A stretch of DNA of 46,194 nucleotides from a virus. Numbering within the stretch: position 1 is the stretch's first letter; every line of letters starts with the position of its first letter. Made by a program: the position numbers and the translations under genes. This document shows positions 1 through 46,194 of this stretch, one piece after another. The notes under the pieces were generated by a model that was given only the letters and a program-made list of their open reading frames with translations, did not search any database and was not told where the DNA came from. The DNA is taken from the IMG/VR virus record IMGVR_UViG_3300006467_000162. One strand, written 5' to 3'.

Positions 1-127
1 CCAGCGCGAAGGGCGATATCCCGCTGCATGTTCTGAACACGAACCTGATCAAAGACACAATCAGCAACGCCCTCGAGCGGGAAGAGCCCGGCCCGAATTA
101 CTGCCACTTCCCGGACTGGCTCGGAGA
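1..127. repeat. Terminal direct repeat, identical to 46068..46194 (circular-contig overlap)
   Basis: Read at both ends: ccagcgcgaagggcgatatc...ccggactggctcggaga. The terL frame is continuous across the junction. Confidence 0.95.
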
Positions 128-413
128 TTGGTTCTTTGAAGAACTGACCTATGAGCAGCGCCTGGACAACGGCAAATGGGAGAAGCCCGGCAAGGGGCCT
201 AACGAGGCCTTTGACCTTTTCGTTTACGCCGATGTTGCCGCCACAAAGAAGGGCTACGACAAGATCAATTGGGAATCACCCCCACCGTGGGCCCGGGACT
301 GGGACAGCAACACCGAGATCCAGGCAGACGGAGAACGCTCAACGAATCGCAAATCAACAGTGCCGCCGGCTCAACGCCAGCGCAGGCGCTCCAGAATCAG
401 GTTTCAATCCTAA
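1..413 (+). CDS. terL: Terminase large subunit, C-terminal part (continuation of 44423..46067 across the circle junction; codon phase starts at base 3)
   Basis: Frame 3 is open from base 3 to TAA at 411-413. It reads SAKGDIPLHVLNTNLIKD...NYCHFPDWL, the same residues as the window end. The joined length 1645+413 nt is divisible by 3. Confidence 0.9.
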   Translation, partial: SAKGDIPLHVLNTNLIKDTISNALEREEPGPNYCHFPDWLGDWFFEELTYEQRLDNGKWEKPGKGPNEAFDLFVYADVAATKKGYDKINWESPPPWARDWDSNTEIQADGERSTNRKSTVPPAQRQRRRSRIRFQS

Positions 414-622
414 TGGCATTTACCCAAGACGATCTGACCGTGATCAATGATGCGATTGCGACCGGCGAGCTGGAAGTGCAGTTTGCGGACGGCAAGCGCG
501 TTCGATATCGCTCCATCAATGAACTGATGCGAGCCAAGCAACACATTCAGGAATCGCTCGATTCGGCTGGTGGCAAAGTGCCGAAGCGCGGGCTTCGCCT
601 AAACGTGAGCAAGGGGGTTTAA
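413..622 (+). CDS. Head-tail joining protein, lambda gpW-like
   Basis: ATG at 413 overlaps the terL stop (TAATG). The 69-aa product MAFTQDDLTVINDAI..DGKRVRYRSINELMRAKQHIQ..RGLRLNVSKGV has gpW-like size, position (between terL and portal) and sequence pattern. Confidence 0.6.
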   Translation: MAFTQDDLTVINDAIATGELEVQFADGKRVRYRSINELMRAKQHIQESLDSAGGKVPKRGLRLNVSKGV

Positions 623-623
623 G

Positions 624-2063
624 GTGACCAAACCAAGAATCCGTGTTCGCGCTGGCGAAGTGCCGAAATACAAGGCGCAGGCCTATGAGGGCGCTACTCA
701 TGGCCGCCGGGCCACGGGCTGGAATGCCCCGGCCACCGGCCCGAACCGGGCACTCAATTCCTCACTGACCACTCTCCGAAACCGGGCCCGCCAGGGTTTC
801 AGAAACAACCCATGGCTTGAGCGCGGCATCACTCGGAACGTGGTCAACGAGATCGGCACAGGAATCACGCCGCTCTTTGCATCGAGCAACACAGAATTCA
901 ATGACGCCTTGTCCGAGCTCTGGACACCCTGGACTGGCATGGCCTGCCCAGATGGCACGCTGGATTTCTACGGGATGTTGGCACAGGCATGCCGAAGCCG
1001 CCGAAGCGCTGGTGAAGTATTCATCCGGCTGCGCTCCCGCCCGGCTTCATTCGGAATGGCTGTGCCTATCCAGCTGCAGGTGATAGAGCCGGACCATGTT
1101 CCGGAGACGATGAACCGTACCCGGGCCAATGGCAATCGCATCATTGCAGGAATCGAGTTCAACAAACGCGGCCAGCGCGTTGCGTACTGGATGTATCCGG
1201 AGCACCCGCAGGACAACGACGGCATGATCATGGCCGCCAAGGCTCTGCGGATTCCGGCTAACCAAGTGATTCACCACTATTTGCCGCTCCGCCCCGGCCA
1301 AGTCCGTGGCGAGCCCGATGTGGTTCAAGCCCTGCTGCGGGCGAAGACATACGACAGCTACGAAGACAGCGAACTGGTCCGGAAAGAAACCCGGGCACCG
1401 TTCACCGGCTTCCTGCAAAAAGAATACTCCGGCGAGAACGATTGGCAGTATGACCCAATCACCGGCGAACCGGTTGGTGATGATGACCCGTTGCCAGAAA
1501 TCAGCGCCCAACCTGGAACAGTTCTGACCGGTGCAGCTGGTGAGAAGCTGACCCTGTTTGACGGTGACAACACCGGCGCCGGCTATTCCGATTTCCAGCG
1601 GCAGCAATTGCTGGCGGTGGCTGCTGGCACCAAGTCACTTTATGAGCTGATGACCGGTGACTGGAAGAACATCAATGACCGGGTTTACCGGGCGATGATC
1701 AACGAATACCGCCGCGAGATCGAAATGGCCCAGGACCATCTGGCCATCCATCAGGTTTGCGAGCGTGTCGGCTTCTGGTTCACAGATGCCGCGGTTCTGT
1801 CCGGTGCCGTCAGTGCTCCGGGTTACTCGCAACGGTATGACGACTACAACAAGCGTGACTGGCGCACCCAGCGCTGGCCGCACATTCACCCAGAGCAAGA
1901 CGTTAACGCTGTCATCAAGGAGCTGGACAACGATCTGGAAAGCCTGGATGCGGCCGTGGCCAAGCGAGGATATCGCGCCCGCGATGTTCAGCAGGCCAAC
2001 GTTGACGCCCGAAAGCGCAAATCAGAAATGCTCCGTAAGGCGGAGCTCAGCCAAGAGGAATAA
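624..2063 (+). CDS. Portal protein, lambda (gpB) family
   Basis: 479-aa ORF directly after the gpW-like gene and before the protease, in lambda head-module synteny. GTG start follows a G-rich SD. Confidence 0.85.
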   Translation: MTKPRIRVRAGEVPKYKAQAYEGATHGRRATGWNAPATGPNRALNSSLTTLRNRARQGFRNNPWLERGITRNVVNEIGTGITPLFASSNTEFNDALSELWTPWTGMACPDGTLDFYGMLAQACRSRRSAGEVFIRLRSRPASFGMAVPIQLQVIEPDHVPETMNRTRANGNRIIAGIEFNKRGQRVAYWMYPEHPQDNDGMIMAAKALRIPANQVIHHYLPLRPGQVRGEPDVVQALLRAKTYDSYEDSELVRKETRAPFTGFLQKEYSGENDWQYDPITGEPVGDDDPLPEISAQPGTVLTGAAGEKLTLFDGDNTGAGYSDFQRQQLLAVAAGTKSLYELMTGDWKNINDRVYRAMINEYRREIEMAQDHLAIHQVCERVGFWFTDAAVLSGAVSAPGYSQRYDDYNKRDWRTQRWPHIHPEQDVNAVIKELDNDLESLDAAVAKRGYRARDVQQANVDARKRKSEMLRKAELSQEE

Positions 2064-2066
2064 ACC

Positions 2067-3137
2067 ATGTCATGGTTCAAAGCACAGGCTTCCGGTGACC
2101 GGACGGCCAAGGTAGTTATTGACCGGGCCATCGGTTCGGACTGGGCTCCGGACTGGGTGGCCGACTTTACCGGCGAGCAGCCAGCCCGCGAATTCATCGA
2201 GGCAGTTGACGCCCTGGGCGAGCTCGATCGGATTGATCTTGAGATCAACAGCCCAGGTGGTGATGTGGCCTCTGGCGTCCGGATCATGAATTACCTGAAA
2301 AGCCACCAGGCTGAAGTTCACGTAAAGGTCACCGGCATGGCGGCCAGCATCGCTACCGTGATCATGCTGGGCGGTGACACCCGCACCATGGGCGTGGGCA
2401 CCAGCATCATGACCCACCGCGCTTCCACCCTGATGATGGGTTACTACAACCGCAAGGAACTGGAAGATCACGCAACCGGTATCGCTGCCATTGATAGCGC
2501 CATCGTTGATGCATACGTGGCCACCACCGGAAAGACCGCTGAAGAAATCAACGAACTGCTGGACCGTGGCGATGTATACATGGGCGCGGATGAGGCCATT
2601 GAATGGGGCTTCGCCACCGACAAAGACGCCAAGCTGAAAGCAGTTGCCAGTGCCGACCCGGCTCAGTTCCGTCAGCAGATCGAAATGCAGGGCAAGATCC
2701 GGGCGGCTGAAGCCGAAGCGGCTGGCTATAAGGCTCAACTTGAAGCGCAGAACAAATCCCTGGACGAATTGCGTACCGAGCTTGAGGCCTTCAAGAACCC
2801 GGCTGCTGCCAGCGCAGACGAAGTTATTGCGCTGTGTTCTGAGGCTGGCTTCGATTCGCTGGCCGTTTCCATGGCCAAAGAGAAATTGCCGATGGCCACT
2901 GTTCAGGCCCGCCTGAAGCTCGCCGCAGAAGTAAAAGACATTGCAACTGCTGGCGGCCTTGATGCCGATGTGCTGATGAAGCACGTTTCCGACCCCACCC
3001 AGATGCTCCGGACTGCGATCGCAGAGGCGAAAGCCCTCGTTGATCAGGATCTTGAGCATCACCACACGCCCGGCCCGGGCAACAGTAAACAGCCTGACGC
3101 AAGAAAGGCCTATTCCCAACTGAATAACCAAGCGTAA
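2067..3137 (+). CDS. Prohead serine protease (ClpP/S49-like) with C-terminal coiled-coil scaffold-like region
   Basis: Motifs INSPGGDVASG and GMAASIATVIMLGG. The Ala/Glu-rich C-terminal half is as in lambda C/Nu3. GAGGA SD. Confidence 0.85.
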   Translation: MSWFKAQASGDRTAKVVIDRAIGSDWAPDWVADFTGEQPAREFIEAVDALGELDRIDLEINSPGGDVASGVRIMNYLKSHQAEVHVKVTGMAASIATVIMLGGDTRTMGVGTSIMTHRASTLMMGYYNRKELEDHATGIAAIDSAIVDAYVATTGKTAEEINELLDRGDVYMGADEAIEWGFATDKDAKLKAVASADPAQFRQQIEMQGKIRAAEAEAAGYKAQLEAQNKSLDELRTELEAFKNPAAASADEVIALCSEAGFDSLAVSMAKEKLPMATVQARLKLAAEVKDIATAGGLDADVLMKHVSDPTQMLRTAIAEAKALVDQDLEHHHTPGPGNSKQPDARKAYSQLNNQA

Positions 3138-3152
3138 CCCTGGAGGTTAACC

Positions 3153-3488
3153 ATGAAAACTGAAGCAACCCGTGCCGGTGAATTTCTGGTCTCAGAAGCT
3201 AACGGCAAGCGTTCCCGCGAATCCATCACCGTGACCGGCGGCCCTTACCCTGCTGGCCAGGTGCTGGGCAAAATCACCGTTTCCGGAAAGTACACCGCCT
3301 ACGCATCAGGCGCGAGCAACGGCACCGAAACAGCCGCAGCCGTTCTCTGGGATGCCGCTGATGGCTCCGCTGCCGATGTGACCGCTGTTGGCGTTGTTCG
3401 TGATGCAGAAGTTGCCGAAGCAATGCTCACCGGTGAAGACGCAGACGCGATCACCGACCTTGCCGCCATCGGCATCATCACCCGCTAA
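3153..3488 (+). CDS. Head decoration protein (lambda gpD-like)
   Basis: 111 aa, lying between the protease and the major capsid gene. GGAGG SD. N-terminus ...AGEFLVSE... is typical of gpD-like proteins. Confidence 0.6.
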   Translation: MKTEATRAGEFLVSEANGKRSRESITVTGGPYPAGQVLGKITVSGKYTAYASGASNGTETAAAVLWDAADGSAADVTAVGVVRDAEVAEAMLTGEDADAITDLAAIGIITR

Positions 3489-3532
3489 TCGGCGGCAACC
3501 GCTGAATCAAATCTGAGATCAGGAGAAACAAC

Positions 3533-4522
3533 ATGGCTACACTGGACATTTTCAATGACGATGCATTCAGCCTTTCGAGCCTGACTGCTGCGATCAACGA
3601 AACCCCTTACGTTCCTGGCCGCCTTGGCGCCCTGGGACTGTTCGACAACGAAGGTATCAACACCACTCATCTGAGCATCGAAAAAGACGGTGCAACGCTG
3701 GCTCTGGTTCCGGCTGCCGATCGTGGCGCTCCTGGAGTGCAGGTCAATGGCGACAAGCGGAAGATGATTCCCTTTAACACGCTGCACCTTCCGGCGGAAT
3801 CCACCATCATGGCGGACGAGATCCAGAACCTTCGGGCTTTTGGTTCAGAGTCAGAGGCAGAGGCTGTTGCCAACTACGTTGCGAAGCGCCAGGCAAAACA
3901 CCGCCGGCAATTGGACGCCACCATGGAGCACCTAAAGATCGGTGCAGTGAAGGGCATCATCATGGACGCTGACGGAACCACGCCGCTGGTGAACACCTTC
4001 ACCGCGTTTGGTATCTCGCAAACCACCCATGATCTGGTCCTTGGCACCGCGGGCACTAAAGTCAGAACGAAGTGCCTTGAAATTCTCGATAAAATCGAGG
4101 ATCAGCTTGGCGGTGTTTCGTTCACATCGGTTCGCGCGGTGCTTGGTCGCACAAAGTTCAAGCAGTTCGTTGATCACCCCGCCGTAACCGAGGCTTACCA
4201 GCGCTGGCAGGACGGCTCCGCCCTCCGCGATGATGTTCGCGGCGGTTTTGAGTTCGGTGGCATTATCTGGGAGCAGTATCGCGGCCAGGTAGGCAGCGTG
4301 AAGTTTGTCGCGGATGATGAAGGCTACGTTTTCCCAGAAGGGGTGCCCGACCTGTTCATCGGCCGATTCGCTCCCGCCAACTACTTTGAAACCGTTGGCA
4401 CTAACGGTCTGCCTTACTACACCAAGATCGAGCCTCTTTCGATGAATAAGGGTGTAAAGGCTGAGTCTCAATCCAACCCGCTGTTCCTTTGCACCAGGCC
4501 AAACGCTGTTGTGAAGGTATAA
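3533..4522 (+). CDS. Major capsid protein (lambda gpE family)
   Basis: 329 aa. N-terminus MATLDIFNDDAFSLSSLTAAINETPYVPGRLG matches the gpE-family pattern. AGGAG SD and a hairpin downstream. Confidence 0.85.
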   Translation: MATLDIFNDDAFSLSSLTAAINETPYVPGRLGALGLFDNEGINTTHLSIEKDGATLALVPAADRGAPGVQVNGDKRKMIPFNTLHLPAESTIMADEIQNLRAFGSESEAEAVANYVAKRQAKHRRQLDATMEHLKIGAVKGIIMDADGTTPLVNTFTAFGISQTTHDLVLGTAGTKVRTKCLEILDKIEDQLGGVSFTSVRAVLGRTKFKQFVDHPAVTEAYQRWQDGSALRDDVRGGFEFGGIIWEQYRGQVGSVKFVADDEGYVFPEGVPDLFIGRFAPANYFETVGTNGLPYYTKIEPLSMNKGVKAESQSNPLFLCTRPNAVVKV

Positions 4523-4539
4523 CAGCCTGCAAACCCAAG

Positions 4540-4567
4540 CGGCCCCATCCCGGGGCCGTTTCAGTTT
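4540..4567 (+). terminator. Hairpin after the capsid gene (cggcccc-atccc-ggggccg, then tttcagttt)
   Basis: 7-bp GC stem read directly from the sequence. The U-tract is interrupted, so it is probably a partial terminator or stabiliser. Confidence 0.45.
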
Positions 4568-4581
4568 GTGGAGATTGACCT

Positions 4582-4893
4582 ATGAGTGAAAGAACCTTCA
4601 AGCGATCAGCCCGCCGGCTTTTGGAAAGCCAGGGCGTTCCTTGCACACTGACGCGCGATTCAGACGGCTCCCAGGTAACCGATGTTTATGTGCATCTGTC
4701 CCGGGATGTTGAGTTTGTTTCAGCCGGTGAAACTCAAACCAGCGAAACCCGCAATGAGGCAGAAATGCTGACCGAGGACGTTGTGACGCTCAAGAAAAAG
4801 GACGTTATTGAAATTGGTTCCGAGAGCTGGCGGGTTGAAAGGAAGCTTGCGAATGACGGTTACACAGTCCGCGTGGTGGTGAGTGAGCTATGA
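4582..4893 (+). CDS. Head-tail connector / head-closure protein (putative)
   Basis: 103 aa with a GGAG SD. It lies after the capsid gene, and its stop overlaps the next start (ATGA). Confidence 0.4.
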   Translation: MSERTFKRSARRLLESQGVPCTLTRDSDGSQVTDVYVHLSRDVEFVSAGETQTSETRNEAEMLTEDVVTLKKKDVIEIGSESWRVERKLANDGYTVRVVVSEL

Positions 4894-5465
4894 CACAGAG
4901 CTATGCGCGAGTTAACCCGGCCGATCTGAAGGATGTTCTGAATCTGCTGAAGGCATACCGCGAAGGCGGCCAGAAAGCATTGCAGCGATCTGTTAACCAC
5001 GGCGCAAAGCAAGGCCGCAAGATCTCTGTTGACGAAATGGCGAAGAAGGCCGCCCTGAAGAAGAAGACCATTCGGGGCCAGACTTCGATGTACTTTGCCA
5101 GCCTGAGTGGCCTGACCGCAAAACTGGTTATAAAAGGCAGCCCGCTCCCGTTGATGGAATACGGCGCTCGCCAGACGAAAAAGGGCGTGACCTTCAAGAT
5201 CTGGAAAGACAGCAAGCGGGAAAGGTATCGCCACGCATTTATTGCTCAGATCACCGGCAGCTCTGCAAAGGGGGTTTACGAGCGCAACATTGGAGCATCT
5301 GACTATGACGGTAGAACGCCCTTGCGATCAAAGCGTGGCCCGGCCGTGCCGAACATTTACGACAAAACCCCAGGGCTCGCCAAAAAAGCGGAAGAACTTG
5401 CAGCAACCGAAATGCTGAAAGAGCTGGACCGCCAGATCGGACTTATTGATAGAGGCTTTTTCTGA
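4890..5465 (+). CDS. Tail completion protein, lambda gpZ-like (putative)
   Basis: 191 aa, the same size as gpZ. The basic KK/RR-rich centre and the position are as in lambda. Confidence 0.45.
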   Translation: MTQSYARVNPADLKDVLNLLKAYREGGQKALQRSVNHGAKQGRKISVDEMAKKAALKKKTIRGQTSMYFASLSGLTAKLVIKGSPLPLMEYGARQTKKGVTFKIWKDSKRERYRHAFIAQITGSSAKGVYERNIGASDYDGRTPLRSKRGPAVPNIYDKTPGLAKKAEELAATEMLKELDRQIGLIDRGFF

Positions 5466-5899
5466 TGGACACGATCAGGGAGCAGGTGGTTAAAGCCATC
5501 ATTGCCAGGCTGGATTCGCTTACAGACGGCGATGTTCTTCGCCGCGAGGAATACGAAGATGCCGAGGAATTCGTTTGTGTGTGGGACGGTGAGCACCAGA
5601 CCGAAAAGGCGAAGTATGGCAAGTCTCATCACACCATGCAGGTGGTCATCGAATACCTGAAGGACAAAGCCCCGGAGCCATATTCTTCATCTGCCAATGC
5701 GATGTATGGCGAGGTGCTTGCTGCCGTCATGAAGGACGGAACCAGCACCCCTGACCCAACGCTGGGTGGCTTGGCGGTTTCCATGAATGAAACCGGAACC
5801 CTGATCCTGACGCCAGACGCAGGCCTGAAGATCATTGGATGCTCGGTGACCCTTGAAGTGATTTTTGAAACCGAGAACGGCGATCCGTTCACCCAGTAA
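5465..5899 (+). CDS. Tail terminator / tail-to-head joining protein (gpU-like position)
   Basis: 144 aa, coupled to the upstream gene (TGATG). It lies immediately before the major tail gene. Confidence 0.35.
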   Translation: MDTIREQVVKAIIARLDSLTDGDVLRREEYEDAEEFVCVWDGEHQTEKAKYGKSHHTMQVVIEYLKDKAPEPYSSSANAMYGEVLAAVMKDGTSTPDPTLGGLAVSMNETGTLILTPDAGLKIIGCSVTLEVIFETENGDPFTQ

Positions 5900-5921
5900 C
5901 CCACAACACAACCCACGAATC

Positions 5922-5946
5922 AGCCCGCCAATGAGCGGGTTTTTTT
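5922..5946 (+). terminator. Rho-independent terminator (gcccgc-caatga-gcgggt + T7)
   Basis: GC stem followed by 7 consecutive T (5940-5946), read directly from the sequence. Confidence 0.8.
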
Positions 5947-6003
5947 GTGCCTGACATTTCGTAAACCGCCCGAAATGGGCATCAGCACCCCGGAGAGAAA
6001 ACC

Positions 6004-6987
6004 ATGGCAAACGCTGAAAATGCAAAGATCCAATACGAGGGCGGCCAGAGTCAGTCACCAATGGCTGCACTGTCTGATTCTGGAGACGCAACCACATTCG
6101 AATCAGGCGCGGCCCTGTGGTCACGCCGCACTGGCTTTGAGCCGGTGGTTCGTCCTGACGGCCTGATCACTGGCGGCACCATCACGCCAGCTGCTTCTGG
6201 CGATGACAACGCGGTCGATATTTCGGCGGGAACCGCCTATGTTGGCGGCCAGCTGGTCACGTTCTCTGCGGCCACGGATATCACTTGCACCCGTGCCACA
6301 TCCACCAATACGCACATGATCAGCTCCATCACCGTGGATGGCAGTGGCACCGTTGCTGCGGCAGCTGGCACTGGCGGCACTTCATTCAGTGAGAGCCGTG
6401 GCGATGCCGGCGCGCCTCCTCTGGTTGCAGTGACTAAAATCGAGATTGGTCAGGTTCGCCTGCAGGGCACCACCGCCGCCCCTGTTGTCGCTGGTGACGT
6501 GTTCCAGGTGGTTGGCGTGCATCAGGAGCGCTACGACTTCCCGATCTACGAAGTGGACTACCGGAACGGCAACGTGGTGTTCAACTCTGCTCTGCAGAAG
6601 ATCCACACTGGGGCATTGCCCAAGAAAGTGTTCGCCAGCTACGCGGAGCCGATCTTCGCGGACGTTCCGAAAGGCTCCGATTTCGTGCCTTCCGAGACTT
6701 CGCACTCTGTCAGCTCCACCCAGATCTATGGCACCACTTTGGGCTCCACCAGCTCAACGCTGAACCAGTCAACCTTCACCGCCTATCTGAACGATGGCAT
6801 CAGTGACGGCCTGGTGAAGCTGAAGAATGAAATCCTCTGGTTCAAGTTCTTCCCGAACAAATTCCAGAACGGCTACATTCTGGAGCAAGGCAAGTTCGGC
6901 ATCAGCCGTACCTTCCCGGCCGGTGATGAGATTCAGGCATCATGCACCATTTCGCCTGAGTCCGCGGGTGTTGAGGTTACAGCGTAA
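6004..6987 (+). CDS. Major tail protein (putative)
   Basis: 327 aa with a GGAGAG SD. It lies between the terminator-like protein and the tail chaperone. Assigned by synteny only. Confidence 0.5.
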   Translation: MANAENAKIQYEGGQSQSPMAALSDSGDATTFESGAALWSRRTGFEPVVRPDGLITGGTITPAASGDDNAVDISAGTAYVGGQLVTFSAATDITCTRATSTNTHMISSITVDGSGTVAAAAGTGGTSFSESRGDAGAPPLVAVTKIEIGQVRLQGTTAAPVVAGDVFQVVGVHQERYDFPIYEVDYRNGNVVFNSALQKIHTGALPKKVFASYAEPIFADVPKGSDFVPSETSHSVSSTQIYGTTLGSTSSTLNQSTFTAYLNDGISDGLVKLKNEILWFKFFPNKFQNGYILEQGKFGISRTFPAGDEIQASCTISPESAGVEVTA

Positions 6988-7451
6988 TGCTGGACCTCAA
7001 AGCCTTCCAGAACGCCGAGTTTGTCCCGCGTGAAACGGAAGTCACGCTGGACGCTCTGAAAGAGGCCGGCTTCGGTGATGGTGTGGTGAAAGTGCGCGGG
7101 CTGACTGCGCACGAACTGGCCGAATCCGAAGAATCCGCATCAAAGGGCAAGCTGCTCTCCGATCTGGTTGAACGGCTCTCTGGCGGTGGAAAGGAGAAGG
7201 TTGGCGCCCTGATGGATGGCATCGGCTACCATCAGGACGTTCCTGCATCCTTAGCCAAGCGCCTCGAGCACGTAAGGCTGGGAACGGTTGAACCCGCCAT
7301 GGAACTGGCGGATGTTGCCAAGTTGGCTCAGGTGTTCCCGATTGAGTTCAGCATCATGGCCAACAAGATCATGGAGCTGACCGGGAAAGGCCAACAGGCC
7401 CAGGTAAAGCGAAAGCCCTCTGGAGCGAAGCAAGCATCCAAGCCAGCCTAG
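6987..7451 (+). CDS. Tail assembly chaperone (gpG-like)
   Basis: 154 aa, acidic N-terminal half, located directly upstream of the tape-measure region. The -1 frame stays open to 7570. Confidence 0.55.
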   Translation: MLDLKAFQNAEFVPRETEVTLDALKEAGFGDGVVKVRGLTAHELAESEESASKGKLLSDLVERLSGGGKEKVGALMDGIGYHQDVPASLAKRLEHVRLGTVEPAMELADVAKLAQVFPIEFSIMANKIMELTGKGQQAQVKRKPSGAKQASKPA

Positions 7452-7641
7452 CCCTTGCAGAAAAGAATGGCCGGTTTCTCTTTGAGATCCGGCCAGATGT
7501 TTTTCCAGAGGGCTATCTGACTGATGCGGAAATGAGCCTTTGGGCTATGTGGTACAGGCAAAAGAAATAGCCCCCATTCTGGGGAGGTTTGCCGCCGAGG
7601 CTTTGTGCTACGCTCATCAGGTACATGACACGGAGGTACAC

Positions 7642-8070
7642 ATGCGCCTGATTCTGCTTCTTCTCACAGCTCTCTCGTTTCCCGCATTGGCCCAGGTTTA
7701 CAAGTGGACTGACGCTGATGGCAATGTTCACTTTGGCAATCAGCCACCCCCTGGACAAAGTGAGGAAGTGAAGATCCGGGCGAGCTCTCCCGGCGATATG
7801 GGAGCAAGTCAAAAAGAGAAACTGGTGAGCTCAGATTCTGCCGAGAGCACCGTGGTCACGGAGAACGCTCCGGAAACCGCCTTTGTAAGAGCTCGGGAAA
7901 GTGCAAACAGAAATGCGTGCAATCTCGCCCGCCTGGAGCTAGAAAGCGCCGAAAGGATGCTCACCTTGGCCCAGAGCCAGGGCGCATACAATTTTGTATT
8001 GAAGCGCCGAGCTCAGACCGTTGAGCACTGGCGAGATCGGGTTGAGCTCCACTGCCGGCCCACTGAATAA
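7642..8070 (+). CDS. Secreted DUF4124-domain protein (moron)
   Basis: ATG at 7642 lies 5 nt after a GGAGG. Signal peptide MRLILLLLTALSFPALA, then VYKWTDADGNVHFGNQPP, the DUF4124 signature. Confidence 0.8.
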   Translation: MRLILLLLTALSFPALAQVYKWTDADGNVHFGNQPPPGQSEEVKIRASSPGDMGASQKEKLVSSDSAESTVVTENAPETAFVRARESANRNACNLARLELESAERMLTLAQSQGAYNFVLKRRAQTVEHWRDRVELHCRPTE

Positions 8071-8087
8071 ATAAGCTTACTTCCACA

Positions 8088-8113
8088 GAACCCTGCTCCG
8101 GCAGGGTTTTTTT
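8088..8113 (+). terminator. Rho-independent terminator (gaaccctgc-tccg-gcagggtt + T-run)
   Basis: 9-bp stem, 4-nt loop and a 7-T run ending at the tape-measure start codon. Confidence 0.8.
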
Positions 8114-10870
8114 ATGCCCGGAGAAACCATGGCCGATAAGCAGAAAACGGTTGAGATTATCTTCGGTGGTGTCGATAAAACCGGCTCCGCCGTCACCTCC
8201 GTAGGCAGAAACCTCGACAGCCTTACCAATCGGGTAGGGGATCTCACTGGCCCACTGGCGGGCATCACAGATAGCATCGTTAAGCTGGACGCTGCTCTGG
8301 CAGCCGCCGCCATCGGTATCACAGGCTACGCGGTAAAGATCGCTGATGACTTTGATACCGCTTTCGGTGAAATCGCCACCCTAATCGGCCAGCCCGCTGA
8401 CAACCTGCGGGACTTCCAAGCCCAGATTCTTGAGTATTCCGAGCGCTCAACGCAGTCACTTGACCAGATCACCAGCGCAACCTATGGCGCGATCTCTGCC
8501 GGCATTGACTACCAGAACTCGCTTGAACTGATCGCCGCCGCCGAGCAGCTTTCAATTGCCGGCCGCGCTGATCTGGGATCAACGACAACTGCACTGGTCA
8601 GCACACTGAATGCCTTCGGCGCTTCTGCAGATGAGGCCGGGGCGTATGCGGATGACTTCTTCACAGCCGTCCAGCTTGGCCAGACTACGATTCCAGAGCT
8701 TTCCGAAACTATTGGCCGGCTCGCACCGCTGGCAGCCGCGGCCGGACTCTCTTTCGAAGAAATGGCCGCTGCCATTGCGACCATCACGGCTGAAACCGGC
8801 ACCAGCACCCCGGAAGCCATCACTGGAATCCGGGCAGCCATCCAGTCACTGCTGAAACCTTCCAAGGAAGCCAGCGATCTTGCCAAAGAACTCGGCATTG
8901 AGTTCAACGCGGCAGCCCTCGAAAGCAAAGGTTTCTCCGGTGTCCTGACTGACGTTGCGGACGCCACTGGTGGCAATACAGAATTATTGGCGAAACTGTT
9001 TGGCTCCGTCGAAGCATTGGCCCCGGTGCTGGCACTGACCGGCAACGCCTCAGAAGCTTTCGCACAGAACCTGGCAAAGTTCGATGACAATGCCGGCGCT
9101 GCCGAACGCGCCTCCCGCGAACTGACAGAAACGCTTTCCGCACTTGGCCAAACCCTCCAGAACAACCTGAACAGCGCTCTGATCGGACTGGGCTCAAACC
9201 TCACCGACGAAACCCGTTCCATCGTTCAATCAATCACCAGCATCTTCAATTCCCTTGGCTCAGAGATCCGCCTGGAAGATGGCGTTTTTGCGCCAATCCT
9301 GAACGGCCTTGAGGGGCTGGCCCAGAACATCGATCAGAAGCTGCAGGTGATTGCTGAGAACTTCCCGGAAGCGCTCTCCGGTATTGATCTGTCTGAACTG
9401 CTCTCCGCATTCGGTGATCTGGGTGATGAGCTTGGCGACCTGTTCACAGGCCTGTTCGGTGATGTGGATCTTTCCACCGTTGAGGGTTTGCAGGATGTGC
9501 TGCAGCAGGTGGTGGATGCTTTCACTGCGCTGGTCAACGTATCGGCCGGAATCGCTGACGGCCTGGAGCCGCTGTTCATCGCCATTGGCGAGGGTATTGA
9601 ACAGTTCCAATCCCTCGATGAGGAAACGAAAAAGTCTGCCGGGCAGATCCTTGGCTTGGCGAAGTCGATCAATACCGTGCTGCCAGCAGTGGGCGGCTTG
9701 GCTGGCGGGCTTGAGTCCATCGGCGGCGGCCTTACAGCACTGGCCGGAGCTCAAGGCTTCAAGGCTGTGATCGGTAATTTGAACAGCATCAAGAGTATTG
9801 CCACCTCTACGGCAGGGAAGGGCGGGCTTCTGGGCCTTGCCCTGACTGGCGGCTATGCCCTGGGCACGTTCATCAACGATTACATTGAGGAAGAATTCGG
9901 CTCGATCGGCTCGAAACTTTACCAGTATTTCAACGCCGATGAGATCAAGGCCCTGGCTGAAAGCTTCGCCCCGGCCACTGGAGAGATCAAAAAGCTTCAG
10001 GATGAAACCGAAGAACTGAGGCAGATCAGCAAACGCTACGACGAAATGAATAAAACCCTTGGCCAGACCATGGGTTACACCACCGAGATCACCGAAGAAC
10101 AGCGGCAGGAGTTCAACCGTTACGCCCAGCAGCTGGTTGATAACGCCAACAAGACAGAGGACTTCACCGGTTCCCAGCGCGGGATCACGGACGCTGTTGA
10201 GGAATTGAATCGGCAGGTGGCGGATAGTGGCGGCGCTCTGGGCGAAGTCTCCAAAACCACCAAAGAGCTGGCGGACAACAACAAAACCCTGCAGCTTGGA
10301 TATGACGAAACCAGCGGAAAGGTGAACAGCTTTTCCGGGACCATCATCAAGAGCAACAAATCACTGGATGATGCCGCCGAGAAAACAAAGAAGGTCATCA
10401 AGGAAACTGAAGCCTACCAGATCAGGCTGCTCGAGCTGGCCAGTGACGAAAAGATCAGCCGCATCCAGGCAACGGTTGAACTGGACATTGCAGAGGTGGA
10501 AGCAGGTGCGGAAAAGGTCAAGGCCATTTCCAAGTCAATCAGCGACACCTTCGCCGGCACAGGGGATCTGATCAGCTCCCTGTTCGGACAGCTCAATGAA
10601 GGCTCGAAGTTCGACCAAGTTGGCATTGCCGCCCAGATCCGACTGGAAAACGAACGCCGGGATGAGGCCCTGAAGATTCAGAAGCGGCTCTCCGAAGCAG
10701 AGATTGAACAGATCAAGGCCAGAACCCGGGCCATCCAGCGCGGTGACGCTGTGCTGAAAGTGGACGGCGCCGGCCTCCAGCCACACCTCGAAGCTTTCAT
10801 GTTCGAAATTCTCAACGCCATTCAGGTTCGCGTGAACGCGGATGGTGAAGAACTCCTTCTGAGGCTGTAA
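8114..10870 (+). CDS. Tail tape measure protein
   Basis: 918 aa with a TP901-type core (ATLIGQP..TSATYGAISAGI..LVSTLNAFG..TTIPELSETIGRLAPLAAAAGLSFEE). The alternative start ATG 8129 has a better SD (GGAGA). Confidence 0.9.
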   Translation: MPGETMADKQKTVEIIFGGVDKTGSAVTSVGRNLDSLTNRVGDLTGPLAGITDSIVKLDAALAAAAIGITGYAVKIADDFDTAFGEIATLIGQPADNLRDFQAQILEYSERSTQSLDQITSATYGAISAGIDYQNSLELIAAAEQLSIAGRADLGSTTTALVSTLNAFGASADEAGAYADDFFTAVQLGQTTIPELSETIGRLAPLAAAAGLSFEEMAAAIATITAETGTSTPEAITGIRAAIQSLLKPSKEASDLAKELGIEFNAAALESKGFSGVLTDVADATGGNTELLAKLFGSVEALAPVLALTGNASEAFAQNLAKFDDNAGAAERASRELTETLSALGQTLQNNLNSALIGLGSNLTDETRSIVQSITSIFNSLGSEIRLEDGVFAPILNGLEGLAQNIDQKLQVIAENFPEALSGIDLSELLSAFGDLGDELGDLFTGLFGDVDLSTVEGLQDVLQQVVDAFTALVNVSAGIADGLEPLFIAIGEGIEQFQSLDEETKKSAGQILGLAKSINTVLPAVGGLAGGLESIGGGLTALAGAQGFKAVIGNLNSIKSIATSTAGKGGLLGLALTGGYALGTFINDYIEEEFGSIGSKLYQYFNADEIKALAESFAPATGEIKKLQDETEELRQISKRYDEMNKTLGQTMGYTTEITEEQRQEFNRYAQQLVDNANKTEDFTGSQRGITDAVEELNRQVADSGGALGEVSKTTKELADNNKTLQLGYDETSGKVNSFSGTIIKSNKSLDDAAEKTKKVIKETEAYQIRLLELASDEKISRIQATVELDIAEVEAGAEKVKAISKSISDTFAGTGDLISSLFGQLNEGSKFDQVGIAAQIRLENERRDEALKIQKRLSEAEIEQIKARTRAIQRGDAVLKVDGAGLQPHLEAFMFEILNAIQVRVNADGEELLLRL

Positions 10871-10872
10871 CC

Positions 10873-11223
10873 ATGCTGACGATTAACGCCCCGCAATTCG
10901 ATATTGATGGCCACGAAGTCATTCAGCGCTACCGGCGGGAGGGCCTGGGGGATATTGAGCGCCGGCTTTCCCGCACCGCAACTCTGGACGGCGGCGCCGT
11001 GTTCAATGATTTCGGGTTCTCGGATGCCGATCGCACCCTGGAAATCGAGATTGACCGGCCCACCAAGTCCGTGGTGAACAACCTTTCCCGCATGGTGCAG
11101 GCATACGGCCAGCTGATTGTTTCATGCAGTGAGGGCTGCTTCCTCGGATCGCCCGGGCCCTTCACCCCGGGAGAAGAAATCACCCAGCTTACCTTCTATG
11201 TAGAGAGGCGACTTGACCAATGA
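10873..11223 (+). CDS. Distal tail protein (hypothetical)
   Basis: 116 aa directly after the TMP. Stop overlaps the next start (ATGA). Confidence 0.5.
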   Translation: MLTINAPQFDIDGHEVIQRYRREGLGDIERRLSRTATLDGGAVFNDFGFSDADRTLEIEIDRPTKSVVNNLSRMVQAYGQLIVSCSEGCFLGSPGPFTPGEEITQLTFYVERRLDQ

Positions 11224-11627
11224 AACTGACAACTGCGCTACGTTCCACGATTGCCGGTGAAATCATCACAGCCATGGCCACCGGCACCGCCTCAACGCCG
11301 ATGATCGAGATCTATAACGGATCACTCCCCACAAGCATGGGCGGTTCTATCACAGACACCCTGCTGGCGGAGCTGGCAATGACCAACGCCGCCGCCACCC
11401 AATCGAACGGCGTGATCACCCTGGAAACGATCACCAACGACAGTTCAGCGAACGCCACCGGAACCGCGGGCTGGGCGCGAATCATTGACCGTGATGGAGC
11501 CGAGGTTATCTATCTGACAGTCGGCGCCACCGGCTCAGGGGCTGACCTGGAGCTGAACACCACTTCGATCACATCTGGCGGCCCTGTGGCCATTACATCA
11601 GGGACCATTACAGTCGGGGGTGCGTGA
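11220..11627 (+). CDS. Tail-region hypothetical protein
   Basis: 135 aa, Gly/Thr/Ala-rich, coupled to both neighbours. Confidence 0.5.
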   Translation: MKLTTALRSTIAGEIITAMATGTASTPMIEIYNGSLPTSMGGSITDTLLAELAMTNAAATQSNGVITLETITNDSSANATGTAGWARIIDRDGAEVIYLTVGATGSGADLELNTTSITSGGPVAITSGTITVGGA

Positions 11628-11896
11628 TGACAACGCGGAACGTCTCGATGGGGCTGACGCTACCGGCGGGCTGTGATGGCTTCACGGTGTTCGCAGTCAT
11701 TGAGGTAAGCGGGCTGCAAACTGAGATTTCCAAGGTTTACACGGCCAGCTCTGCTGAAACTTCAATCAGTTTCAATTTCGATGATTTCAACGCCTCAGAG
11801 GTTGGCTTTCTTTTCAAGCTAACAGATGGAGGCTTGCCGGTTTTCCAGCCGATCTATCACGGCGATTATGATGTGACCACGTTTGGGGCCGCCTAG
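11624..11896 (+). CDS. Tail-region hypothetical protein
   Basis: 90 aa. Starts at GTG 11624 (GTGA overlap) or ATG 11627. Confidence 0.45.
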   Translation: MMTTRNVSMGLTLPAGCDGFTVFAVIEVSGLQTEISKVYTASSAETSISFNFDDFNASEVGFLFKLTDGGLPVFQPIYHGDYDVTTFGAA

Positions 11897-11898
11897 TT

Positions 11899-12792
11899 AT
11901 GAGCTACACACCGCCAGCAGTCGGAAGCGTTGATCTTAGTGGCGCATCGTCGGGTTACTCCGCCCCGGCTGTTGGCTCCGTCGATCTGTCCGGATCCACA
12001 CCTCCGAGTTCAGACCCTGAAGGGATCATTAACAGCGCCCTGGATTTTGTGGCTGATTTCCAGGGCGGATTTGTAACCGGGCAAATTGATGCGGACCTGG
12101 GCTTCACTGCGCAGTTCACATCGGTTCAGGGGGCTGGCGGTTCGGTGGATACCAGCTTTGATTTCTCCGCTGCCTTCGAGGGTAACACCGCCTCACTGTT
12201 CGGCTCGATCTCGGCTGGCCTTGATTTCTCGGCACAGTTTGCCGGCTTCCAGGACTGGACAGCGACACTGCCGGCCACCCGCCTTCAGGAGTTTTACACG
12301 CTGACCATTACCGGATCCCCGGATATGACGTTCAAGATCTCCAGCTGGCAAGCAACGATGAATCAGGGAGAGCGCCGGAACTACCTGCAAGCGGTTATCC
12401 CGGCTGCCGCCGATATCATCGGGCAGATCTCATCACGCAGCTCTGGCGAGTTGATCATTTCCAAGGGCTACCGCCTGGACGATGGCACCGAGCGGGCCGA
12501 AGAAATTCTCCGATCGAAGTTCGAAACCTTCCGCTATGATCGTGGGCCCCGTAATTTCACCGTTACCGTCTCCGGTTATGCCCCGGCCAGCCCAGCTCAG
12601 AAAGCAACCCGCATCCTGAAGGGTGTCCGCTCCCTGAGTCTGACCGATGGCAAGCTCCGCGCCCGGTGTGATATCGATCTTTTCCTGAAGCCCGGAATGA
12701 CCGTGGAAGCGCTCGGGGAATCGTTCACTGCCAGTTACATCAATTTCTTCGTCAGCAGCGCTGACAAGTTCTGTGAAGTGAGCCAGCGTTAA
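11899..12792 (+). CDS. Tail tip/baseplate-region protein with N-terminal peptide repeats
   Basis: 297 aa. PAVGSVDLSG occurs twice, followed by four spaced (L/F)(D/G)FxAxF motifs. Confidence 0.55.
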   Translation: MSYTPPAVGSVDLSGASSGYSAPAVGSVDLSGSTPPSSDPEGIINSALDFVADFQGGFVTGQIDADLGFTAQFTSVQGAGGSVDTSFDFSAAFEGNTASLFGSISAGLDFSAQFAGFQDWTATLPATRLQEFYTLTITGSPDMTFKISSWQATMNQGERRNYLQAVIPAAADIIGQISSRSSGELIISKGYRLDDGTERAEEILRSKFETFRYDRGPRNFTVTVSGYAPASPAQKATRILKGVRSLSLTDGKLRARCDIDLFLKPGMTVEALGESFTASYINFFVSSADKFCEVSQR

Positions 12793-15374
12793 TGTCAAAA
12801 GGCGAAATCATTTCCAGCGAGGGCGCCGGCCTTTATCGTATCCGCCTGAAGTATGCCGTGGAGAAGGTGCAGGAAGAACTGGACCGGATCAACAAGCGAT
12901 TGGCGGAGCTGGCGGTTCTGGTGCCTCAAAAGAAAACCGAAGTGCTGCAGGCCCAGGCAGTGGCCGATGATATCGCCCGGGATATCGACCTGCTGATTGA
13001 TGATTATCGGGACGATCCGGAAACCTTCGGGCCCCAGATCCGTGATCTCCAGGTGAAGCTCACCAAACAGCGCGGAGAGATTGCCCGCCTGACGTATCAG
13101 CTTGACGTTCTGCAGGCTGAACAGCTCTCCCTTCAGAAGCGCCGGGCCCAGCTCGAGAGCGTCCCGGAATCCAAAACCCTGGACGCCTGGTGCGCAGACT
13201 ACACCGAAGAACTGCAGGGCGAAGTCGGGCTGGCGGATGTAAACGATGAAGGCGGCCGGGGCGTAATTATTCAGCCGGGGTTCAGCGGTGAAGCGCGCTA
13301 CAACAAAAGCCGTGACGGCGGGCTGGTCCCTGATGAAGCTCAATCCGCCGCCCAGATCTTCTTCAACTGCGCGATTCTCCCTGGTGTTCAGAAGTGGCAG
13401 CCGAAGTATCGCGTTGGAACGATCACCGATCTTGCCGGGGATGCCTGCAAGCTGACACTGGATGATGCCTTTTCTTCTGCGCAAGATCTTAATATCAACC
13501 AGCTGGCTTCTTACGAATCAGTCCCAATTCAGTATATGGATTGCAACGGCGCGGCCTTCAACGAAGGCGACCGTGTTCTGGTCAGGTTCACCGATTCCGG
13601 CCCGCTGGTCATTGGCTTTGAGAAAGAGCCCGCGCAGTGCTCGGATATCAGCTTTGTGTTCTGGGTTTCCAGATATCAGGTGGTGATGCCGGACAAGGTT
13701 TCGTTTGCCATTGTCCACGGCCAGCCGTATGAGACAGAGCTGGGCGAGATTAACCCGCCGATTGGCGCTGAAGATGGATACGATGGCGTCTGGCGCCTGA
13801 ACTACAAGGCCGGGGCGTACACCATCAACAAGGGCCTGCCGCGGCGCTACGGATACCGGAACTGGATTGGTGATAAGGGTGTGGTTCTCTCATGGGCTGG
13901 CCCGCCTACCAGGATGTATGACGTTCACGGCGTAGGTGAGCCGGATACCAAGGACTACCCGAACCAGCCCGGGGATTTTGCCCACTGGCGCAAGGATTGG
14001 ATGGCGGGCCCGGAAGTGTTCTTGCGCGGTGAAGTGCTCTGGGTTTTTGATGACAACGTGCACGGTGCAGCAGTCTATATGCAGGGTGAGCAGCGCTATC
14101 TGGTGGCCGTGGTCAACTCTGAGAAATACCTGGCCGAATCTGGCGCTGTTGTCCGTGTACCTCTGGATGAGCAATTGCGCCCGGTGCCGGACGCCGAGGA
14201 AGAAGAACTGTTCACGTTTTACAACTCGACTCAGTTGGCGGCCACAACTGACTGGTATTTCAGCCGGGACGGCAGGGAGGCGGTTTGCACCGCCAGGGAC
14301 CGGGGCGGCCTTCTGCCAGAAAAGATCTACCGGATGCGCCTGAACGTCTCAACCGGCGCCAGCTACCTGAAAATGTGGGATAAGGCCGATATCATCGGCA
14401 CGACAACCCTGGACTACACAAACATCCTTTCCGATGACATTGTGCCGGAGGTTATCGAGCGGCGCGTGATCACCAGCCGAAGCTTCACCGAAAACAAGCG
14501 GCCCATCTACTATGAATACATCGGCAACGAGGTGGTGGAAGTAAGCCAGAAACTACCGGCGTATTCTCTCTACCGTGACAGTCACCTGACTGGCAGGCTG
14601 AACACCAACTTCCCGAGGTTAAGTGAAGGGGTCTCAGCGTTTTCGGAAACCCTGACCAGTGAAGGACCAACGGAAATTGTCACCAGTGAGGGAAAGGTTC
14701 TGGCCACCGCGCCATTCACCTGGAGCGCTAATTCAGAATCAACCACTTCGCTGCAGTTTTCAGATGACGGCCAGGCTACACCGAGCGGCACGCTCTCAGA
14801 ATCAATCAACGAATCGTTTTCCTCCACCGATAACGAACTGAAGATTGTGGCGATCGATGCCCGGTTCAATTTCTGCGCGGTGTGGTGCCACTACTTCACT
14901 GCTGACTACACCACCAGCGCAGATGATCCCTATGACACCAACGATGGATTTAATGAATGGGTGGTCAGTTTCTCCGGATCCAACAGCGATTCGGAAGAAG
15001 TGAATATCTTCATGGACGGTGTGAAGCAGAAGTCACTGCAGATTCAGGGTGATTCGTTCTCAGGGAATAGCACCTACACCCAGACGGCGGCGCTCTCAAT
15101 CCCGCAGGGTTTCGGCGTAGACAGCTTCACGACCACCAGCAGCCTGGGTGATACCGTCAACACGGAGTATGGCGCCCGGGGTTTGCTATGGGGCTCTGGC
15201 GTGAAGGCCAACGGCCAGAAGGCACTTTCCATGGTTTACTATGAGCCGGAGCTGGCCAACGATCGTTCGCCTGTGTGGTATAGCCAGATGGACGGTTACG
15301 ACAACGTGATTGCGGATCTTCTGGAGCAGGATGAAGAAGATGGTTTTGTGCTCGATCGGCTGGCCATCCAGTAA
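12792..15374 (+). CDS. Tail fibre / host-specificity protein (putative)
   Basis: 860 aa, the last and largest tail gene. It has an N-terminal coiled coil (residues about 20-125) and is followed by a hairpin and attP. Confidence 0.6.
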   Translation: MSKGEIISSEGAGLYRIRLKYAVEKVQEELDRINKRLAELAVLVPQKKTEVLQAQAVADDIARDIDLLIDDYRDDPETFGPQIRDLQVKLTKQRGEIARLTYQLDVLQAEQLSLQKRRAQLESVPESKTLDAWCADYTEELQGEVGLADVNDEGGRGVIIQPGFSGEARYNKSRDGGLVPDEAQSAAQIFFNCAILPGVQKWQPKYRVGTITDLAGDACKLTLDDAFSSAQDLNINQLASYESVPIQYMDCNGAAFNEGDRVLVRFTDSGPLVIGFEKEPAQCSDISFVFWVSRYQVVMPDKVSFAIVHGQPYETELGEINPPIGAEDGYDGVWRLNYKAGAYTINKGLPRRYGYRNWIGDKGVVLSWAGPPTRMYDVHGVGEPDTKDYPNQPGDFAHWRKDWMAGPEVFLRGEVLWVFDDNVHGAAVYMQGEQRYLVAVVNSEKYLAESGAVVRVPLDEQLRPVPDAEEEELFTFYNSTQLAATTDWYFSRDGREAVCTARDRGGLLPEKIYRMRLNVSTGASYLKMWDKADIIGTTTLDYTNILSDDIVPEVIERRVITSRSFTENKRPIYYEYIGNEVVEVSQKLPAYSLYRDSHLTGRLNTNFPRLSEGVSAFSETLTSEGPTEIVTSEGKVLATAPFTWSANSESTTSLQFSDDGQATPSGTLSESINESFSSTDNELKIVAIDARFNFCAVWCHYFTADYTTSADDPYDTNDGFNEWVVSFSGSNSDSEEVNIFMDGVKQKSLQIQGDSFSGNSTYTQTAALSIPQGFGVDSFTTTSSLGDTVNTEYGARGLLWGSGVKANGQKALSMVYYEPELANDRSPVWYSQMDGYDNVIADLLEQDEEDGFVLDRLAIQ

Positions 15375-15375
15375 C

Positions 15376-15400
15376 GAAAAAGCCGCCCGGAGGCGGCTGA
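15376..15400 (-). terminator. Hairpin agccgcc-cgga-ggcggct, with the T5 run on the minus strand (bidirectional candidate)
   Basis: 7-bp stem read directly. The minus strand reads gccgcctccgggcggcttttt. The plus-strand tail is only gattct. Confidence 0.5.
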
Positions 15401-15427
15401 TTCTGGATACTGTATAGCCCTTTTATT

Positions 15428-15456
15428 TTGCCAATCTATTGCCAAAATTTTGCCAA
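15428..15456. repeat. Three direct TTGCCAA repeats at 11-bp spacing (candidate integrase arm-type sites)
   Basis: ttgccaa at 15428, 15439 and 15450, each preceded by T-rich sequence and all next to the att core. Confidence 0.5.
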
Positions 15457-15491
15457 GGCTTTTGCAGGTTCAGCGTAAGTGGCTGATTTAT

Positions 15492-15539
15492 TGGTAGGAC
15501 CACCCAGATTCGAACTGGGGACCTCTACCATGTCAAGGT
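15492..15539 (-). other. attP core: 3' ~48 nt of a tRNA-Val(GAC) gene (anticodon loop, variable loop, T-arm, acceptor 3' strand, CCA)
   Basis: The minus strand reads ccTTGACATggtagaggtcCCCAGTTCGAATCTGGGtggtcctaCCA. No D-arm or 5' acceptor strand lies upstream. The site is adjacent to int. Confidence 0.75.
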
Positions 15540-15592
15540 GAAGGTCGAAGGCCCGCAAGTAGTTGAAACAAAACGAAAGCGGGCCTTTTCAG

Positions 15593-15624
15593 TAGCGCAG
15601 ATAACGCACATAGCGCAGATAACG
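15593..15624. repeat. Two direct copies of TAGCGCAGATAACG (18-bp spacing) on the int-proximal arm of attP
   Basis: Exact 14-mers at 15593-15606 and 15611-15624. Confidence 0.5.
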
Positions 15625-15640
15625 AAATCAACAACTTAAA

Positions 15641-15898
15641 CTACTGTATTTTGCCAGCCGCGTGCGGCAGTTTCAGCCTCTGGGTTTTGGACATTTTTAG
15701 AAGCAGCAGCGCCAGATCCGCACCCTCAAGATCTTGTTTCTCGATCGCGTACTGATAGCAGAATAGAACGGAGTGATCTTCCACGTTGCCATCATCAAGA
15801 ACGATGTGGAGAGATCCCCATGCAGGGTTCTTCGCCTGATATTCCCGAAAGCGTTCGATAACTTCAGGGATCGTTATTCTCTCAATCTGCTCATCCAT
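15641..15898 (-). CDS. Hypothetical protein (cargo between int and attP)
   Basis: 85-aa ORF, the last gene of the leftward operon, in locally AT-richer sequence. Confidence 0.5.
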   Translation of the reverse strand: MDEQIERITIPEVIERFREYQAKNPAWGSLHIVLDDGNVEDHSVLFCYQYAIEKQDLEGADLALLLLKMSKTQRLKLPHAAGKIQ

Positions 15899-15909
15899 TT
15901 CCAGCCCCT

Positions 15910-16218
15910 CTAAGCATCGGAAAAGGTTCCTAGTTCCAGTTGAAGCGTATCGCCAGGCCTTAGATCAAGGTGTTCTCCTTTTCCATCAACCAGTTCTATT
16001 GCGACTTCAGCCTTTGATTCGAAAAGCAGTGCATTCTCCCGAACCATTAGAACCCCATGAAGCTTTTGCGGGCCCTGAATAAGCGTGATCGGTAAGTTGC
16101 CAATCAACGTTTTCCCCGCCTCATCAAAGACAAAGAAGCCATCAGATTTCGGTTCCAATGTAACGCTGGTTTTGTGCAAGCCCGCCAAAAGCTCTGCATA
16201 GTTAAATTTTACGCTCAT
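15910..16218 (-). CDS. Hypothetical protein (cargo between int and attP)
   Basis: 102-aa ORF whose ATG overlaps the int stop (ATGA). Confidence 0.55.
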   Translation of the reverse strand: MSVKFNYAELLAGLHKTSVTLEPKSDGFFVFDEAGKTLIGNLPITLIQGPQKLHGVLMVRENALLFESKAEVAIELVDGKGEHLDLRPGDTLQLELGTFSDA

Positions 16219-17357
16219 TTCCCAAAAACCCCGCTCACATCCAACTCCGCTTTAACACGAACCCACTGCTGTTCGTGCCCCTTCTGGTAATGCTCTGTCA
16301 TCTTCTCGTCAGCGTGCGCCATCAGCGGCTGCACATACCCCTCGTTATCAAAGCCCTGTTTCTTGTATAGCCAGGAGCCCAGCGCCCGGACTTCGTGGAA
16401 GGTTGGCCGCTTCTCCCTGGGCACATCGTCAAATAGACCTGTCTCATCCCGCACGCGCCTGAACTCTGAGCTGAAATGGTTCGGGGTAAGCTGTGACCAG
16501 TGCTGGCGGTCTTTGGCCTTGTTGCGCCTCTCTGGATCTCGGTGAACGATAAACGGGCTGGCGATATCGGAGCGCCTGGCCCGGGAAACAATCTTCGCCA
16601 ACCGCGGGCTTTCGATAATCAGGAAAGCGTGCTCATGTTTTTTGACCTTCTCACGAACTACCTGGAGCGTCCCGGCCTTTTCATCGTAATCTGCAAAGCG
16701 CATGTTGATCACTTCCATCCGGCCCTGCAGTGTAACCAGGCCCAGCTCCATGGCAACCTGCAGCCATTCCGGGGCAATCGCATAAATGGCTTTGAACTGT
16801 TCCAGGGTGAGCCGCTGGCGTTGCTTCTCATAGCCTGACTTCGCATAGGTGGCCCCGGCCGGGTTGGGAATGTCGGACGGATACAGCCCTTTCATCTGCG
16901 CAAACGTGAACAGATCGGTGAGGGTGGTCCGGTGCTTGATGTAGCTGTCCCGCTGGAAGTTGTCATCCAGATATTCAGCCACCGCTTTTACATCGAACGA
17001 TTCCACCAGCATCTGGCCCAGATCCTTTTCAAATCGATTCAGCCTGTAGCCAATCAGCTTCACGGTGCTCGGCGCCAGGTTCTGATCCGGAAGATATTCC
17101 TTCCGATACCGGCCAATCAGGTGGGCCATTGTTTGCTCCGCCGTCCCCAGCACCTGGCCAATGCGATCCGGGTCCTTCAGCAGGATGGCGTTCAGCTGGC
17201 GGGCATCAGCGATTGCCGTGCCCTTGACCGTGCCCAGGCTGTGAAACCGGCCATTGTCCGGACGCCTGTACCGATAATAAGTGACCGCCCCGACCTTGTT
17301 GGTGTATAGGTTCGGGGGAAGATCCGCATTCCTTCGAAGCCGTTTCCGTGGTGCCAT
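16215..17357 (-). CDS. int: Tyrosine integrase, lambda Int type with N-terminal arm-binding domain
   Basis: LPPNLYTNKVGAVTYYRYRRP resembles the lambda Int N-domain. C-terminal HEVRALGSWLY...HYQ carries the catalytic-type motifs. ATG 17357 follows AAGGA and the stop of the upstream ORF. Confidence 0.9.
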   Translation of the reverse strand: MAPRKRLRRNADLPPNLYTNKVGAVTYYRYRRPDNGRFHSLGTVKGTAIADARQLNAILLKDPDRIGQVLGTAEQTMAHLIGRYRKEYLPDQNLAPSTVKLIGYRLNRFEKDLGQMLVESFDVKAVAEYLDDNFQRDSYIKHRTTLTDLFTFAQMKGLYPSDIPNPAGATYAKSGYEKQRQRLTLEQFKAIYAIAPEWLQVAMELGLVTLQGRMEVINMRFADYDEKAGTLQVVREKVKKHEHAFLIIESPRLAKIVSRARRSDIASPFIVHRDPERRNKAKDRQHWSQLTPNHFSSEFRRVRDETGLFDDVPREKRPTFHEVRALGSWLYKKQGFDNEGYVQPLMAHADEKMTEHYQKGHEQQWVRVKAELDVSGVFGK

Positions 17358-17358
17358 A

Positions 17359-17625
17359 TTATCCTTCCGGGCTTTCCGCGACTCGATCGCTGCAGGCTGT
17401 TTCATCCCGATACATCCGGAAGAATCCATATTCCCGCGGATAGTCCTTCCATGATTCGTGAACCCCGCCGCCCATCACTTCCGCCCGGTGAAGCTCGGCA
17501 ACCACAGGGCCATGGCTACGCCTGCCGGCCAGCCAGAGAGCCAGGGCATCTTCTCGACTGAGGCGCCCCTGTAACTTCAGTTCGCGGAAATGCTTCTCAA
17601 AAAGTTCCTGCTCTGCTTTGTTCAA
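17359..17625 (-). CDS. Hypothetical protein between xis and int
   Basis: 88 aa. TTG start lies 5 nt after a perfect AGGAGG. Confidence 0.55.
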   Translation of the reverse strand: MNKAEQELFEKHFRELKLQGRLSREDALALWLAGRRSHGPVVAELHRAEVMGGGVHESWKDYPREYGFFRMYRDETACSDRVAESPEG

Positions 17626-17639
17626 CTCAACCTCCTAAT

Positions 17640-17837
17640 TTAAGCCGCCAGTATCCTTGCCACTCGGTTATTGCCATTGGCCTGCTTTTCGATTTCCAGA
17701 TCAACAAACCATAGCCCACCAATCTTGACCGCGCCCGGGATCAGGCCCTGCTTTGCCCAGCTCTGGCAGGTGCGTAGGGAAGGGCGCTCCCCTGGGTAGT
17801 TTTCATCTTTCCATTCACTAAGCGCTATTCTGCTCAT
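17640..17837 (-). CDS. xis: Excisionase (lambda Xis-like)
   Basis: 65 aa. LSEWKDENYPGERPSLRTCQSWAKQGLIPGAVKIGGLWFVD parallels lambda Xis (LQEWNARQRRPRSLETVRRWVRE..). Confidence 0.75.
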   Translation of the reverse strand: MSRIALSEWKDENYPGERPSLRTCQSWAKQGLIPGAVKIGGLWFVDLEIEKQANGNNRVARILAA

Positions 17838-18163
17838 GCGGCTTCCTCCTGTTCTTCGGCACAGCTCTCGCAGAACCCGGATTCTTCCAGCTCGTCATGC
17901 CAGAGTTCGCAGCCTTTGCAGGCTGGCGGATTGTCGATAACGTGCGGCTCACCGGCTGCCAGCTTCTTCTGATCAGCTGCGTGCTGTTTCAGCCAGGCAT
18001 CATTCCAGAGCCGGTGTCCTTGAACATCCAGGTATTCACAGCCAGTCCATCCGCGAACAACTGGATAGGCAATCTTTTTTGCATGCCGGAAGTTGGGAGC
18101 GAACACCAAAACCGCGCCGTCCACCGGCTCACCGTCATGAAAGCTGTATGCTTTAAGATTCAT
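17834..18163 (-). CDS. Hypothetical protein with a C-terminal Cys cluster
   Basis: Start chosen at MNLKAYSF (after AAGGGGG). The longer upstream extension in the track looks non-coding. Confidence 0.5.
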   Translation of the reverse strand: MNLKAYSFHDGEPVDGAVLVFAPNFRHAKKIAYPVVRGWTGCEYLDVQGHRLWNDAWLKQHAADQKKLAAGEPHVIDNPPACKGCELWHDELEESGFCESCAEEQEEAA

Positions 18164-18734
18164 CCCCGCCCCCTTTCTCCTGTTCCTCTGCTTTGGCTCT
18201 GAGGCGGTTGGCCTCTGAATGTAGTCGCTCCCTTTCTCGCAGCAAATTAAACTCACAACAATGGTCTTGTTCGTTAATTGGTCCGGGCCTGTATCTGTCC
18301 AGCAGTGGTGCCTGCTCCAAAAGAAACGCCTCCACCGCCTCTGCCCGTAATTGCAACAATTGTGCTCTTGCATTCGCTGGTATCAATTTACCAATTCGCT
18401 TTCCGCAAGCCTCTGCGTAATTTTTAAACGTATGAAGCCTATCGCTATCCCACTCATCCGCCTCCTGCCGGCAGATCTCAATAGCTACGGTTTGGAACCC
18501 AAGTATCTCGCTTTCAGCAATCGCCTCTGCCTGCTCTTTAGCAGCCTTCATATCCTCAAAGTGCATCATCACATCAAGGTTGGCCTGGCGGACTCGTTCG
18601 TTTTCCTGCTCTGCTTCTCGGCACCTATCACGAAGCCCGCGAACTGGCGACCAGAGGATGTATAGCGCCAGGGCAGTGACAACCAGGGCCCCAATAATCA
18701 GGCCAAGTATCAGCCCTCCGGAGAAGGTAATCAT
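18153..18734 (-). CDS. Membrane-anchored coiled-coil protein
   Basis: N-terminal TM segment GLILGLIIGALVVTALALYILW followed by a charged helical region. Confidence 0.55.
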   Translation of the reverse strand: MITFSGGLILGLIIGALVVTALALYILWSPVRGLRDRCREAEQENERVRQANLDVMMHFEDMKAAKEQAEAIAESEILGFQTVAIEICRQEADEWDSDRLHTFKNYAEACGKRIGKLIPANARAQLLQLRAEAVEAFLLEQAPLLDRYRPGPINEQDHCCEFNLLRERERLHSEANRLRAKAEEQEKGGGDES

Positions 18735-18928
18735 TCTGGCGTCCCTCCATTCCCCGCCAACCGCTCCGGCTTCGGCGCTTCAATACTCCGCTCATAGTTC
18801 AGCACCCTGACCCCTTTGGCCGGGATGAACAGATCACCGCAGATTGGGCCTTTGATCCGTGTCACCCCGCCGAAACGTGTGTGGCTGACGCAGCGATGAT
18901 TGAAACGAGTTCTGGTTACTGTGTTCAT
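18731..18928 (-). CDS. Hypothetical small protein
   Basis: 65 aa, with ATGA overlaps at both ends. Confidence 0.4.
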   Translation of the reverse strand: MNTVTRTRFNHRCVSHTRFGGVTRIKGPICGDLFIPAKGVRVLNYERSIEAPKPERLAGNGGTPE

Positions 18929-19713
18929 TTTGATTCTCCGGTTGGGGGCTGTGGGCGCTTGAGGCCGGTTGGCATCCAGTGTCGGACCCGCCCCAGATCA
19001 ATTGCCATCTGTAAAAAACCAACATCGAGCAGCGTGGGCTTGGGATAGCTGTTGTCGTCAACCCAGATAACTTCCTCTGTGTGAGGCCATTCATCCTCAC
19101 ACCTAACCCACCCATTGCCGGGGCTGGTGGATAGCCATTCGCGCAGGTTTTTCATTTCTTCGTTGCGGAATAGCGAGGTCACATAGATAAACGGTTGTCG
19201 AAGGTTGTGCCCGTTGCTTTTCAGATAGGCTTCTGCGCCGGCCTCGGTGAAACAAGCGGTAACGAACTCATCAATTTCTTTGAGTGCCGCCCGCTGCCAG
19301 GTCTCCGTGCCATCCTCGGAAGTGTGGGTGATTTGATCTTCTCGGAAAAAGTCGCTTTCTACATCGCCATAAAGCTCATTCAACTGCTCTTGAATTTCCT
19401 CTGGTGCCTCGCCATCTGAGCTTCCCCAAGAAATTCTGTCGTAGTCGAAATCCTCATGGGTGACAATTTCCCGTTTCTGGAAAACAACAAACAGAGGATC
19501 AGCGGTTATCCGGTTATCCTGAGTTTTCAGGTTCTGAGAAATTTCAGCCATCCACTCCGGCACCACCTGACTCCCTGAATCCGTGGCGCGGGCCGCTTGC
19601 CATGTAACCCACATCTTCTGAGTGACGACTGAACGGTATTCCTGCATGCCGTCATCCCAATCCAGCATGGCCTCGCCTGCCATCTTTGATTCAAAATCTT
19701 CCCGCATGCTCAT
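18925..19713 (-). CDS. Hypothetical protein with a DUF551-like C-terminus
   Basis: The C-terminal GWVRCEDEWP...VRHWMPTGLKRPQPP resembles the DUF551 pattern (GW..e..P......thWmplPepP). Confidence 0.55.
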   Translation of the reverse strand: MSMREDFESKMAGEAMLDWDDGMQEYRSVVTQKMWVTWQAARATDSGSQVVPEWMAEISQNLKTQDNRITADPLFVVFQKREIVTHEDFDYDRISWGSSDGEAPEEIQEQLNELYGDVESDFFREDQITHTSEDGTETWQRAALKEIDEFVTACFTEAGAEAYLKSNGHNLRQPFIYVTSLFRNEEMKNLREWLSTSPGNGWVRCEDEWPHTEEVIWVDDNSYPKPTLLDVGFLQMAIDLGRVRHWMPTGLKRPQPPTGESK

Positions 19714-20204
19714 GCCGCACCCCCAAGCTTTTTGAAGTTCTCCAGCGCCTCATCAAACGGATCCCGATCCTCCCAGGGGAATTCATCCCACATTGGCATC
19801 CGAATAACCTGAAACCACTCTTTCACTGTCATCTTCCGAGTGCCTTCGATAGAGGTGTGGCTGTTTCCATCAAAGGGCACTTCGTTCTCCGCGGCTTCCT
19901 GCATCAGATCGAACCCACCGTCTTTATCAAGGTCTACCCACGACTTGCCCTGCATCTTCGCAATCAGGCTGAACTGACTCATGGCCAGTAGGGCACTAGC
20001 GGATCGTTCGTAGGTGTTGCACATCCGAAGCCCTGTGTTTATGTGAGTCACCGTGAAAAGTCCGAAGGGATGCATGGTGACTGCTAGCCCAGGAGTGTTT
20101 TCATGGGTGATGCCTTGCGCCTGAAGTTTCTGACCATCGCAGTTGATCTCAACATCAACTTCGGAAAGTCCTTCTTTCCATTGAGGTTTGCTGGGAATGC
20201 TCAT
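19710..20204 (-). CDS. Hypothetical protein
   Basis: 164-aa ORF, coupled to both neighbours. Confidence 0.55.
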   Translation of the reverse strand: MSIPSKPQWKEGLSEVDVEINCDGQKLQAQGITHENTPGLAVTMHPFGLFTVTHINTGLRMCNTYERSASALLAMSQFSLIAKMQGKSWVDLDKDGGFDLMQEAAENEVPFDGNSHTSIEGTRKMTVKEWFQVIRMPMWDEFPWEDRDPFDEALENFKKLGGAA

Positions 20205-20497
20205 GCCATTGCCCCCTTTCTGGCCCGCATTCTTATTTCCGCCTCACTGTTACAGCAGGTGAAGCATCCCCGGCCTTTGCAGTCCGGACAGTCCGAATTG
20301 ATTTTCTGTGACGTGTCACGATCCTTGCGCACCAGATCCAGCAGATACTCTGTCTGGTCCTCATACCCGGCCGCCATCGCAGCCAGGCGGATCATTTGCC
20401 GCTCAACCGTTGTTGGGTAAAGCCGCATTTCACAAACGCCAAGCTCCCGCTCTCGAGCCCTTTGGCGCTGCTTGCGCTCTTTATCGCTCATAGCCAT
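20201..20497 (-). CDS. Small basic protein with C-terminal CxxCxGxGC cluster
   Basis: Start at MAMSDKERKQRQ, where TGATG overlaps the upstream stop. The rest of the 244-aa track ORF overlaps a better gene in another frame. Confidence 0.55.
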   Translation of the reverse strand: MAMSDKERKQRQRARERELGVCEMRLYPTTVERQMIRLAAMAAGYEDQTEYLLDLVRKDRDTSQKINSDCPDCKGRGCFTCCNSEAEIRMRARKGAMA

Positions 20498-20910
20498 CAC
20501 GCAGCCTCCGATTCGGCCAGGTGGTAGCGCTTCTGATATCCGCGATAGTTGCCCAGGCGAGGGGATGAGCTGCCGAAATAGACAGGCTCTGCGGAAATCA
20601 AACCGGCTGACTCCAGCAGAAGAAGATGCCGGGAGAGCGTGGAGGTGCTCACAGGCACACCGACCGCCATAGGCAGGTCGTACCAATGCATAGAATCCAG
20701 CTCCAGCGCGTCCAAAATCAGATCCAAAACCCAGAACAGGACTGGCTGACGGAAGGTTCTCATCCCGTATGTATCGATGTAGGTGGCTGGCACCTGGCAT
20801 CCGCGATACGAGCGGGTTTTGCCCTGCACAGGAGCAATCTGAACTGGAGCCTGTGCTGGCGGATTGGCCGGCATAACCTGTTCGGCTTGAATGAGGTCGA
20901 TCTGGTTCAT
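20497..20910 (-). CDS. Winged-helix (ArsR-like) DNA-binding protein (putative)
   Basis: STSTLSRHLLLLESAGLI is a typical ArsR/wHTH recognition-helix pattern. Confidence 0.55.
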   Translation of the reverse strand: MNQIDLIQAEQVMPANPPAQAPVQIAPVQGKTRSYRGCQVPATYIDTYGMRTFRQPVLFWVLDLILDALELDSMHWYDLPMAVGVPVSTSTLSRHLLLLESAGLISAEPVYFGSSSPRLGNYRGYQKRYHLAESEAA

Positions 20911-21290
20911 GCCACGTTCCTTCGCGCCAGCTCATGCATCATCTGGTCCTTCACAAGCCTGATCCGCTTCTCGATCGATGTGCTGCCAAGGTTGTATCGC
21001 TCACATAAAGCATCCACGGTGTAACCCTGCAGCGCTTCTTTTCCCAGGTTGTAAATCTGCCTGCGCCTGCGAACCTCATGCATTATTCGAGCGCTGACCT
21101 TTCTTGGTGAAAGGGCGTCATAATGGCCGTGCTCAATGGCGTAAATAGTCTTCAGGCTGATACCCAGCTCAAGCTCGAGCACCATCTGGGTGTTCTCTGC
21201 CATGCCTTTCTGAATCTCAATCCGCGTGCGGATATCTCGACACAAGGCATCCTCTATTTCCTGGGGCAACTTCCTGCCGTTCATATTCAT
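20907..21290 (-). CDS. HTH-containing hypothetical protein
   Basis: 127 aa. LGISLKTIYAIEHG is an HTH-like segment. Confidence 0.5.
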   Translation of the reverse strand: MNMNGRKLPQEIEDALCRDIRTRIEIQKGMAENTQMVLELELGISLKTIYAIEHGHYDALSPRKVSARIMHEVRRRRQIYNLGKEALQGYTVDALCERYNLGSTSIEKRIRLVKDQMMHELARRNVA

Positions 21291-21571
21291 CTGCGAAACC
21301 CCCTGCCAATCGGCAACTTCTCACACTCCAGAAACTCGGCTTTTGAGATCACTCGCCCGGTAGTGGTAAAGCACCCGCCATCCCCACACAGGCCGCCAAT
21401 CTCAAAGTGCTCACCGTCTGGGTGCACATACACCCGGGCAGGCTCCAGATCGAGTGCAGCGTCATCATCAGCCAGCTGATCGGCCTCAAACGCCTCATGT
21501 ATCTGCTGGGGATCATCAACCCTAAGGCTGGCGTATACCCGGCCAAACTCTGATAGATCGTTGAAGTTCAT
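21287..21571 (-). CDS. Acidic hypothetical protein
   Basis: 94 aa with an Asp/Glu-rich centre (EADQLADDDAALDLE). ATGA-coupled. Confidence 0.5.
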   Translation of the reverse strand: MNFNDLSEFGRVYASLRVDDPQQIHEAFEADQLADDDAALDLEPARVYVHPDGEHFEIGGLCGDGGCFTTTGRVISKAEFLECEKLPIGRGFRR

Positions 21572-21825
21572 GCTGCGTTCCTCGCTTCTCTGATGCCGTC
21601 CCGCAGCATCTGCTCAAGTTCCGCCCGGATTTGCTTCAGGTCATCCAGAATGGTTGGCACTGGGTAGGCGTTCCACTGGTGCAGTATTTGATCCCCAACC
21701 CACTGGTACACAGCCACCCGATCATTCTTGTGCGCGATATCCATAGAGAGCGCGGCCAGGTTGCGGTCTTTAATCTCCTCAACCAGATTCAGTATCCGGA
21801 GCTTTTCTTTTCTGATTGCGTTCAT
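21568..21825 (-). CDS. Hypothetical protein
   Basis: 85-aa coupled ORF. Confidence 0.5.
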   Translation of the reverse strand: MNAIRKEKLRILNLVEEIKDRNLAALSMDIAHKNDRVAVYQWVGDQILHQWNAYPVPTILDDLKQIRAELEQMLRDGIREARNAA

Positions 21826-22091
21826 GCCGCCACCTGCTGCTGTGCTTTCGCTTCCTCATTGGCCAGAAGGAACTCCAGCTGCTGGCGGATTAACCGTAGC
21901 TGTGGGTATGCCTCTGGCTTGTCTGTAAACGTGTGCAGGTAATCCACCGGGGCCTGTGAGCCGTGCGGGTAGATGAAAGCGCAGAAGTGCGCAGACTCTC
22001 CGCGCATATTCAGAACCACCTGATGGCCACCAAGCCGGTTGATCATCAGTGAGAGGTTCACGATCTGCAGGATTTCCGTATCTGTGTTCAT
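21822..22091 (-). CDS. Hypothetical protein
   Basis: Start at MNTDTEIL (ATGA overlap with the upstream stop at 22088). Confidence 0.5.
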   Translation of the reverse strand: MNTDTEILQIVNLSLMINRLGGHQVVLNMRGESAHFCAFIYPHGSQAPVDYLHTFTDKPEAYPQLRLIRQQLEFLLANEEAKAQQQVAA

Positions 22092-22417
22092 GCTGCTCTC
22101 CTTTTGCGTTGCTGGCTCCAGGCGCCGAAACCGATGACACAAGCCCAGGTTGCTGCGATCGCGGTAATGATCCAGCCGTGCCAAACGAGCATGGCAATTG
22201 CAGCGAGGTCAAATGCCACTGATCGACTGATGGCCCAGAGCGGGATATTCCCCGTTTCAGAGGCCACCTGTTTATCGAATAGTCCGAAGCTCACGACGAA
22301 CATGAACCAAGTCAGGAAGATGCCGACATTAAGCGCACCCTCTATGCCGTGGACCAGGCCAAAATACAGGCCAGCCAACCAAGCGGTGTCGATAAAAATT
22401 GCAACTAGTCGTTTCAT
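22088..22417 (-). CDS. Integral membrane protein (3-4 TM)
   Basis: Hydrophobic segments WLAGLYFGLV, VGIFLTWFMFVVSFGLF, VAFDLAAIAMLVW and ITAIAATWACVIGFGAW. Confidence 0.6.
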   Translation of the reverse strand: MKRLVAIFIDTAWLAGLYFGLVHGIEGALNVGIFLTWFMFVVSFGLFDKQVASETGNIPLWAISRSVAFDLAAIAMLVWHGWIITAIAATWACVIGFGAWSQQRKRRAA

Positions 22418-22674
22418 GCTGCTTTCCTCGCAATCAGTTTCCGCTGGTAGTCCAACCAGCGTTCGTCGTTGTCCTTGGCGTGCTCAGTGGCCAGCTCTGG
22501 GCAAAAAAGAGGGCGTACAGCATCACCGCCCTTAACATCGCCACCCGCTTTGCGGTTCTTGAGCCGGGATTGAGCCCGGTGAAATGTTGCGTCGAGAAAA
22601 GAGGGGCCGACAGCTGACTGGCCCAATGTGCTTCCCTGCTGCTCGACGGTCATGAAAGTGTTTGAAGTGCTCAT
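22414..22674 (-). CDS. Hypothetical protein
   Basis: 86-aa coupled ORF. Confidence 0.45.
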   Translation of the reverse strand: MSTSNTFMTVEQQGSTLGQSAVGPSFLDATFHRAQSRLKNRKAGGDVKGGDAVRPLFCPELATEHAKDNDERWLDYQRKLIARKAA

Positions 22675-23048
22675 CAGATAGCTCCCTGCTGGAAAGTCTC
22701 GAGTTCACGCTGGCGGATCCGGCTTTGTGGAAGGCGGTTCCCGCGCAAACCCACATCACCAATCACGGCAGGCATCATCAGGGCGGCCAGGAACACAGCG
22801 GCCACCTGAACAACGATCTTGTGGAGAATGGCTTCACGGACCAGGCCGGCCCGGGTATCAACGCCAAAGAGAGAGAACAGAATTTTGATATGGGTTTTAA
22901 CGGTTTCCGGGCTGCGATTGATCGCCTTGGCAATCATCTTGTCGGTCAGGCCCATGCACACCATCAGGAGAACAATCCGCTGCTGGCCGCTCAGAGATTC
23001 GGCATCTGCCCCAAGCTCGATTTTTGTGTTTGTGAATTTCTGGTTCAT
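22674..23048 (-). CDS. LuxR/GerE-type HTH protein with a C-terminal transmembrane helix
   Basis: LSGQQRIVLLMVCMGLTDKMIAKAINRSPETVKTHIKILFSLFGV is a GerE-type HTH. It is followed by VVQVAAVFLAALMMPAVIG. ATG 23048 lies 8 nt after a GGAGG. Confidence 0.7.
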   Translation of the reverse strand: MNQKFTNTKIELGADAESLSGQQRIVLLMVCMGLTDKMIAKAINRSPETVKTHIKILFSLFGVDTRAGLVREAILHKIVVQVAAVFLAALMMPAVIGDVGLRGNRLPQSRIRQRELETFQQGAI

Positions 23049-23074
23049 GACTTGTTCCTCCAACCTTTAACTCC

Positions 23075-23104
23075 GAGTTTAAACTCAGAGTAAAAGGTTC
23101 GCAA
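23075..23104 (-). promoter_or_regulatory. PL-like promoter (-35 TTGCGA, 17 nt, -10 TAAACT) overlapped by the palindromic operator GAGTTTAAACTC
   Basis: Hexamers read on the minus strand. The 12-bp perfect palindrome at 23075-23086 shares AGTTnnAACT with two sites in the cI-cro gap. Confidence 0.5.
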
Positions 23105-23171
23105 GTCAAAAACCCAAAAAAATGTAACTGGCGGTTAAAACTCTATGAAAGGAAGATAAAAAAGTTTCTCA

Positions 23172-23354
23172 TTATGCAGATTTAGTTGCAGTTATTACCA
23201 TCTTATGAGCAATCAGGCTTTGGTGTTCTAAAGGAAGTGCTTCCAGCGCCGGCTCATAGTTGAAAACCTGGGAAGGGGAGAGGGATACGGCCTGACCTTC
23301 GGCATTAAGGAAGGTGTAAGTGTCGGTGCGGAGGTCAAGGCTCAGGAAGGTCAC
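23172..23354 (-). CDS. Small LexA-controlled protein (candidate antirepressor)
   Basis: GTG at 23354 lies 6 nt after AAGGAG. The LexA box and -10 sit just upstream. 60 aa. Confidence 0.5.
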   Translation of the reverse strand: MTFLSLDLRTDTYTFLNAEGQAVSLSPSQVFNYEPALEALPLEHQSLIAHKMVITATKSA

Positions 23355-23372
23355 GCAAAACTCCTTTTTTTG

Positions 23373-23414
23373 ACTGTATATGGATACAGTAATCCATCCG
23401 TGGAAATCTGGCAA
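23373..23414 (-). promoter_or_regulatory. SOS box aCTGTatatggatACAGt overlapping a promoter (-35 TTGCCA, 17 nt, -10 TACTGT)
   Basis: CTGT-N8-ACAG at 23374-23389 matches the gamma/beta-proteobacterial LexA consensus. The hexamers were read on the minus strand. Confidence 0.7.
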
Positions 23415-23496
23415 TGCACCAGAATGTGTCGCTTAGGATGATAGTATGCTCAGTTACTGACTATAAGCGGAAGGGGGGATTGTAAACTTGTGTAAA

Positions 23497-24168
23497 TTAT
23501 GACGGTTGTTTCAAGTTTTGTTGAACTACCGAGATCATAACGCCAAGAATGTCGGGCTCATGGCCCAGATCAACGGGCCGGAAATCGGTGTTTGGTGGAA
23601 TAATCTGATAGGTGTCCCGCTTTGCCAGCGCCCCGCTGACGAACGATTCATTGATATAAGCCACCACCAGATCGTTGGGCCCCGGGCGTTCAAAGGGATT
23701 CACCACTACATACATACCTCTAAGTACGCGATCCGATAGCGAGTTATCTTCAACCTGTATTGCGAAACACCCTGGATTCATTTTCCCGGTAGCCAAGACG
23801 GTGGGGAGGTCTGAAGTTTGGAGCTGGCCGTTGGCGTAATCCTTCCATTGCTCGGCATTCACCAGGGGGATGTTGTGCAATTCGACCTGCTGCAGCCTGC
23901 CGTCCTGATCGATGCCCTGGACTTCCCGCATTGGCCCTGTGCCATTCCGAAGCCATTCCGGCCTGACACGATAATACAGTGCCAGCTGCTCGATTTTTTG
24001 TAATGGAATCACATCACCAGTGAACCACTTCCGAACCCCGGCCACGGACATATCAAAGTGTCTGGCCAGATCCGAATACATTCCATAGTGGTGCAGGCCA
24101 GCCGCTTTAGCGGCTTCATTAAGGCGCGATGAGAACGCTTTCTTCTGTAAATCTGTATCAAGTTTCAT
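23497..24168 (-). CDS. cI: CI-like repressor (N-terminal HTH plus S24 LexA-like C-terminal domain)
   Basis: HTH: YSDLARHFDMSVAGVRKWF. C-domain: FAIQVEDNSLSDRVLRGMYVVV...VSGALAKR parallels the S24 GDSM...K motifs. Divergent from the cro-like gene. Confidence 0.8.
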   Translation of the reverse strand: MKLDTDLQKKAFSSRLNEAAKAAGLHHYGMYSDLARHFDMSVAGVRKWFTGDVIPLQKIEQLALYYRVRPEWLRNGTGPMREVQGIDQDGRLQQVELHNIPLVNAEQWKDYANGQLQTSDLPTVLATGKMNPGCFAIQVEDNSLSDRVLRGMYVVVNPFERPGPNDLVVAYINESFVSGALAKRDTYQIIPPNTDFRPVDLGHEPDILGVMISVVQQNLKQPS

Positions 24169-24212
24169 GCCGGGAACTTTATCTCACCCCGATAATTAAA
24201 TCAGGCCAATGG

Positions 24213-24256
24213 TAGTTTCAACTCCGCTTGCAAAGTTTTAACTGCTAGATTAATCT
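24213..24256. promoter_or_regulatory. OR-like region: operators TAGTTTCAACTC and AAGTTTTAACTG plus PR-like promoter (-35 TTGCAA 24228, -10 TAATCT 24251)
   Basis: Two AGTTnnAACT sites 20 bp apart lie between the divergent cI and cro genes. The second fills the PR spacer. Confidence 0.55.
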
Positions 24257-24262
24257 TGCCTT

Positions 24263-24526
24263 ATGACCAGTTTAAAGAAAGCCCACAAGATTCTCGGTTA
24301 CGGCGCGTTCAGCGAGATCGGACGCGCCTGCAATCGCAGCCCTCAAGCCGTGAAGAAATGGTTTGAGATTGGCGTTCTGCCTGAAACCGAGATCATCGAG
24401 GTTTTCGGCCAGCGGAAAACTTCTTATGGCCAGGTAATCGAAGCGCTGACCGGCGGGCAGGTAACGGATGCCCAGCTGCGCCAGGAAAACTTCGAATATC
24501 GCCAATCAAGAAAGTCTGCGGCATGA
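24263..24526 (+). CDS. cro: Cro-like HTH regulator
   Basis: 87 aa. IGRACNRSPQAVKKWFEIGVLPE is a Cro/YdaS-type HTH. It is the first gene of the rightward operon and has no SD, so it is possibly leaderless. Confidence 0.7.
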   Translation: MTSLKKAHKILGYGAFSEIGRACNRSPQAVKKWFEIGVLPETEIIEVFGQRKTSYGQVIEALTGGQVTDAQLRQENFEYRQSRKSAA

Positions 24527-24539
24527 CTCTTTCCTCCAC

Positions 24540-24862
24540 CTGTTTCATTCAGGTTAACGGAAAGATGAGGATTGCAACTTCCCGCTGATGGGGGAAAGGA
24601 ACTGCTCTCGAAAGAGAGCGCATCTGGAAAGGCTCTGAAAGCATCTGCGAGATCGATGCTAGCAAGTAGAGGCGGCGAGGAAGGTGCACATGAATCGTTG
24701 TCGGACCTTGCGACTGCTGTAAGTAGTGAGAGCCGGTGCAACTCCGGACAGAGCCTTTCACAGATGCGGAAAGGGTTGGGAGATCCCGGCCGGCGCATCA
24801 AAGCAGTGAACTTGTAGCAGTACGACCTGGGCCGTGTCGGAAATCTGGCCTGACAAACAGAC
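24540..24862 (+). ncRNA. Candidate structured RNA / leader element downstream of cro (unclassified)
   Basis: No credible ORF. Contains GCTCTC-GAAA-GAGAGC (24604-24619), a 19-bp long-range helix 24619-24637/24749-24768, AGCATC-N9-GATGCT (24640-24660), and the competing helix GATGCG/CGCATC (24763-68/24793-98). Confidence 0.35.
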
Positions 24863-24901
24863 ACAAAAAAGCCCGGCAGGCTACCAACCAAATACCGGGC
24901 T
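24863..24901 (-). terminator. Hairpin aagcccgg-N17-ccgggctt with a T6 run on the minus strand
   Basis: The minus strand reads agcccgg...ccgggcttttttgtg. The plus-strand tail is only tttcg. Confidence 0.4.
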
Positions 24902-24932
24902 TTCGATCAACGATCTAGAGGTAAGCATAACC

Positions 24933-25118
24933 ATGAACGAACTCCACCGCAAGGCCCGAATAATGAAGCTCAGACTGAATGTCTGGCTTCGCTGGCTGGC
25001 CGTCGAGCTTGAGCCAGCCGGTAGTCAAGATTTCCGCCAAATAGCCAGCCGATATGCCGCCGCCAAGGGAGAGCTGAACAGAGCGCTTCTGAAAGAGCGT
25101 GAGGAGGGGCAGGCATGA
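24933..25118 (+). CDS. Small hypothetical protein
   Basis: 61 aa, with ATG after GAGGT. Stop overlaps the next ATG (ATGA). Confidence 0.5.
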   Translation: MNELHRKARIMKLRLNVWLRWLAVELEPAGSQDFRQIASRYAAAKGELNRALLKEREEGQA

Positions 25119-25591
25119 GCGATTACGGCTTTGTCTATGTGATGCACAACTTTGCCATGAACGGCGTTTATAAGATCGGCTTCACAACTAGGTCAGTTTT
25201 TAAGCGGGCGGAAGAGCTATCCGCAGGAGCTGGCGTAGCTGACGATTATTCGCCGGCTTACTATCTGGAAACCTCGGCGGTTCGTGAGCTTGAGTGCATG
25301 GTTCATGCAGATCTTGTTGAGTACCGGATTAACCCGGCGCGCGAGTTTTTTCGATGCCCGCTGAGCATGGCCATCTGGAGTATTCGGAAGAATACCGAAG
25401 ATGGTCTTGCAGAATATATTTCTGATATGGCGCTTGAGGCGCTAAATCCCGGCCAAGTCGATCCCCACAACCCTTTATGGTTCGAAGCATCACTATATCA
25501 CCCTGACCAAGTTGCAGTTTTTTCCCAGGGTCAAGCGCGAACAAATAGCCGCACAAAACTCTTTCAAATTGATGCATCTGGAGGTCAGTGA
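25115..25591 (+). CDS. T5orf172 / GIY-YIG-like domain protein
   Basis: GFVYVMHN..VYKIGFTTRSVFKRAEELS...HADLVEYRINPAREFF matches the T5orf172 (MUG113-like) pattern. Confidence 0.6.
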   Translation: MSDYGFVYVMHNFAMNGVYKIGFTTRSVFKRAEELSAGAGVADDYSPAYYLETSAVRELECMVHADLVEYRINPAREFFRCPLSMAIWSIRKNTEDGLAEYISDMALEALNPGQVDPHNPLWFEASLYHPDQVAVFSQGQARTNSRTKLFQIDASGGQ

Positions 25592-26412
25592 TGGCTAGAG
25601 CAAGAAATATCAAGCCCGGTTTTTGGCGCAATGAGGCGCTGGTTGAGCTTCCGTTTCAGGCGAGGCTTCTATTTATCGGCCTTTGGAATATGGCGGATCG
25701 AGAAGGTCGGCTCGAAAACAGGCCAAAGAAGATCAAGTTGGAAATTTTTCCGGCTGACGACGTTGATGTAAGCCTTGAAATTACGAGGCTTTCCGAGGCT
25801 GGCCTCGTAACGGTTTACCGCAACGAGAACAAAGACTGCATTGAAGTGGTCAACTTTAAAAAACATCAGAATCCGCATCACCGCGAACCGGCGAGTGAAC
25901 TGCCTGGCCCGCCAGAAAAAGGCCCGCAACCCCCTGAAAAGAAAGAAGCCTCGGAAAGCCCCGGACAAGCCCAGGGCCAGCCTGAGTATAGCCGTGCTGA
26001 TTCCGGATTCCTGAATCCTGATTCCGGATTCCTGAATCCTGAAAAACAACAAGGCTCCGCATCTTCGGATGCCTCGCCAGCCGAATCTGAATCACCGGCA
26101 GGCGTCAGAGATTTCCCCACCAAGGACGAAAAGCCCTTCCAGCTACAGGAATCTTTTGTCACCGAGCTGAAATCGACCTATCCACGGATTGACGTTGAAT
26201 ACCAGCTACAGAAAGCCCGCCTTTGGCTAATCGCAAACCCAGCCAGGCAGAAAACCAACCGGGGCATGACGCGATTCTTGAACAACTGGATGAGCAATCA
26301 GAAGCCGACCGCTGAGATCCACCCGATGCATAGCCGGCACAACGGCTTCGATGAGCGCGACTACAGCGAAGGATTGATTGAGGGGGTGTCCGATGACGCA
26401 GCCAATTTCTGA
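25591..26412 (+). CDS. Replication initiator / replisome organiser (lambda O analogue, putative)
   Basis: N-terminal ARNIKPGFWRNE..RLLFIGLWNMADREGRLE is the conserved phage replication-protein pattern. A Pro/Glu/Ser linker contains DNA iterons. It precedes the DnaC-like gene. GTG 25588 is an alternative start. Confidence 0.55.
   Translation: MARARNIKPGFWRNEALVELPFQARLLFIGLWNMADREGRLENRPKKIKLEIFPADDVDVSLEITRLSEAGLVTVYRNENKDCIEVVNFKKHQNPHHREPASELPGPPEKGPQPPEKKEASESPGQAQGQPEYSRADSGFLNPDSGFLNPEKQQGSASSDASPAESESPAGVRDFPTKDEKPFQLQESFVTELKSTYPRIDVEYQLQKARLWLIANPARQKTNRGMTRFLNNWMSNQKPTAEIHPMHSRHNGFDERDYSEGLIEGVSDDAANF
25997..26043. repeat. Tandem 21-bp repeat (2.2 copies), each containing the palindrome GGATTC-CT-GAATCC; candidate origin iterons
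   Basis: ctgattccggattcctgaatc is repeated exactly and followed by the A-rich gaaaaacaacaa. It encodes DSGFLNP twice in the initiator linker. Confidence 0.5.
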
Positions 26413-27226
26413 GCAGATTGAGAGCCTGGAAGATCGCCTAAACCGGAAGAACGGGCTTACCGACAAGCGCAAAGGCGAATGTGAGATTCATGGAGAGTTC
26501 GAAGATAAGCATTACTCCGGCGAAGGAAACATTGTTACGCCTGGGTGGGCTGGTTGCCCGACTTGCAAGAAGTTGCAGTGGGATGAAGAAGCCAGGCAGC
26601 AGGTCATCAAAGAAAACGCAGAGCGTGAGGTGCGGCGGATCAATTCAATGGTTGCTGATTCTGGCATACCTTCCCGCTTTCGGAAAAAGTCTTTCGATAA
26701 CTTTGAGGCAGTAAACCAAAAAGCAGCCAGCCATCTTGCCAAGGTTCGGGAATACGCGGATCTGATCTCAAAGGACGACCACGGCGGTCGCTGCCTGCTT
26801 ATGCTTGGCAAGGTTGGAAACGGGAAAACTCATCTGGCTTGCGCTCTGATCGAAAGCGTTATCCGGGAGACTCGCCAGCCATCGTACTACTGGACCTTCT
26901 CTGAGCTTGTCCGGTACGTGAAAGCGTCGTTTTCCAAAGGCGCGGAGCATTCCGAAGAAGATGCGTACAAGGATTTCGCCAAGGGCCGGTTGGCCGTTCT
27001 TGATGAAGTCGGTATGCAGAACTTCACGGAGTTCGAGCAAGCCGTGGCGTATGAAGCCATTAACGCCCGCTACCTGGCCGAGCGCCCCACCGTCCTGATT
27101 ACCAACCTGCAAGCCAAGGATCTGCCTCTGTGCGTCGGTGAGCGAGTCGTTGACCGTCTCCGCGAGGGTGGTGGCCGCGCCCTGGACTTTGATTGGAAAT
27201 CCTACCGGGTTGGGGGTGCGTCATGA
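26393..27226 (+). CDS. DnaC/IstB-like AAA+ helicase loader with N-terminal Zn-ribbon
   Basis: Walker A LGKVGNGKTHLA, Walker B LAVLDEVG, N-terminal CEIHGEF...CPTCKK. ATG follows GAGGGGG. Confidence 0.8.
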   Translation: MTQPISEQIESLEDRLNRKNGLTDKRKGECEIHGEFEDKHYSGEGNIVTPGWAGCPTCKKLQWDEEARQQVIKENAEREVRRINSMVADSGIPSRFRKKSFDNFEAVNQKAASHLAKVREYADLISKDDHGGRCLLMLGKVGNGKTHLACALIESVIRETRQPSYYWTFSELVRYVKASFSKGAEHSEEDAYKDFAKGRLAVLDEVGMQNFTEFEQAVAYEAINARYLAERPTVLITNLQAKDLPLCVGERVVDRLREGGGRALDFDWKSYRVGGAS

Positions 27227-27540
27227 GCCTGCATGAAATCTGCACTCTGTACCTGAAAGGCCGGAAGCTGCGCAGTCAGATCATTGAGCTTTCAAATCGC
27301 AGTCTGGCCAACAAGTTTGCACGCGGTGAAAAGACTATCGCCAAGGTGGCGAACGGGATGCCCTGCAATGTGCCTGAGGATGAGCGCCGCCTGATACTGG
27401 CCTGCATTGCCGAGCGCGACCGGCTGAAATTGAAAGCCTCAGAGCTTGGCCTGAACCGCCTGTGCAAACAGCACGGCTTTTCCCATCACACCGTTCTGCA
27501 ACAACTGGAGCGCATGGGTGAAAGGGAGGTTGCCGCATGA
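27223..27540 (+). CDS. Hypothetical protein
   Basis: Start at MSLHEICT (ATGA overlap with the dnaC-like stop). 105 aa. Confidence 0.5.
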   Translation: MSLHEICTLYLKGRKLRSQIIELSNRSLANKFARGEKTIAKVANGMPCNVPEDERRLILACIAERDRLKLKASELGLNRLCKQHGFSHHTVLQQLERMGEREVAA

Positions 27541-27638
27541 GAACCCCAGGCCAACACACCAAACTCGGCAAAGTCCTCCGCGCCATGTACCAGGCCGGTC
27601 CCATGACGGCAGGCGAGATCCGCAAGGAGGCGGCATGA
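27537..27638 (+). CDS. 33-codon ORF (MRTPGQHTKLGKVLRAMYQAGPMTAGEIRKEAA)
   Basis: ATGA overlaps at both ends (27537-40 and 27635-38). Too short for the supplied track. Confidence 0.35.
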   Translation: MRTPGQHTKLGKVLRAMYQAGPMTAGEIRKEAA

Positions 27639-28426
27639 CATGGCTATTCAGCAAAGCGCTCATGGACTCCGTGAACTTGCACTCTTCGCCGGAGCCGGTG
27701 GAGGCATTCTCGGAGGCCACCTACTCGGATGGCGAACCATCTGCGCAGTGGAGCGTGATGCCTACTCCGCAAGGGTTCTGGCGCAACGACAAAATGATGG
27801 ATGCCTCCCGACTTTCCCAATTTGGTCCGACGTTACGACTTTTGACGGAACAGCATGGCGAGGCCGTGTTGACGTTATTTCTGGAGGGTTTCCCTGTCAG
27901 GACATATCCAAATGCGGACCAGGTGCCGGTATTAGCGGAGCAAGATCCGGCCTTTGGTCTCAGTTCACTCGAATCATTGGCGAAGTTCGACCCGGAGACG
28001 TCTACGTGGAGAACTCCCCAGTTCTCACTTCTCGGGGATTGGGAGTTGTACTCGGAGACTTGGCCGCGCTGGGGTTTGATGCGAAATGGGGAGTGCTGGG
28101 CTCGCGAGACCTCGGCGGTGATCACGAAAGATTCAGGGTATGGATCTGTGCCAACGCCAACGGCGAGCATGGGCAGCCACGGAGTAGCTTGGGCACGGGC
28201 GAGAACTGGAGAGCACAGGTCAAATCTGGCGGATTATCTTGCCTGGAGGCATTTGCAAGAAGGCGGAGAAGAGACACCTGGCCTGGCGGTAAACCCAAGT
28301 TATGCCGAATTTCTCATGAACAGGCCTTTGGGGTGGACCGACTTAGAGCCATTGGAAACGGACAAGATGCGGTTGTGGCTGCAGCAGCATTCACCGAACT
28401 TTCGGGAAGGGAGTAACGCCGCATGA
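27635..28426 (+). CDS. 263-codon ORF in an alternative frame, completely overlapping the methyltransferase gene
   Basis: No stop across 792 nt. ATG lies 4 nt after AAGGAGG. ATGA coupling at both ends. Product contains SETWPRWGLMRNG, VPTPTA and NPSYAEFLMNRPLGWTD. Confidence 0.45.
   Translation: MTWLFSKALMDSVNLHSSPEPVEAFSEATYSDGEPSAQWSVMPTPQGFWRNDKMMDASRLSQFGPTLRLLTEQHGEAVLTLFLEGFPVRTYPNADQVPVLAEQDPAFGLSSLESLAKFDPETSTWRTPQFSLLGDWELYSETWPRWGLMRNGECWARETSAVITKDSGYGSVPTPTASMGSHGVAWARARTGEHRSNLADYLAWRHLQEGGEETPGLAVNPSYAEFLMNRPLGWTDLEPLETDKMRLWLQQHSPNFREGSNAA
27640..28416 (+). CDS. dcm: DNA (cytosine-5) methyltransferase, short-TRD phage type
   Basis: Motifs in order: LFAGAGGG (I), GGFPCQDIS (IV), VENSP (VI), HERFRVWICA (VIII), DRLRAIGNGQ (X). 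Confidence 0.85.
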   Translation: MAIQQSAHGLRELALFAGAGGGILGGHLLGWRTICAVERDAYSARVLAQRQNDGCLPTFPIWSDVTTFDGTAWRGRVDVISGGFPCQDISKCGPGAGISGARSGLWSQFTRIIGEVRPGDVYVENSPVLTSRGLGVVLGDLAALGFDAKWGVLGSRDLGGDHERFRVWICANANGEHGQPRSSLGTGENWRAQVKSGGLSCLEAFARRRRRDTWPGGKPKLCRISHEQAFGVDRLRAIGNGQDAVVAAAAFTELSGRE

Positions 28427-28611
28427 CCTGCACCTACTGCCAGCGAGGCATTCCACTACACAACGGCATTCACTGTGGCGAGTTCTTCATGGAGCGCTGC
28501 ACCAGAGAGCTTGAGCTTGTGCCGAAAGAGCATGAGCCGAGGGTGCGTGAGACATGGTATCGGCCTGAACTTCGGACTGATGTGCCTTTTGTGTGTGGAG
28601 GTGAGCGATGA
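28423..28611 (+). CDS. Small Cys-rich protein
   Basis: 62 aa, CxxC...C...C pattern. ATGA-coupled to the frame-2 ORF. Confidence 0.45.
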   Translation: MTCTYCQRGIPLHNGIHCGEFFMERCTRELELVPKEHEPRVRETWYRPELRTDVPFVCGGER

Positions 28612-28853
28612 ATATTTACTGCTTTAAGTTTGAGTGCGAATGTCCGAACAACCAACAGCGCATTGCGTACCGAGTCGAGATCCGCTCCGCGCAGACCATC
28701 ATGGTTGAGAACATCGCGGGATTCTTCCTGAGCTTCACAGCTGCCTACCAAGAGGACATTGCAGACCAGTCTTATCAGCGCTTTGGAGGGCAGCAAACGA
28801 TCAGCGCTCATCACCACGGCGTCGATATTGAGACTCGGAGGGGCTGGCAATGA
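28608..28853 (+). CDS. Small protein, possible T-fold/QueF-like (weak)
   Basis: 81 aa. FECECPNNQQ...VEIRS...VENIAGFFLSF loosely parallels QueF (CPxTxQPD...ESKSLKLYLxSF). Confidence 0.3.
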   Translation: MNIYCFKFECECPNNQQRIAYRVEIRSAQTIMVENIAGFFLSFTAAYQEDIADQSYQRFGGQQTISAHHHGVDIETRRGWQ

Positions 28854-29581
28854 TTCATTACCACGGATTGCCAGTTACTCCAGCCACAGCCGCCGCAAAG
28901 TTGCTACAGGGCCGCCATGCCTTTGTGTCCTTCATGCACTCGGACCAATTGGAGATTGCCGCCGAGCTTTGCCAGAGCTTCGCGGTGGATAACGGCGCCT
29001 TCACTGCCTGGAAGTCCGGCGAGGCAATCACCGACTGGACGCCATTCTATCAATGGGTAGACGGCCTGAAGTCACATCCCGGCTTTGACTTTGCTGTCAT
29101 TCCGGACGTTATCGACGGTGACGAAGTTGCCAACGATGACCTGATCCGCGAATGGCCACACGAAAAGCACTACTCCGCGCCAGTTTGGCACATGCACGAA
29201 TCCATTGAGCGCTTGTTCGACTTGGCTCACTTCTGGCCGCGTGTCTGCATTGGCAGCTCTGGAGCATTCTCGCAGATTGGCAATGCTCGCTGGTGGGCGC
29301 GAATCAGTGAAGCGCTTAATGCCATCTGTGATGAGCATGGCCGCCCCGTTACTCGATTGCATGGCCTCCGGATGTTGGACCCTGCTGTGTTCACCAAGTT
29401 GCCGTTTGCCAGCGCAGACAGCACGAACGTCGGGCGCAACATTGGTATTGATTCAGCCTGGAGAGGAACTTATCAGCCGCCAAGCAAAGAATGGAGAGCT
29501 GAGTTAATGGCCGCTCGAATCGAATCACACAACAGCGCAGAGCAGTGGAGCCGCGCACCGATTCAGGAGGCTTTAATATGA
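28850..29581 (+). CDS. DpdA-like (TGT-superfamily) DNA transglycosylase candidate
   Basis: Ordered motifs VDNGAF, CIGSSG, LHGLRML and SADSTNVGRN parallel phage DpdA (DSGAF, GVGSVC, LHGFG, SxDSxAW). From memory, not searched. Confidence 0.4.
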   Translation: MIHYHGLPVTPATAAAKLLQGRHAFVSFMHSDQLEIAAELCQSFAVDNGAFTAWKSGEAITDWTPFYQWVDGLKSHPGFDFAVIPDVIDGDEVANDDLIREWPHEKHYSAPVWHMHESIERLFDLAHFWPRVCIGSSGAFSQIGNARWWARISEALNAICDEHGRPVTRLHGLRMLDPAVFTKLPFASADSTNVGRNIGIDSAWRGTYQPPSKEWRAELMAARIESHNSAEQWSRAPIQEALI

Positions 29582-29823
29582 CAATCAGATTGTCCGACAA
29601 TCCAGTAGGACAACGTAAGCCAGCCTGCTTCAACCGATCCCGCTCTGCACTGAGTTCGCCCTACATCGTGCCTGACGGCTTCAAGGAGGACGGCTCAAAG
29701 CGTTTCAGTATTGTGAGGACGGCTTGGAATGAAGCGGCTTCAGGAGCGTGTCAGTACGCTCAGAGCGAAGAGGGCAAAGCAGACCGCGATTGTATGGGGT
29801 GCTTGTGGAGGGTGATCGAGTGA
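29578..29823 (+). CDS. Hypothetical protein
   Basis: Start at MTIRLSDN (ATGA overlap). 81 aa. Confidence 0.45.
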   Translation: MTIRLSDNPVGQRKPACFNRSRSALSSPYIVPDGFKEDGSKRFSIVRTAWNEAASGACQYAQSEEGKADRDCMGCLWRVIE

Positions 29824-30017
29824 ACAAAGACCTGAAAGAGTTTGCGCTTTCGATGGCTATCGTCATGCCGGCCATTGCGCTTGTGATTGTTGCCTCGTGG
29901 CTGCTGCGTGATCTGATCGGAGAGGGGCCGGCACTGGTGATTATGTGCATCGTCTGCTGGTTCACCGGCTACAAGTTCCTACCCTGGGTAGCGCAGAAAA
30001 CAGCGAGGTGGTTCTGA
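29820..30017 (+). CDS. Small membrane protein (2 TM)
   Basis: GTGA overlap start. Hydrophobic segments MAIVMPAIALVIVASWLL and LVIMCIVCWFTGY. Confidence 0.45.
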   Translation: MNKDLKEFALSMAIVMPAIALVIVASWLLRDLIGEGPALVIMCIVCWFTGYKFLPWVAQKTARWF

Positions 30018-30262
30018 TGACCAGTGAAGAAGCATTCGATGCCAGAACCATGCTGCTCCTCGATGGCCAGGAGCCCATGCGCTGCGAACAAATTGCCGAG
30101 GCGCTTGAGGTGACTGAGTTTGAGGCCAGACGTTCTCTGATTCGGCTGATGGATCGCGACCTGGTCTGGAAGCAGTATTTCAAGTCCGTTGCCGTGCCTG
30201 GGTTTTACTACCAGGAGCGCCAGCATGGGGGTTATTCGCCAAACGGAGGTAATGCGGCATGA
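30017..30262 (+). CDS. Winged-helix-like small protein
   Basis: MRCEQIAEALEVTEFEARRSLIRLMDRDLV is a wHTH-like pattern. TGATG coupling. Confidence 0.45.
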   Translation: MTSEEAFDARTMLLLDGQEPMRCEQIAEALEVTEFEARRSLIRLMDRDLVWKQYFKSVAVPGFYYQERQHGGYSPNGGNAA

Positions 30263-30486
30263 AAGCACCAACTAAAGATCAGTTGCAATCGTCGGAATCT
30301 TGGCCAGATGGAGCCACTCATTACAGCCCAGCATTGAATCGCTTTTTGCAGCGGGACTTTGGAGATTGGCTGGTCTGTCCTGCTTCGCGCAACGAAAAGC
30401 CGAAAAATAATTTTTGGGTGCAAGAGGTCGCTCAAGAAGAATGGTTCCACGGTCACCTGATTGAGCGGCCTAAAGGAGCGGCGTGA
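30259..30486 (+). CDS. Hypothetical protein (WPDGATHY motif)
   Basis: 75 aa, ATGA-coupled. Shares the P-x-GATH-aromatic motif with 32022..32624. Confidence 0.45.
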   Translation: MKAPTKDQLQSSESWPDGATHYSPALNRFLQRDFGDWLVCPASRNEKPKNNFWVQEVAQEEWFHGHLIERPKGAA

Positions 30487-30511
30487 TGGGACAGCCAGGG
30501 AGCCGATACGC

Positions 30512-30688
30512 ATGACCTTCTGGCTCCGCATCCTCTCCGACCTGATCCCGCTGCTGGCCAGCGTGACGTTAATTGTGGCCGGCGCTTACTGCCCGCTTTT
30601 GTACCGGAACGAGAGGTTGCTGATTGCCTACGGTGTTGGCGTGGTTCTGTTCTCCATCGGATTCAGTGCCATGTGGGTGAAGCCATGA
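30512..30688 (+). CDS. Small membrane protein (2 TM)
   Basis: ATG after AGGGAG. Hydrophobic segments LIPLLASVTLIVAGAY and AYGVGVVLFSIGF. Confidence 0.4.
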   Translation: MTFWLRILSDLIPLLASVTLIVAGAYCPLLYRNERLLIAYGVGVVLFSIGFSAMWVKP

Positions 30689-30960
30689 GAACCCAGACAA
30701 ACTGCAACCACATTTCCGTGACTGGTCACAATTTGTCTGATTCGCGGTTTGCCAGGTTTAACGGAGTATTCCCGAACAGCATCAAGACAGCCGTTGGATT
30801 CTTGCAGCCTGGGGCGCACCAGAAAACCAGCGGTGGAATGATTGATGGAAAGTTCCGGGTGTATTGGGTTAGCAGCCACAGAAGCCCGGCGGGTGTGAAG
30901 TACAACCGGCTGATGTGTTTACGCCGTCGGCTGTTCATTAATCGTGAACAACGCAATTGA
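30685..30960 (+). CDS. Hypothetical protein
   Basis: Start at MRTQTN (ATGA overlap). 91 aa. Confidence 0.4.
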   Translation: MRTQTNCNHISVTGHNLSDSRFARFNGVFPNSIKTAVGFLQPGAHQKTSGGMIDGKFRVYWVSSHRSPAGVKYNRLMCLRRRLFINREQRN

Positions 30961-31281
30961 GTGAACGGAGGAAAGCGCTTGAAAAGGTCCGGACCATCAT
31001 TCCGCCAGCAGAAGATCCCGCTGAAAGAGTGCCCCGACTGTTCAGGTCAGGGCATGGTTCAGGGCCTTTTCCACCAGATGCCATGCCCGGGATGCGAGAG
31101 CAGCGGGTTTGTCTGCAAGGAAACAGGCGCCACGTTACCGCTGGCGGATGTAGTGCTGCAGCTCCGACTGCTCTGCAACGAACTGGAAGATGAGCGGAGA
31201 GAGCTTCGGCGCAAGCTGTTCAAGCTTGATGACAGATCAAGGGGCCACGGCCCCATGGGAACGGAATACACAGGCGACTGA
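30961..31281 (+). CDS. DnaJ-type zinc-finger (CxxCxGxG x2) protein with a C-terminal coiled coil
   Basis: CPDCSGQG...CPGCESSG. GTG 30961, or TTG 30979 which follows a GGAGGA. Confidence 0.5.
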   Translation: MNGGKRLKRSGPSFRQQKIPLKECPDCSGQGMVQGLFHQMPCPGCESSGFVCKETGATLPLADVVLQLRLLCNELEDERRELRRKLFKLDDRSRGHGPMGTEYTGD

Positions 31282-31300
31282 ACCCACAGGAGGATCGCCC

Positions 31301-31639
31301 ATGAAAAAGCGACTGAGCCCAAGACAAGCAATCTGGTGGAGCCTGGCGTTTGTGGTGTTGATCCTTCTGGTGGCTCCATCGGCCAAAGCAAACACTGGAA
31401 CCCCGAGTGAATGCGCCTTAACCGCGCTGGCGGCTTTGAAGGCGGCCCAGATGGAGAACCCGAAACCGGAAAACTTCATTGAAGCCCGCTTCATCAAACT
31501 CAGCCGCTACCTGTGGCACCACTCCCGCGGCAATGAGGCCCGCTTCCTTGGATGGTATCGGAAAGCCTGCAATGACGGCCGCCTGCCGAAGTACATCAGA
31601 GTCAAAGAGGATCGCGTGATCCTGGGGAATGAAGCATGA
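31301..31639 (+). CDS. Secreted small protein
   Basis: ATG after GGAGG. Signal peptide MKKRLSPRQAIWWSLAFVVLILLVAPSAKA. Confidence 0.6.
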   Translation: MKKRLSPRQAIWWSLAFVVLILLVAPSAKANTGTPSECALTALAALKAAQMENPKPENFIEARFIKLSRYLWHHSRGNEARFLGWYRKACNDGRLPKYIRVKEDRVILGNEA

Positions 31640-32022
31640 AACGAACACCCATGACCCGGAAAACACCGCTGAAGGCAAGGGCCCCGATCAAGCGAAAGCC
31701 CAGCCGCAAGTCCGCCAGCCGGCCAAAGACCACACCAATACGCCAGAGCGCCGAGGGAAAGCCCTGCCAAGTTCGTGTTCCTTTCGTCTGCAATGGTGAC
31801 TGGTCAACGACGGTTCTGGCTCACCTGAACGGGGCAGGGATGGCCATGAAAGCTCATGACCATGAAGGGGCCTATGCCTGCAGCGCGTGCCACTCATGGC
31901 TTGATGGCGGTTATGCAAAGACGCACACAAGGGCAGAGCGTGACCTTTGGCACTTGGAGGGCGTCATCAGAACCCAGCGCCTTCTGATCGAGGAAGGCTA
32001 TCAATTCAGGAAGGTGGCGTGA
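31636..32022 (+). CDS. YbcO-like (DUF1364) putative nuclease
   Basis: CQVRVPFVCNGDWSTTVLAHL...KAHDHEGAYACSACHSWLD parallels E. coli YbcO (CQVRIPGVCNGNPETSVLAH..ACSACHD). Confidence 0.65.
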   Translation: MKRTPMTRKTPLKARAPIKRKPSRKSASRPKTTPIRQSAEGKPCQVRVPFVCNGDWSTTVLAHLNGAGMAMKAHDHEGAYACSACHSWLDGGYAKTHTRAERDLWHLEGVIRTQRLLIEEGYQFRKVA

Positions 32023-32624
32023 TGGAAAGACCAACAGAACAGCAGCTGCGCGATCCGGCGTGGTGGGATGAGAACATCCCTTTCGGGGCCACCCACTTTA
32101 TTTCCGGAAAGAGTGTTTTTAGCGATGTTTTTTGGCGAGTAGTAAATGGCGTTGGAGTTGAGGCTTGGGCGGTGGGTGTTGACTCCTTGGTTCATTACAG
32201 AGATCCATCGTGGGCGTACGACACACTCCCGGGCGGTGCAATACCACGCCCCACCAAGTCAGACCCAGAGGCCTGGGTGAAGGACCTGCCAGAGAGGGCG
32301 CCAGAAGAATGGCAAGACTGGAAGATTGCCCCGGGCAGTTGGCCCTATTGGATGCTTCAGCGCATTGCCGCCGAAACCGGGCGGATGAGTTACGACAACC
32401 CGGTGAAGGGCATGATTCGTGATCTTTGGTCCCAAGTTGATCGTCCAGAAAAGCAGAAACAACAGGACCAGATCCAGAGGGAGCACTACGCCAAAGAGCA
32501 GAAGGAGCGGGCGGAAACTATCGAGGCTGCCATGAATGCTTGCCCTTACCCTGGAAGCAACAGCACCCGCATTGACGTAGAAGCACTATATGACGCCGGC
32601 CTGCTGCGCAAGGGGGCGGAATGA
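32022..32624 (+). CDS. Hypothetical protein (FGATHF motif)
   Basis: Start at MERPTEQQ (TGATG overlap). 200 aa. Confidence 0.5.
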   Translation: MERPTEQQLRDPAWWDENIPFGATHFISGKSVFSDVFWRVVNGVGVEAWAVGVDSLVHYRDPSWAYDTLPGGAIPRPTKSDPEAWVKDLPERAPEEWQDWKIAPGSWPYWMLQRIAAETGRMSYDNPVKGMIRDLWSQVDRPEKQKQQDQIQREHYAKEQKERAETIEAAMNACPYPGSNSTRIDVEALYDAGLLRKGAE

Positions 32625-32809
32625 CAGGCAACTGCTGCTACTCATGTGCCGATAAGAAAGTGGATGAGCGCACCGGTTGGAAAGTAACGATGTTCACCAT
32701 GATTGTCTGCCCTGAGTGCGGCAACAAGCGATGCCCGCGGGCTACGCATCACGACAACGCCTGCACTGGCAGCAATGAGCCAGGACAGAAAGGGAGCCGA
32801 TACAAATGA
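32621..32809 (+). CDS. Small Cys-rich (zinc-ribbon-like) protein
   Basis: 62 aa. CCYSC...CPECGNKRCP...C. Confidence 0.45.
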   Translation: MTGNCCYSCADKKVDERTGWKVTMFTMIVCPECGNKRCPRATHHDNACTGSNEPGQKGSRYK

Positions 32810-33186
32810 AAGTGGTTTTCGATCTTCCCTGGCCGCCCTCGGTGAACACCTACTGGCGCAGCACCATCCACAAGCGCCGGGTACGGGTATTGATCAGCGA
32901 AAAGGGGAGGGCATACCGGAAAGCCGTTCTTTCCAGCATTGGCCTGAAGCACAAGAAGATCCACGGCCGGGTGTCTGTCTGGATTGGGGCCAATGCCCCA
33001 GACCGGCGGGCCCGGGATCTGGACAACTTACCCAAGGCCATACTGGACGCTTTAACACACGCTGGGGTGTGGGGAGACGACGAACAGATTGACCAGTTAA
33101 CGATAGTCCGCCAGCCGATTGTGAAGGGTGGGGGTGTGCGCGTGGTCATTTCTGACGAATTGGAGCCCGAAAGGATCACCCCATGA
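32806..33186 (+). CDS. rusA: Holliday-junction resolvase RusA
   Basis: LPWPPSVNTYWR...RRARDLDNLPKAILDALTHAGVWGDDEQI matches the RusA signature. Confidence 0.85.
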   Translation: MKVVFDLPWPPSVNTYWRSTIHKRRVRVLISEKGRAYRKAVLSSIGLKHKKIHGRVSVWIGANAPDRRARDLDNLPKAILDALTHAGVWGDDEQIDQLTIVRQPIVKGGGVRVVISDELEPERITP

Positions 33187-34706
33187 GTGCAACGCAGATC
33201 GATCTGGAAACCATTGATGCCGTTCAACTGTTCCGGAATCAGGTAAAGGCCGCTGAATACCTTGGCATCAGCCGGGTGGCCATGAAGAAACGAATGCGGA
33301 GGATAAGAGCCAAGGGACTGCTGGCGGAGCCAAAGCAAAGAGGCCACAGAATTACCCGCTACGTCATCACCTCTGCCCAGAACAACACCCAGCCACACCA
33401 GCCCTTCCTTGAAAGCCTTCTCCGATACTGCGAACACTTCAACGCCAAGCTGAAAGTGATTCCGGTGAACTACGAAAACATCACGCTCACCAGCAAGAAC
33501 GGGAAAGAGGAAAAGTGGTGGGCCGCTCCCCTGGTTCCGTACTTCGCAACCGAGCGGGAGAAGCTGAACGATAACCTGATGTTGATGGCGGATGTGTCGG
33601 TGAACGCCACCAACAAGCACCCGCTATCCGGATTTGAGACAGTGACCGGGAAGCGATCGGGGATCTTCGGCCACGGCCAGATAGAAATGCTGCCGATCCC
33701 AACCCCTAACGCAAAGCTCCCGAAGATCCTGCACACCACCGGATCCGTCACCGAACCCAACTACTCAGACACCAAGGCCGGCAAGATTGCAGCCGATAAC
33801 CACTGCATTGGTGCCCTGGTAGTTGAGACAGATGGCAATCTGTTCTGGATGCGCCAGCTACGGGCAGACGATACCGGCGGTTTCTATGATCTGAACCTGC
33901 GATTCACCCCGAAAGGCTATGAGCCTGCACCACCAGCCCTTGGCCTGGTCTGTGGGGATATCCATTGGGATTACATTTGCCCGAAGGTGAAGACCGCCAC
34001 GTTTACGGCCGGTGACTCCATCAAGGCAGTGCTGAAGCCTCAAAAGCTGATCCTTCACGATGTACTGGACTTCTATTCCGGCAGCCACCATCACGAACGC
34101 AACCCGCTGCTGAAGTTCCACAAGCACCACCATGGCAAGAACAACATCCGTGCCGAACTGGATCGCTTGGTGGCTGGTATGCGGGAAATCTCCGATCAGG
34201 ACGATGAAATTATCTTCGTGGGCAGCAACCACAACGAACACCTTGACCAGTGGCTGAACCGCTGCAACCCGAACGAGGATCCGGAAAACGCCCTGACGTT
34301 CATGGAAATCCGGATGGAGCAGCTGAAGAAGGCCCAGGACTCTGACCAGTTCCTGAACCCGCTTGAGTGGTGGTTCCAGAAATACCTGCCAGATCGCAAC
34401 TTCAAGTTCATCGATCACGACAACGGCATGGTGGTTGGCCTCTACGACATAAGCAACCACGGCCACATCGGCGCCAACGGCTCCCGCGGTAGCGCCAAGC
34501 AGTTCACCAAGTTCGGCGGGTATTACATTCTCGGCCATAGCCACACGCCCGGGATTTACAAGAACGTCCTGCAGGTGGGCACCAGCTCTGTCCTGCGTCT
34601 CGAGTACAACGATGGCCCCAGCTCATGGCTGAACAGCCATGCGGTGATCTATCCGAACGGCCTAGCCTCGTTGATTCATATCATTGATGGGAGGTGGAGA
34701 GCGTGA
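33183..34706 (+). CDS. HTH plus calcineurin-like metallophosphoesterase fusion protein
   Basis: N-terminal AAEYLGISRVAMKKRMRRI (HTH). Phosphoesterase motifs CGDIHWD, GSNHNEHL and GHSHTPG occur in canonical order. Confidence 0.6.
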   Translation: MSATQIDLETIDAVQLFRNQVKAAEYLGISRVAMKKRMRRIRAKGLLAEPKQRGHRITRYVITSAQNNTQPHQPFLESLLRYCEHFNAKLKVIPVNYENITLTSKNGKEEKWWAAPLVPYFATEREKLNDNLMLMADVSVNATNKHPLSGFETVTGKRSGIFGHGQIEMLPIPTPNAKLPKILHTTGSVTEPNYSDTKAGKIAADNHCIGALVVETDGNLFWMRQLRADDTGGFYDLNLRFTPKGYEPAPPALGLVCGDIHWDYICPKVKTATFTAGDSIKAVLKPQKLILHDVLDFYSGSHHHERNPLLKFHKHHHGKNNIRAELDRLVAGMREISDQDDEIIFVGSNHNEHLDQWLNRCNPNEDPENALTFMEIRMEQLKKAQDSDQFLNPLEWWFQKYLPDRNFKFIDHDNGMVVGLYDISNHGHIGANGSRGSAKQFTKFGGYYILGHSHTPGIYKNVLQVGTSSVLRLEYNDGPSSWLNSHAVIYPNGLASLIHIIDGRWRA

Positions 34707-34894
34707 GCAGTTACACACACTGGTTCGCACCAACGATCTGCTTCGGCCTGTATGTAGAGCGCTGCAGGATAGTGCGGCGAAGGGCCGGGCTAATTGGGTG
34801 GCTTTTTGGCACCGTTAAAATTGAAACGGATCAGGGTTATTCGGGCTGGCAAAGCGAAGATGAGATTTTCGAGATCCCGGAGGAACATCAATGA
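34703..34894 (+). CDS. Hypothetical small protein
   Basis: GTGA overlap start. 63 aa. Confidence 0.35.
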   Translation: MSSYTHWFAPTICFGLYVERCRIVRRRAGLIGWLFGTVKIETDQGYSGWQSEDEIFEIPEEHQ

Positions 34895-35070
34895 CGATTT
34901 CACTTTCATGGTGGGCCCTGCCCATTTTCGTGATGTTTTACTGCCTTTTCCTGACAAGACGACTCATGGTGTCCGACCTGTTCGCCATGATGGTGGCTGG
35001 CGCATTCTCTGCCGGCATGGGGTTGGTGGCCGCACTGCTGGCGGTTCTGGTATGGGGGATTACGAAGTGA
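34891..35070 (+). CDS. Small membrane protein (2 TM), 59 aa, not in the supplied track
   Basis: ATGA overlap start. MTISLSWWALPIFVMFYCLFL...MMVAGAFSAGMGLVAALLAVLVW. Confidence 0.4.
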   Translation: MTISLSWWALPIFVMFYCLFLTRRLMVSDLFAMMVAGAFSAGMGLVAALLAVLVWGITK

Positions 35071-35603
35071 GCGAAGGCAAGAGGATCAAAATTACTCCGC
35101 CAAACTGGCCAACCGCGGCCGATTTCGCGAAAGCGATGAAGCCGATCACTGATCATTTCAACCAAAAATTCCCGCCGGTGAACACTGAAAACGGCATTCC
35201 ATGGCACGAAATCCTTACAGGCTGCCCAGTGCCCGAGAAGAAGCAGGGCATGAAGCTGGTGTATGTAGCCGGCCCCTATCGCGCCGAAACCCGGGAAGGT
35301 GTAGCCCAGAACGTAGCAGCCGCTCGGCACGTTGGCCGCCTCTGCGTTCGCAAGGGCTGGTTTCCTATCCTCCCCACTGTCAACACAGCTCACTTTGATC
35401 ATGACTTCCCAGGGCTTGCGGATGATGACTTCTGGCGGGATGGAACCATGGAGCTGATGCGCCGTTGTGATGCCGTTGTTCTGGTGGATGGCTGGCAGTA
35501 CAGCAGCGGAGCGCACGCAGAGATCAAAGAGGCCCGGAAGATAGGCTTGAAGGTTTACCTGAGCAGCAACGTTCTTCCGCAACTGGAGAAGGTGACAGCA
35601 TGA
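35052..35603 (+). CDS. DUF4406 (nucleoside 2-deoxyribosyltransferase-like) protein
   Basis: KLVYVAGPYRA...ILPTVN...MELMRRCDAVVLVDGWQYSSGAHAEIKEARKIG is the DUF4406 pattern. Start at ATG 35052 or GTG 35067. Confidence 0.65.
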   Translation: MGDYEVSEGKRIKITPPNWPTAADFAKAMKPITDHFNQKFPPVNTENGIPWHEILTGCPVPEKKQGMKLVYVAGPYRAETREGVAQNVAAARHVGRLCVRKGWFPILPTVNTAHFDHDFPGLADDDFWRDGTMELMRRCDAVVLVDGWQYSSGAHAEIKEARKIGLKVYLSSNVLPQLEKVTA

Positions 35604-36250
35604 TTACCTATGAATATAGCTGCGGGCATGAACTGGCCGTCGAAGATGACTCCAAAGTCGTTGCCCCAGCCCAGTGCACCCTGTGCAACGAGGGAAGCAT
35701 GGTTTACCCAGGCCCCAATGCGCTGGAAATGTGGGCAGTCTTTTCTTGCGGGCATCATCTGCGTGTTCCGGAAAACGCGGCCAAGGTTGACCGATTCGGA
35801 TGCAAGACACCTGACTGCAAGGGCCATTTGAATGGGTTTACGGTTCACAACCCCTATGCCCCGGAGTCTGGCCGGAAGTTTGACGGTGAAAAACCAGCCA
35901 TGGATCTGATGCCGCCCCTCATGGAGCTGGAAGTGTCCAAGGTTCTGACCTTCGGCGCCCAGAAATACGATGCCGAAAACTGGCGCCACGTTCCGGATCT
36001 GCACACCCGCTACCGTTCAGCAGCAAAGCGCCACATCAACGCACTCCGCCGTGGTGAGAAGTATGACGAGGAAAGCGGTCTGCACCATGCCGCGCACGCT
36101 GTCTGTTGCCTGATGTTTATGGGTGAGATTGACCTTGAGCAAGATCAGGCCCCAAGCGAATCGCTTGAAGAACGAAAGATCAACGACCTCCTGAAGCGGA
36201 TTGACGAAGTTGGGGCTGACCGTGCGTCCAGAGCACATCGAGGCCAATAA
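35600..36250 (+). CDS. Zn-ribbon plus dATP/dGTP pyrophosphohydrolase-like (DUF5664) protein
   Basis: KPAMDLMPPLMELEVSKVLTFGAQKYDAENWR...RHINALRRGEKYDEESGLHHAAHAVCCLMF. The N-terminus carries a duplicated SCGH(E/H)L motif. Confidence 0.65.
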   Translation: MITYEYSCGHELAVEDDSKVVAPAQCTLCNEGSMVYPGPNALEMWAVFSCGHHLRVPENAAKVDRFGCKTPDCKGHLNGFTVHNPYAPESGRKFDGEKPAMDLMPPLMELEVSKVLTFGAQKYDAENWRHVPDLHTRYRSAAKRHINALRRGEKYDEESGLHHAAHAVCCLMFMGEIDLEQDQAPSESLEERKINDLLKRIDEVGADRASRAHRGQ

Positions 36251-36449
36251 GCTGGTGGATCTGGCCTATACAGAGGACCGGGAAGCCTACAAGGCTGCAC
36301 TGATTGAGCTTTCGAGGAAATACCCGCCTGTACTGTACGAAACGATCAAACAGAATGCGGCCAGGCAGTACCGCATGGAAACGAAAGATCACAGGTTTAC
36401 AGGCTGGCGGGCTGATTGGGTGAATGATAGGCGAGGGGGAAAGGCATGA
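36201..36449 (+). CDS. Hypothetical protein
   Basis: 82-aa ORF. Start uncertain (TTG 36201 or GTG 36222). Overlaps the previous gene end. Confidence 0.4.
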   Translation: MTKLGLTVRPEHIEANKLVDLAYTEDREAYKAALIELSRKYPPVLYETIKQNAARQYRMETKDHRFTGWRADWVNDRRGGKA

Positions 36450-36991
36450 GTTCTAATCGAGGCGCGTATCTTATGGCAAAAATGGCCTGTCACGGCTTGC
36501 GGCCCGGGCTGATATTCGGGGGTAAGGCAGATCTGGACAAGATGGATGTGGCGGCTGCCTGCTCCGGGCTTTCCTCACTGGATTACCACCTGGTCATGGC
36601 GAAGTATTGCGATGACGTTCGAAGCGCGATCACGGCCGTAGGTGAGCTGGATGAGCTGATGGCTGCAACCAGTGAACAGCTGGCGGCCATAGAACCTCAA
36701 TCACGTTCCGCGCTGGCGGCTTTCATGATTCAGGACTTTGTGAGTCCGAAGAAATGCCGGTGGTGCAAGGGCAGGGGTGAAACCAAGACTGGCAACCGCT
36801 TTGTTGAGTGTGGCGGCTGCAATGGAACCGGGACAAAATTGCCATCTGCAAATGCTCGAGCAAAGGCGTGCGATATTCCCGAATCCACATGGCGCTCAAA
36901 GAACCTTTCACGCGACTACGATCGGATCATGAACATGGTGGAGCAGGCAGAAACCTCTGCACTTATGGCAATTTCAAGAAAGGCTTCGTGA
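36446..36991 (+). CDS. Q: Late-gene antiterminator Q (lambda Q type)
   Basis: CRWCKGRGETK..VECGGCNGTGTKLPSANARAKA...STWRS...YDRI parallels lambda Q (CRDCHGTGRAV..ECGRCKGVGYSRMPASAAY..W.R...LYD). It lies upstream of the late promoter and lysis genes. Confidence 0.7.
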   Translation: MSSNRGAYLMAKMACHGLRPGLIFGGKADLDKMDVAAACSGLSSLDYHLVMAKYCDDVRSAITAVGELDELMAATSEQLAAIEPQSRSALAAFMIQDFVSPKKCRWCKGRGETKTGNRFVECGGCNGTGTKLPSANARAKACDIPESTWRSKNLSRDYDRIMNMVEQAETSALMAISRKAS

Positions 36992-36998
36992 GGCAACC

Positions 36999-37604
36999 AT
37001 GCAACGAGTTGAACTGATTGAACCATTCAGCCGGCTACTGAACACCAAAGACTATCCGAAAATCTGTGATGCCAACCACTGCCACGAAAAGCCAGCGCCA
37101 GGTTCGCTGCTGTGCGAGAGGCATATAGACGCAGCCCTGAATTTCTTCGCTGATCAACTGGCGCTGACGCCCGCCGACCACATGAAGCGAGACATTACAC
37201 TGCAGTATGGGCAGGCCTGGACATATCTCGTTGGAAGCCGTCAGCACAGAATAGTAAAGATTGGAGTAACCACCAGGCTCAAGCAAAGAATGAGCAGCTT
37301 ACGGAACAGCAGCCCGGCACCGATCAAACTGTTTGCTGTGGTGTTTGGCTCTCCAAAGATCGAAACTGCACTTCATGAGAAGTTCGCCAAGGATAGGCAG
37401 CATGGTGAATGGTTCACGCTCACAGATGAGATTTCGGAATTCATCGAAGATGTTAAGACCGGGGAAATTGGAAAGCATGTTGATGCCAGCCTATTCCCGG
37501 AAACCATAGAGCAGAGAATCAAGGATCTGGTGCATGGCATAAAATGCCGAGAAGATAAGCCATGGAGCATGGGAGTAAGCACAGCGATTGATTTTTTAGC
37601 ATAG
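36999..37604 (+). CDS. T5orf172 / GIY-YIG-like domain protein with N-terminal Cys/His cluster
   Basis: IVKIGVTTRLKQRMSSLRNSSP...LHEKFAKDRQHGEWFTL is the T5orf172 pattern. Second paralogue in the genome. Confidence 0.6.
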   Translation: MQRVELIEPFSRLLNTKDYPKICDANHCHEKPAPGSLLCERHIDAALNFFADQLALTPADHMKRDITLQYGQAWTYLVGSRQHRIVKIGVTTRLKQRMSSLRNSSPAPIKLFAVVFGSPKIETALHEKFAKDRQHGEWFTLTDEISEFIEDVKTGEIGKHVDASLFPETIEQRIKDLVHGIKCREDKPWSMGVSTAIDFLA

Positions 37605-37606
37605 GG

Positions 37607-37664
37607 TTGCGCCTTTGCGAAAAAAGTGATTCAATATCCCCAGAATCCACGACTATCCCCAGAA
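37607..37664 (+). promoter_or_regulatory. PR'-like late promoter (-35 TTGCGC, 17 nt, extended -10 TGaTTCAAT) plus direct repeat TATCCCCAGAA x2 (candidate qut/pause elements)
   Basis: Hexamers at 37607-12 and 37630-35 with TG at 37627-28. The 11-mers lie at 37635-45 and 37654-64. Confidence 0.5.
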
Positions 37665-37696
37665 ACCCGCAGCCTTCCCGGTTCGCGGGTTTTTTA
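37663..37696 (+). terminator. Rho-independent terminator (aaacccgc...gcgggttt + T-run), tR'-like
   Basis: 8-bp stem with a 14-nt loop, followed by 6 T. Confidence 0.65.
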
Positions 37697-37724
37697 TTGC
37701 CTACTCCGCGCCCCCAGCGCGTTT

Positions 37725-37748
37725 CCCTCCCGTCCCGGAGGGCTTTTT
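37725..37748 (+). terminator. Second terminator (ccctcc-cgtccc-ggaggg-c-TTTTT), preceded by a small cgcgc/gcgcg hairpin at 37707-37721
   Basis: Read directly. It lies 17 nt upstream of the endolysin ATG. Confidence 0.6.
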
Positions 37749-37764
37749 ATTCTCGGAGGTCGCC

Positions 37765-38226
37765 ATGAGCATTCACCCAGGACAACTGCGTGAGTACATC
37801 ATCCGGCCTGTTCTCAATCGTCTGGGCTTGTATTCCGAAGCCGCTGAAGAACTGCTCATGCTGACGGCCGCCACTGAATCCCTGTGTGGCAAGTACGTTC
37901 ATCAGGTGGGTGGGCCAGCTCTGGGCATCTTCCAGATGGAGCCGCGGACACATGACGATATCTGGGACAACTTTCTGAGTTTCAAGCCTGACTTGGCTTC
38001 CAGCGTGAAGCACTTTGGCCGGCTATCTCAGCAGCTCCCGGGCAATCTTTACTATGCGTGTGCCATGGCTCGGGTTCATTACCTGCGAGTCCCGGAGCGC
38101 CTGCCTTCTGCCATTGATGTGGATGGGCTGGCGGACTACTGGAAGGCGCACTACAACACCCACCTCGGCGCCGGGAAACCGGAAGAAGCGATCAAGAATT
38201 ACAAGCGGCTGGCGTTGGTTGATTGA
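37765..38226 (+). CDS. Endolysin, SLT-like lytic transglycosylase (putative)
   Basis: TAATESLCG...GGPALGIFQMEPRTHDDIW resembles the SLT motif (ES...G.GLMQ). It is the first gene after the late promoter. GGAGG SD. Confidence 0.65.
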   Translation: MSIHPGQLREYIIRPVLNRLGLYSEAAEELLMLTAATESLCGKYVHQVGGPALGIFQMEPRTHDDIWDNFLSFKPDLASSVKHFGRLSQQLPGNLYYACAMARVHYLRVPERLPSAIDVDGLADYWKAHYNTHLGAGKPEEAIKNYKRLALVD

Positions 38227-38235
38227 AGGTCCGAT

Positions 38236-38526
38236 ATGACTAAAGACGCAGCAACGACTTGGGAAAGACACGGACAAAGCCTGATCGCAGCACTGATCTT
38301 GGCCGCCATTATCTGGGTGGGTAAGGGAATCACCGATCTTACCGGCACTATGGGCGTGGTTCTCAACCGTATTCAGAACATTGAGCACACCATAGCCGCC
38401 ATGGATGAGCGCTTCGACAAGTACCAGACCAAGCGCGAAGCCGAGAGTGCCAAAGAAACCCAGCTGCTCCGGGACAAGATGCTTCACTCTCGGATTGATG
38501 CTCTGGAAAAGGCGCGGGACAAGTAG
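38236..38526 (+). CDS. Single-TM coiled-coil protein (holin/antiholin or lysis regulator candidate)
   Basis: TM segment SLIAALILAAIIWVG followed by a charged helix. Located in the lysis cassette. Confidence 0.45.
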   Translation: MTKDAATTWERHGQSLIAALILAAIIWVGKGITDLTGTMGVVLNRIQNIEHTIAAMDERFDKYQTKREAESAKETQLLRDKMLHSRIDALEKARDK

Positions 38527-38528
38527 CC

Positions 38529-38738
38529 ATGCCTGATTTCCTTCACCGCCACCGCGTTTTCCGCCGCCTGCTTCTGATCTGGGCTCCGGTCATCATCACC
38601 ATTGTTGTGCTGAGAGTGACTGAGCCTGAAGTGATAACGCAGATTGGCACCGCTGGCGCAACCGTTATTACGGCAGTGATTGGCATTCTTGCCACCGTCA
38701 CCGCGTTCTTCCGCAACCGATCAAACGACGATTCCTGA
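38529..38738 (+). CDS. Holin candidate (2 TM, 69 aa)
   Basis: TM segments LLLIWAPVIITIVVL and GATVITAVIGILATVTAFF with a charged C-terminal tail. Confidence 0.55.
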   Translation: MPDFLHRHRVFRRLLLIWAPVIITIVVLRVTEPEVITQIGTAGATVITAVIGILATVTAFFRNRSNDDS

Positions 38739-39118
38739 TGATCTTCGGCCTCAAAGCAAAACTCATTGCCGGCACCGTGGCAGTATCCGCTGCCTTTGGT
38801 GCGGGCTGGTTGGTCAAGGGTAAGTTTGAGGATTCCAAGGATCTCGCCGCCATGAAGGCTCAGCAGGTTCTGGCGGACAAATTACGCGAAGACCTTGGCG
38901 GAATCGTCACCACCGTTGAGGGCCAGTTAAAAGGGTTGAGGGCCAATGAAAGGGTTATCGACCGAGGGGTGATCCGTGAAATCCAAACGCCTGTTTTCCG
39001 TAACGTGTGCGTTCCTACTGATAGCGAGTCTTTCAGGCTGCTCAACGATCTCGCCGCAGGTAAAGATCCCGCAAAGCCTGCTGACCAAAGTTCCAGACCA
39101 GCTACCGCCACTGACTGA
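38738..39118 (+). CDS. Inner-membrane spanin (Rz-like)
   Basis: N-terminal TM LIAGTVAVSAAFGAGWLV, a coiled-coil periplasmic domain, and a lipoprotein gene overlapping in another frame. Confidence 0.7.
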   Translation: MIFGLKAKLIAGTVAVSAAFGAGWLVKGKFEDSKDLAAMKAQQVLADKLREDLGGIVTTVEGQLKGLRANERVIDRGVIREIQTPVFRNVCVPTDSESFRLLNDLAAGKDPAKPADQSSRPATATD

Positions 39119-39239
39119 CGGCACCGGCCAGGATGTTGTTCTGACCATGCGCGAGTGGGGTGGCCTCTTTCATGAATGCAGGATCCGCCAGCATGGCTTG
39201 GTGGATGCCGTAAACGAGGTTTTGAGTAATGCCCAATAA
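38976..39239 (+). CDS. Outer-membrane lipoprotein spanin (Rz1-like), overlapping the Rz-like gene
   Basis: GTG after GAGGGG. Lipobox LIASLSG|C. Pro-rich mature part. Confidence 0.7.
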   Translation: MKSKRLFSVTCAFLLIASLSGCSTISPQVKIPQSLLTKVPDQLPPLTDGTGQDVVLTMREWGGLFHECRIRQHGLVDAVNEVLSNAQ

Positions 39240-40392
39240 CGGCGCGTACAACAACCAGGCTGCAAATGCCGGAGAGCGGAATGTTGGTGCCGTTGGCCTT
39301 ACTCGGTTGCCGGTGGCATCACAGGCAGATCCTGATGTTCTATTTCACGATACTTTTGATGATCAACCTGACTGGCATAGCGGATTAGCGGAAAACAACA
39401 CTGGTGCGTTTCCGGTGAATGGCGCCGGCCCGGATAGGGTTCAGATAGCTGGAACTCATACAGTACCAGAGGGCTGGTATGCAGTTCGACAAGATCCAGT
39501 CTGGGCACCCTCCACCGGACACCCTGACCGCCACGAAGCCATTGAAATCCTTGCCTCAAATTCTGACAAGACGCGCAACGGCACCGGAAAATCCTATGTC
39601 TCATGGAGAGATTCGACTGCCGGTGTTGCAAATGGGCAGTGGAATTCAGACAGCATTTTAGCCAAGTATTTCCCAGGGCAAGAGTTAACAGAGGTTTTTG
39701 TTCGGATATGGATTCGCTTCGGCCCGAACTGGACGCCGAGCGGGCTCACAGGCCAAAGCAAGCTTTTCAGGCTGTCCCGCTGGGATGGGGAAGGGGATAT
39801 CTTCGGCTTTGGCAGCTCTAAAAACAACGGGCCAGTATGGTTCTGGGACTACGAAAAGACTTCTGGTGGGGTCAGAAACTTTACCGCGCTTCGTGGCCAT
39901 CCAATCGCCACCAATTATGGCATGGCTAATCCAGCCCCCCTTGGCTTTGCCCGTTCCTCGATCAACCAAAACCTAATGGAGTTTACTTTCAACTTCGACA
40001 ACAACATTCGGGACCTGAATGGCGATGGCACGAATGACAACACCATTGACACGCTGCTCAACCTCCAGACCGGCCTTCCGCTGGCTGGGATCGTTGAGCA
40101 TGACGAGGTTTATGGTGATTCATGGCGCAAAGTCGAGTTCTACGCAAAGATGAATTCCGCACCAGGTGTCCGGGATGGCGTCGTTCGCCAGTGGATTGAT
40201 GACGATATCGTGGTTCAGAGCAATCAAGTCCCGTGGATGGGCTCTGACAGCCCTGGTGGTATTGGCTTCAACATCGTGGCAATTGGTGGCAACGATTACT
40301 TTCACGCCTATCCAGATTCTGATCGCCGTGAAGAGTGGTATGCGATCGATGAAGTATTAATCAGGAGCAGCTTGCCCGAGGATAAGTTATGA
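39229..40392 (+). CDS. Concanavalin-like / polysaccharide-lyase-like protein (putative depolymerase)
   Basis: C-terminal WRKVEFYAKMNSAPGVRDGVVRQWIDDDIVV...IGGNDYF...EWYAIDEVLI resembles the polysaccharide-lyase (PF14099-like) pattern. From memory. Confidence 0.4.
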   Translation: MPNNGAYNNQAANAGERNVGAVGLTRLPVASQADPDVLFHDTFDDQPDWHSGLAENNTGAFPVNGAGPDRVQIAGTHTVPEGWYAVRQDPVWAPSTGHPDRHEAIEILASNSDKTRNGTGKSYVSWRDSTAGVANGQWNSDSILAKYFPGQELTEVFVRIWIRFGPNWTPSGLTGQSKLFRLSRWDGEGDIFGFGSSKNNGPVWFWDYEKTSGGVRNFTALRGHPIATNYGMANPAPLGFARSSINQNLMEFTFNFDNNIRDLNGDGTNDNTIDTLLNLQTGLPLAGIVEHDEVYGDSWRKVEFYAKMNSAPGVRDGVVRQWIDDDIVVQSNQVPWMGSDSPGGIGFNIVAIGGNDYFHAYPDSDRREEWYAIDEVLIRSSLPEDKL

Positions 40393-41549
40393 CAGATGTG
40401 TTTCTTGCATTCCAAGGCTCGGCGCCAGCAAATACAAATAAAACCTGGAATAACGTTCAGACTGGTTCTTCATCACTTGGATTGAACACCGCAGCCGGAT
40501 CCTCCAGCGGGCTTTCATTAACTGCTGCCAACGTTGCTGGCGCAATAGAGATTGCGGTTGATGTTAACTCTTTGCCAACGGCTGATGCTGCCTGGGTTGA
40601 TGAGTTGCCTATTGCGCGGTGGGGCCATTATAAAAACAGCTCAACTGAATGGGCCAGCTACACGATCACAGGCGGCACGCCGAATGCCGCTGTTACGTAT
40701 TACAGTTTTTGCTCTGCCGGCTTTGGGCGCTTAACGGAAGTTCGAGTCAATGGCGGAACTTCGCAAACCCAGGACTCTAATGTAAACAAAACCGAAGTGC
40801 TGGTTTTCAACACCACATTTGACGGTTCTGGCAATTTGGTTATTGAGCACCGCCAAGGGGACGGTTCTTCTGGCTCTGCGTATCAAAACGCTGGCTGGCT
40901 TTCTTATGGTTCAGCTGCTGATATCACACCACCAACGTGGGATAGCGCTCCAGCTGTAACCAACACAACCGAAAGCGGCCACACCATCGGTTTCACCGCC
41001 AATGAGGCAGGCACTGTCTACGGCATCCGACTTGCCAATGGCGCCACCGCACCAGACAGCGCTCAAGTGGTTTCAGGGACGGACGCATCAGATTCTGCTG
41101 CCCCCGAGGTGAAGTCGGTCACGGTCGCCGCAGGCGTGGCAAATAGCTTTACCTTCTCGACCGGCTCCGCTGGAACAGCCTATGACTATTACATAGTTGC
41201 TGAGGATGACGAAGGAACCCCTAATGTTCAGGCCAGCCCGACATTGGTGGAGGCAACCACAGATGCCGCAGTAGTCGAGGGCATTTCCGCGCAAACCATC
41301 AGGGACAAGGCTGGCGATCTGACGCCCAGCGCCACCAATCTTAAGATTGCCGTTCGTGCATCCTCCGATCCGGAATCAACGGTGCATTACAGCACCACCA
41401 CCGGAAGCTTGAACGGCAGTTCACAGACCGCAGCGATCAATCTGGAATCTGCTGGTGTTAGCGTTGGGGATACGGTTCATTTCTCCTATTTCAACCCGGC
41501 TCTGAATGAAGGCCTGAACGTTGATCTGACGGTTGAGGATATCGCGTAA
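40389..41549 (+). CDS. Ser/Thr/Ala-rich multi-domain protein with an Ig/FN3-like module
   Basis: 386 aa. DITPPTWDSAP..GTVYGIRLANGATAPDSAQVVSG..YDYYIVAEDDEGTPN is a typical Ig/FN3-like repeat pattern. Confidence 0.5.
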   Translation: MTDVFLAFQGSAPANTNKTWNNVQTGSSSLGLNTAAGSSSGLSLTAANVAGAIEIAVDVNSLPTADAAWVDELPIARWGHYKNSSTEWASYTITGGTPNAAVTYYSFCSAGFGRLTEVRVNGGTSQTQDSNVNKTEVLVFNTTFDGSGNLVIEHRQGDGSSGSAYQNAGWLSYGSAADITPPTWDSAPAVTNTTESGHTIGFTANEAGTVYGIRLANGATAPDSAQVVSGTDASDSAAPEVKSVTVAAGVANSFTFSTGSAGTAYDYYIVAEDDEGTPNVQASPTLVEATTDAAVVEGISAQTIRDKAGDLTPSATNLKIAVRASSDPESTVHYSTTTGSLNGSSQTAAINLESAGVSVGDTVHFSYFNPALNEGLNVDLTVEDIA

Positions 41550-43390
41550 TGGATCTGATCACTGGTGGCATCAATGGCAGCGATCTGCAAACGGGCTACA
41601 TTGGCCCGTTCGTTGGCGCCCCTGCCATTGGCACAGTCGATACCGATGATGCGGTCAACCAGTATCAGCAGTCAGTCACAATTCCGCTGACCAATTTCGG
41701 CGAGGAAATCACTGCTGTTACCCTGGCCGGTGAAACCTGCGCGATTCAATCTCAGGTAATTGGCACAAGCGTTACGGTTGATTTTCCCGGCAACCTGGCA
41801 ACCGGCAGTTATACGCTTTCGGTGTCCGGAGCTACGGAGTCGGCCACCAAAAGCATTGATTACACGCAGACCCACCCGTACACCTCCCCGGTGGGCTCGG
41901 TTGACAGTAACAGTCTGTTCTCCAGTCCGGTGCTGATTACTGCCGGCACTTATCACCGCATTGTTAACGGCCCCAGCAACGGCACCCTGGATGCTGCCAC
42001 GGCTGAGGCGGATGATATCTGGGGCAATGACGTTGCTGATATCTATACCCCAGATGAAGGCTTCACTGGCGATGATGCAGTTGAAATCGAAGTGCTGTTT
42101 GATGACGGCACCACCGATACCATTAACGCCACAATCACCGTTGAAGAACCAGCCGACACAACCCCCGCAGCATTCACGTTCACCGATCAGACCGGCGTTG
42201 ATTTAGGCGCTACCGTTGAATCGAACGCTATCACTGTGACTGGCGTGGACGCGGGAGAGTCGATTGCCATCAGCGTGACCGGTGGTGAATACGCAGTTGA
42301 TAGCGGATCTGGCTATGGTGCATTCACCAGCAGCAGTGGCACAGTTGGGCTGAATGATCAGGTCAAGGTTCGGCACACCTCAAGCGCCAGCAATAGCACT
42401 GCAACGAACACAGTGCTCACCATCGGCGGTGTGAGTGACACATTCACATCGACCACGAAAGCCCCAGCAGACCTGACCCCGGATGCGTTCAGCTTTACAG
42501 ATCAGACTGGCGTTGAGCCTGAATCAGTTGCTGAGTCAAACACCATCACCGTGGCTGGGGTGGATGCGGGCGAAGATGTAGCGGTTTCCGTGACCGGCGG
42601 GGAATACGCGGTTGATGCTGGCGCAGGCTTTGGGGCTTTCACCAGCACCGGCACAAATGTTCAGCTTGGCTACCAGATCAAAGTTCGCAACACCGCCAGC
42701 AGTGAGTTCGAGACGGCCACCAATACCACTCTGACAGTTGGTGGAGTATCAGACACCTTCACCCGCACAACCAGGGCGGCCGTTCTTCCAACTCAGGATG
42801 TGACGCTTTCGGATCTAAACCTGGGTGAAACTGACGCGGTAAGCATCGATCTGGATGATTACTTCAGTGGCGCCAGCTCTTACACGCTGACCGGCATTCC
42901 AACGGATTCGGGCCTTTCGTTCTCCGGCTCTGTCTTGAGCGGGAACGTCAACAAAGACGATATTGCAGCCTCCCCGTTCACTCTGACAGCCACAGCGATT
43001 TCAGCCGATGGCAGCATCAACGATGCCTTCAGCGTGACTGTGGTTGATGACATTGGCCCGGTGATCAGCGTCAATCCGCTGACTACCCTGGACACTGCCC
43101 CGATCGTCTCTGGTAGTGCAGGGGATGCCACCAGCCTGACTCTGGTTGTGTCCGGTGTTGGCACCTACAACCCAACACCCTCCGGTGGTACGTGGAGCCA
43201 ACAGCTGCCGACCCTCTCGCTCGGTGAGTATGCCATGACTCTGAACGGTGAAGACGCCGCCGGCAATCCAGCTGTTGAGTCAAGCGCCACCCTGAACGTG
43301 GTCGATGAAATCGTAAGCGACAGCGCTGGCTTGTTCAGATCGCTGTTCACCTCCCAAGGCATTGAACTTTTCAGAAAACTATTCAGGTGA
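41549..43390 (+). CDS. Large Ig-repeat (adhesin/fibre-like) protein
   Basis: 613 aa with two tandem ~105-aa repeats, plus cadherin/He_PIG-like (LDDYFSG..YTLTG..LSFSGSVLSG) and Big-like C-terminal domains. Confidence 0.55.
   Translation: MDLITGGINGSDLQTGYIGPFVGAPAIGTVDTDDAVNQYQQSVTIPLTNFGEEITAVTLAGETCAIQSQVIGTSVTVDFPGNLATGSYTLSVSGATESATKSIDYTQTHPYTSPVGSVDSNSLFSSPVLITAGTYHRIVNGPSNGTLDAATAEADDIWGNDVADIYTPDEGFTGDDAVEIEVLFDDGTTDTINATITVEEPADTTPAAFTFTDQTGVDLGATVESNAITVTGVDAGESIAISVTGGEYAVDSGSGYGAFTSSSGTVGLNDQVKVRHTSSASNSTATNTVLTIGGVSDTFTSTTKAPADLTPDAFSFTDQTGVEPESVAESNTITVAGVDAGEDVAVSVTGGEYAVDAGAGFGAFTSTGTNVQLGYQIKVRNTASSEFETATNTTLTVGGVSDTFTRTTRAAVLPTQDVTLSDLNLGETDAVSIDLDDYFSGASSYTLTGIPTDSGLSFSGSVLSGNVNKDDIAASPFTLTATAISADGSINDAFSVTVVDDIGPVISVNPLTTLDTAPIVSGSAGDATSLTLVVSGVGTYNPTPSGGTWSQQLPTLSLGEYAMTLNGEDAAGNPAVESSATLNVVDEIVSDSAGLFRSLFTSQGIELFRKLFR
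42161..42772 (+). repeat. Tandem ~315-nt coding repeat (two copies: 42161-42457 and 42476-42772)
   Basis: TPAAFTFTDQTGV..ITVTGVDAGE..VTGGEYAVD..GAFTS..TIGGVSDTFT versus TPDAFSFTDQTGV..ITVAGVDAGE..VTGGEYAVD..GAFTS..TVGGVSDTFT. Confidence 0.85.
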
Positions 43391-43396
43391 TGCGCC

Positions 43397-43741
43397 ATGC
43401 CAGTGAACACTCTATCCGCGGACCAGTCCGATAAAGCGTTTCAAGACAATGCACACTTCCGCCAGCACTACAACCACGCGGAAACAGTTGATGGCACAGG
43501 AGACTGGCTGATTCTCCCCGCCGGGCTTGCTGAGGTTTTTGTTTCCGTTGAGCCAAGCGCCGGTACCGCCCGCGTTGAATATACCCAGGCACCAGTGTCC
43601 GAACTCGATTCAGGTTCTCCTGTTGCAAAGCCTTGGGATGCTGGTGATGTGAGCGCCTTTAAGGGTGCAGTGATGCCGGCGGTTGTAACCGCAATCCGGT
43701 GTTTCAGCACAGATCCGACAGCCTTCAAGGTGACCGCGTGA
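43397..43741 (+). CDS. Hypothetical protein
   Basis: 114 aa, with ATG after AGGTGA. Last gene before cos. Confidence 0.5.
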   Translation: MPVNTLSADQSDKAFQDNAHFRQHYNHAETVDGTGDWLILPAGLAEVFVSVEPSAGTARVEYTQAPVSELDSGSPVAKPWDAGDVSAFKGAVMPAVVTAIRCFSTDPTAFKVTA

Positions 43742-43786
43742 ACCATATTGGTGCAAAAAACCGGGGACCCTGGCGCCGGAGCTAGC

Positions 43787-43812
43787 CCGCGGGGGCGGCG
43801 CATCCACGCGGT
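43787..43812. other. cosN-like site (GGGCGGCG at 43793-43800)
   Basis: This phage: GGGCGGCGCATCCACGCGGTTTTTGTAAAATTTTTGGCGG. Lambda left end: GGGCGGCGACCTCGCGGGTTTTCGCTATTTATGAAAATTTTCCGG. It lies 130 nt upstream of terS. Confidence 0.6.
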
Positions 43813-43928
43813 TTTTGTAAAATTTTTGGCGGTGCATGGGGCCTCACCAGAGCCCCAATGTAACGCCAGTTAAAACAATCACTTAAATCTGATTCATCTG
43901 GTTATTAGAGGCAACGAGAGAGAACGAT

Positions 43929-44426
43929 GTGGCTGGCGAGGTCAACAGCATTACTGATGCGCACAATTGGTCGATCAGTCAGATTGCCCGCGCCTTCGGT
44001 ATGGACCGGAAAACCGTCGCCCGCCGTCTCGAAGATGCACGGATAACACCAGGCGGAAAGAAGAACGGCTATCCGACATACGCGCTGCGTGATGTTGGCC
44101 CGGCACTGTTCTCGGATCACATTCTTTTCGATCCAGAAGACGATCCCTCAACCCTGCCGCCATCAGATCGAAAGGCTTGGTATCAGTCAGAAAACGAACG
44201 GGTGAAGCTTGAGAAAGAGCTCCGCCAGTTGATACCCGCCGAAGAAGTCCATCTGGAAATGAGCAAGCTGGCCAAGGCGGTGACCACCACCCTGGACAGC
44301 CTTCCGGACATTCTCGAACGTGATTGTGACCTTTCACCCGAAGCAATCAACCGGGTGCAGGACAGCGTGGATTCCCTGCGCGAACAGATGTACCTGCGAA
44401 TAGTTCAAGACGAGGACGACGAGTGA
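43929..44426 (+). CDS. terS: Terminase small subunit (HTH, Nu1/DUF1441-like)
   Basis: WSISQIARAFGMDRKTVARRLEDA is an HTH. GTG start. Stop overlaps the terL GTG. Confidence 0.7.
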   Translation: MAGEVNSITDAHNWSISQIARAFGMDRKTVARRLEDARITPGGKKNGYPTYALRDVGPALFSDHILFDPEDDPSTLPPSDRKAWYQSENERVKLEKELRQLIPAEEVHLEMSKLAKAVTTTLDSLPDILERDCDLSPEAINRVQDSVDSLREQMYLRIVQDEDDE

Positions 44427-46194
44427 GTTCACTGGCCTGTGCATCACAGATCAAGTGTCAGGTTGCAGAGCTCATCAAACCACCCCGCAGAATTGCCGTC
44501 AGTGATGCCGCCGTTGAAGTGATGAAGGTGGTTGACGGTGGCGGGAAGATCGACCAGTTCCGAAAAGACCTGACGCCGTACATGAACAGGCCGATGGATT
44601 GCCTGGCCAGCCGGGTTTATGACGCGGTGGTTTTCGTTGGCCCGGCCCGATCCGGAAAGACCAACTGCCTGCTGGATGGCTGGGTTGCCTACGTGGTCAG
44701 CTGTGATCCCGGGGATATGCTGATTGTTCAGATCAGTGAGGAAAAGGCCCGCGAGTACAGCAAGAAACGGATTGATCGGATGCTTCGGAGCTCTCCGAAG
44801 TTGGTTCCTCTGATGAGTCCGCACGGCCATGACAACAACGTTCATGACAAGACCTTCAAGGCCGGCAACTATCTGGGCATCAAGTGGCCTACGGTCAACG
44901 TTCTCTCGAGCTCTGATTATCGGTTCGTAGCTCTGACCGATTACGACCGGTTGAATGAAGACCTGAACGGAGAAGGCGACCCGTTCAGCCTGGCCTCAAA
45001 GCGTACTCAAACCTTTATGTCTTCCGGCATGACCCTGGTGGAAACCTCACCGGGCTGGGAGATAACGGACGCAGACTGGAAGCCGGATCCAGAACAGCCA
45101 CATCTGGCGCCACCAACAAAAGGCGCGTTGGCTCTTTACAACCTCGGAACCCGGGAACGGCTCTATTGGCAGTGCACCAGCTGCGAAGAATGGTTCCAGC
45201 CCGTGCTTGAGAACTTCAACCTGGAAGCTGCCAAGCCATTCTGTCCACATTGCGGTGTAGTGGCGGAGGGCAAGCGGGCATTGAACAACGCGGCCCGCTG
45301 GATCCCAGAAGGCTGCAGCATTTCACCAGATGGCGAGTTGATCGGAACGCCCCGGGCCAGCCGGATCGCATCGTTCTGGATGGAAGGGCCAGCGGCCACT
45401 TTCCAGACTTGGGAAAGCCTGGCTTCCAAGCTTGCCCAGGCTGAAGAAGTTTATGCCCAGACCGGTTCCCAGGAAAAACTGAAGACCACCATCAACACCG
45501 ATTGGGGCAGGCCTTACCGATACCGGAAAGCTGAGAACGTTCGAAGCACTGACGCAATCCAGCAGCGCTCTGAACGACTGGGCGAAAGGGTTGTGCCTGA
45601 AGGTGTCCGCTGCCTGTTTGGTGCAGTGGATGTTCAGGGCGGTAAGAAGCGCCGGTTTGTGGTTCAGGTAATCGGTTACGGCGAGCGCGGCGAGCGCTGG
45701 GTGATCGATCGATTCAGCCTCCGCAAGTCTGAACGCAAAGACGAAGATGGAGAGCTCCGCCGAATCGATCCAGTTGGCCACATCGAGGACTGGGAAGTTC
45801 TGGTCACTCATGTGATCACAAGAAAGTATCCGCTGGCGGACAACAGTGGCCGCGAAATGCCGGTGCTTCTGACCGCGATTGACTCAGGCGGTGAAGGTGA
45901 GAAGGGCGGCGGCGCGAGTGTCACCGAAAACGCATACCAGTTTTACCGGACTCTGAAGCGCCTTGGCCTCCATAGGAAGGTGATGCTTGTAAAAGGTGGT
46001 AGCACAAGGACTGCACCGCGAATGCGGGAAACCTTTCCTGACAACACCGGCCGGAAAGATCGCCACACCAGCGCGAAGGGCGATATCCCGCTGCATGTTC
46101 TGAACACGAACCTGATCAAAGACACAATCAGCAACGCCCTCGAGCGGGAAGAGCCCGGCCCGAATTACTGCCACTTCCCGGACTGGCTCGGAGA
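44423..46194 (+). CDS. terL: Terminase large subunit (lambda GpA family), N-terminal part; open at the window end and continues at 128..413 once the overlap is removed
   Basis: Walker A VFVGPARSGKT. Zn-ribbon WQCTSCEEW...CPHCG. VDVQGG...IDSGGE endonuclease-type motifs. No stop before 46194. Confidence 0.9.
   Translation, partial: MSSLACASQIKCQVAELIKPPRRIAVSDAAVEVMKVVDGGGKIDQFRKDLTPYMNRPMDCLASRVYDAVVFVGPARSGKTNCLLDGWVAYVVSCDPGDMLIVQISEEKAREYSKKRIDRMLRSSPKLVPLMSPHGHDNNVHDKTFKAGNYLGIKWPTVNVLSSSDYRFVALTDYDRLNEDLNGEGDPFSLASKRTQTFMSSGMTLVETSPGWEITDADWKPDPEQPHLAPPTKGALALYNLGTRERLYWQCTSCEEWFQPVLENFNLEAAKPFCPHCGVVAEGKRALNNAARWIPEGCSISPDGELIGTPRASRIASFWMEGPAATFQTWESLASKLAQAEEVYAQTGSQEKLKTTINTDWGRPYRYRKAENVRSTDAIQQRSERLGERVVPEGVRCLFGAVDVQGGKKRRFVVQVIGYGERGERWVIDRFSLRKSERKDEDGELRRIDPVGHIEDWEVLVTHVITRKYPLADNSGREMPVLLTAIDSGGEGEKGGGASVTENAYQFYRTLKRLGLHRKVMLVKGGSTRTAPRMRETFPDNTGRKDRHTSAKGDIPLHVLNTNLIKDTISNALEREEPGPNYCHFPDWLG
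46068..46194. repeat. Terminal direct repeat, identical to 1..127
   Basis: Exact identity read base by base. Confidence 0.95.

Follow-up and report, generated by a model that had tools for sequence, protein, structure and literature searches.

The early-right operons of lambdoid phages are a textbook case of control at the level of RNA, through nut, put, tR1 and oop. Elsewhere among phages, non-coding RNAs are matured by RNase P, namely the P4 CI RNA (seqA, seqB and seqC) and the P1/P7 C4 antisense RNA (a1b1, a'b' and a2b2). The put RNA consists of two stem-loops, which two adjacent stem-loops of the locus described here resemble (PMC9378689). In the window, the whole 46,194-nt stretch of viral DNA analysed here, positions 24527-24932 are a plus-strand, non-coding, structured and modular RNA element on the early-right (cro) transcript of a lambdoid prophage. 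Its constant platform is made of three adjacent parts: a hairpin of free sequence (P1), a long helix whose outer 9 bp are fixed (P2), and a bulged hairpin module, GGGUUGGG-N4-CCCGGCC. The platform leads into a conserved tail and a near-invariant hairpin resembling a terminator, after which the next gene has its ribosome-binding site. The phage group of the window fills the early-right slot with a different, uncatalogued structured RNA.

The element lies directly 3' of a co-oriented cro-like HTH gene (24263-24526, plus strand, an 87-aa ORF), whose product has a weak YdaS/HTH match in Pfam and is assigned to phrog_35, transcriptional repressor; a cI-like S24 repressor gene (23497-24168, minus strand) diverges from it. 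The genes around the element in the window are cro, a 61-aa ORF, T5orf172 and replication genes. The order of cro-like gene, element and replication module is constant in the window and in lineages L001/L190, L004, L010, L193 (of the L007 type) and L325; the replication module is O-like or DnaC-like, and the immediately adjacent genes vary between lineages. A close relative, L324 (83% identity by replication protein), has no element, which makes the element accessory and early-right expression possible without it. Among GenBank phages, a blastn search in distant mode found no match to 24200-25200. The first-pass annotation had held that the plus strand of the region carries no plausible ORF. 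Mechanical ORFs do exist, of 81 aa (24572-24817, plus strand) and 155 aa (24424-24891, minus strand); neither has a Pfam match, both are destroyed in relatives by indels and wholesale replacement, and none is conserved.

That the region is structured was borne out by folding: its minimum free energy (MFE) on the plus strand is -147.9 kcal/mol (z -2.82), which none of 100 shuffles equaled. The minus strand, too, has a good fold (z -2.5), and the whole spacer of L325 folds no better than its shuffles (z -0.8). The main helices are present in five related prophage lineages, each time between a cro-like gene and replication genes, the window family comprising only three or four independent lineages. 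Orientation relative to transcription is constant, there is a single copy per genome or locus, and in L004, L007 and L010 the unit of P1, P2 and module sits in differing flanks. Nor does the element belong to any catalogued RNA family, as had been surmised: Rfam 15 (4227 models) gave nothing for the window at gathering thresholds, and its matches over the window and 11 loci at those thresholds, and over the region and the L001 element at E<=10, were all at chance level, a microRNA, the IS1222 frameshift element and a snoRNA among them. ARAGORN found no tRNA or tmRNA in the window.

The 5' leader (24527-24603) is predicted by MFE to form two small hairpins, at around 24538-24553 and around 24579-24597 (CUUCCCGC-UGAU-GGGGGAAAG). 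The second is also found in L001, there as a perfect CCCCC-UGAU-GGGGG; the leader is missing from L004, L007 and L325 and is therefore outside the core. P1 (24604-24619), read from the sequence as GCUCUC-GAAA-GAGAGC and abutting P2, has the coordinates and pairing first given for it, and relatives keep it as a hairpin. At its position L001 has GCCCUG-GGAG-CAGGGC, L004 and L007 have GACUGC-CGUAA-GCAGUC, and L325 has AGCUGC-CGUAA-GCAGCU. P1 thus takes three unrelated sequences, every one a hairpin, with neither loop nor stem sequence kept; among rows that align in register, two pairs show double changes. The suggestion that P1 is boxB-like fails on this point, because its GAAA loop becomes GGAG or CGUAA in relatives and the hairpin alone persists.

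P2 is the 19-bp helix with one bulged A previously read between 24619-24637 and 24749-24768, and both the sequence and the MFE structure confirm it. The first 6-8 nt of its 5' strand (CGCAUCUGGAAAGGCUCUG) constitute a segment that we call X1, and the last 6-8 nt of its 3' strand (CAGAGCCUUUCaCAGAUGCG) a segment X', common to two mutually exclusive helices. No relative departs from the outer 9 bp, and the compensatory changes fall in the inner part. Over four sequences 20 pairs are kept, with three double compensatory changes, one one-sided change and none broken, a covariation that represents essentially one evolutionary event.

P2 encloses a variable cargo (24638-24748), which in the window is a multi-hairpin domain of about 110 nt with four hairpins (24640-60; 24662-24711; 24713-27; 24733-47) in the MFE and centroid structures. 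The pairings first noticed there, AGCATC-N9-GATGCT (24640-60), AAGGT/ACCTT (24681-85 and 24705-09) and CCGG-N7-CCGG (24733-47), are all present. The last of these, CCGG-UGCAACU-CCGG, has a 7-nt loop that may be read as T-loop-like, on a hairpin that would stack on P2; in a search of viral contigs, its 18-mer occurred in one other contig, unrelated. The same frame carries three different cargos, one of them nearly empty. In L001, L004, L007 and L010 the cargo is a different domain, a tRNA-like acceptor/T-arm minihelix (GUGAUUU..GGCGG-UUCGACU-CCGCC-AAAUCAC, then G-CCA) that covaries between L001 and L004, and in L325 P2 closes an 11-nt loop only. L001, L007 and L011 have tRNA-like units with CCA adjoining the module, and L182 has a true tRNA inserted. 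A tRNA-like unit of 68 nt, inserted in L001 at the equivalent of around 24853/54, scores 25 bits with the tRNA-Sec model (E 0.009), where the gathering score is 47. In the window the cargo has no NCCA, no 12-bp acceptor/T stack (7+5-bp geometry) and no anticodon-like loop, the first two of which make it a poor RNase P substrate on paper, and it matches none of the Rfam tRNA, Y RNA and YrlA models, nor anything in ARAGORN. A pseudoknot had been proposed between cargo and tail. The complementarity is there (24713-24 with 24810-21, 83%), but its 10 bp with two G-U pairs are at chance level (about 0.5 expected in a 130-nt by 70-nt comparison) and without comparative support; unrestricted duplex folding was uninformative.

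The conserved hairpin module, GGGUUGGG-AGAU-CCCGGCC (24773-24791), is defined by a pattern search, by the relatives and by its strand-specific fold. Its upper stem (24774-80 with 24785-91) contains two tandem U-G pairs, and in window-type relatives it is invariant bar one G-C to G-U change in L325. It folds locally at -21.2 kcal/mol (z -3.7) on the plus strand versus -13.0 kcal/mol (z -0.96) on the minus strand. Its pattern, exact or loop-degenerate, occurs in more than 120 viral contigs versus 13 for a reversed control matched in composition and hairpin, an enrichment of at least 9-fold. A covariance model of the module (R1), built from 11 sequences with the window among them, scores 24756-24806 at 50.9 bits and, with filters off, finds this one copy in the 46 kb, the next best match scoring 11.5 bits (E 0.2); there is no second copy, for example in the leftward operon. 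The first-pass annotation did not pick out this hairpin, the most informative part of the element, or its wide distribution.

Elsewhere the module lies directly 3' of major-capsid genes, with terminators following, and it also opens sRNA-like units, comes after the promoter in a capsid 5' UTR, stands just 5' of tRNA genes, and occurs inside terminators and inside tmRNAs; in phages it accompanies tRNA arrays and tmRNAs. The copies in phage two-piece tmRNAs have the consensus GGRUUGRG-N4-CYCGGYC, are preceded by another hairpin and UA, and lie about 20 nt 5' of the resume codon; they show G-C to A-U covariation and mostly keep the tandem U-G pairs. Measured against the Rfam consensus the hairpin is an insert in these RNAs, and we therefore regard it as a shared module and not as evidence for homology of the whole RNA. 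That it keeps 15 specified bases and the tandem U-G pairs across unrelated phages suggests a specific partner, and its presence in very different phages, even in their tmRNAs, points to a common one. A metagenome scan with the pattern GATGCG..module returned the known three types, one new three-way-junction RNA (L182) and coding matches, and nothing else. The 54 matches of the exact 19-mer in reference genomes were mostly Actinomycetota coding sequence (the NUDIX 'WGWEIPAG' motif) and were discarded. The hairpin sequence, as a text string, had no match in a literature search.

The window element itself is not a tmRNA. At E<=10 there is no Rfam tmRNA match, ARAGORN calls none, and there is neither an alanine-type (G3-U70) acceptor stem nor a CCA; P2 starts with C-G, G-C and C-G pairs and has GAAA 3' of it. 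A tag-like frame, GCA GUG AAC UUG UAG, lies 12 nt 3' of the module, and L001 has GCA..GCG AAC UUG UAG UAG; L007 has no equivalent. The peptides, AVNL and ATMVANL, are atypical tags, and the acceptor end is absent. A glutamine riboswitch has been reported beside a phage tmRNA (PMC9004378); neither the tmRNA locus nor the window matches the Rfam glnA or Downstream-peptide models.

The same X' segment that closes P2 can complete the module. An alternative pairing of GATGCG (24763-68) had been proposed, and it exists, although its partner, segment X3 (CGCAUC), is at 24794-24799 and not at 24793-98, one base to the left. This pairing, identified by local MFE, by RNAalifold and by the register of other families, is the lower stem of the module. 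It forms part of the -21.2 kcal/mol local MFE structure, which takes up 93% of the ensemble; RNAalifold predicts it on three lineages; and it has the same register as a covarying lower stem in 10 other sequence families. In most other module contexts where a closing stem was found, it is this pairing that forms the stem. In the lower-stem alignment, whose sequences were picked after their pairing had been seen, it is 84% paired, with double changes in 7 of its 8 pairs, versus at most 54% in slid controls. Mutually exclusive folds therefore do exist, since GAUGCG either closes P2 or makes the lower stem with CGCAUC. The duplication of GCATCTG is likewise real: the window has three segments, CGCATCTG (24619-26), CAGATGCG (24761-68) and CGCATC (24794-99), plus GCATCTG at 24641-47 and an X-like copy at 25077-94, just 5' of the ribosome-binding site of the next gene there. 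The X...X'...X layout recurs, with other sequences and upstream helices of 12-19 bp, in L003, L182, L069, L127, L098 and L078, where at most 1 of 100 shuffles was as good and all three segments covary. In the window, the 19-bp P2 is much more stable than the 6-bp lower stem, so that a single state would be expected absent cleavage or a bound factor.

Downstream of the module, the conserved tail (24800-24853, AAAGCAGUGAACUUGUAG..) contains a hairpin, GGCC-N13-GGCC, at 24830-50, and shares GAACUUGU among the window, L325, L001, L004 and L010. A near-invariant block follows (24854-24904), identical in the window and L001 and with one change in L325 despite diverged flanks. It contains the terminator-like hairpin AAAGCCCGG-N18-CCGGGCUUU (24868-24903), which on the plus strand has a 9-bp stem, an 18-nt loop and U3 (-14.3 kcal/mol) and on the minus strand an extended stem and U6 (-23.5 kcal/mol), where it is listed as a terminator-like site. 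It looks like a leftward or bidirectional terminator and would be weak in the plus direction; a promoter scan and inspection by eye found no convincing leftward promoter to go with it. The last stretch (24905-24932) is a partly conserved spacer with the ribosome-binding site AGAGGU (24917-22) of the next gene, whose ATG is at 24933. The GAGGUAA region is kept in the window, L001 and L325, and the gene 3' of it differs (61-aa ORF, 69-aa ORF, HNH endonuclease).

What could such an element do? We lean, tentatively, toward an element that acts in cis within the early-right transcript, through processing and conformation, and serves at the same time as a platform for tRNA-like cargo. The platform would be a punctuation mark in cis, for processing and conformation, between cro and the replication genes. 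During transcription, GAUGCG (24763-68) would close P2 first. Should P2 then come open or be cleaved, whether by RNase P or RNase E at a tRNA-like cargo or otherwise, the same six bases would pair with CGCAUC (24794-99) and complete the module as lower stem, 5' bulge and upper stem. That would leave the cro message capped at its 3' end by P1 and the downstream message capped at its 5' end by the completed module, and the two states would set RNA survival or read-through past the 24868-24903 hairpin into the replication genes. The cargo would be a passenger, expressed via the platform as a stable tRNA-like RNA. The contexts of the module behind capsid genes, at the start of sRNA-like units, in a capsid 5' UTR and before tRNA genes would suit such capping; its occurrence inside tmRNAs, where capping of ends would make no sense, stands against it.

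A further proposal, doubtful but worth stating, puts the weight on recognition. The module, with its NNG bulge and U-G closing pair, might be an undescribed and widely shared motif that a conserved cellular or phage factor recognizes, and the window element and the three-way-junction RNAs might together form a new switchable class. In such a class, the sensor or cargo helix would hide the lower stem of the module and then free it, and this conditional display would control early expression or the fate of the RNA.

It is possible, though we think it rather unlikely, that the RNA itself is the product: the cargo held by P2 would be released as a stable trans-acting tRNA mimic, which might act, for instance, as a scaffold in the manner of Y RNA or as a decoy for host nucleases directed at tRNA or for other factors that bind tRNA, with P1 and the module merely flanking it. 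The T-loop-like hairpin stacked on P2 in the window would fit, as do the covarying L001-type minihelix with G-CCA, the tRNA-like units and the true tRNA in or beside the related elements, and the general company of the module with tRNA arrays and tmRNAs. Turnover of the cargo and an accessory distribution would also suit a locus of the anti-defense type. But L325 keeps the whole platform around an essentially empty P2, so that the platform must have a role without cargo, and the window cargo has neither the CCA end and anticodon-like loop nor the model matches of a tRNA, Y RNA or YrlA.

An unlikely reading is control of the P4 CI or P1/P7 C4 type, in which a processed RNA bearing X', with the module at its flank, would pair with the X copies upstream and downstream on nascent early transcripts and cause premature termination or block expression of the replication genes. 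The three-segment layout, recurring with covariation in other families, is what suggests it, together with the place of the element between the early promoter and the replication genes, a terminator-like hairpin about 70 nt 3' of X3, tRNA-like features that could recruit RNase P, and the X-like copy at 25077-94. However, the C4 covariance model has no match in the window at gathering thresholds or at E<=10, X3 is just 6 nt long, and the downstream hairpin is a poor plus-strand terminator. X and X' lie in one stable helix, so that action in trans would need processing, and a conventional cI/cro pair is present, which leaves no need for immunity by RNA.

We consider it improbable that the element is a site of processive antitermination like nut or put, at which the nascent RNA, with or without an N-like protein, modifies RNA polymerase so that terminators are read through. 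The position is that of nutR or putR, two adjacent stem-loops are present as in the put RNA (PMC9378689), and no N-like gene was noticed. But without conservation of its loop (GAAA in the window, GGAG in L001, CGUAA in L004, L007 and L325) or its stem sequence, P1 is not a boxB. The boxA-like UGCUCUC (compare CGCUCUUA) is confined to the window, where it overlaps P1; relatives have lost it. In HK022, the cro-cII spacer with its flanks, which include the put region, gave no match to the module at up to 3 mismatches, and no Rfam family matches. The single copy of the module in the window, with none in the leftward operon by the unfiltered covariance model, the contexts at capsid-gene ends and inside terminators and tmRNAs, and the absence of the element from L324 all speak against such a site.

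Slightly less credible still is a cassette acting at the level of DNA, mobile or recombinational, MITE-like or a mosaic linker, perhaps spread with neighboring homing-endonuclease-like genes, whose helices would be by-products and whose RNA would have no function. Cargo is indeed swapped between identical boundaries, the P1-P2-module unit occurs in differing flanks, a T5orf172 gene (window) or an HNH gene (L325) lies just downstream, and 24854-24904 is near-identical among diverged phages. A MITE bounded by the long inverted repeat had been suggested at the outset, and what survives of that idea is the swappable insert inside the helix. P1, P2 and the lower stem are kept paired by compensatory changes, and the conserved tandem U-G pairs and plus-strand-only folding of the module point to RNA. 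There is one copy per genome in constant orientation to transcription and no target-site duplication, the only flanking direct repeats being the X copies, which covary with X'. Finally, the idea that nothing more is present than chance hairpins in a GC-rich spacer, or a small protein gene that is decayed or was never annotated, is hardly tenable. One could cite for it mechanical ORFs of 60-155 aa on both strands, the good fold of the minus strand and the poor one of the L325 spacer, but the ORFs are Pfam-negative and broken in relatives, P1, P2 and the lower stem covary, and the motif is enriched over its reversed control.

Candidate partners of the module are a nuclease, RNA polymerase, the ribosome or a phage protein, and naming one would explain a recurrent feature of phage transcripts. 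The conserved two-state layout is a testable natural example of an RNA switch. With its exchangeable tRNA-like cargo, the element hints at how phages could acquire and express tRNA mimics, which bears on host defenses that target tRNA. The R1 model and the module pattern also provide a new search handle for phage non-coding RNAs.

Compared with described systems, the element combines features of several. Like lambda nutR and HK022 put, an RNA of about 70 nt with copies downstream of both early promoters, it is part of the PR transcript, between cro and a terminator-like hairpin, and its adjacent stem-loops would fold once transcribed; unlike them, it conserves neither boxA nor boxB, is present in one copy, and carries a hairpin that occurs in many non-early contexts. 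With P4 CI and P1/P7 C4 it shares a non-coding RNA in an early operon, 5' of replication or antirepressor genes, with tRNA-like features and, as a resemblance of layout only, a middle segment complementary to upstream and downstream copies on the same transcript. It differs in that the segments of the window are short, with 6-9 nt fixed, the 19-bp helix buries one pair of them, and the switch is an ordinary cI/cro one. The plant mitochondrial t-elements, mascRNA and the YrlA/Y RNAs have, like this element, a long closing helix, a multi-branch domain and a last arm that is T-loop-like, and relatives of the window carry an acceptor/T minihelix with NCCA. The best model match, however, is to mascRNA at 18 bits and solely on the separate tRNA-like insert of L001, and bacterial Y RNA and YrlA have no match at E<=10 in the window or the L001 element, nor is rsr (Ro) or rtcB among the genes adjoining the element in the window. 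From this likeness, a tRNA-like element could plausibly give RNase P or RNase Z a point of entry, or divert proteins as a decoy. Phage two-piece (permuted) tmRNAs carry the same hairpin as the window element. Lastly, RNase III hairpins of the T7 R1.1 type and 5'- or 3'-stabilizing hairpins share the plan of lower stem, asymmetric bulge and upper stem, and a placement between cistrons, after highly expressed genes or at RNA ends; those hairpins are not conserved in sequence, whereas the module keeps its 15 specified bases.

Our comparisons show that the spacer between the cro-like gene and the replication genes (24527-24932) holds a conserved plus-strand RNA structure, organized as platform and cargo, in a fixed slot of the early-right operon, and that it includes a recurrent hairpin module with a covarying lower stem and an alternative pairing. 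The window is a temperate lambdoid phage or prophage, with an integrase (16215-17429, minus strand), a cI-like S24 repressor (23497-24168, minus) and, divergent from the latter, the cro-like HTH gene (24263-24526, plus). The element is followed by a 61-aa ORF (24933-25118), a gene for a T5orf172 (GIY-YIG-clan) protein (25115-25591), an O-like replication initiator, and a DnaC/IstB-like loader. A gammaproteobacterial host is probable; the portal protein shares just 40-46% identity with Vibrio, Pseudomonas, and Aeromonas phage proteins. Further along, a 243-aa protein (28850-29581) matches phrog_887, "queuine tRNA-ribosyltransferase" (E 5e-75); we take it to be, probably, a DpdA-type 7-deazaguanine DNA-modification enzyme.

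The 406-nt spacer has a minimum free energy of -147.9 kcal/mol (z -2.8), which none of 100 shuffles equals. Since a good fold is predicted for the minus strand too (z -2.5), fold energy alone cannot assign the strand. The hairpin at 24773-91, however, is predicted at -21.2 kcal/mol on the plus strand (z -3.7) versus -13.0 on the minus (z -0.96), and its two U-G pairs become A-C mismatches if read on the opposite strand; through this hairpin, the predicted folding places the element on the plus strand. The pairings listed in the first-pass annotation were all found where it had placed them except for an alternative partner, CGCATC, which is present but lies at 24794-99 and not 24793-98. A pseudoknot that it had also proposed involves complementarity at chance level.

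Relatives were located by protein-anchored and pattern-anchored scans, and identical copies were grouped. Five further phage lineages carry the element: L001 (the same as L005, L185, and L190), L004, L010 (the same as L183), L007 (the same as L009, L189, and L193), and L325. The metagenome contigs that carry L185 (830 kb) and L190 (545 kb) are presumably chromosomal. In every relative the element lies 3′ of a cro-like gene and 5′ of replication genes, with varying small flanking genes. The element is accessory: it is missing from L324, a close relative whose replication protein is 83% identical to the window's. In L324 the cro-to-replication interval (1378-3004) contains a 78-aa ORF, a 62-aa ORF, a spacer of ~240 nt, and a 236-aa protein whose translation reads as Rha/antirepressor-like. 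The slot is a hotspot of module exchange. Between the element and the replication initiator, the window has its T5orf172 gene and L325 an HNH endonuclease (2208-3001); homing-endonuclease-like genes may travel with, or beside, the RNA-element cassette.

Comparison of the relatives divides the region into platform and cargo. In the platform, hairpin P1 (24604-19) abuts helix P2 (24619-37 with 24749-68) and is free in both stem sequence and loop, with the variants GCUCUC-GAAA-GAGAGC, GCCCUG-GGAG-CAGGGC, GACUGC-CGUAA-GCAGUC, and AGCUGC-CGUAA-GCAGCU. The outer nine pairs of P2 are invariant (CGCAUCUGG with CC-N-CAGAUGCG), and the inner pairs vary by compensatory change: in an alignment with the interior swapped for a T6 linker, three of 20 pairs are changed on both sides, one on one side, and none is broken. 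The third hairpin (24773-91) is GGGUUGGG-AGAU-CCCGGCC.

The cargo is the interior of P2. In the window it comprises 110 nt and four hairpins, the last of which, CCGG-UGCAACU-CCGG, has a T-loop-like 7-nt loop. L001, L004, L007, and L010 have a different domain at this place. As its last arm, the L001-type cargo has a classic acceptor/T-arm minihelix (GUGAUUU ... GGCGG-UUCGACU-CCGCC-AAAUCAC, then G-CCA), from which that of L004 differs by one compensatory change, G-C to U-A, and by one A-U to G-U. The P2 of L325 closes directly on an 11-nt loop as a simple hairpin. The platform therefore occurs without cargo, and the cargo is an insert in the apical P2 loop. L001 has a further tRNA-like insert of 68 nt (3574-3641) between the element tail and the conserved hairpin block, with a 7-bp acceptor stem, mini D-arm, anticodon-like loop CUCCAAA, T-arm, and 3′ G-CCA; it scores 25 bits on the tRNA-Sec model, and ARAGORN called no tRNA in it. 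In L007 (reverse strand), a second P2-type helix (AUCUGGAAGG ... CUUUCCAGAUGCG), ~110-200 nt 3′ of the module (2390-2408), holds a tRNA-Ala-like unit (GGGGUGA.., G3-U70, T-arm GAGG-UUCGAUU-CCUC, 3′ end ACCA). The AUCUGG/CCAGAU sheath may serve more generally to hold tRNA-like inserts.

The third hairpin is the recurrent module. Its exact 19-mer was found at 11 loci on viral contigs, of which 9 are distinct and two were counted twice; a free-loop pattern, HGGGTTGGGNNNNCCCGGCCG, matches at least 120 loci, versus 13 for a reversed pattern of equal composition and hairpin potential; most loops are RNNU. Such pattern searches are contaminated because NUDIX-type genes of many Actinomycetota (most of L013-L066) contain the 19-mer in frame, encoding ..WGWEIPAG.., a coding coincidence. 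Permuted (two-piece) tmRNAs from tRNA-rich phages make up about a third of the free-loop matches listed; in them the module sits 3′ of the hairpin in the PK1 position, ~20 nt 5′ of the resume codon, and the Rfam models tmRNA_permuted and beta_tmRNA align it as inserted sequence. In this family it is present throughout and covaries (GGRUUGRG / CYCGGYC), with the two tandem U-G pairs mostly retained. The two-piece tmRNAs of L070 (5541-5950) and about 40 further viral loci all have the 19-nt hairpin, with tags such as ANDEQFALAA. Elsewhere the module lies directly 3′ of major-capsid genes and 5′ of a terminator, in the apical portion of a terminator, in a capsid 5′ UTR just 3′ of the promoter, 5-10 nt 5′ of tRNA genes, and at the 5′ end of sRNA-like units, one of which adjoins hsdR in Rhodanobacter. 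In L030 (Rhodanobacter spathiphylli, 6310-6400) and L037 (4828-4920), a ~75-nt chromosomal unit of small hairpin, module, and intrinsic terminator lies beside the beginning of a gene resembling a type I restriction R subunit; a PIN-domain protein and one of 277 aa are encoded 3′ of it, a defence-island-like context.

In most non-tmRNA families for which a closing stem was found, the module takes one and the same extended shape, in which the conserved upper stem stands on a 5′ NNG bulge, a U-G closing pair, and a lower stem whose sequence is free. In a gapless alignment of 11 families, whose rows were picked after their pairing was seen, the lower stem is 84% paired with both-side changes in seven of eight pairs, and slid controls reach at most 54%. 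The window, where a covariance-model search with filters off found one module copy only, has GAUGCG (24763-68) with CGCAUC (24794-99) in the same register.

That GAUGCG (X′) also belongs to the 3′ strand of P2. In the resulting layout, X is followed by a long helix whose end is X′, then by an optional small hairpin, the module, and a second X. Three-way-junction RNAs of unrelated sequence (L003, L182, L069, L127, L098, and L078) repeat this layout, with upstream helices of 12-19 bp (at most 1 in 100 shuffles as good). Because X′ and its two partners change together, both pairings appear to be maintained. This dual pairing is the strongest clue to mechanism, hinting that the complete module form is available solely with the long helix opened or cut. 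The ribosome-binding site of the T5orf172 gene is closely preceded by AACAGAGCGCTTCTGAAA (25077-25094), which has 83% identity to the P1/P2 junction (24612-29) and, judged by sequence, could be an extra target copy of X, or chance. The sRNA-like units (L003, L032 from Massilia, L069, L117, L127, L098, L144, L157, L158, and L182), a family absent from Rfam, have the order long helix, three-way junction (X′-UYAA-small GCG hairpin-UA-module-G-X), C/U-rich GUCUCCUCC, hairpin, and intrinsic terminator; the C/U-rich stretch looks like an anti-Shine-Dalgarno. A complete tRNA is inserted 3′ of the junction in L182, and a tRNA-Pro lies there in L117.

The tail 3′ of the module (..GAACUUGU..) is shared among relatives. 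Beyond it, a 51-nt block (24854-24904) is matched exactly by L001 and almost exactly by L325, with diverging adjacent sequence; 3′ of the block, the ribosome-binding site is conserved and the gene after it is different. The block's hairpin, AAAGCCCGG-N18-CCGGGCUUU (24868-24903), is predicted at -23.5 kcal/mol on the minus strand versus -14.3 on the plus, has a U6 tract on the minus only, and by these predictions looks like a leftward terminator; a search for a leftward promoter found none. Its loop contains CCAACC, complementary to GGUUGG in the conserved hairpin.

We infer, tentatively, that the platform punctuates the transcript in cis, through processing and conformational change, at the boundary between cro and the replication genes. 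After cleavage, P1 and the completed module would be end-capping hairpins. The tRNA-like cargo would either draw RNase P or RNase E or be carried along and made as a stable tRNA mimic. Taken together, these steps make up the leading reading, at somewhat less than an even chance. It is possible, with distinctly lower probability, that the cargo RNA itself is the point; in favour, the L001-type cargo ends in a tRNA-like arm, and against it, L325 has the platform alone. A P4/C4-like antisense mechanism seems unlikely: no C4/CI model matches the element, although its X...X′...X layout resembles that of those systems. Antitermination of the nut/put type is quite improbable. P1 had been read as nut/boxB-like, and nut is ruled out because the P1 loop and boxA-like bases vary among relatives; put is ruled out by the single copy and by the lack of similarity to the HK022 put region. 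Less probable again is a cassette acting at the DNA level; the MITE initially suggested is ruled out by the single copy, the compensatory changes, and the absent target-site duplication. Chance or coding is very improbable, the mechanical ORFs in the spacer being unconserved among relatives and matching nothing in a family search.

The element is not a tmRNA or tRNA, no Rfam 15 family matches it, and a literature text search for the hairpin sequence returned no paper containing it. RNAs of this general kind, structured and either regulatory or stable, are known from phage early operons, and tRNA-like modules are known too; the element family and its module appear undescribed, and the module with its conditional display might, at a modest probability, be a new class.

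Follow-up and report, generated by a model that had tools for sequence, protein, structure and literature searches.

In the single-chain C5-cytosine methyltransferase M.HhaI, the variable region and motif IX together form the small domain; in the M.EcoHK31I enzyme, a 176-amino-acid β chain is encoded inside a 309-amino-acid α chain. It is the small domain that makes all of the specific DNA contacts (PMC3404938). M.EcoHK31I, which was found in E. coli HK31 and recognizes YGGCCR, is a two-polypeptide C5 methyltransferase in which the coding sequence for α (motifs I–VIII and X) also contains, in a different frame, that for β (motif IX); both chains are required for its activity (PMC2836561; PMC3404938). 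M.AquI of Agmenellum quadruplicatum (CYCGRG) likewise consists of two polypeptides, the smaller of which has motifs IX–X and the remainder of the variable region (PMC3404938). Naturally heterodimeric methylases have already served as scaffolds in targeted methylation (PMC2836561). Among phage genes, lambda Rz/Rz1 is an embedded same-strand, out-of-frame pair whose products cooperate (PMC9409062).

The window that we analyzed is a 46,194-nucleotide stretch of viral DNA (IMG/VR record IMGVR_UViG_3300006467_000162) in which two plus-strand ORFs use almost the same nucleotides. Frame A (27640–28416, with its ATG at 27640 and its TAA at 28414–28416) encodes 258 amino acids, and frame B (27635–28426, with its ATG at 27635 and its TGA at 28424–28426) encodes 263. 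Frame B is +1 relative to frame A and is open across the entire methyltransferase gene; its upstream limit is a GTG at 27518, which would give a product of 302 amino acids. Both ORFs, the five C5-methyltransferase motifs in order in A, and a single AAGGAGG ahead of both ATGs had been described in the original prediction, and each of them was confirmed in the sequence. We think it probable that 27635–28426 encodes, in two frames, both polypeptides of an M.EcoHK31I-type C5-cytosine DNA methyltransferase and that the recognition part lies on B.

The original prediction had proposed that homologues be aligned and searched for stops in frame B. In the 165 loci that we retrieved via frame-A peptide patterns (GC content 39–68%), a B homologue was present at the +1 offset in every case, with 227–374 open codons, and in all of 160 loci the A–B overlap was co-extensive (median 766 nt). 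When we shuffled synonymous codons of the A gene in the window, none of 200 shuffles left frame B free of stops (5.4 were expected), and the third frame of the window contains 13. Across the 160 loci, synonymous shuffling of A gave an expectation of 4.1 stops in B and a probability of ~0.01 per locus of having none, and the third frame has ~15 stops. The same-strand out-of-frame ORFs to which frame B had originally been compared are present at 9351–9770 (139 amino acids) and 13936–14343 (135 amino acids). The loci form 33 clusters at >30% nucleotide distance, and phages of Mycobacterium, Porphyromonas and Synechococcus have the same A/B arrangement. Both frames are open and homologous across phyla, and the A/B layout is conserved in thousands of phages.

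Judged by its motifs, profile matches and predicted fold, frame A is a C5-cytosine methyltransferase chain, namely the large-domain subunit. On the plus strand, motifs I (FxGxG; LFAGAGGG, 27682–27705), IV (PCQ; GGFPCQDIS, 27883–27909), VI (ENV/ENS; VENSP, 28006–28020), VIII (RxR; HERFRVWICA, 28123–28152) and X (GN; DRLRAIGNGQ, 28336–28365) follow one another in order, and 80 homologues share residues C86, Q87, E124, N125, R164, R166, N240 and Q242 without exception. The Pfam profile PF00145 matched A residues 13–177 with 85.7 bits (cut-off 22; E = 5.2e-24), covering only positions 4–166 of the 324 in the profile; phrog_363 matched residues 6–254 (3.8e-54), and TIGR00675 scored 54.5 bits, under its cut-off of 100.65. 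The methylase profiles of Pfam, NCBIfam and PADLOC all match A over their first halves only. The part that AlphaFold modelled confidently, residues 9–176 (27664–28167; block mean pLDDT mostly 66–94), carries motifs I, IV, VI and VIII and has a dNN/dSN of 0.17, and Foldseek matched the A model to M.HhaI and M.HaeIII (E ~1e-11), aligning ~170 of the 327 residues of M.HhaI. Frame A resembles these single-chain enzymes of the PF00145 family in its motifs I, IV, VI, VIII and X and in its large-domain fold, and differs from them in that the small-domain sequence lies off the catalytic chain and is apparently supplied from the +1 frame.

What separates motifs VIII and X in A is a linker (residues 177–231; 28168–28332) that is predicted to be disordered, with a pLDDT below 50, and in which no variable/target-recognition region or motif IX was found by Pfam, NCBIfam or PADLOC alignment. 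Its dNN/dSN of 1.12 [0.98–1.28] indicates that its amino-acid sequence is unconstrained. The linker nevertheless lacks stops in 136 of 138 loci, against an expectation of 2.6, and it stays open even where the PTPxA modules of B multiply (loci L031, L145 and L161). After the linker come motif X and a C-terminal helix (residues 232–258; 28333–28413; block pLDDT ~80).

Frame B is composed of an N-terminal extension, a PTPxA variable/recognition region, a motif IX–like segment and a C-terminal helix, and we propose that it encodes the small-domain subunit of the methyltransferase and probably the DNA-recognition half of the enzyme. The extension (residues 1–110; 27635–27964) is laid over motifs I–IV of A and contains MTWLFSKAL, VMPTPQGFWRNDKMM and EGFPVRTYP. 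Its residues M1, W3, L4, F5 and S6 are nearly invariant, and in the window MTWLFSKAL overlies the non-conserved MAIQQSAHG of A. Its dNN/dNS was 0.44 for residues 1–60 and, continuing past its end, 0.66 for residues 61–120, compared with 0.75 in the control described below; most of it was modelled at low confidence. The proposed target-recognition region (residues 123–180; 28001–28174), which overlaps motifs VI–VIII of A, contains STWRTPQFSLL, ETWPRWGLMRNGECW and GSVPTPTASMG, of which ETWPRWGLMRNGECW is predicted to form two β-hairpins and GSVPTPTASMG is a PTPxA module; these motifs recur in the second polypeptide of split actinophage methylases.

The segment VNPSYAEFLMNRPLGWTD (residues 219–236; 28289–28342) had been singled out in the original prediction as resembling the motif IX that is missing from A. 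When the B family was compared by hhalign with P0147, a single-chain relative that has PTPxA modules in frame, this segment aligned to RLSPAFAEWMMGWPAGWVT, the motif IX of P0147 (probability 96.9, E = 1.8e-10). The same alignment places B residues 170–236 on the PTPxA variable region plus motif IX of P0147, a part of that protein covered by positions 126–315 of the 324 in PF00145. Two further single-chain forms, P0148 and P0154, have the same motif IX. In the window, the last codons of VNPSYAEFLMNRPLGWTD overlap the first codons of motif X in A, and the conserved C-terminal helix of B, LEPLETDKMRLWLQQHS (residues 237–253; 28343–28393), is read from the same bases as that motif. Residues P239, L240, W248 and H252 of the helix are nearly invariant, and both frames are constrained over this region (dNN/dNS 0.28, dNN/dSN 0.33).

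Profile and structure searches with B returned less. It had no match in the Pfam, NCBIfam or PADLOC profile libraries; PHROGs was the only library to match it, through phrog_1008 ('DNA methyltransferase', 9e-16) and phrog_26627. The B family profile had no meaningful match among PDB sequences, and hhalign against M.HhaI put motif IX in the right position at a non-significant E of 0.23, using an M.HhaI sequence that agrees with PDB alignments over residues 16–134. AlphaFold2 modelling of B alone with 88 homologues gave a pLDDT of 59 and a pTM of 0.29, and Foldseek found no match to the model in the PDB, as was to be expected because the model is poor. Pfam did not recognize motif IX in B, and the PF00145 match grew no longer when the PTPxA-to-IX segment of B was inserted between motifs VIII and X of A, or when a reversed segment was inserted as a control; this chimera is uninformative because Pfam also misses motif X of A and motifs IX–X of Shida gp5. 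The long B-family members that we checked (419–548 amino acids) contained no informative domain fusions. The original prediction had mentioned database proteins that resemble the frame-B product, and these do exist, with 2352 matches and 30,967 cluster representatives.

The split relatives in actinophages (Shida gp6/gp5, Vash gp32/33 and Mordred gp80/81) divide the same parts in another way. Their first gene encodes motifs I–VIII, and their second, which is in the +1 frame and overlaps motifs VI–VIII, encodes in one chain a TWPxxGxMRNG motif, PTPxA repeats and motifs IX and X. In content these pairs are like M.AquI, and its characteristic distribution, with IX and X on the second chain and the first ending after VIII, was found in three related loci (L166, L167 and L168). 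Unlike in M.AquI, the second chain of the actinophage relatives has its start within the first gene, over motifs VI–VIII. The window locus departs from M.AquI in having motif X on the catalytic chain and in a gene overlap that runs the full length rather than across the junction only. B is homologous to the non-overlapped coding sequence of Shida gp5.

Frame B has an ATG start codon in 138 of 139 loci; its N-terminus is M[ST]W, the start context [AGT]TGAATGAG[CT]TGGCT is conserved, and a Shine-Dalgarno–like tetramer lies 3–13 nt ahead of this ATG in 149 of 158 related loci. In the window, AAGGAGG (27624–27630, plus strand) is placed to serve both start codons, with a spacing of 4 nt to the ATG of B and 9 nt to that of A, the start codons of A and B being 4–5 nt apart. 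These signals support the view that B is independently initiated, with its own ATG, Shine-Dalgarno sequence and conserved N-terminus.

We assessed selection with our own OLGenie-like count over 54 independent pairs, using an alignment that was built on B proteins and may favor B in the variable region. Over B residues 1–177, dNN/dNS was 0.49 [0.44–0.54] and dNN/dSN was 0.17, whereas in the control, a small set of 16 ORF pairs from flanking genes read with a fictitious +1 frame, dNN/dNS was 0.75 [0.60–0.96] and dSN/dSS was 1.26 [0.77–2.26]. Substitutions that are silent in A and change B were rarer than those silent in both frames (pSN/pSS 0.40 [0.34–0.46]), which is the constraint on A-silent changes that the original prediction had proposed looking for. 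Up to motif VIII, variability among codon positions peaks at the wobble position of A, and past it at that of B; in the linker region dNN/dNS was 0.27 and dNN/dSN 1.12. The constraint of A dominates over motifs I–VIII and that of B after motif VIII, and purifying selection acts on both frames. It had been cautioned at the outset that the motifs of A would by themselves force conserved strings in B; this caution is valid but insufficient to explain the data, because after motif VIII it is at the wobble position of B that variability is highest.

If the locus encodes a two-polypeptide methyltransferase, frame A would yield the catalytic large domain, with motifs I–VIII, a flexible tether that replaces the variable region and, closing the fold, a motif-X helix. 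Frame B would yield what A is without, that is, the variable/target-recognition region (with its β-hairpins and PTPxA module) and motif IX, and would also bring the ~110-residue N-terminal extension. Ribosomes recruited by the one Shine-Dalgarno sequence would pick either of the two start codons, and both chains would therefore come from one message. The active enzyme would then form from the two chains and owe its sequence specificity to B; it would serve the phage as an orphan methylase, probably to protect the phage's own DNA from restriction. That A and B assemble, that activity depends on B and what the enzyme does for the phage are inferences.

The closest described counterpart of this arrangement is M.EcoHK31I. 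In the window and in the 165 loci, as in that enzyme, the gene of the first polypeptide also encodes the second in a different frame, and going by the published description of M.EcoHK31I the contents agree as well, with motifs I–VIII and X on A and motif IX on B. The overlap in the window differs in being co-extensive, B (263 amino acids) starting 5 nt earlier than A (258 amino acids). Also unlike M.EcoHK31I, for which a predicted target-recognition domain has been published on α, the window has its recognition-type motifs on B and only a linker in A. Furthermore, its methylase appears to be a phage orphan with no recognized adjoining endonuclease: no PADLOC or PHROG profile match to a nuclease was found within ~1.5 kb of the methyltransferase, a region in which small unannotated ORFs are present. 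The pair differs from Rz/Rz1 in being co-extensive over ~780 nt and in encoding two domains of an enzyme that elsewhere is single, whereas Rz and Rz1 are separate proteins. A literature search, limited in coverage, found no description of the A/B phage methyltransferase family; the two-frame layout was known before from one E. coli enzyme, and the loci here show it broadly conserved in phages. On balance we lean toward a wider claim, that the M.EcoHK31I layout is a general, largely unrecognized architecture of phage and prophage orphan C5 methyltransferases in many bacterial phyla, that specificity would reside in the ORF that is usually omitted, and that the N-terminal ~110 residues of B may have been born by overprinting on motifs I–IV.

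The original prediction had left three options standing: an overprinted gene, a two-polypeptide methyltransferase, or frame switching. Overprinting is true as a description, with both frames under purifying selection, but B could in principle be a selected overprinted protein with another job (a regulator, an anti-defence factor or a DNA-binding accessory), with A acting alone or with a host factor. We regard this as unlikely. The N-terminal 110 residues of B, which have no relatives outside the family and a low-confidence model, would suit such a protein, as would a family named in none of Pfam, NCBIfam and PADLOC and the five loci in which B is intact and A has a nonsense codon. On the other hand, real methylases have a variable region and motif IX that are homologous to the C-terminal half of B, the parts missing from A are exactly those on B, the B-like chain of the split relatives carries motif X too, and B without A was never seen among the 165 loci. 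The two-polypeptide option is the best supported, by the half-profile matches of A, its linker in the AlphaFold model and the alignment of B residues 170–236.

Frame switching fares considerably worse, and we hold it to be very improbable. A single polypeptide would start in A, shift to B after motif VIII and return to A for motif X, with one shift in the split relatives, for which a single shift is indeed possible; the resulting order of I–VIII (A), variable region and IX (B) and X (A) is the canonical single-chain order, and frame dominance does switch past motif VIII. Such a protein, however, would have no need of an open linker in A, yet 136 of 138 loci have one, nor of the first 110 codons of B, which are open and constrained and have an ATG, a Shine-Dalgarno sequence and a conserved N-terminus. 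Two shifts would be needed, one of them +1, and motifs IX and X overlap at the junction (the codons for GWTD in B and VDRL in A), so that a clean hand-over would cost part of one motif. That frame B is an accident of motif constraint in A, GC content and codon bias, called as a gene by annotation programs but with no useful product, we consider next to impossible. The motifs of A do force strings in B (GGFPCQ becomes EGFPVR and ICANAN becomes VPTPTA), and GC-rich genes can have long third or antisense frames, as at 2070–3131 on the minus strand. But a GC or codon-bias artefact was rejected, given that B is open in all 165 loci down to 39% GC, against ~4 expected stops, and that the loci fall into 33 clusters rather than being near-identical copies. 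An accident would likewise sit poorly with the pSN/pSS of 0.40 against a control dSN/dSS of 1.26, with the B wobble position being most variable past motif VIII, where the amino acids of A are unconstrained, and with the homology of B to a coding sequence in Shida gp5 that is not overlapped.

One of the two frames is routinely missed in annotation. PGAP and most GenBank records call A, and the JGI record of the source contig calls B and therefore shows no methylase. If B carries specificity, predicting the target from the annotated protein alone uses the wrong chain, and the annotated ORF expressed alone may give an inactive enzyme. The B-type ORFs form a very large family (30,967, or ~31,000, clusters at 50% identity) that has no Pfam, NCBIfam or PADLOC model. 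Should the general architecture hold, few known conserved same-strand dual-coding regions of prokaryotic viruses would match these loci in length and spread. Because ~780 nt are under purifying selection in two frames, and single-chain, split and overlapped relatives can be compared, the family offers a natural system for the origin of overlapping genes and for sequence sharing.

The source genome is that of a temperate phage, and the neighbors of the methyltransferase in the window include a DnaC-like loader and a DpdA-like protein. Immediately upstream lies a 33-codon ORF (27537–27638, plus strand) that JGI calls as a gene on the source contig; it had no PHROG match, and its TGA overlaps the ATG of B (ATGA, 27635–27638). 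Immediately downstream, the ATG of a 62-codon ORF (28423–28611, plus strand), which had no PHROG or PADLOC match, overlaps the TGA of B (ATGA, 28423–28426). The ATGA coupling of B that had originally been pointed out is therefore real in the window but is not a trait of the family, and the accompanying claim that the chain of coupled genes is matched by B and not by A applies to the window and not to the 165 loci, where the downstream ATG is overlapped by the stop codon of B in 45 and by that of A in 55.

Two plus-strand open reading frames of the window occupy the same ~780 nt: frame A, the 258-residue C5-cytosine methyltransferase ORF (ATG at 27640 to TAA at 28416), which carries LFAGAGGG, GGFPCQDIS, VENSP, HERFRVWICA and DRLRAIGNGQ in order, and frame B, a 263-residue ORF (ATG at 27635 to TGA at 28426) that is open back to 27518. 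All of the features listed in the original prediction (both ORFs, the motifs, the single plus-strand SD site AAGGAGG at 27624–27630, and the junctions) were present in the sequence; the ATGA at 27635–27638 combines B's start codon with the stop of a 33-codon ORF, and the ATGA at 28423–28426 combines B's TGA with the start codon of the next ORF. Because B lies at +1 relative to A, the third codon position of A is the second of B, and the third of B is the first of A.

We fetched 160 related loci (80 from viral contigs and 80 from species-representative genomes) using frame-A peptide patterns only, which avoided choosing loci where B had been called, and added four phage records and the window to give 165 loci. 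The source genomes included Pantoea, Acinetobacter, Pseudomonas, Patescibacteria, Planctomycetota, Anaerolineales, Bacteroidota, Acidobacteriota and Fibrobacteria, the fetched loci ranged from 39 to 68% GC, and the unique locus sequences formed 33 clusters at >30% nucleotide distance. All 165 loci contained a B homologue at offset +1, with an open frame of 227–374 codons that overlapped the A open frame by a median of 766 nt; no locus had a nonsense codon in B, and the third frame had ~15 stops in the related loci. Shuffling A's synonymous codons, with protein and codon usage preserved, predicted ~4.1 stops in B and a probability of ~0.01 per locus of finding none; for the window, 5.4 stops were predicted, and none of 200 shuffles left B without a stop. 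A single in-frame stop interrupted A in five loci (L103, L137, L159, L160 and L162), in each of which B was intact. Two of these stops stand at a conserved arginine, perhaps through a change of CGA to TGA, and the five could reflect sequencing errors, recent decay of A or retention of B alone.

The pattern of substitution bore the mark of both frames. When entropy was calculated by codon position, A's wobble position varied most over B1–177, the region over A motifs I–VIII, and B's wobble position varied most over B178–242, which indicates that the dominant frame changes after motif VIII. Selection was estimated with our own Nei–Gojobori-style count for overlapping frames in 54 phylogenetically independent pairs at 3–30% divergence, with dNN/dNS reporting selection on B and dNN/dSN selection on A. 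These ratios were 0.49 (0.44–0.54) and 0.17, respectively, for B1–177, and 0.28 and 0.33 for B219–255. In the variable region (B178–218), where an alignment built on B proteins may favour B, they were 0.27 and 1.12 (0.98–1.28), implying that the amino-acid sequence of A is without constraint there. Synonymous change in A was depressed, in that changes silent in A but altering B occurred at 0.40 times (0.34–0.46) the frequency of those silent in both frames. For a fictitious +1 frame on the orthologous flanking genes of the same pairs, a small control of 16 ORF pairs, dNN/dNS was 0.75 (0.60–0.96) and dSN/dSS was 1.26 (0.77–2.26). The overlapped gene of the original prediction is real, and each of its two frames is almost certainly coding and under selection.

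Frame switching had also been proposed, by which the locus would yield a single frameshifted polypeptide, and this possibility was opposed by the conserved start of B and the open linker of A. B began with ATG in 138 of 139 loci, its N terminus (M[ST]W[LH][FY]S) was almost invariant, and an SD-like site lay 3–13 nt upstream of the ATG in 149 of 158 loci. A's start preceded B's ATG by 4 nt in 119 loci, in the conserved context [AGT]TGAATGAG[CT]TGGCT; in the window and eight other loci B's ATG came first, 5 nt ahead of A's. Because MTWLFSKAL of B overlies the non-conserved MAIQQSAHG of A in the window, conservation of A cannot explain B's N terminus. The A linker, the residues between motifs VIII and X (median 72 codons, range 43–157), was free of stops in 136 of 138 loci and stayed open even where the repeat modules of B multiply (L031, L145 and L161); resampling of B-synonymous codons over the linker predicted 2.6 stops, with a probability of 0.11 of finding none. 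These features of B's start and A's linker are explicable only if A and B are each translated over their whole length.

Every library identified frame A as a C5 methyltransferase, with the match confined to its first ~175 residues and to the first half of the library models (positions 4–166 of 324 in PF00145, E = 5.2e-24; positions 4–161 of 329 in TIGR00675; and a like pattern for the PADLOC methylase models). Frame B had no match in Pfam, NCBIfam or PADLOC and matched PHROG families, among them phrog_1008 'DNA methyltransferase' (9e-16). An AlphaFold2 model of chain A with 80 homologues (pTM 0.69) was confident for residues 9–176 and 232–258 and fell below pLDDT 50 for residues 177–231. The top Foldseek matches of this model were M.HhaI and M.HaeIII (E ~1e-11, rmsd 2.4–3.0 Å), only ~170 of whose ~327 residues aligned, and the model and partial alignment together predict that A is a large domain, a tether and a motif-X helix. 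Chain B alone modelled poorly (pLDDT 59) and had no match in the PDB.

The relatives of B suggested what it might contribute. A tblastn search of phage records with B found 124 genomes (including 48 Mycobacterium, 17 Arthrobacter, 10 Streptomyces and 7 Porphyromonas phages, and cyanophages), always under methylase-annotated genes, and the same dual coding recurred in distant phages, namely Synechococcus phage S-H1, ShroomBoi and a Porphyromonas phage. Actinophages Shida, Vash and Mordred have a split form with two genes, the first of which encodes motifs I–VIII and then stops. The second, in the +1 frame with its start over motifs VI–VIII, has the TWPxxGxMRNG hairpin motif and LLPTPxAxD modules on one chain, as in B, and ends in NPAFAEWMMGWPDGWVT and then IGNGVCPQQA, which are motifs IX and X. 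Module number differs greatly across the family: the window has one, L031, L145 and L161 have 3–4, and ~10 precede motifs IX and X in gp81 of Arthrobacter phage Mordred (L168, 1117–2655), which is annotated as a 'hypothetical protein' although it is the second methylase polypeptide. Among Shida gp5 homologues, P0148 and P0154 have motifs I–VIII, IX and X in a single frame and match PF00145, and P0147 has motifs VII–VIII, two PTPxA modules, IX and X in a single frame, with PF00145 matching at profile positions 126–315. In hhalign, B170–236 of the B family (GSVPTPTAS ... VNPSYAEFLMNRPLGWTD) aligned with the PTPxA-to-motif-IX stretch of P0147 (probability 96.9, E = 1.8e-10). In M.HhaI, the variable region and motif IX form the small DNA-recognising domain. 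The small domain makes all of the specific DNA contacts (PMC3404938). Judged from these alignments, B would supply the variable region and motif IX that A is without. The finding is best explained by a dual-coded, two-subunit C5 methyltransferase, an option that the original prediction had included, and it is well supported and quite probable that the two products assemble, with B giving specificity. In L040 (~2290–2400) the frames swap near motif IX, the A frame ending ...DWVEWLMGWPIGWTDLKPLAMGKFQKWQEAHLKY and B ending early, which points to an indel: the assembly may be in error, or the catalytic chain may have become fused naturally to motif IX.

The literature describes two C5 methylases that naturally consist of two polypeptides, M.AquI and M.EcoHK31I (PMC2836561, PMC3404938). 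M.AquI has motifs I–VIII on one chain and IX–X on the other, which is the layout of the actinophage relatives; in M.EcoHK31I the alpha chain carries I–VIII, X and a predicted TRD, the motif-IX beta chain is encoded wholly within alpha in another frame, and both chains are required (PMC2836561, PMC3404938). Judged by the published layout, the window would work like M.EcoHK31I, but its overlap is co-extensive, B and not the catalytic chain bears the recognition-type motifs, its B has an extra N-terminal segment of ~110 residues, and it is a phage orphan. Dual-coded methylases are a kind already known but very rarely cited, and the surprising part is their breadth.

A query with B returned 2352 proteins at 90% clustering, with no Pfam domain among the 120 matches listed, and a B profile matched 30,967 50%-cluster representatives at E ≤ 1e-3, 17,372 at ≤ 1e-10 and 5,405 at ≤ 1e-30; some of the weak matches may come from single-chain enzymes, through their variable region and motif IX. 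There are >8000 proteins of the A type, under the NCBI name 'DNA cytosine methyltransferase'. Few complete E. coli genomes carry the family (4 of 5426 by blastn), which also occurs on some plasmids; within the limited collection of literature searched, we found no paper describing it. Annotations typically recorded one frame: that of the JGI source contig (L171, 3300010430 Ga0118733_100004456, 2501–3292) has B (263 aa, no Pfam) but lacks A, the protein collection holds the exact B protein (P0001) and not the exact A protein, and in GenBank S9-5 and ABMM1 annotate A, and phPA-G and Gerry annotate B as a 'hypothetical protein'. Positions 27672–28103 of the window share 67–77% nucleotide identity with Pseudomonas, Salmonella, Acinetobacter, Klebsiella, Ralstonia, Vibrio and Microcystis phages, which seems high for ~55%-identical proteins and is what constraint on every codon position would produce.

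The window derives from a JGI metagenome and represents a temperate phage or prophage of lambdoid type, with recognised genes for an integrase (16215–17429, minus strand), a CI-like repressor (23497–24168, minus strand), a replication initiator (25588–26412) and a DnaC-like loader (26378–27226). No endonuclease partner was recognised adjoining the methylase. A 243-residue DpdA-like queuine tRNA-ribosyltransferase homologue (28850–29581, plus strand; phrog_887 'queuine tRNA-ribosyltransferase', 4.6e-75) lies 0.4 kb downstream, followed farther along by genes for an HNH endonuclease and a RusA-like resolvase; its homology suggests a possible second DNA-modification function, of the 7-deazaguanine type, in the same early-gene cluster, and no other queuosine-pathway genes were recognised in 29.5–34.7 kb of the window. 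In Salmonella phage S9-5 (L002), the dual-coded cytosine methylase directly follows an adenine methylase gene (899–1492) and the two are translationally coupled, so such phages carry tandem orphan methylases. Elsewhere in the window, a 353-codon antisense ORF (2070–3131, minus strand) spans the entire head maturation protease gene (2067–3137, plus strand; phrog_94, 6.2e-55) and is probably a shadow ORF of GC and codon bias.
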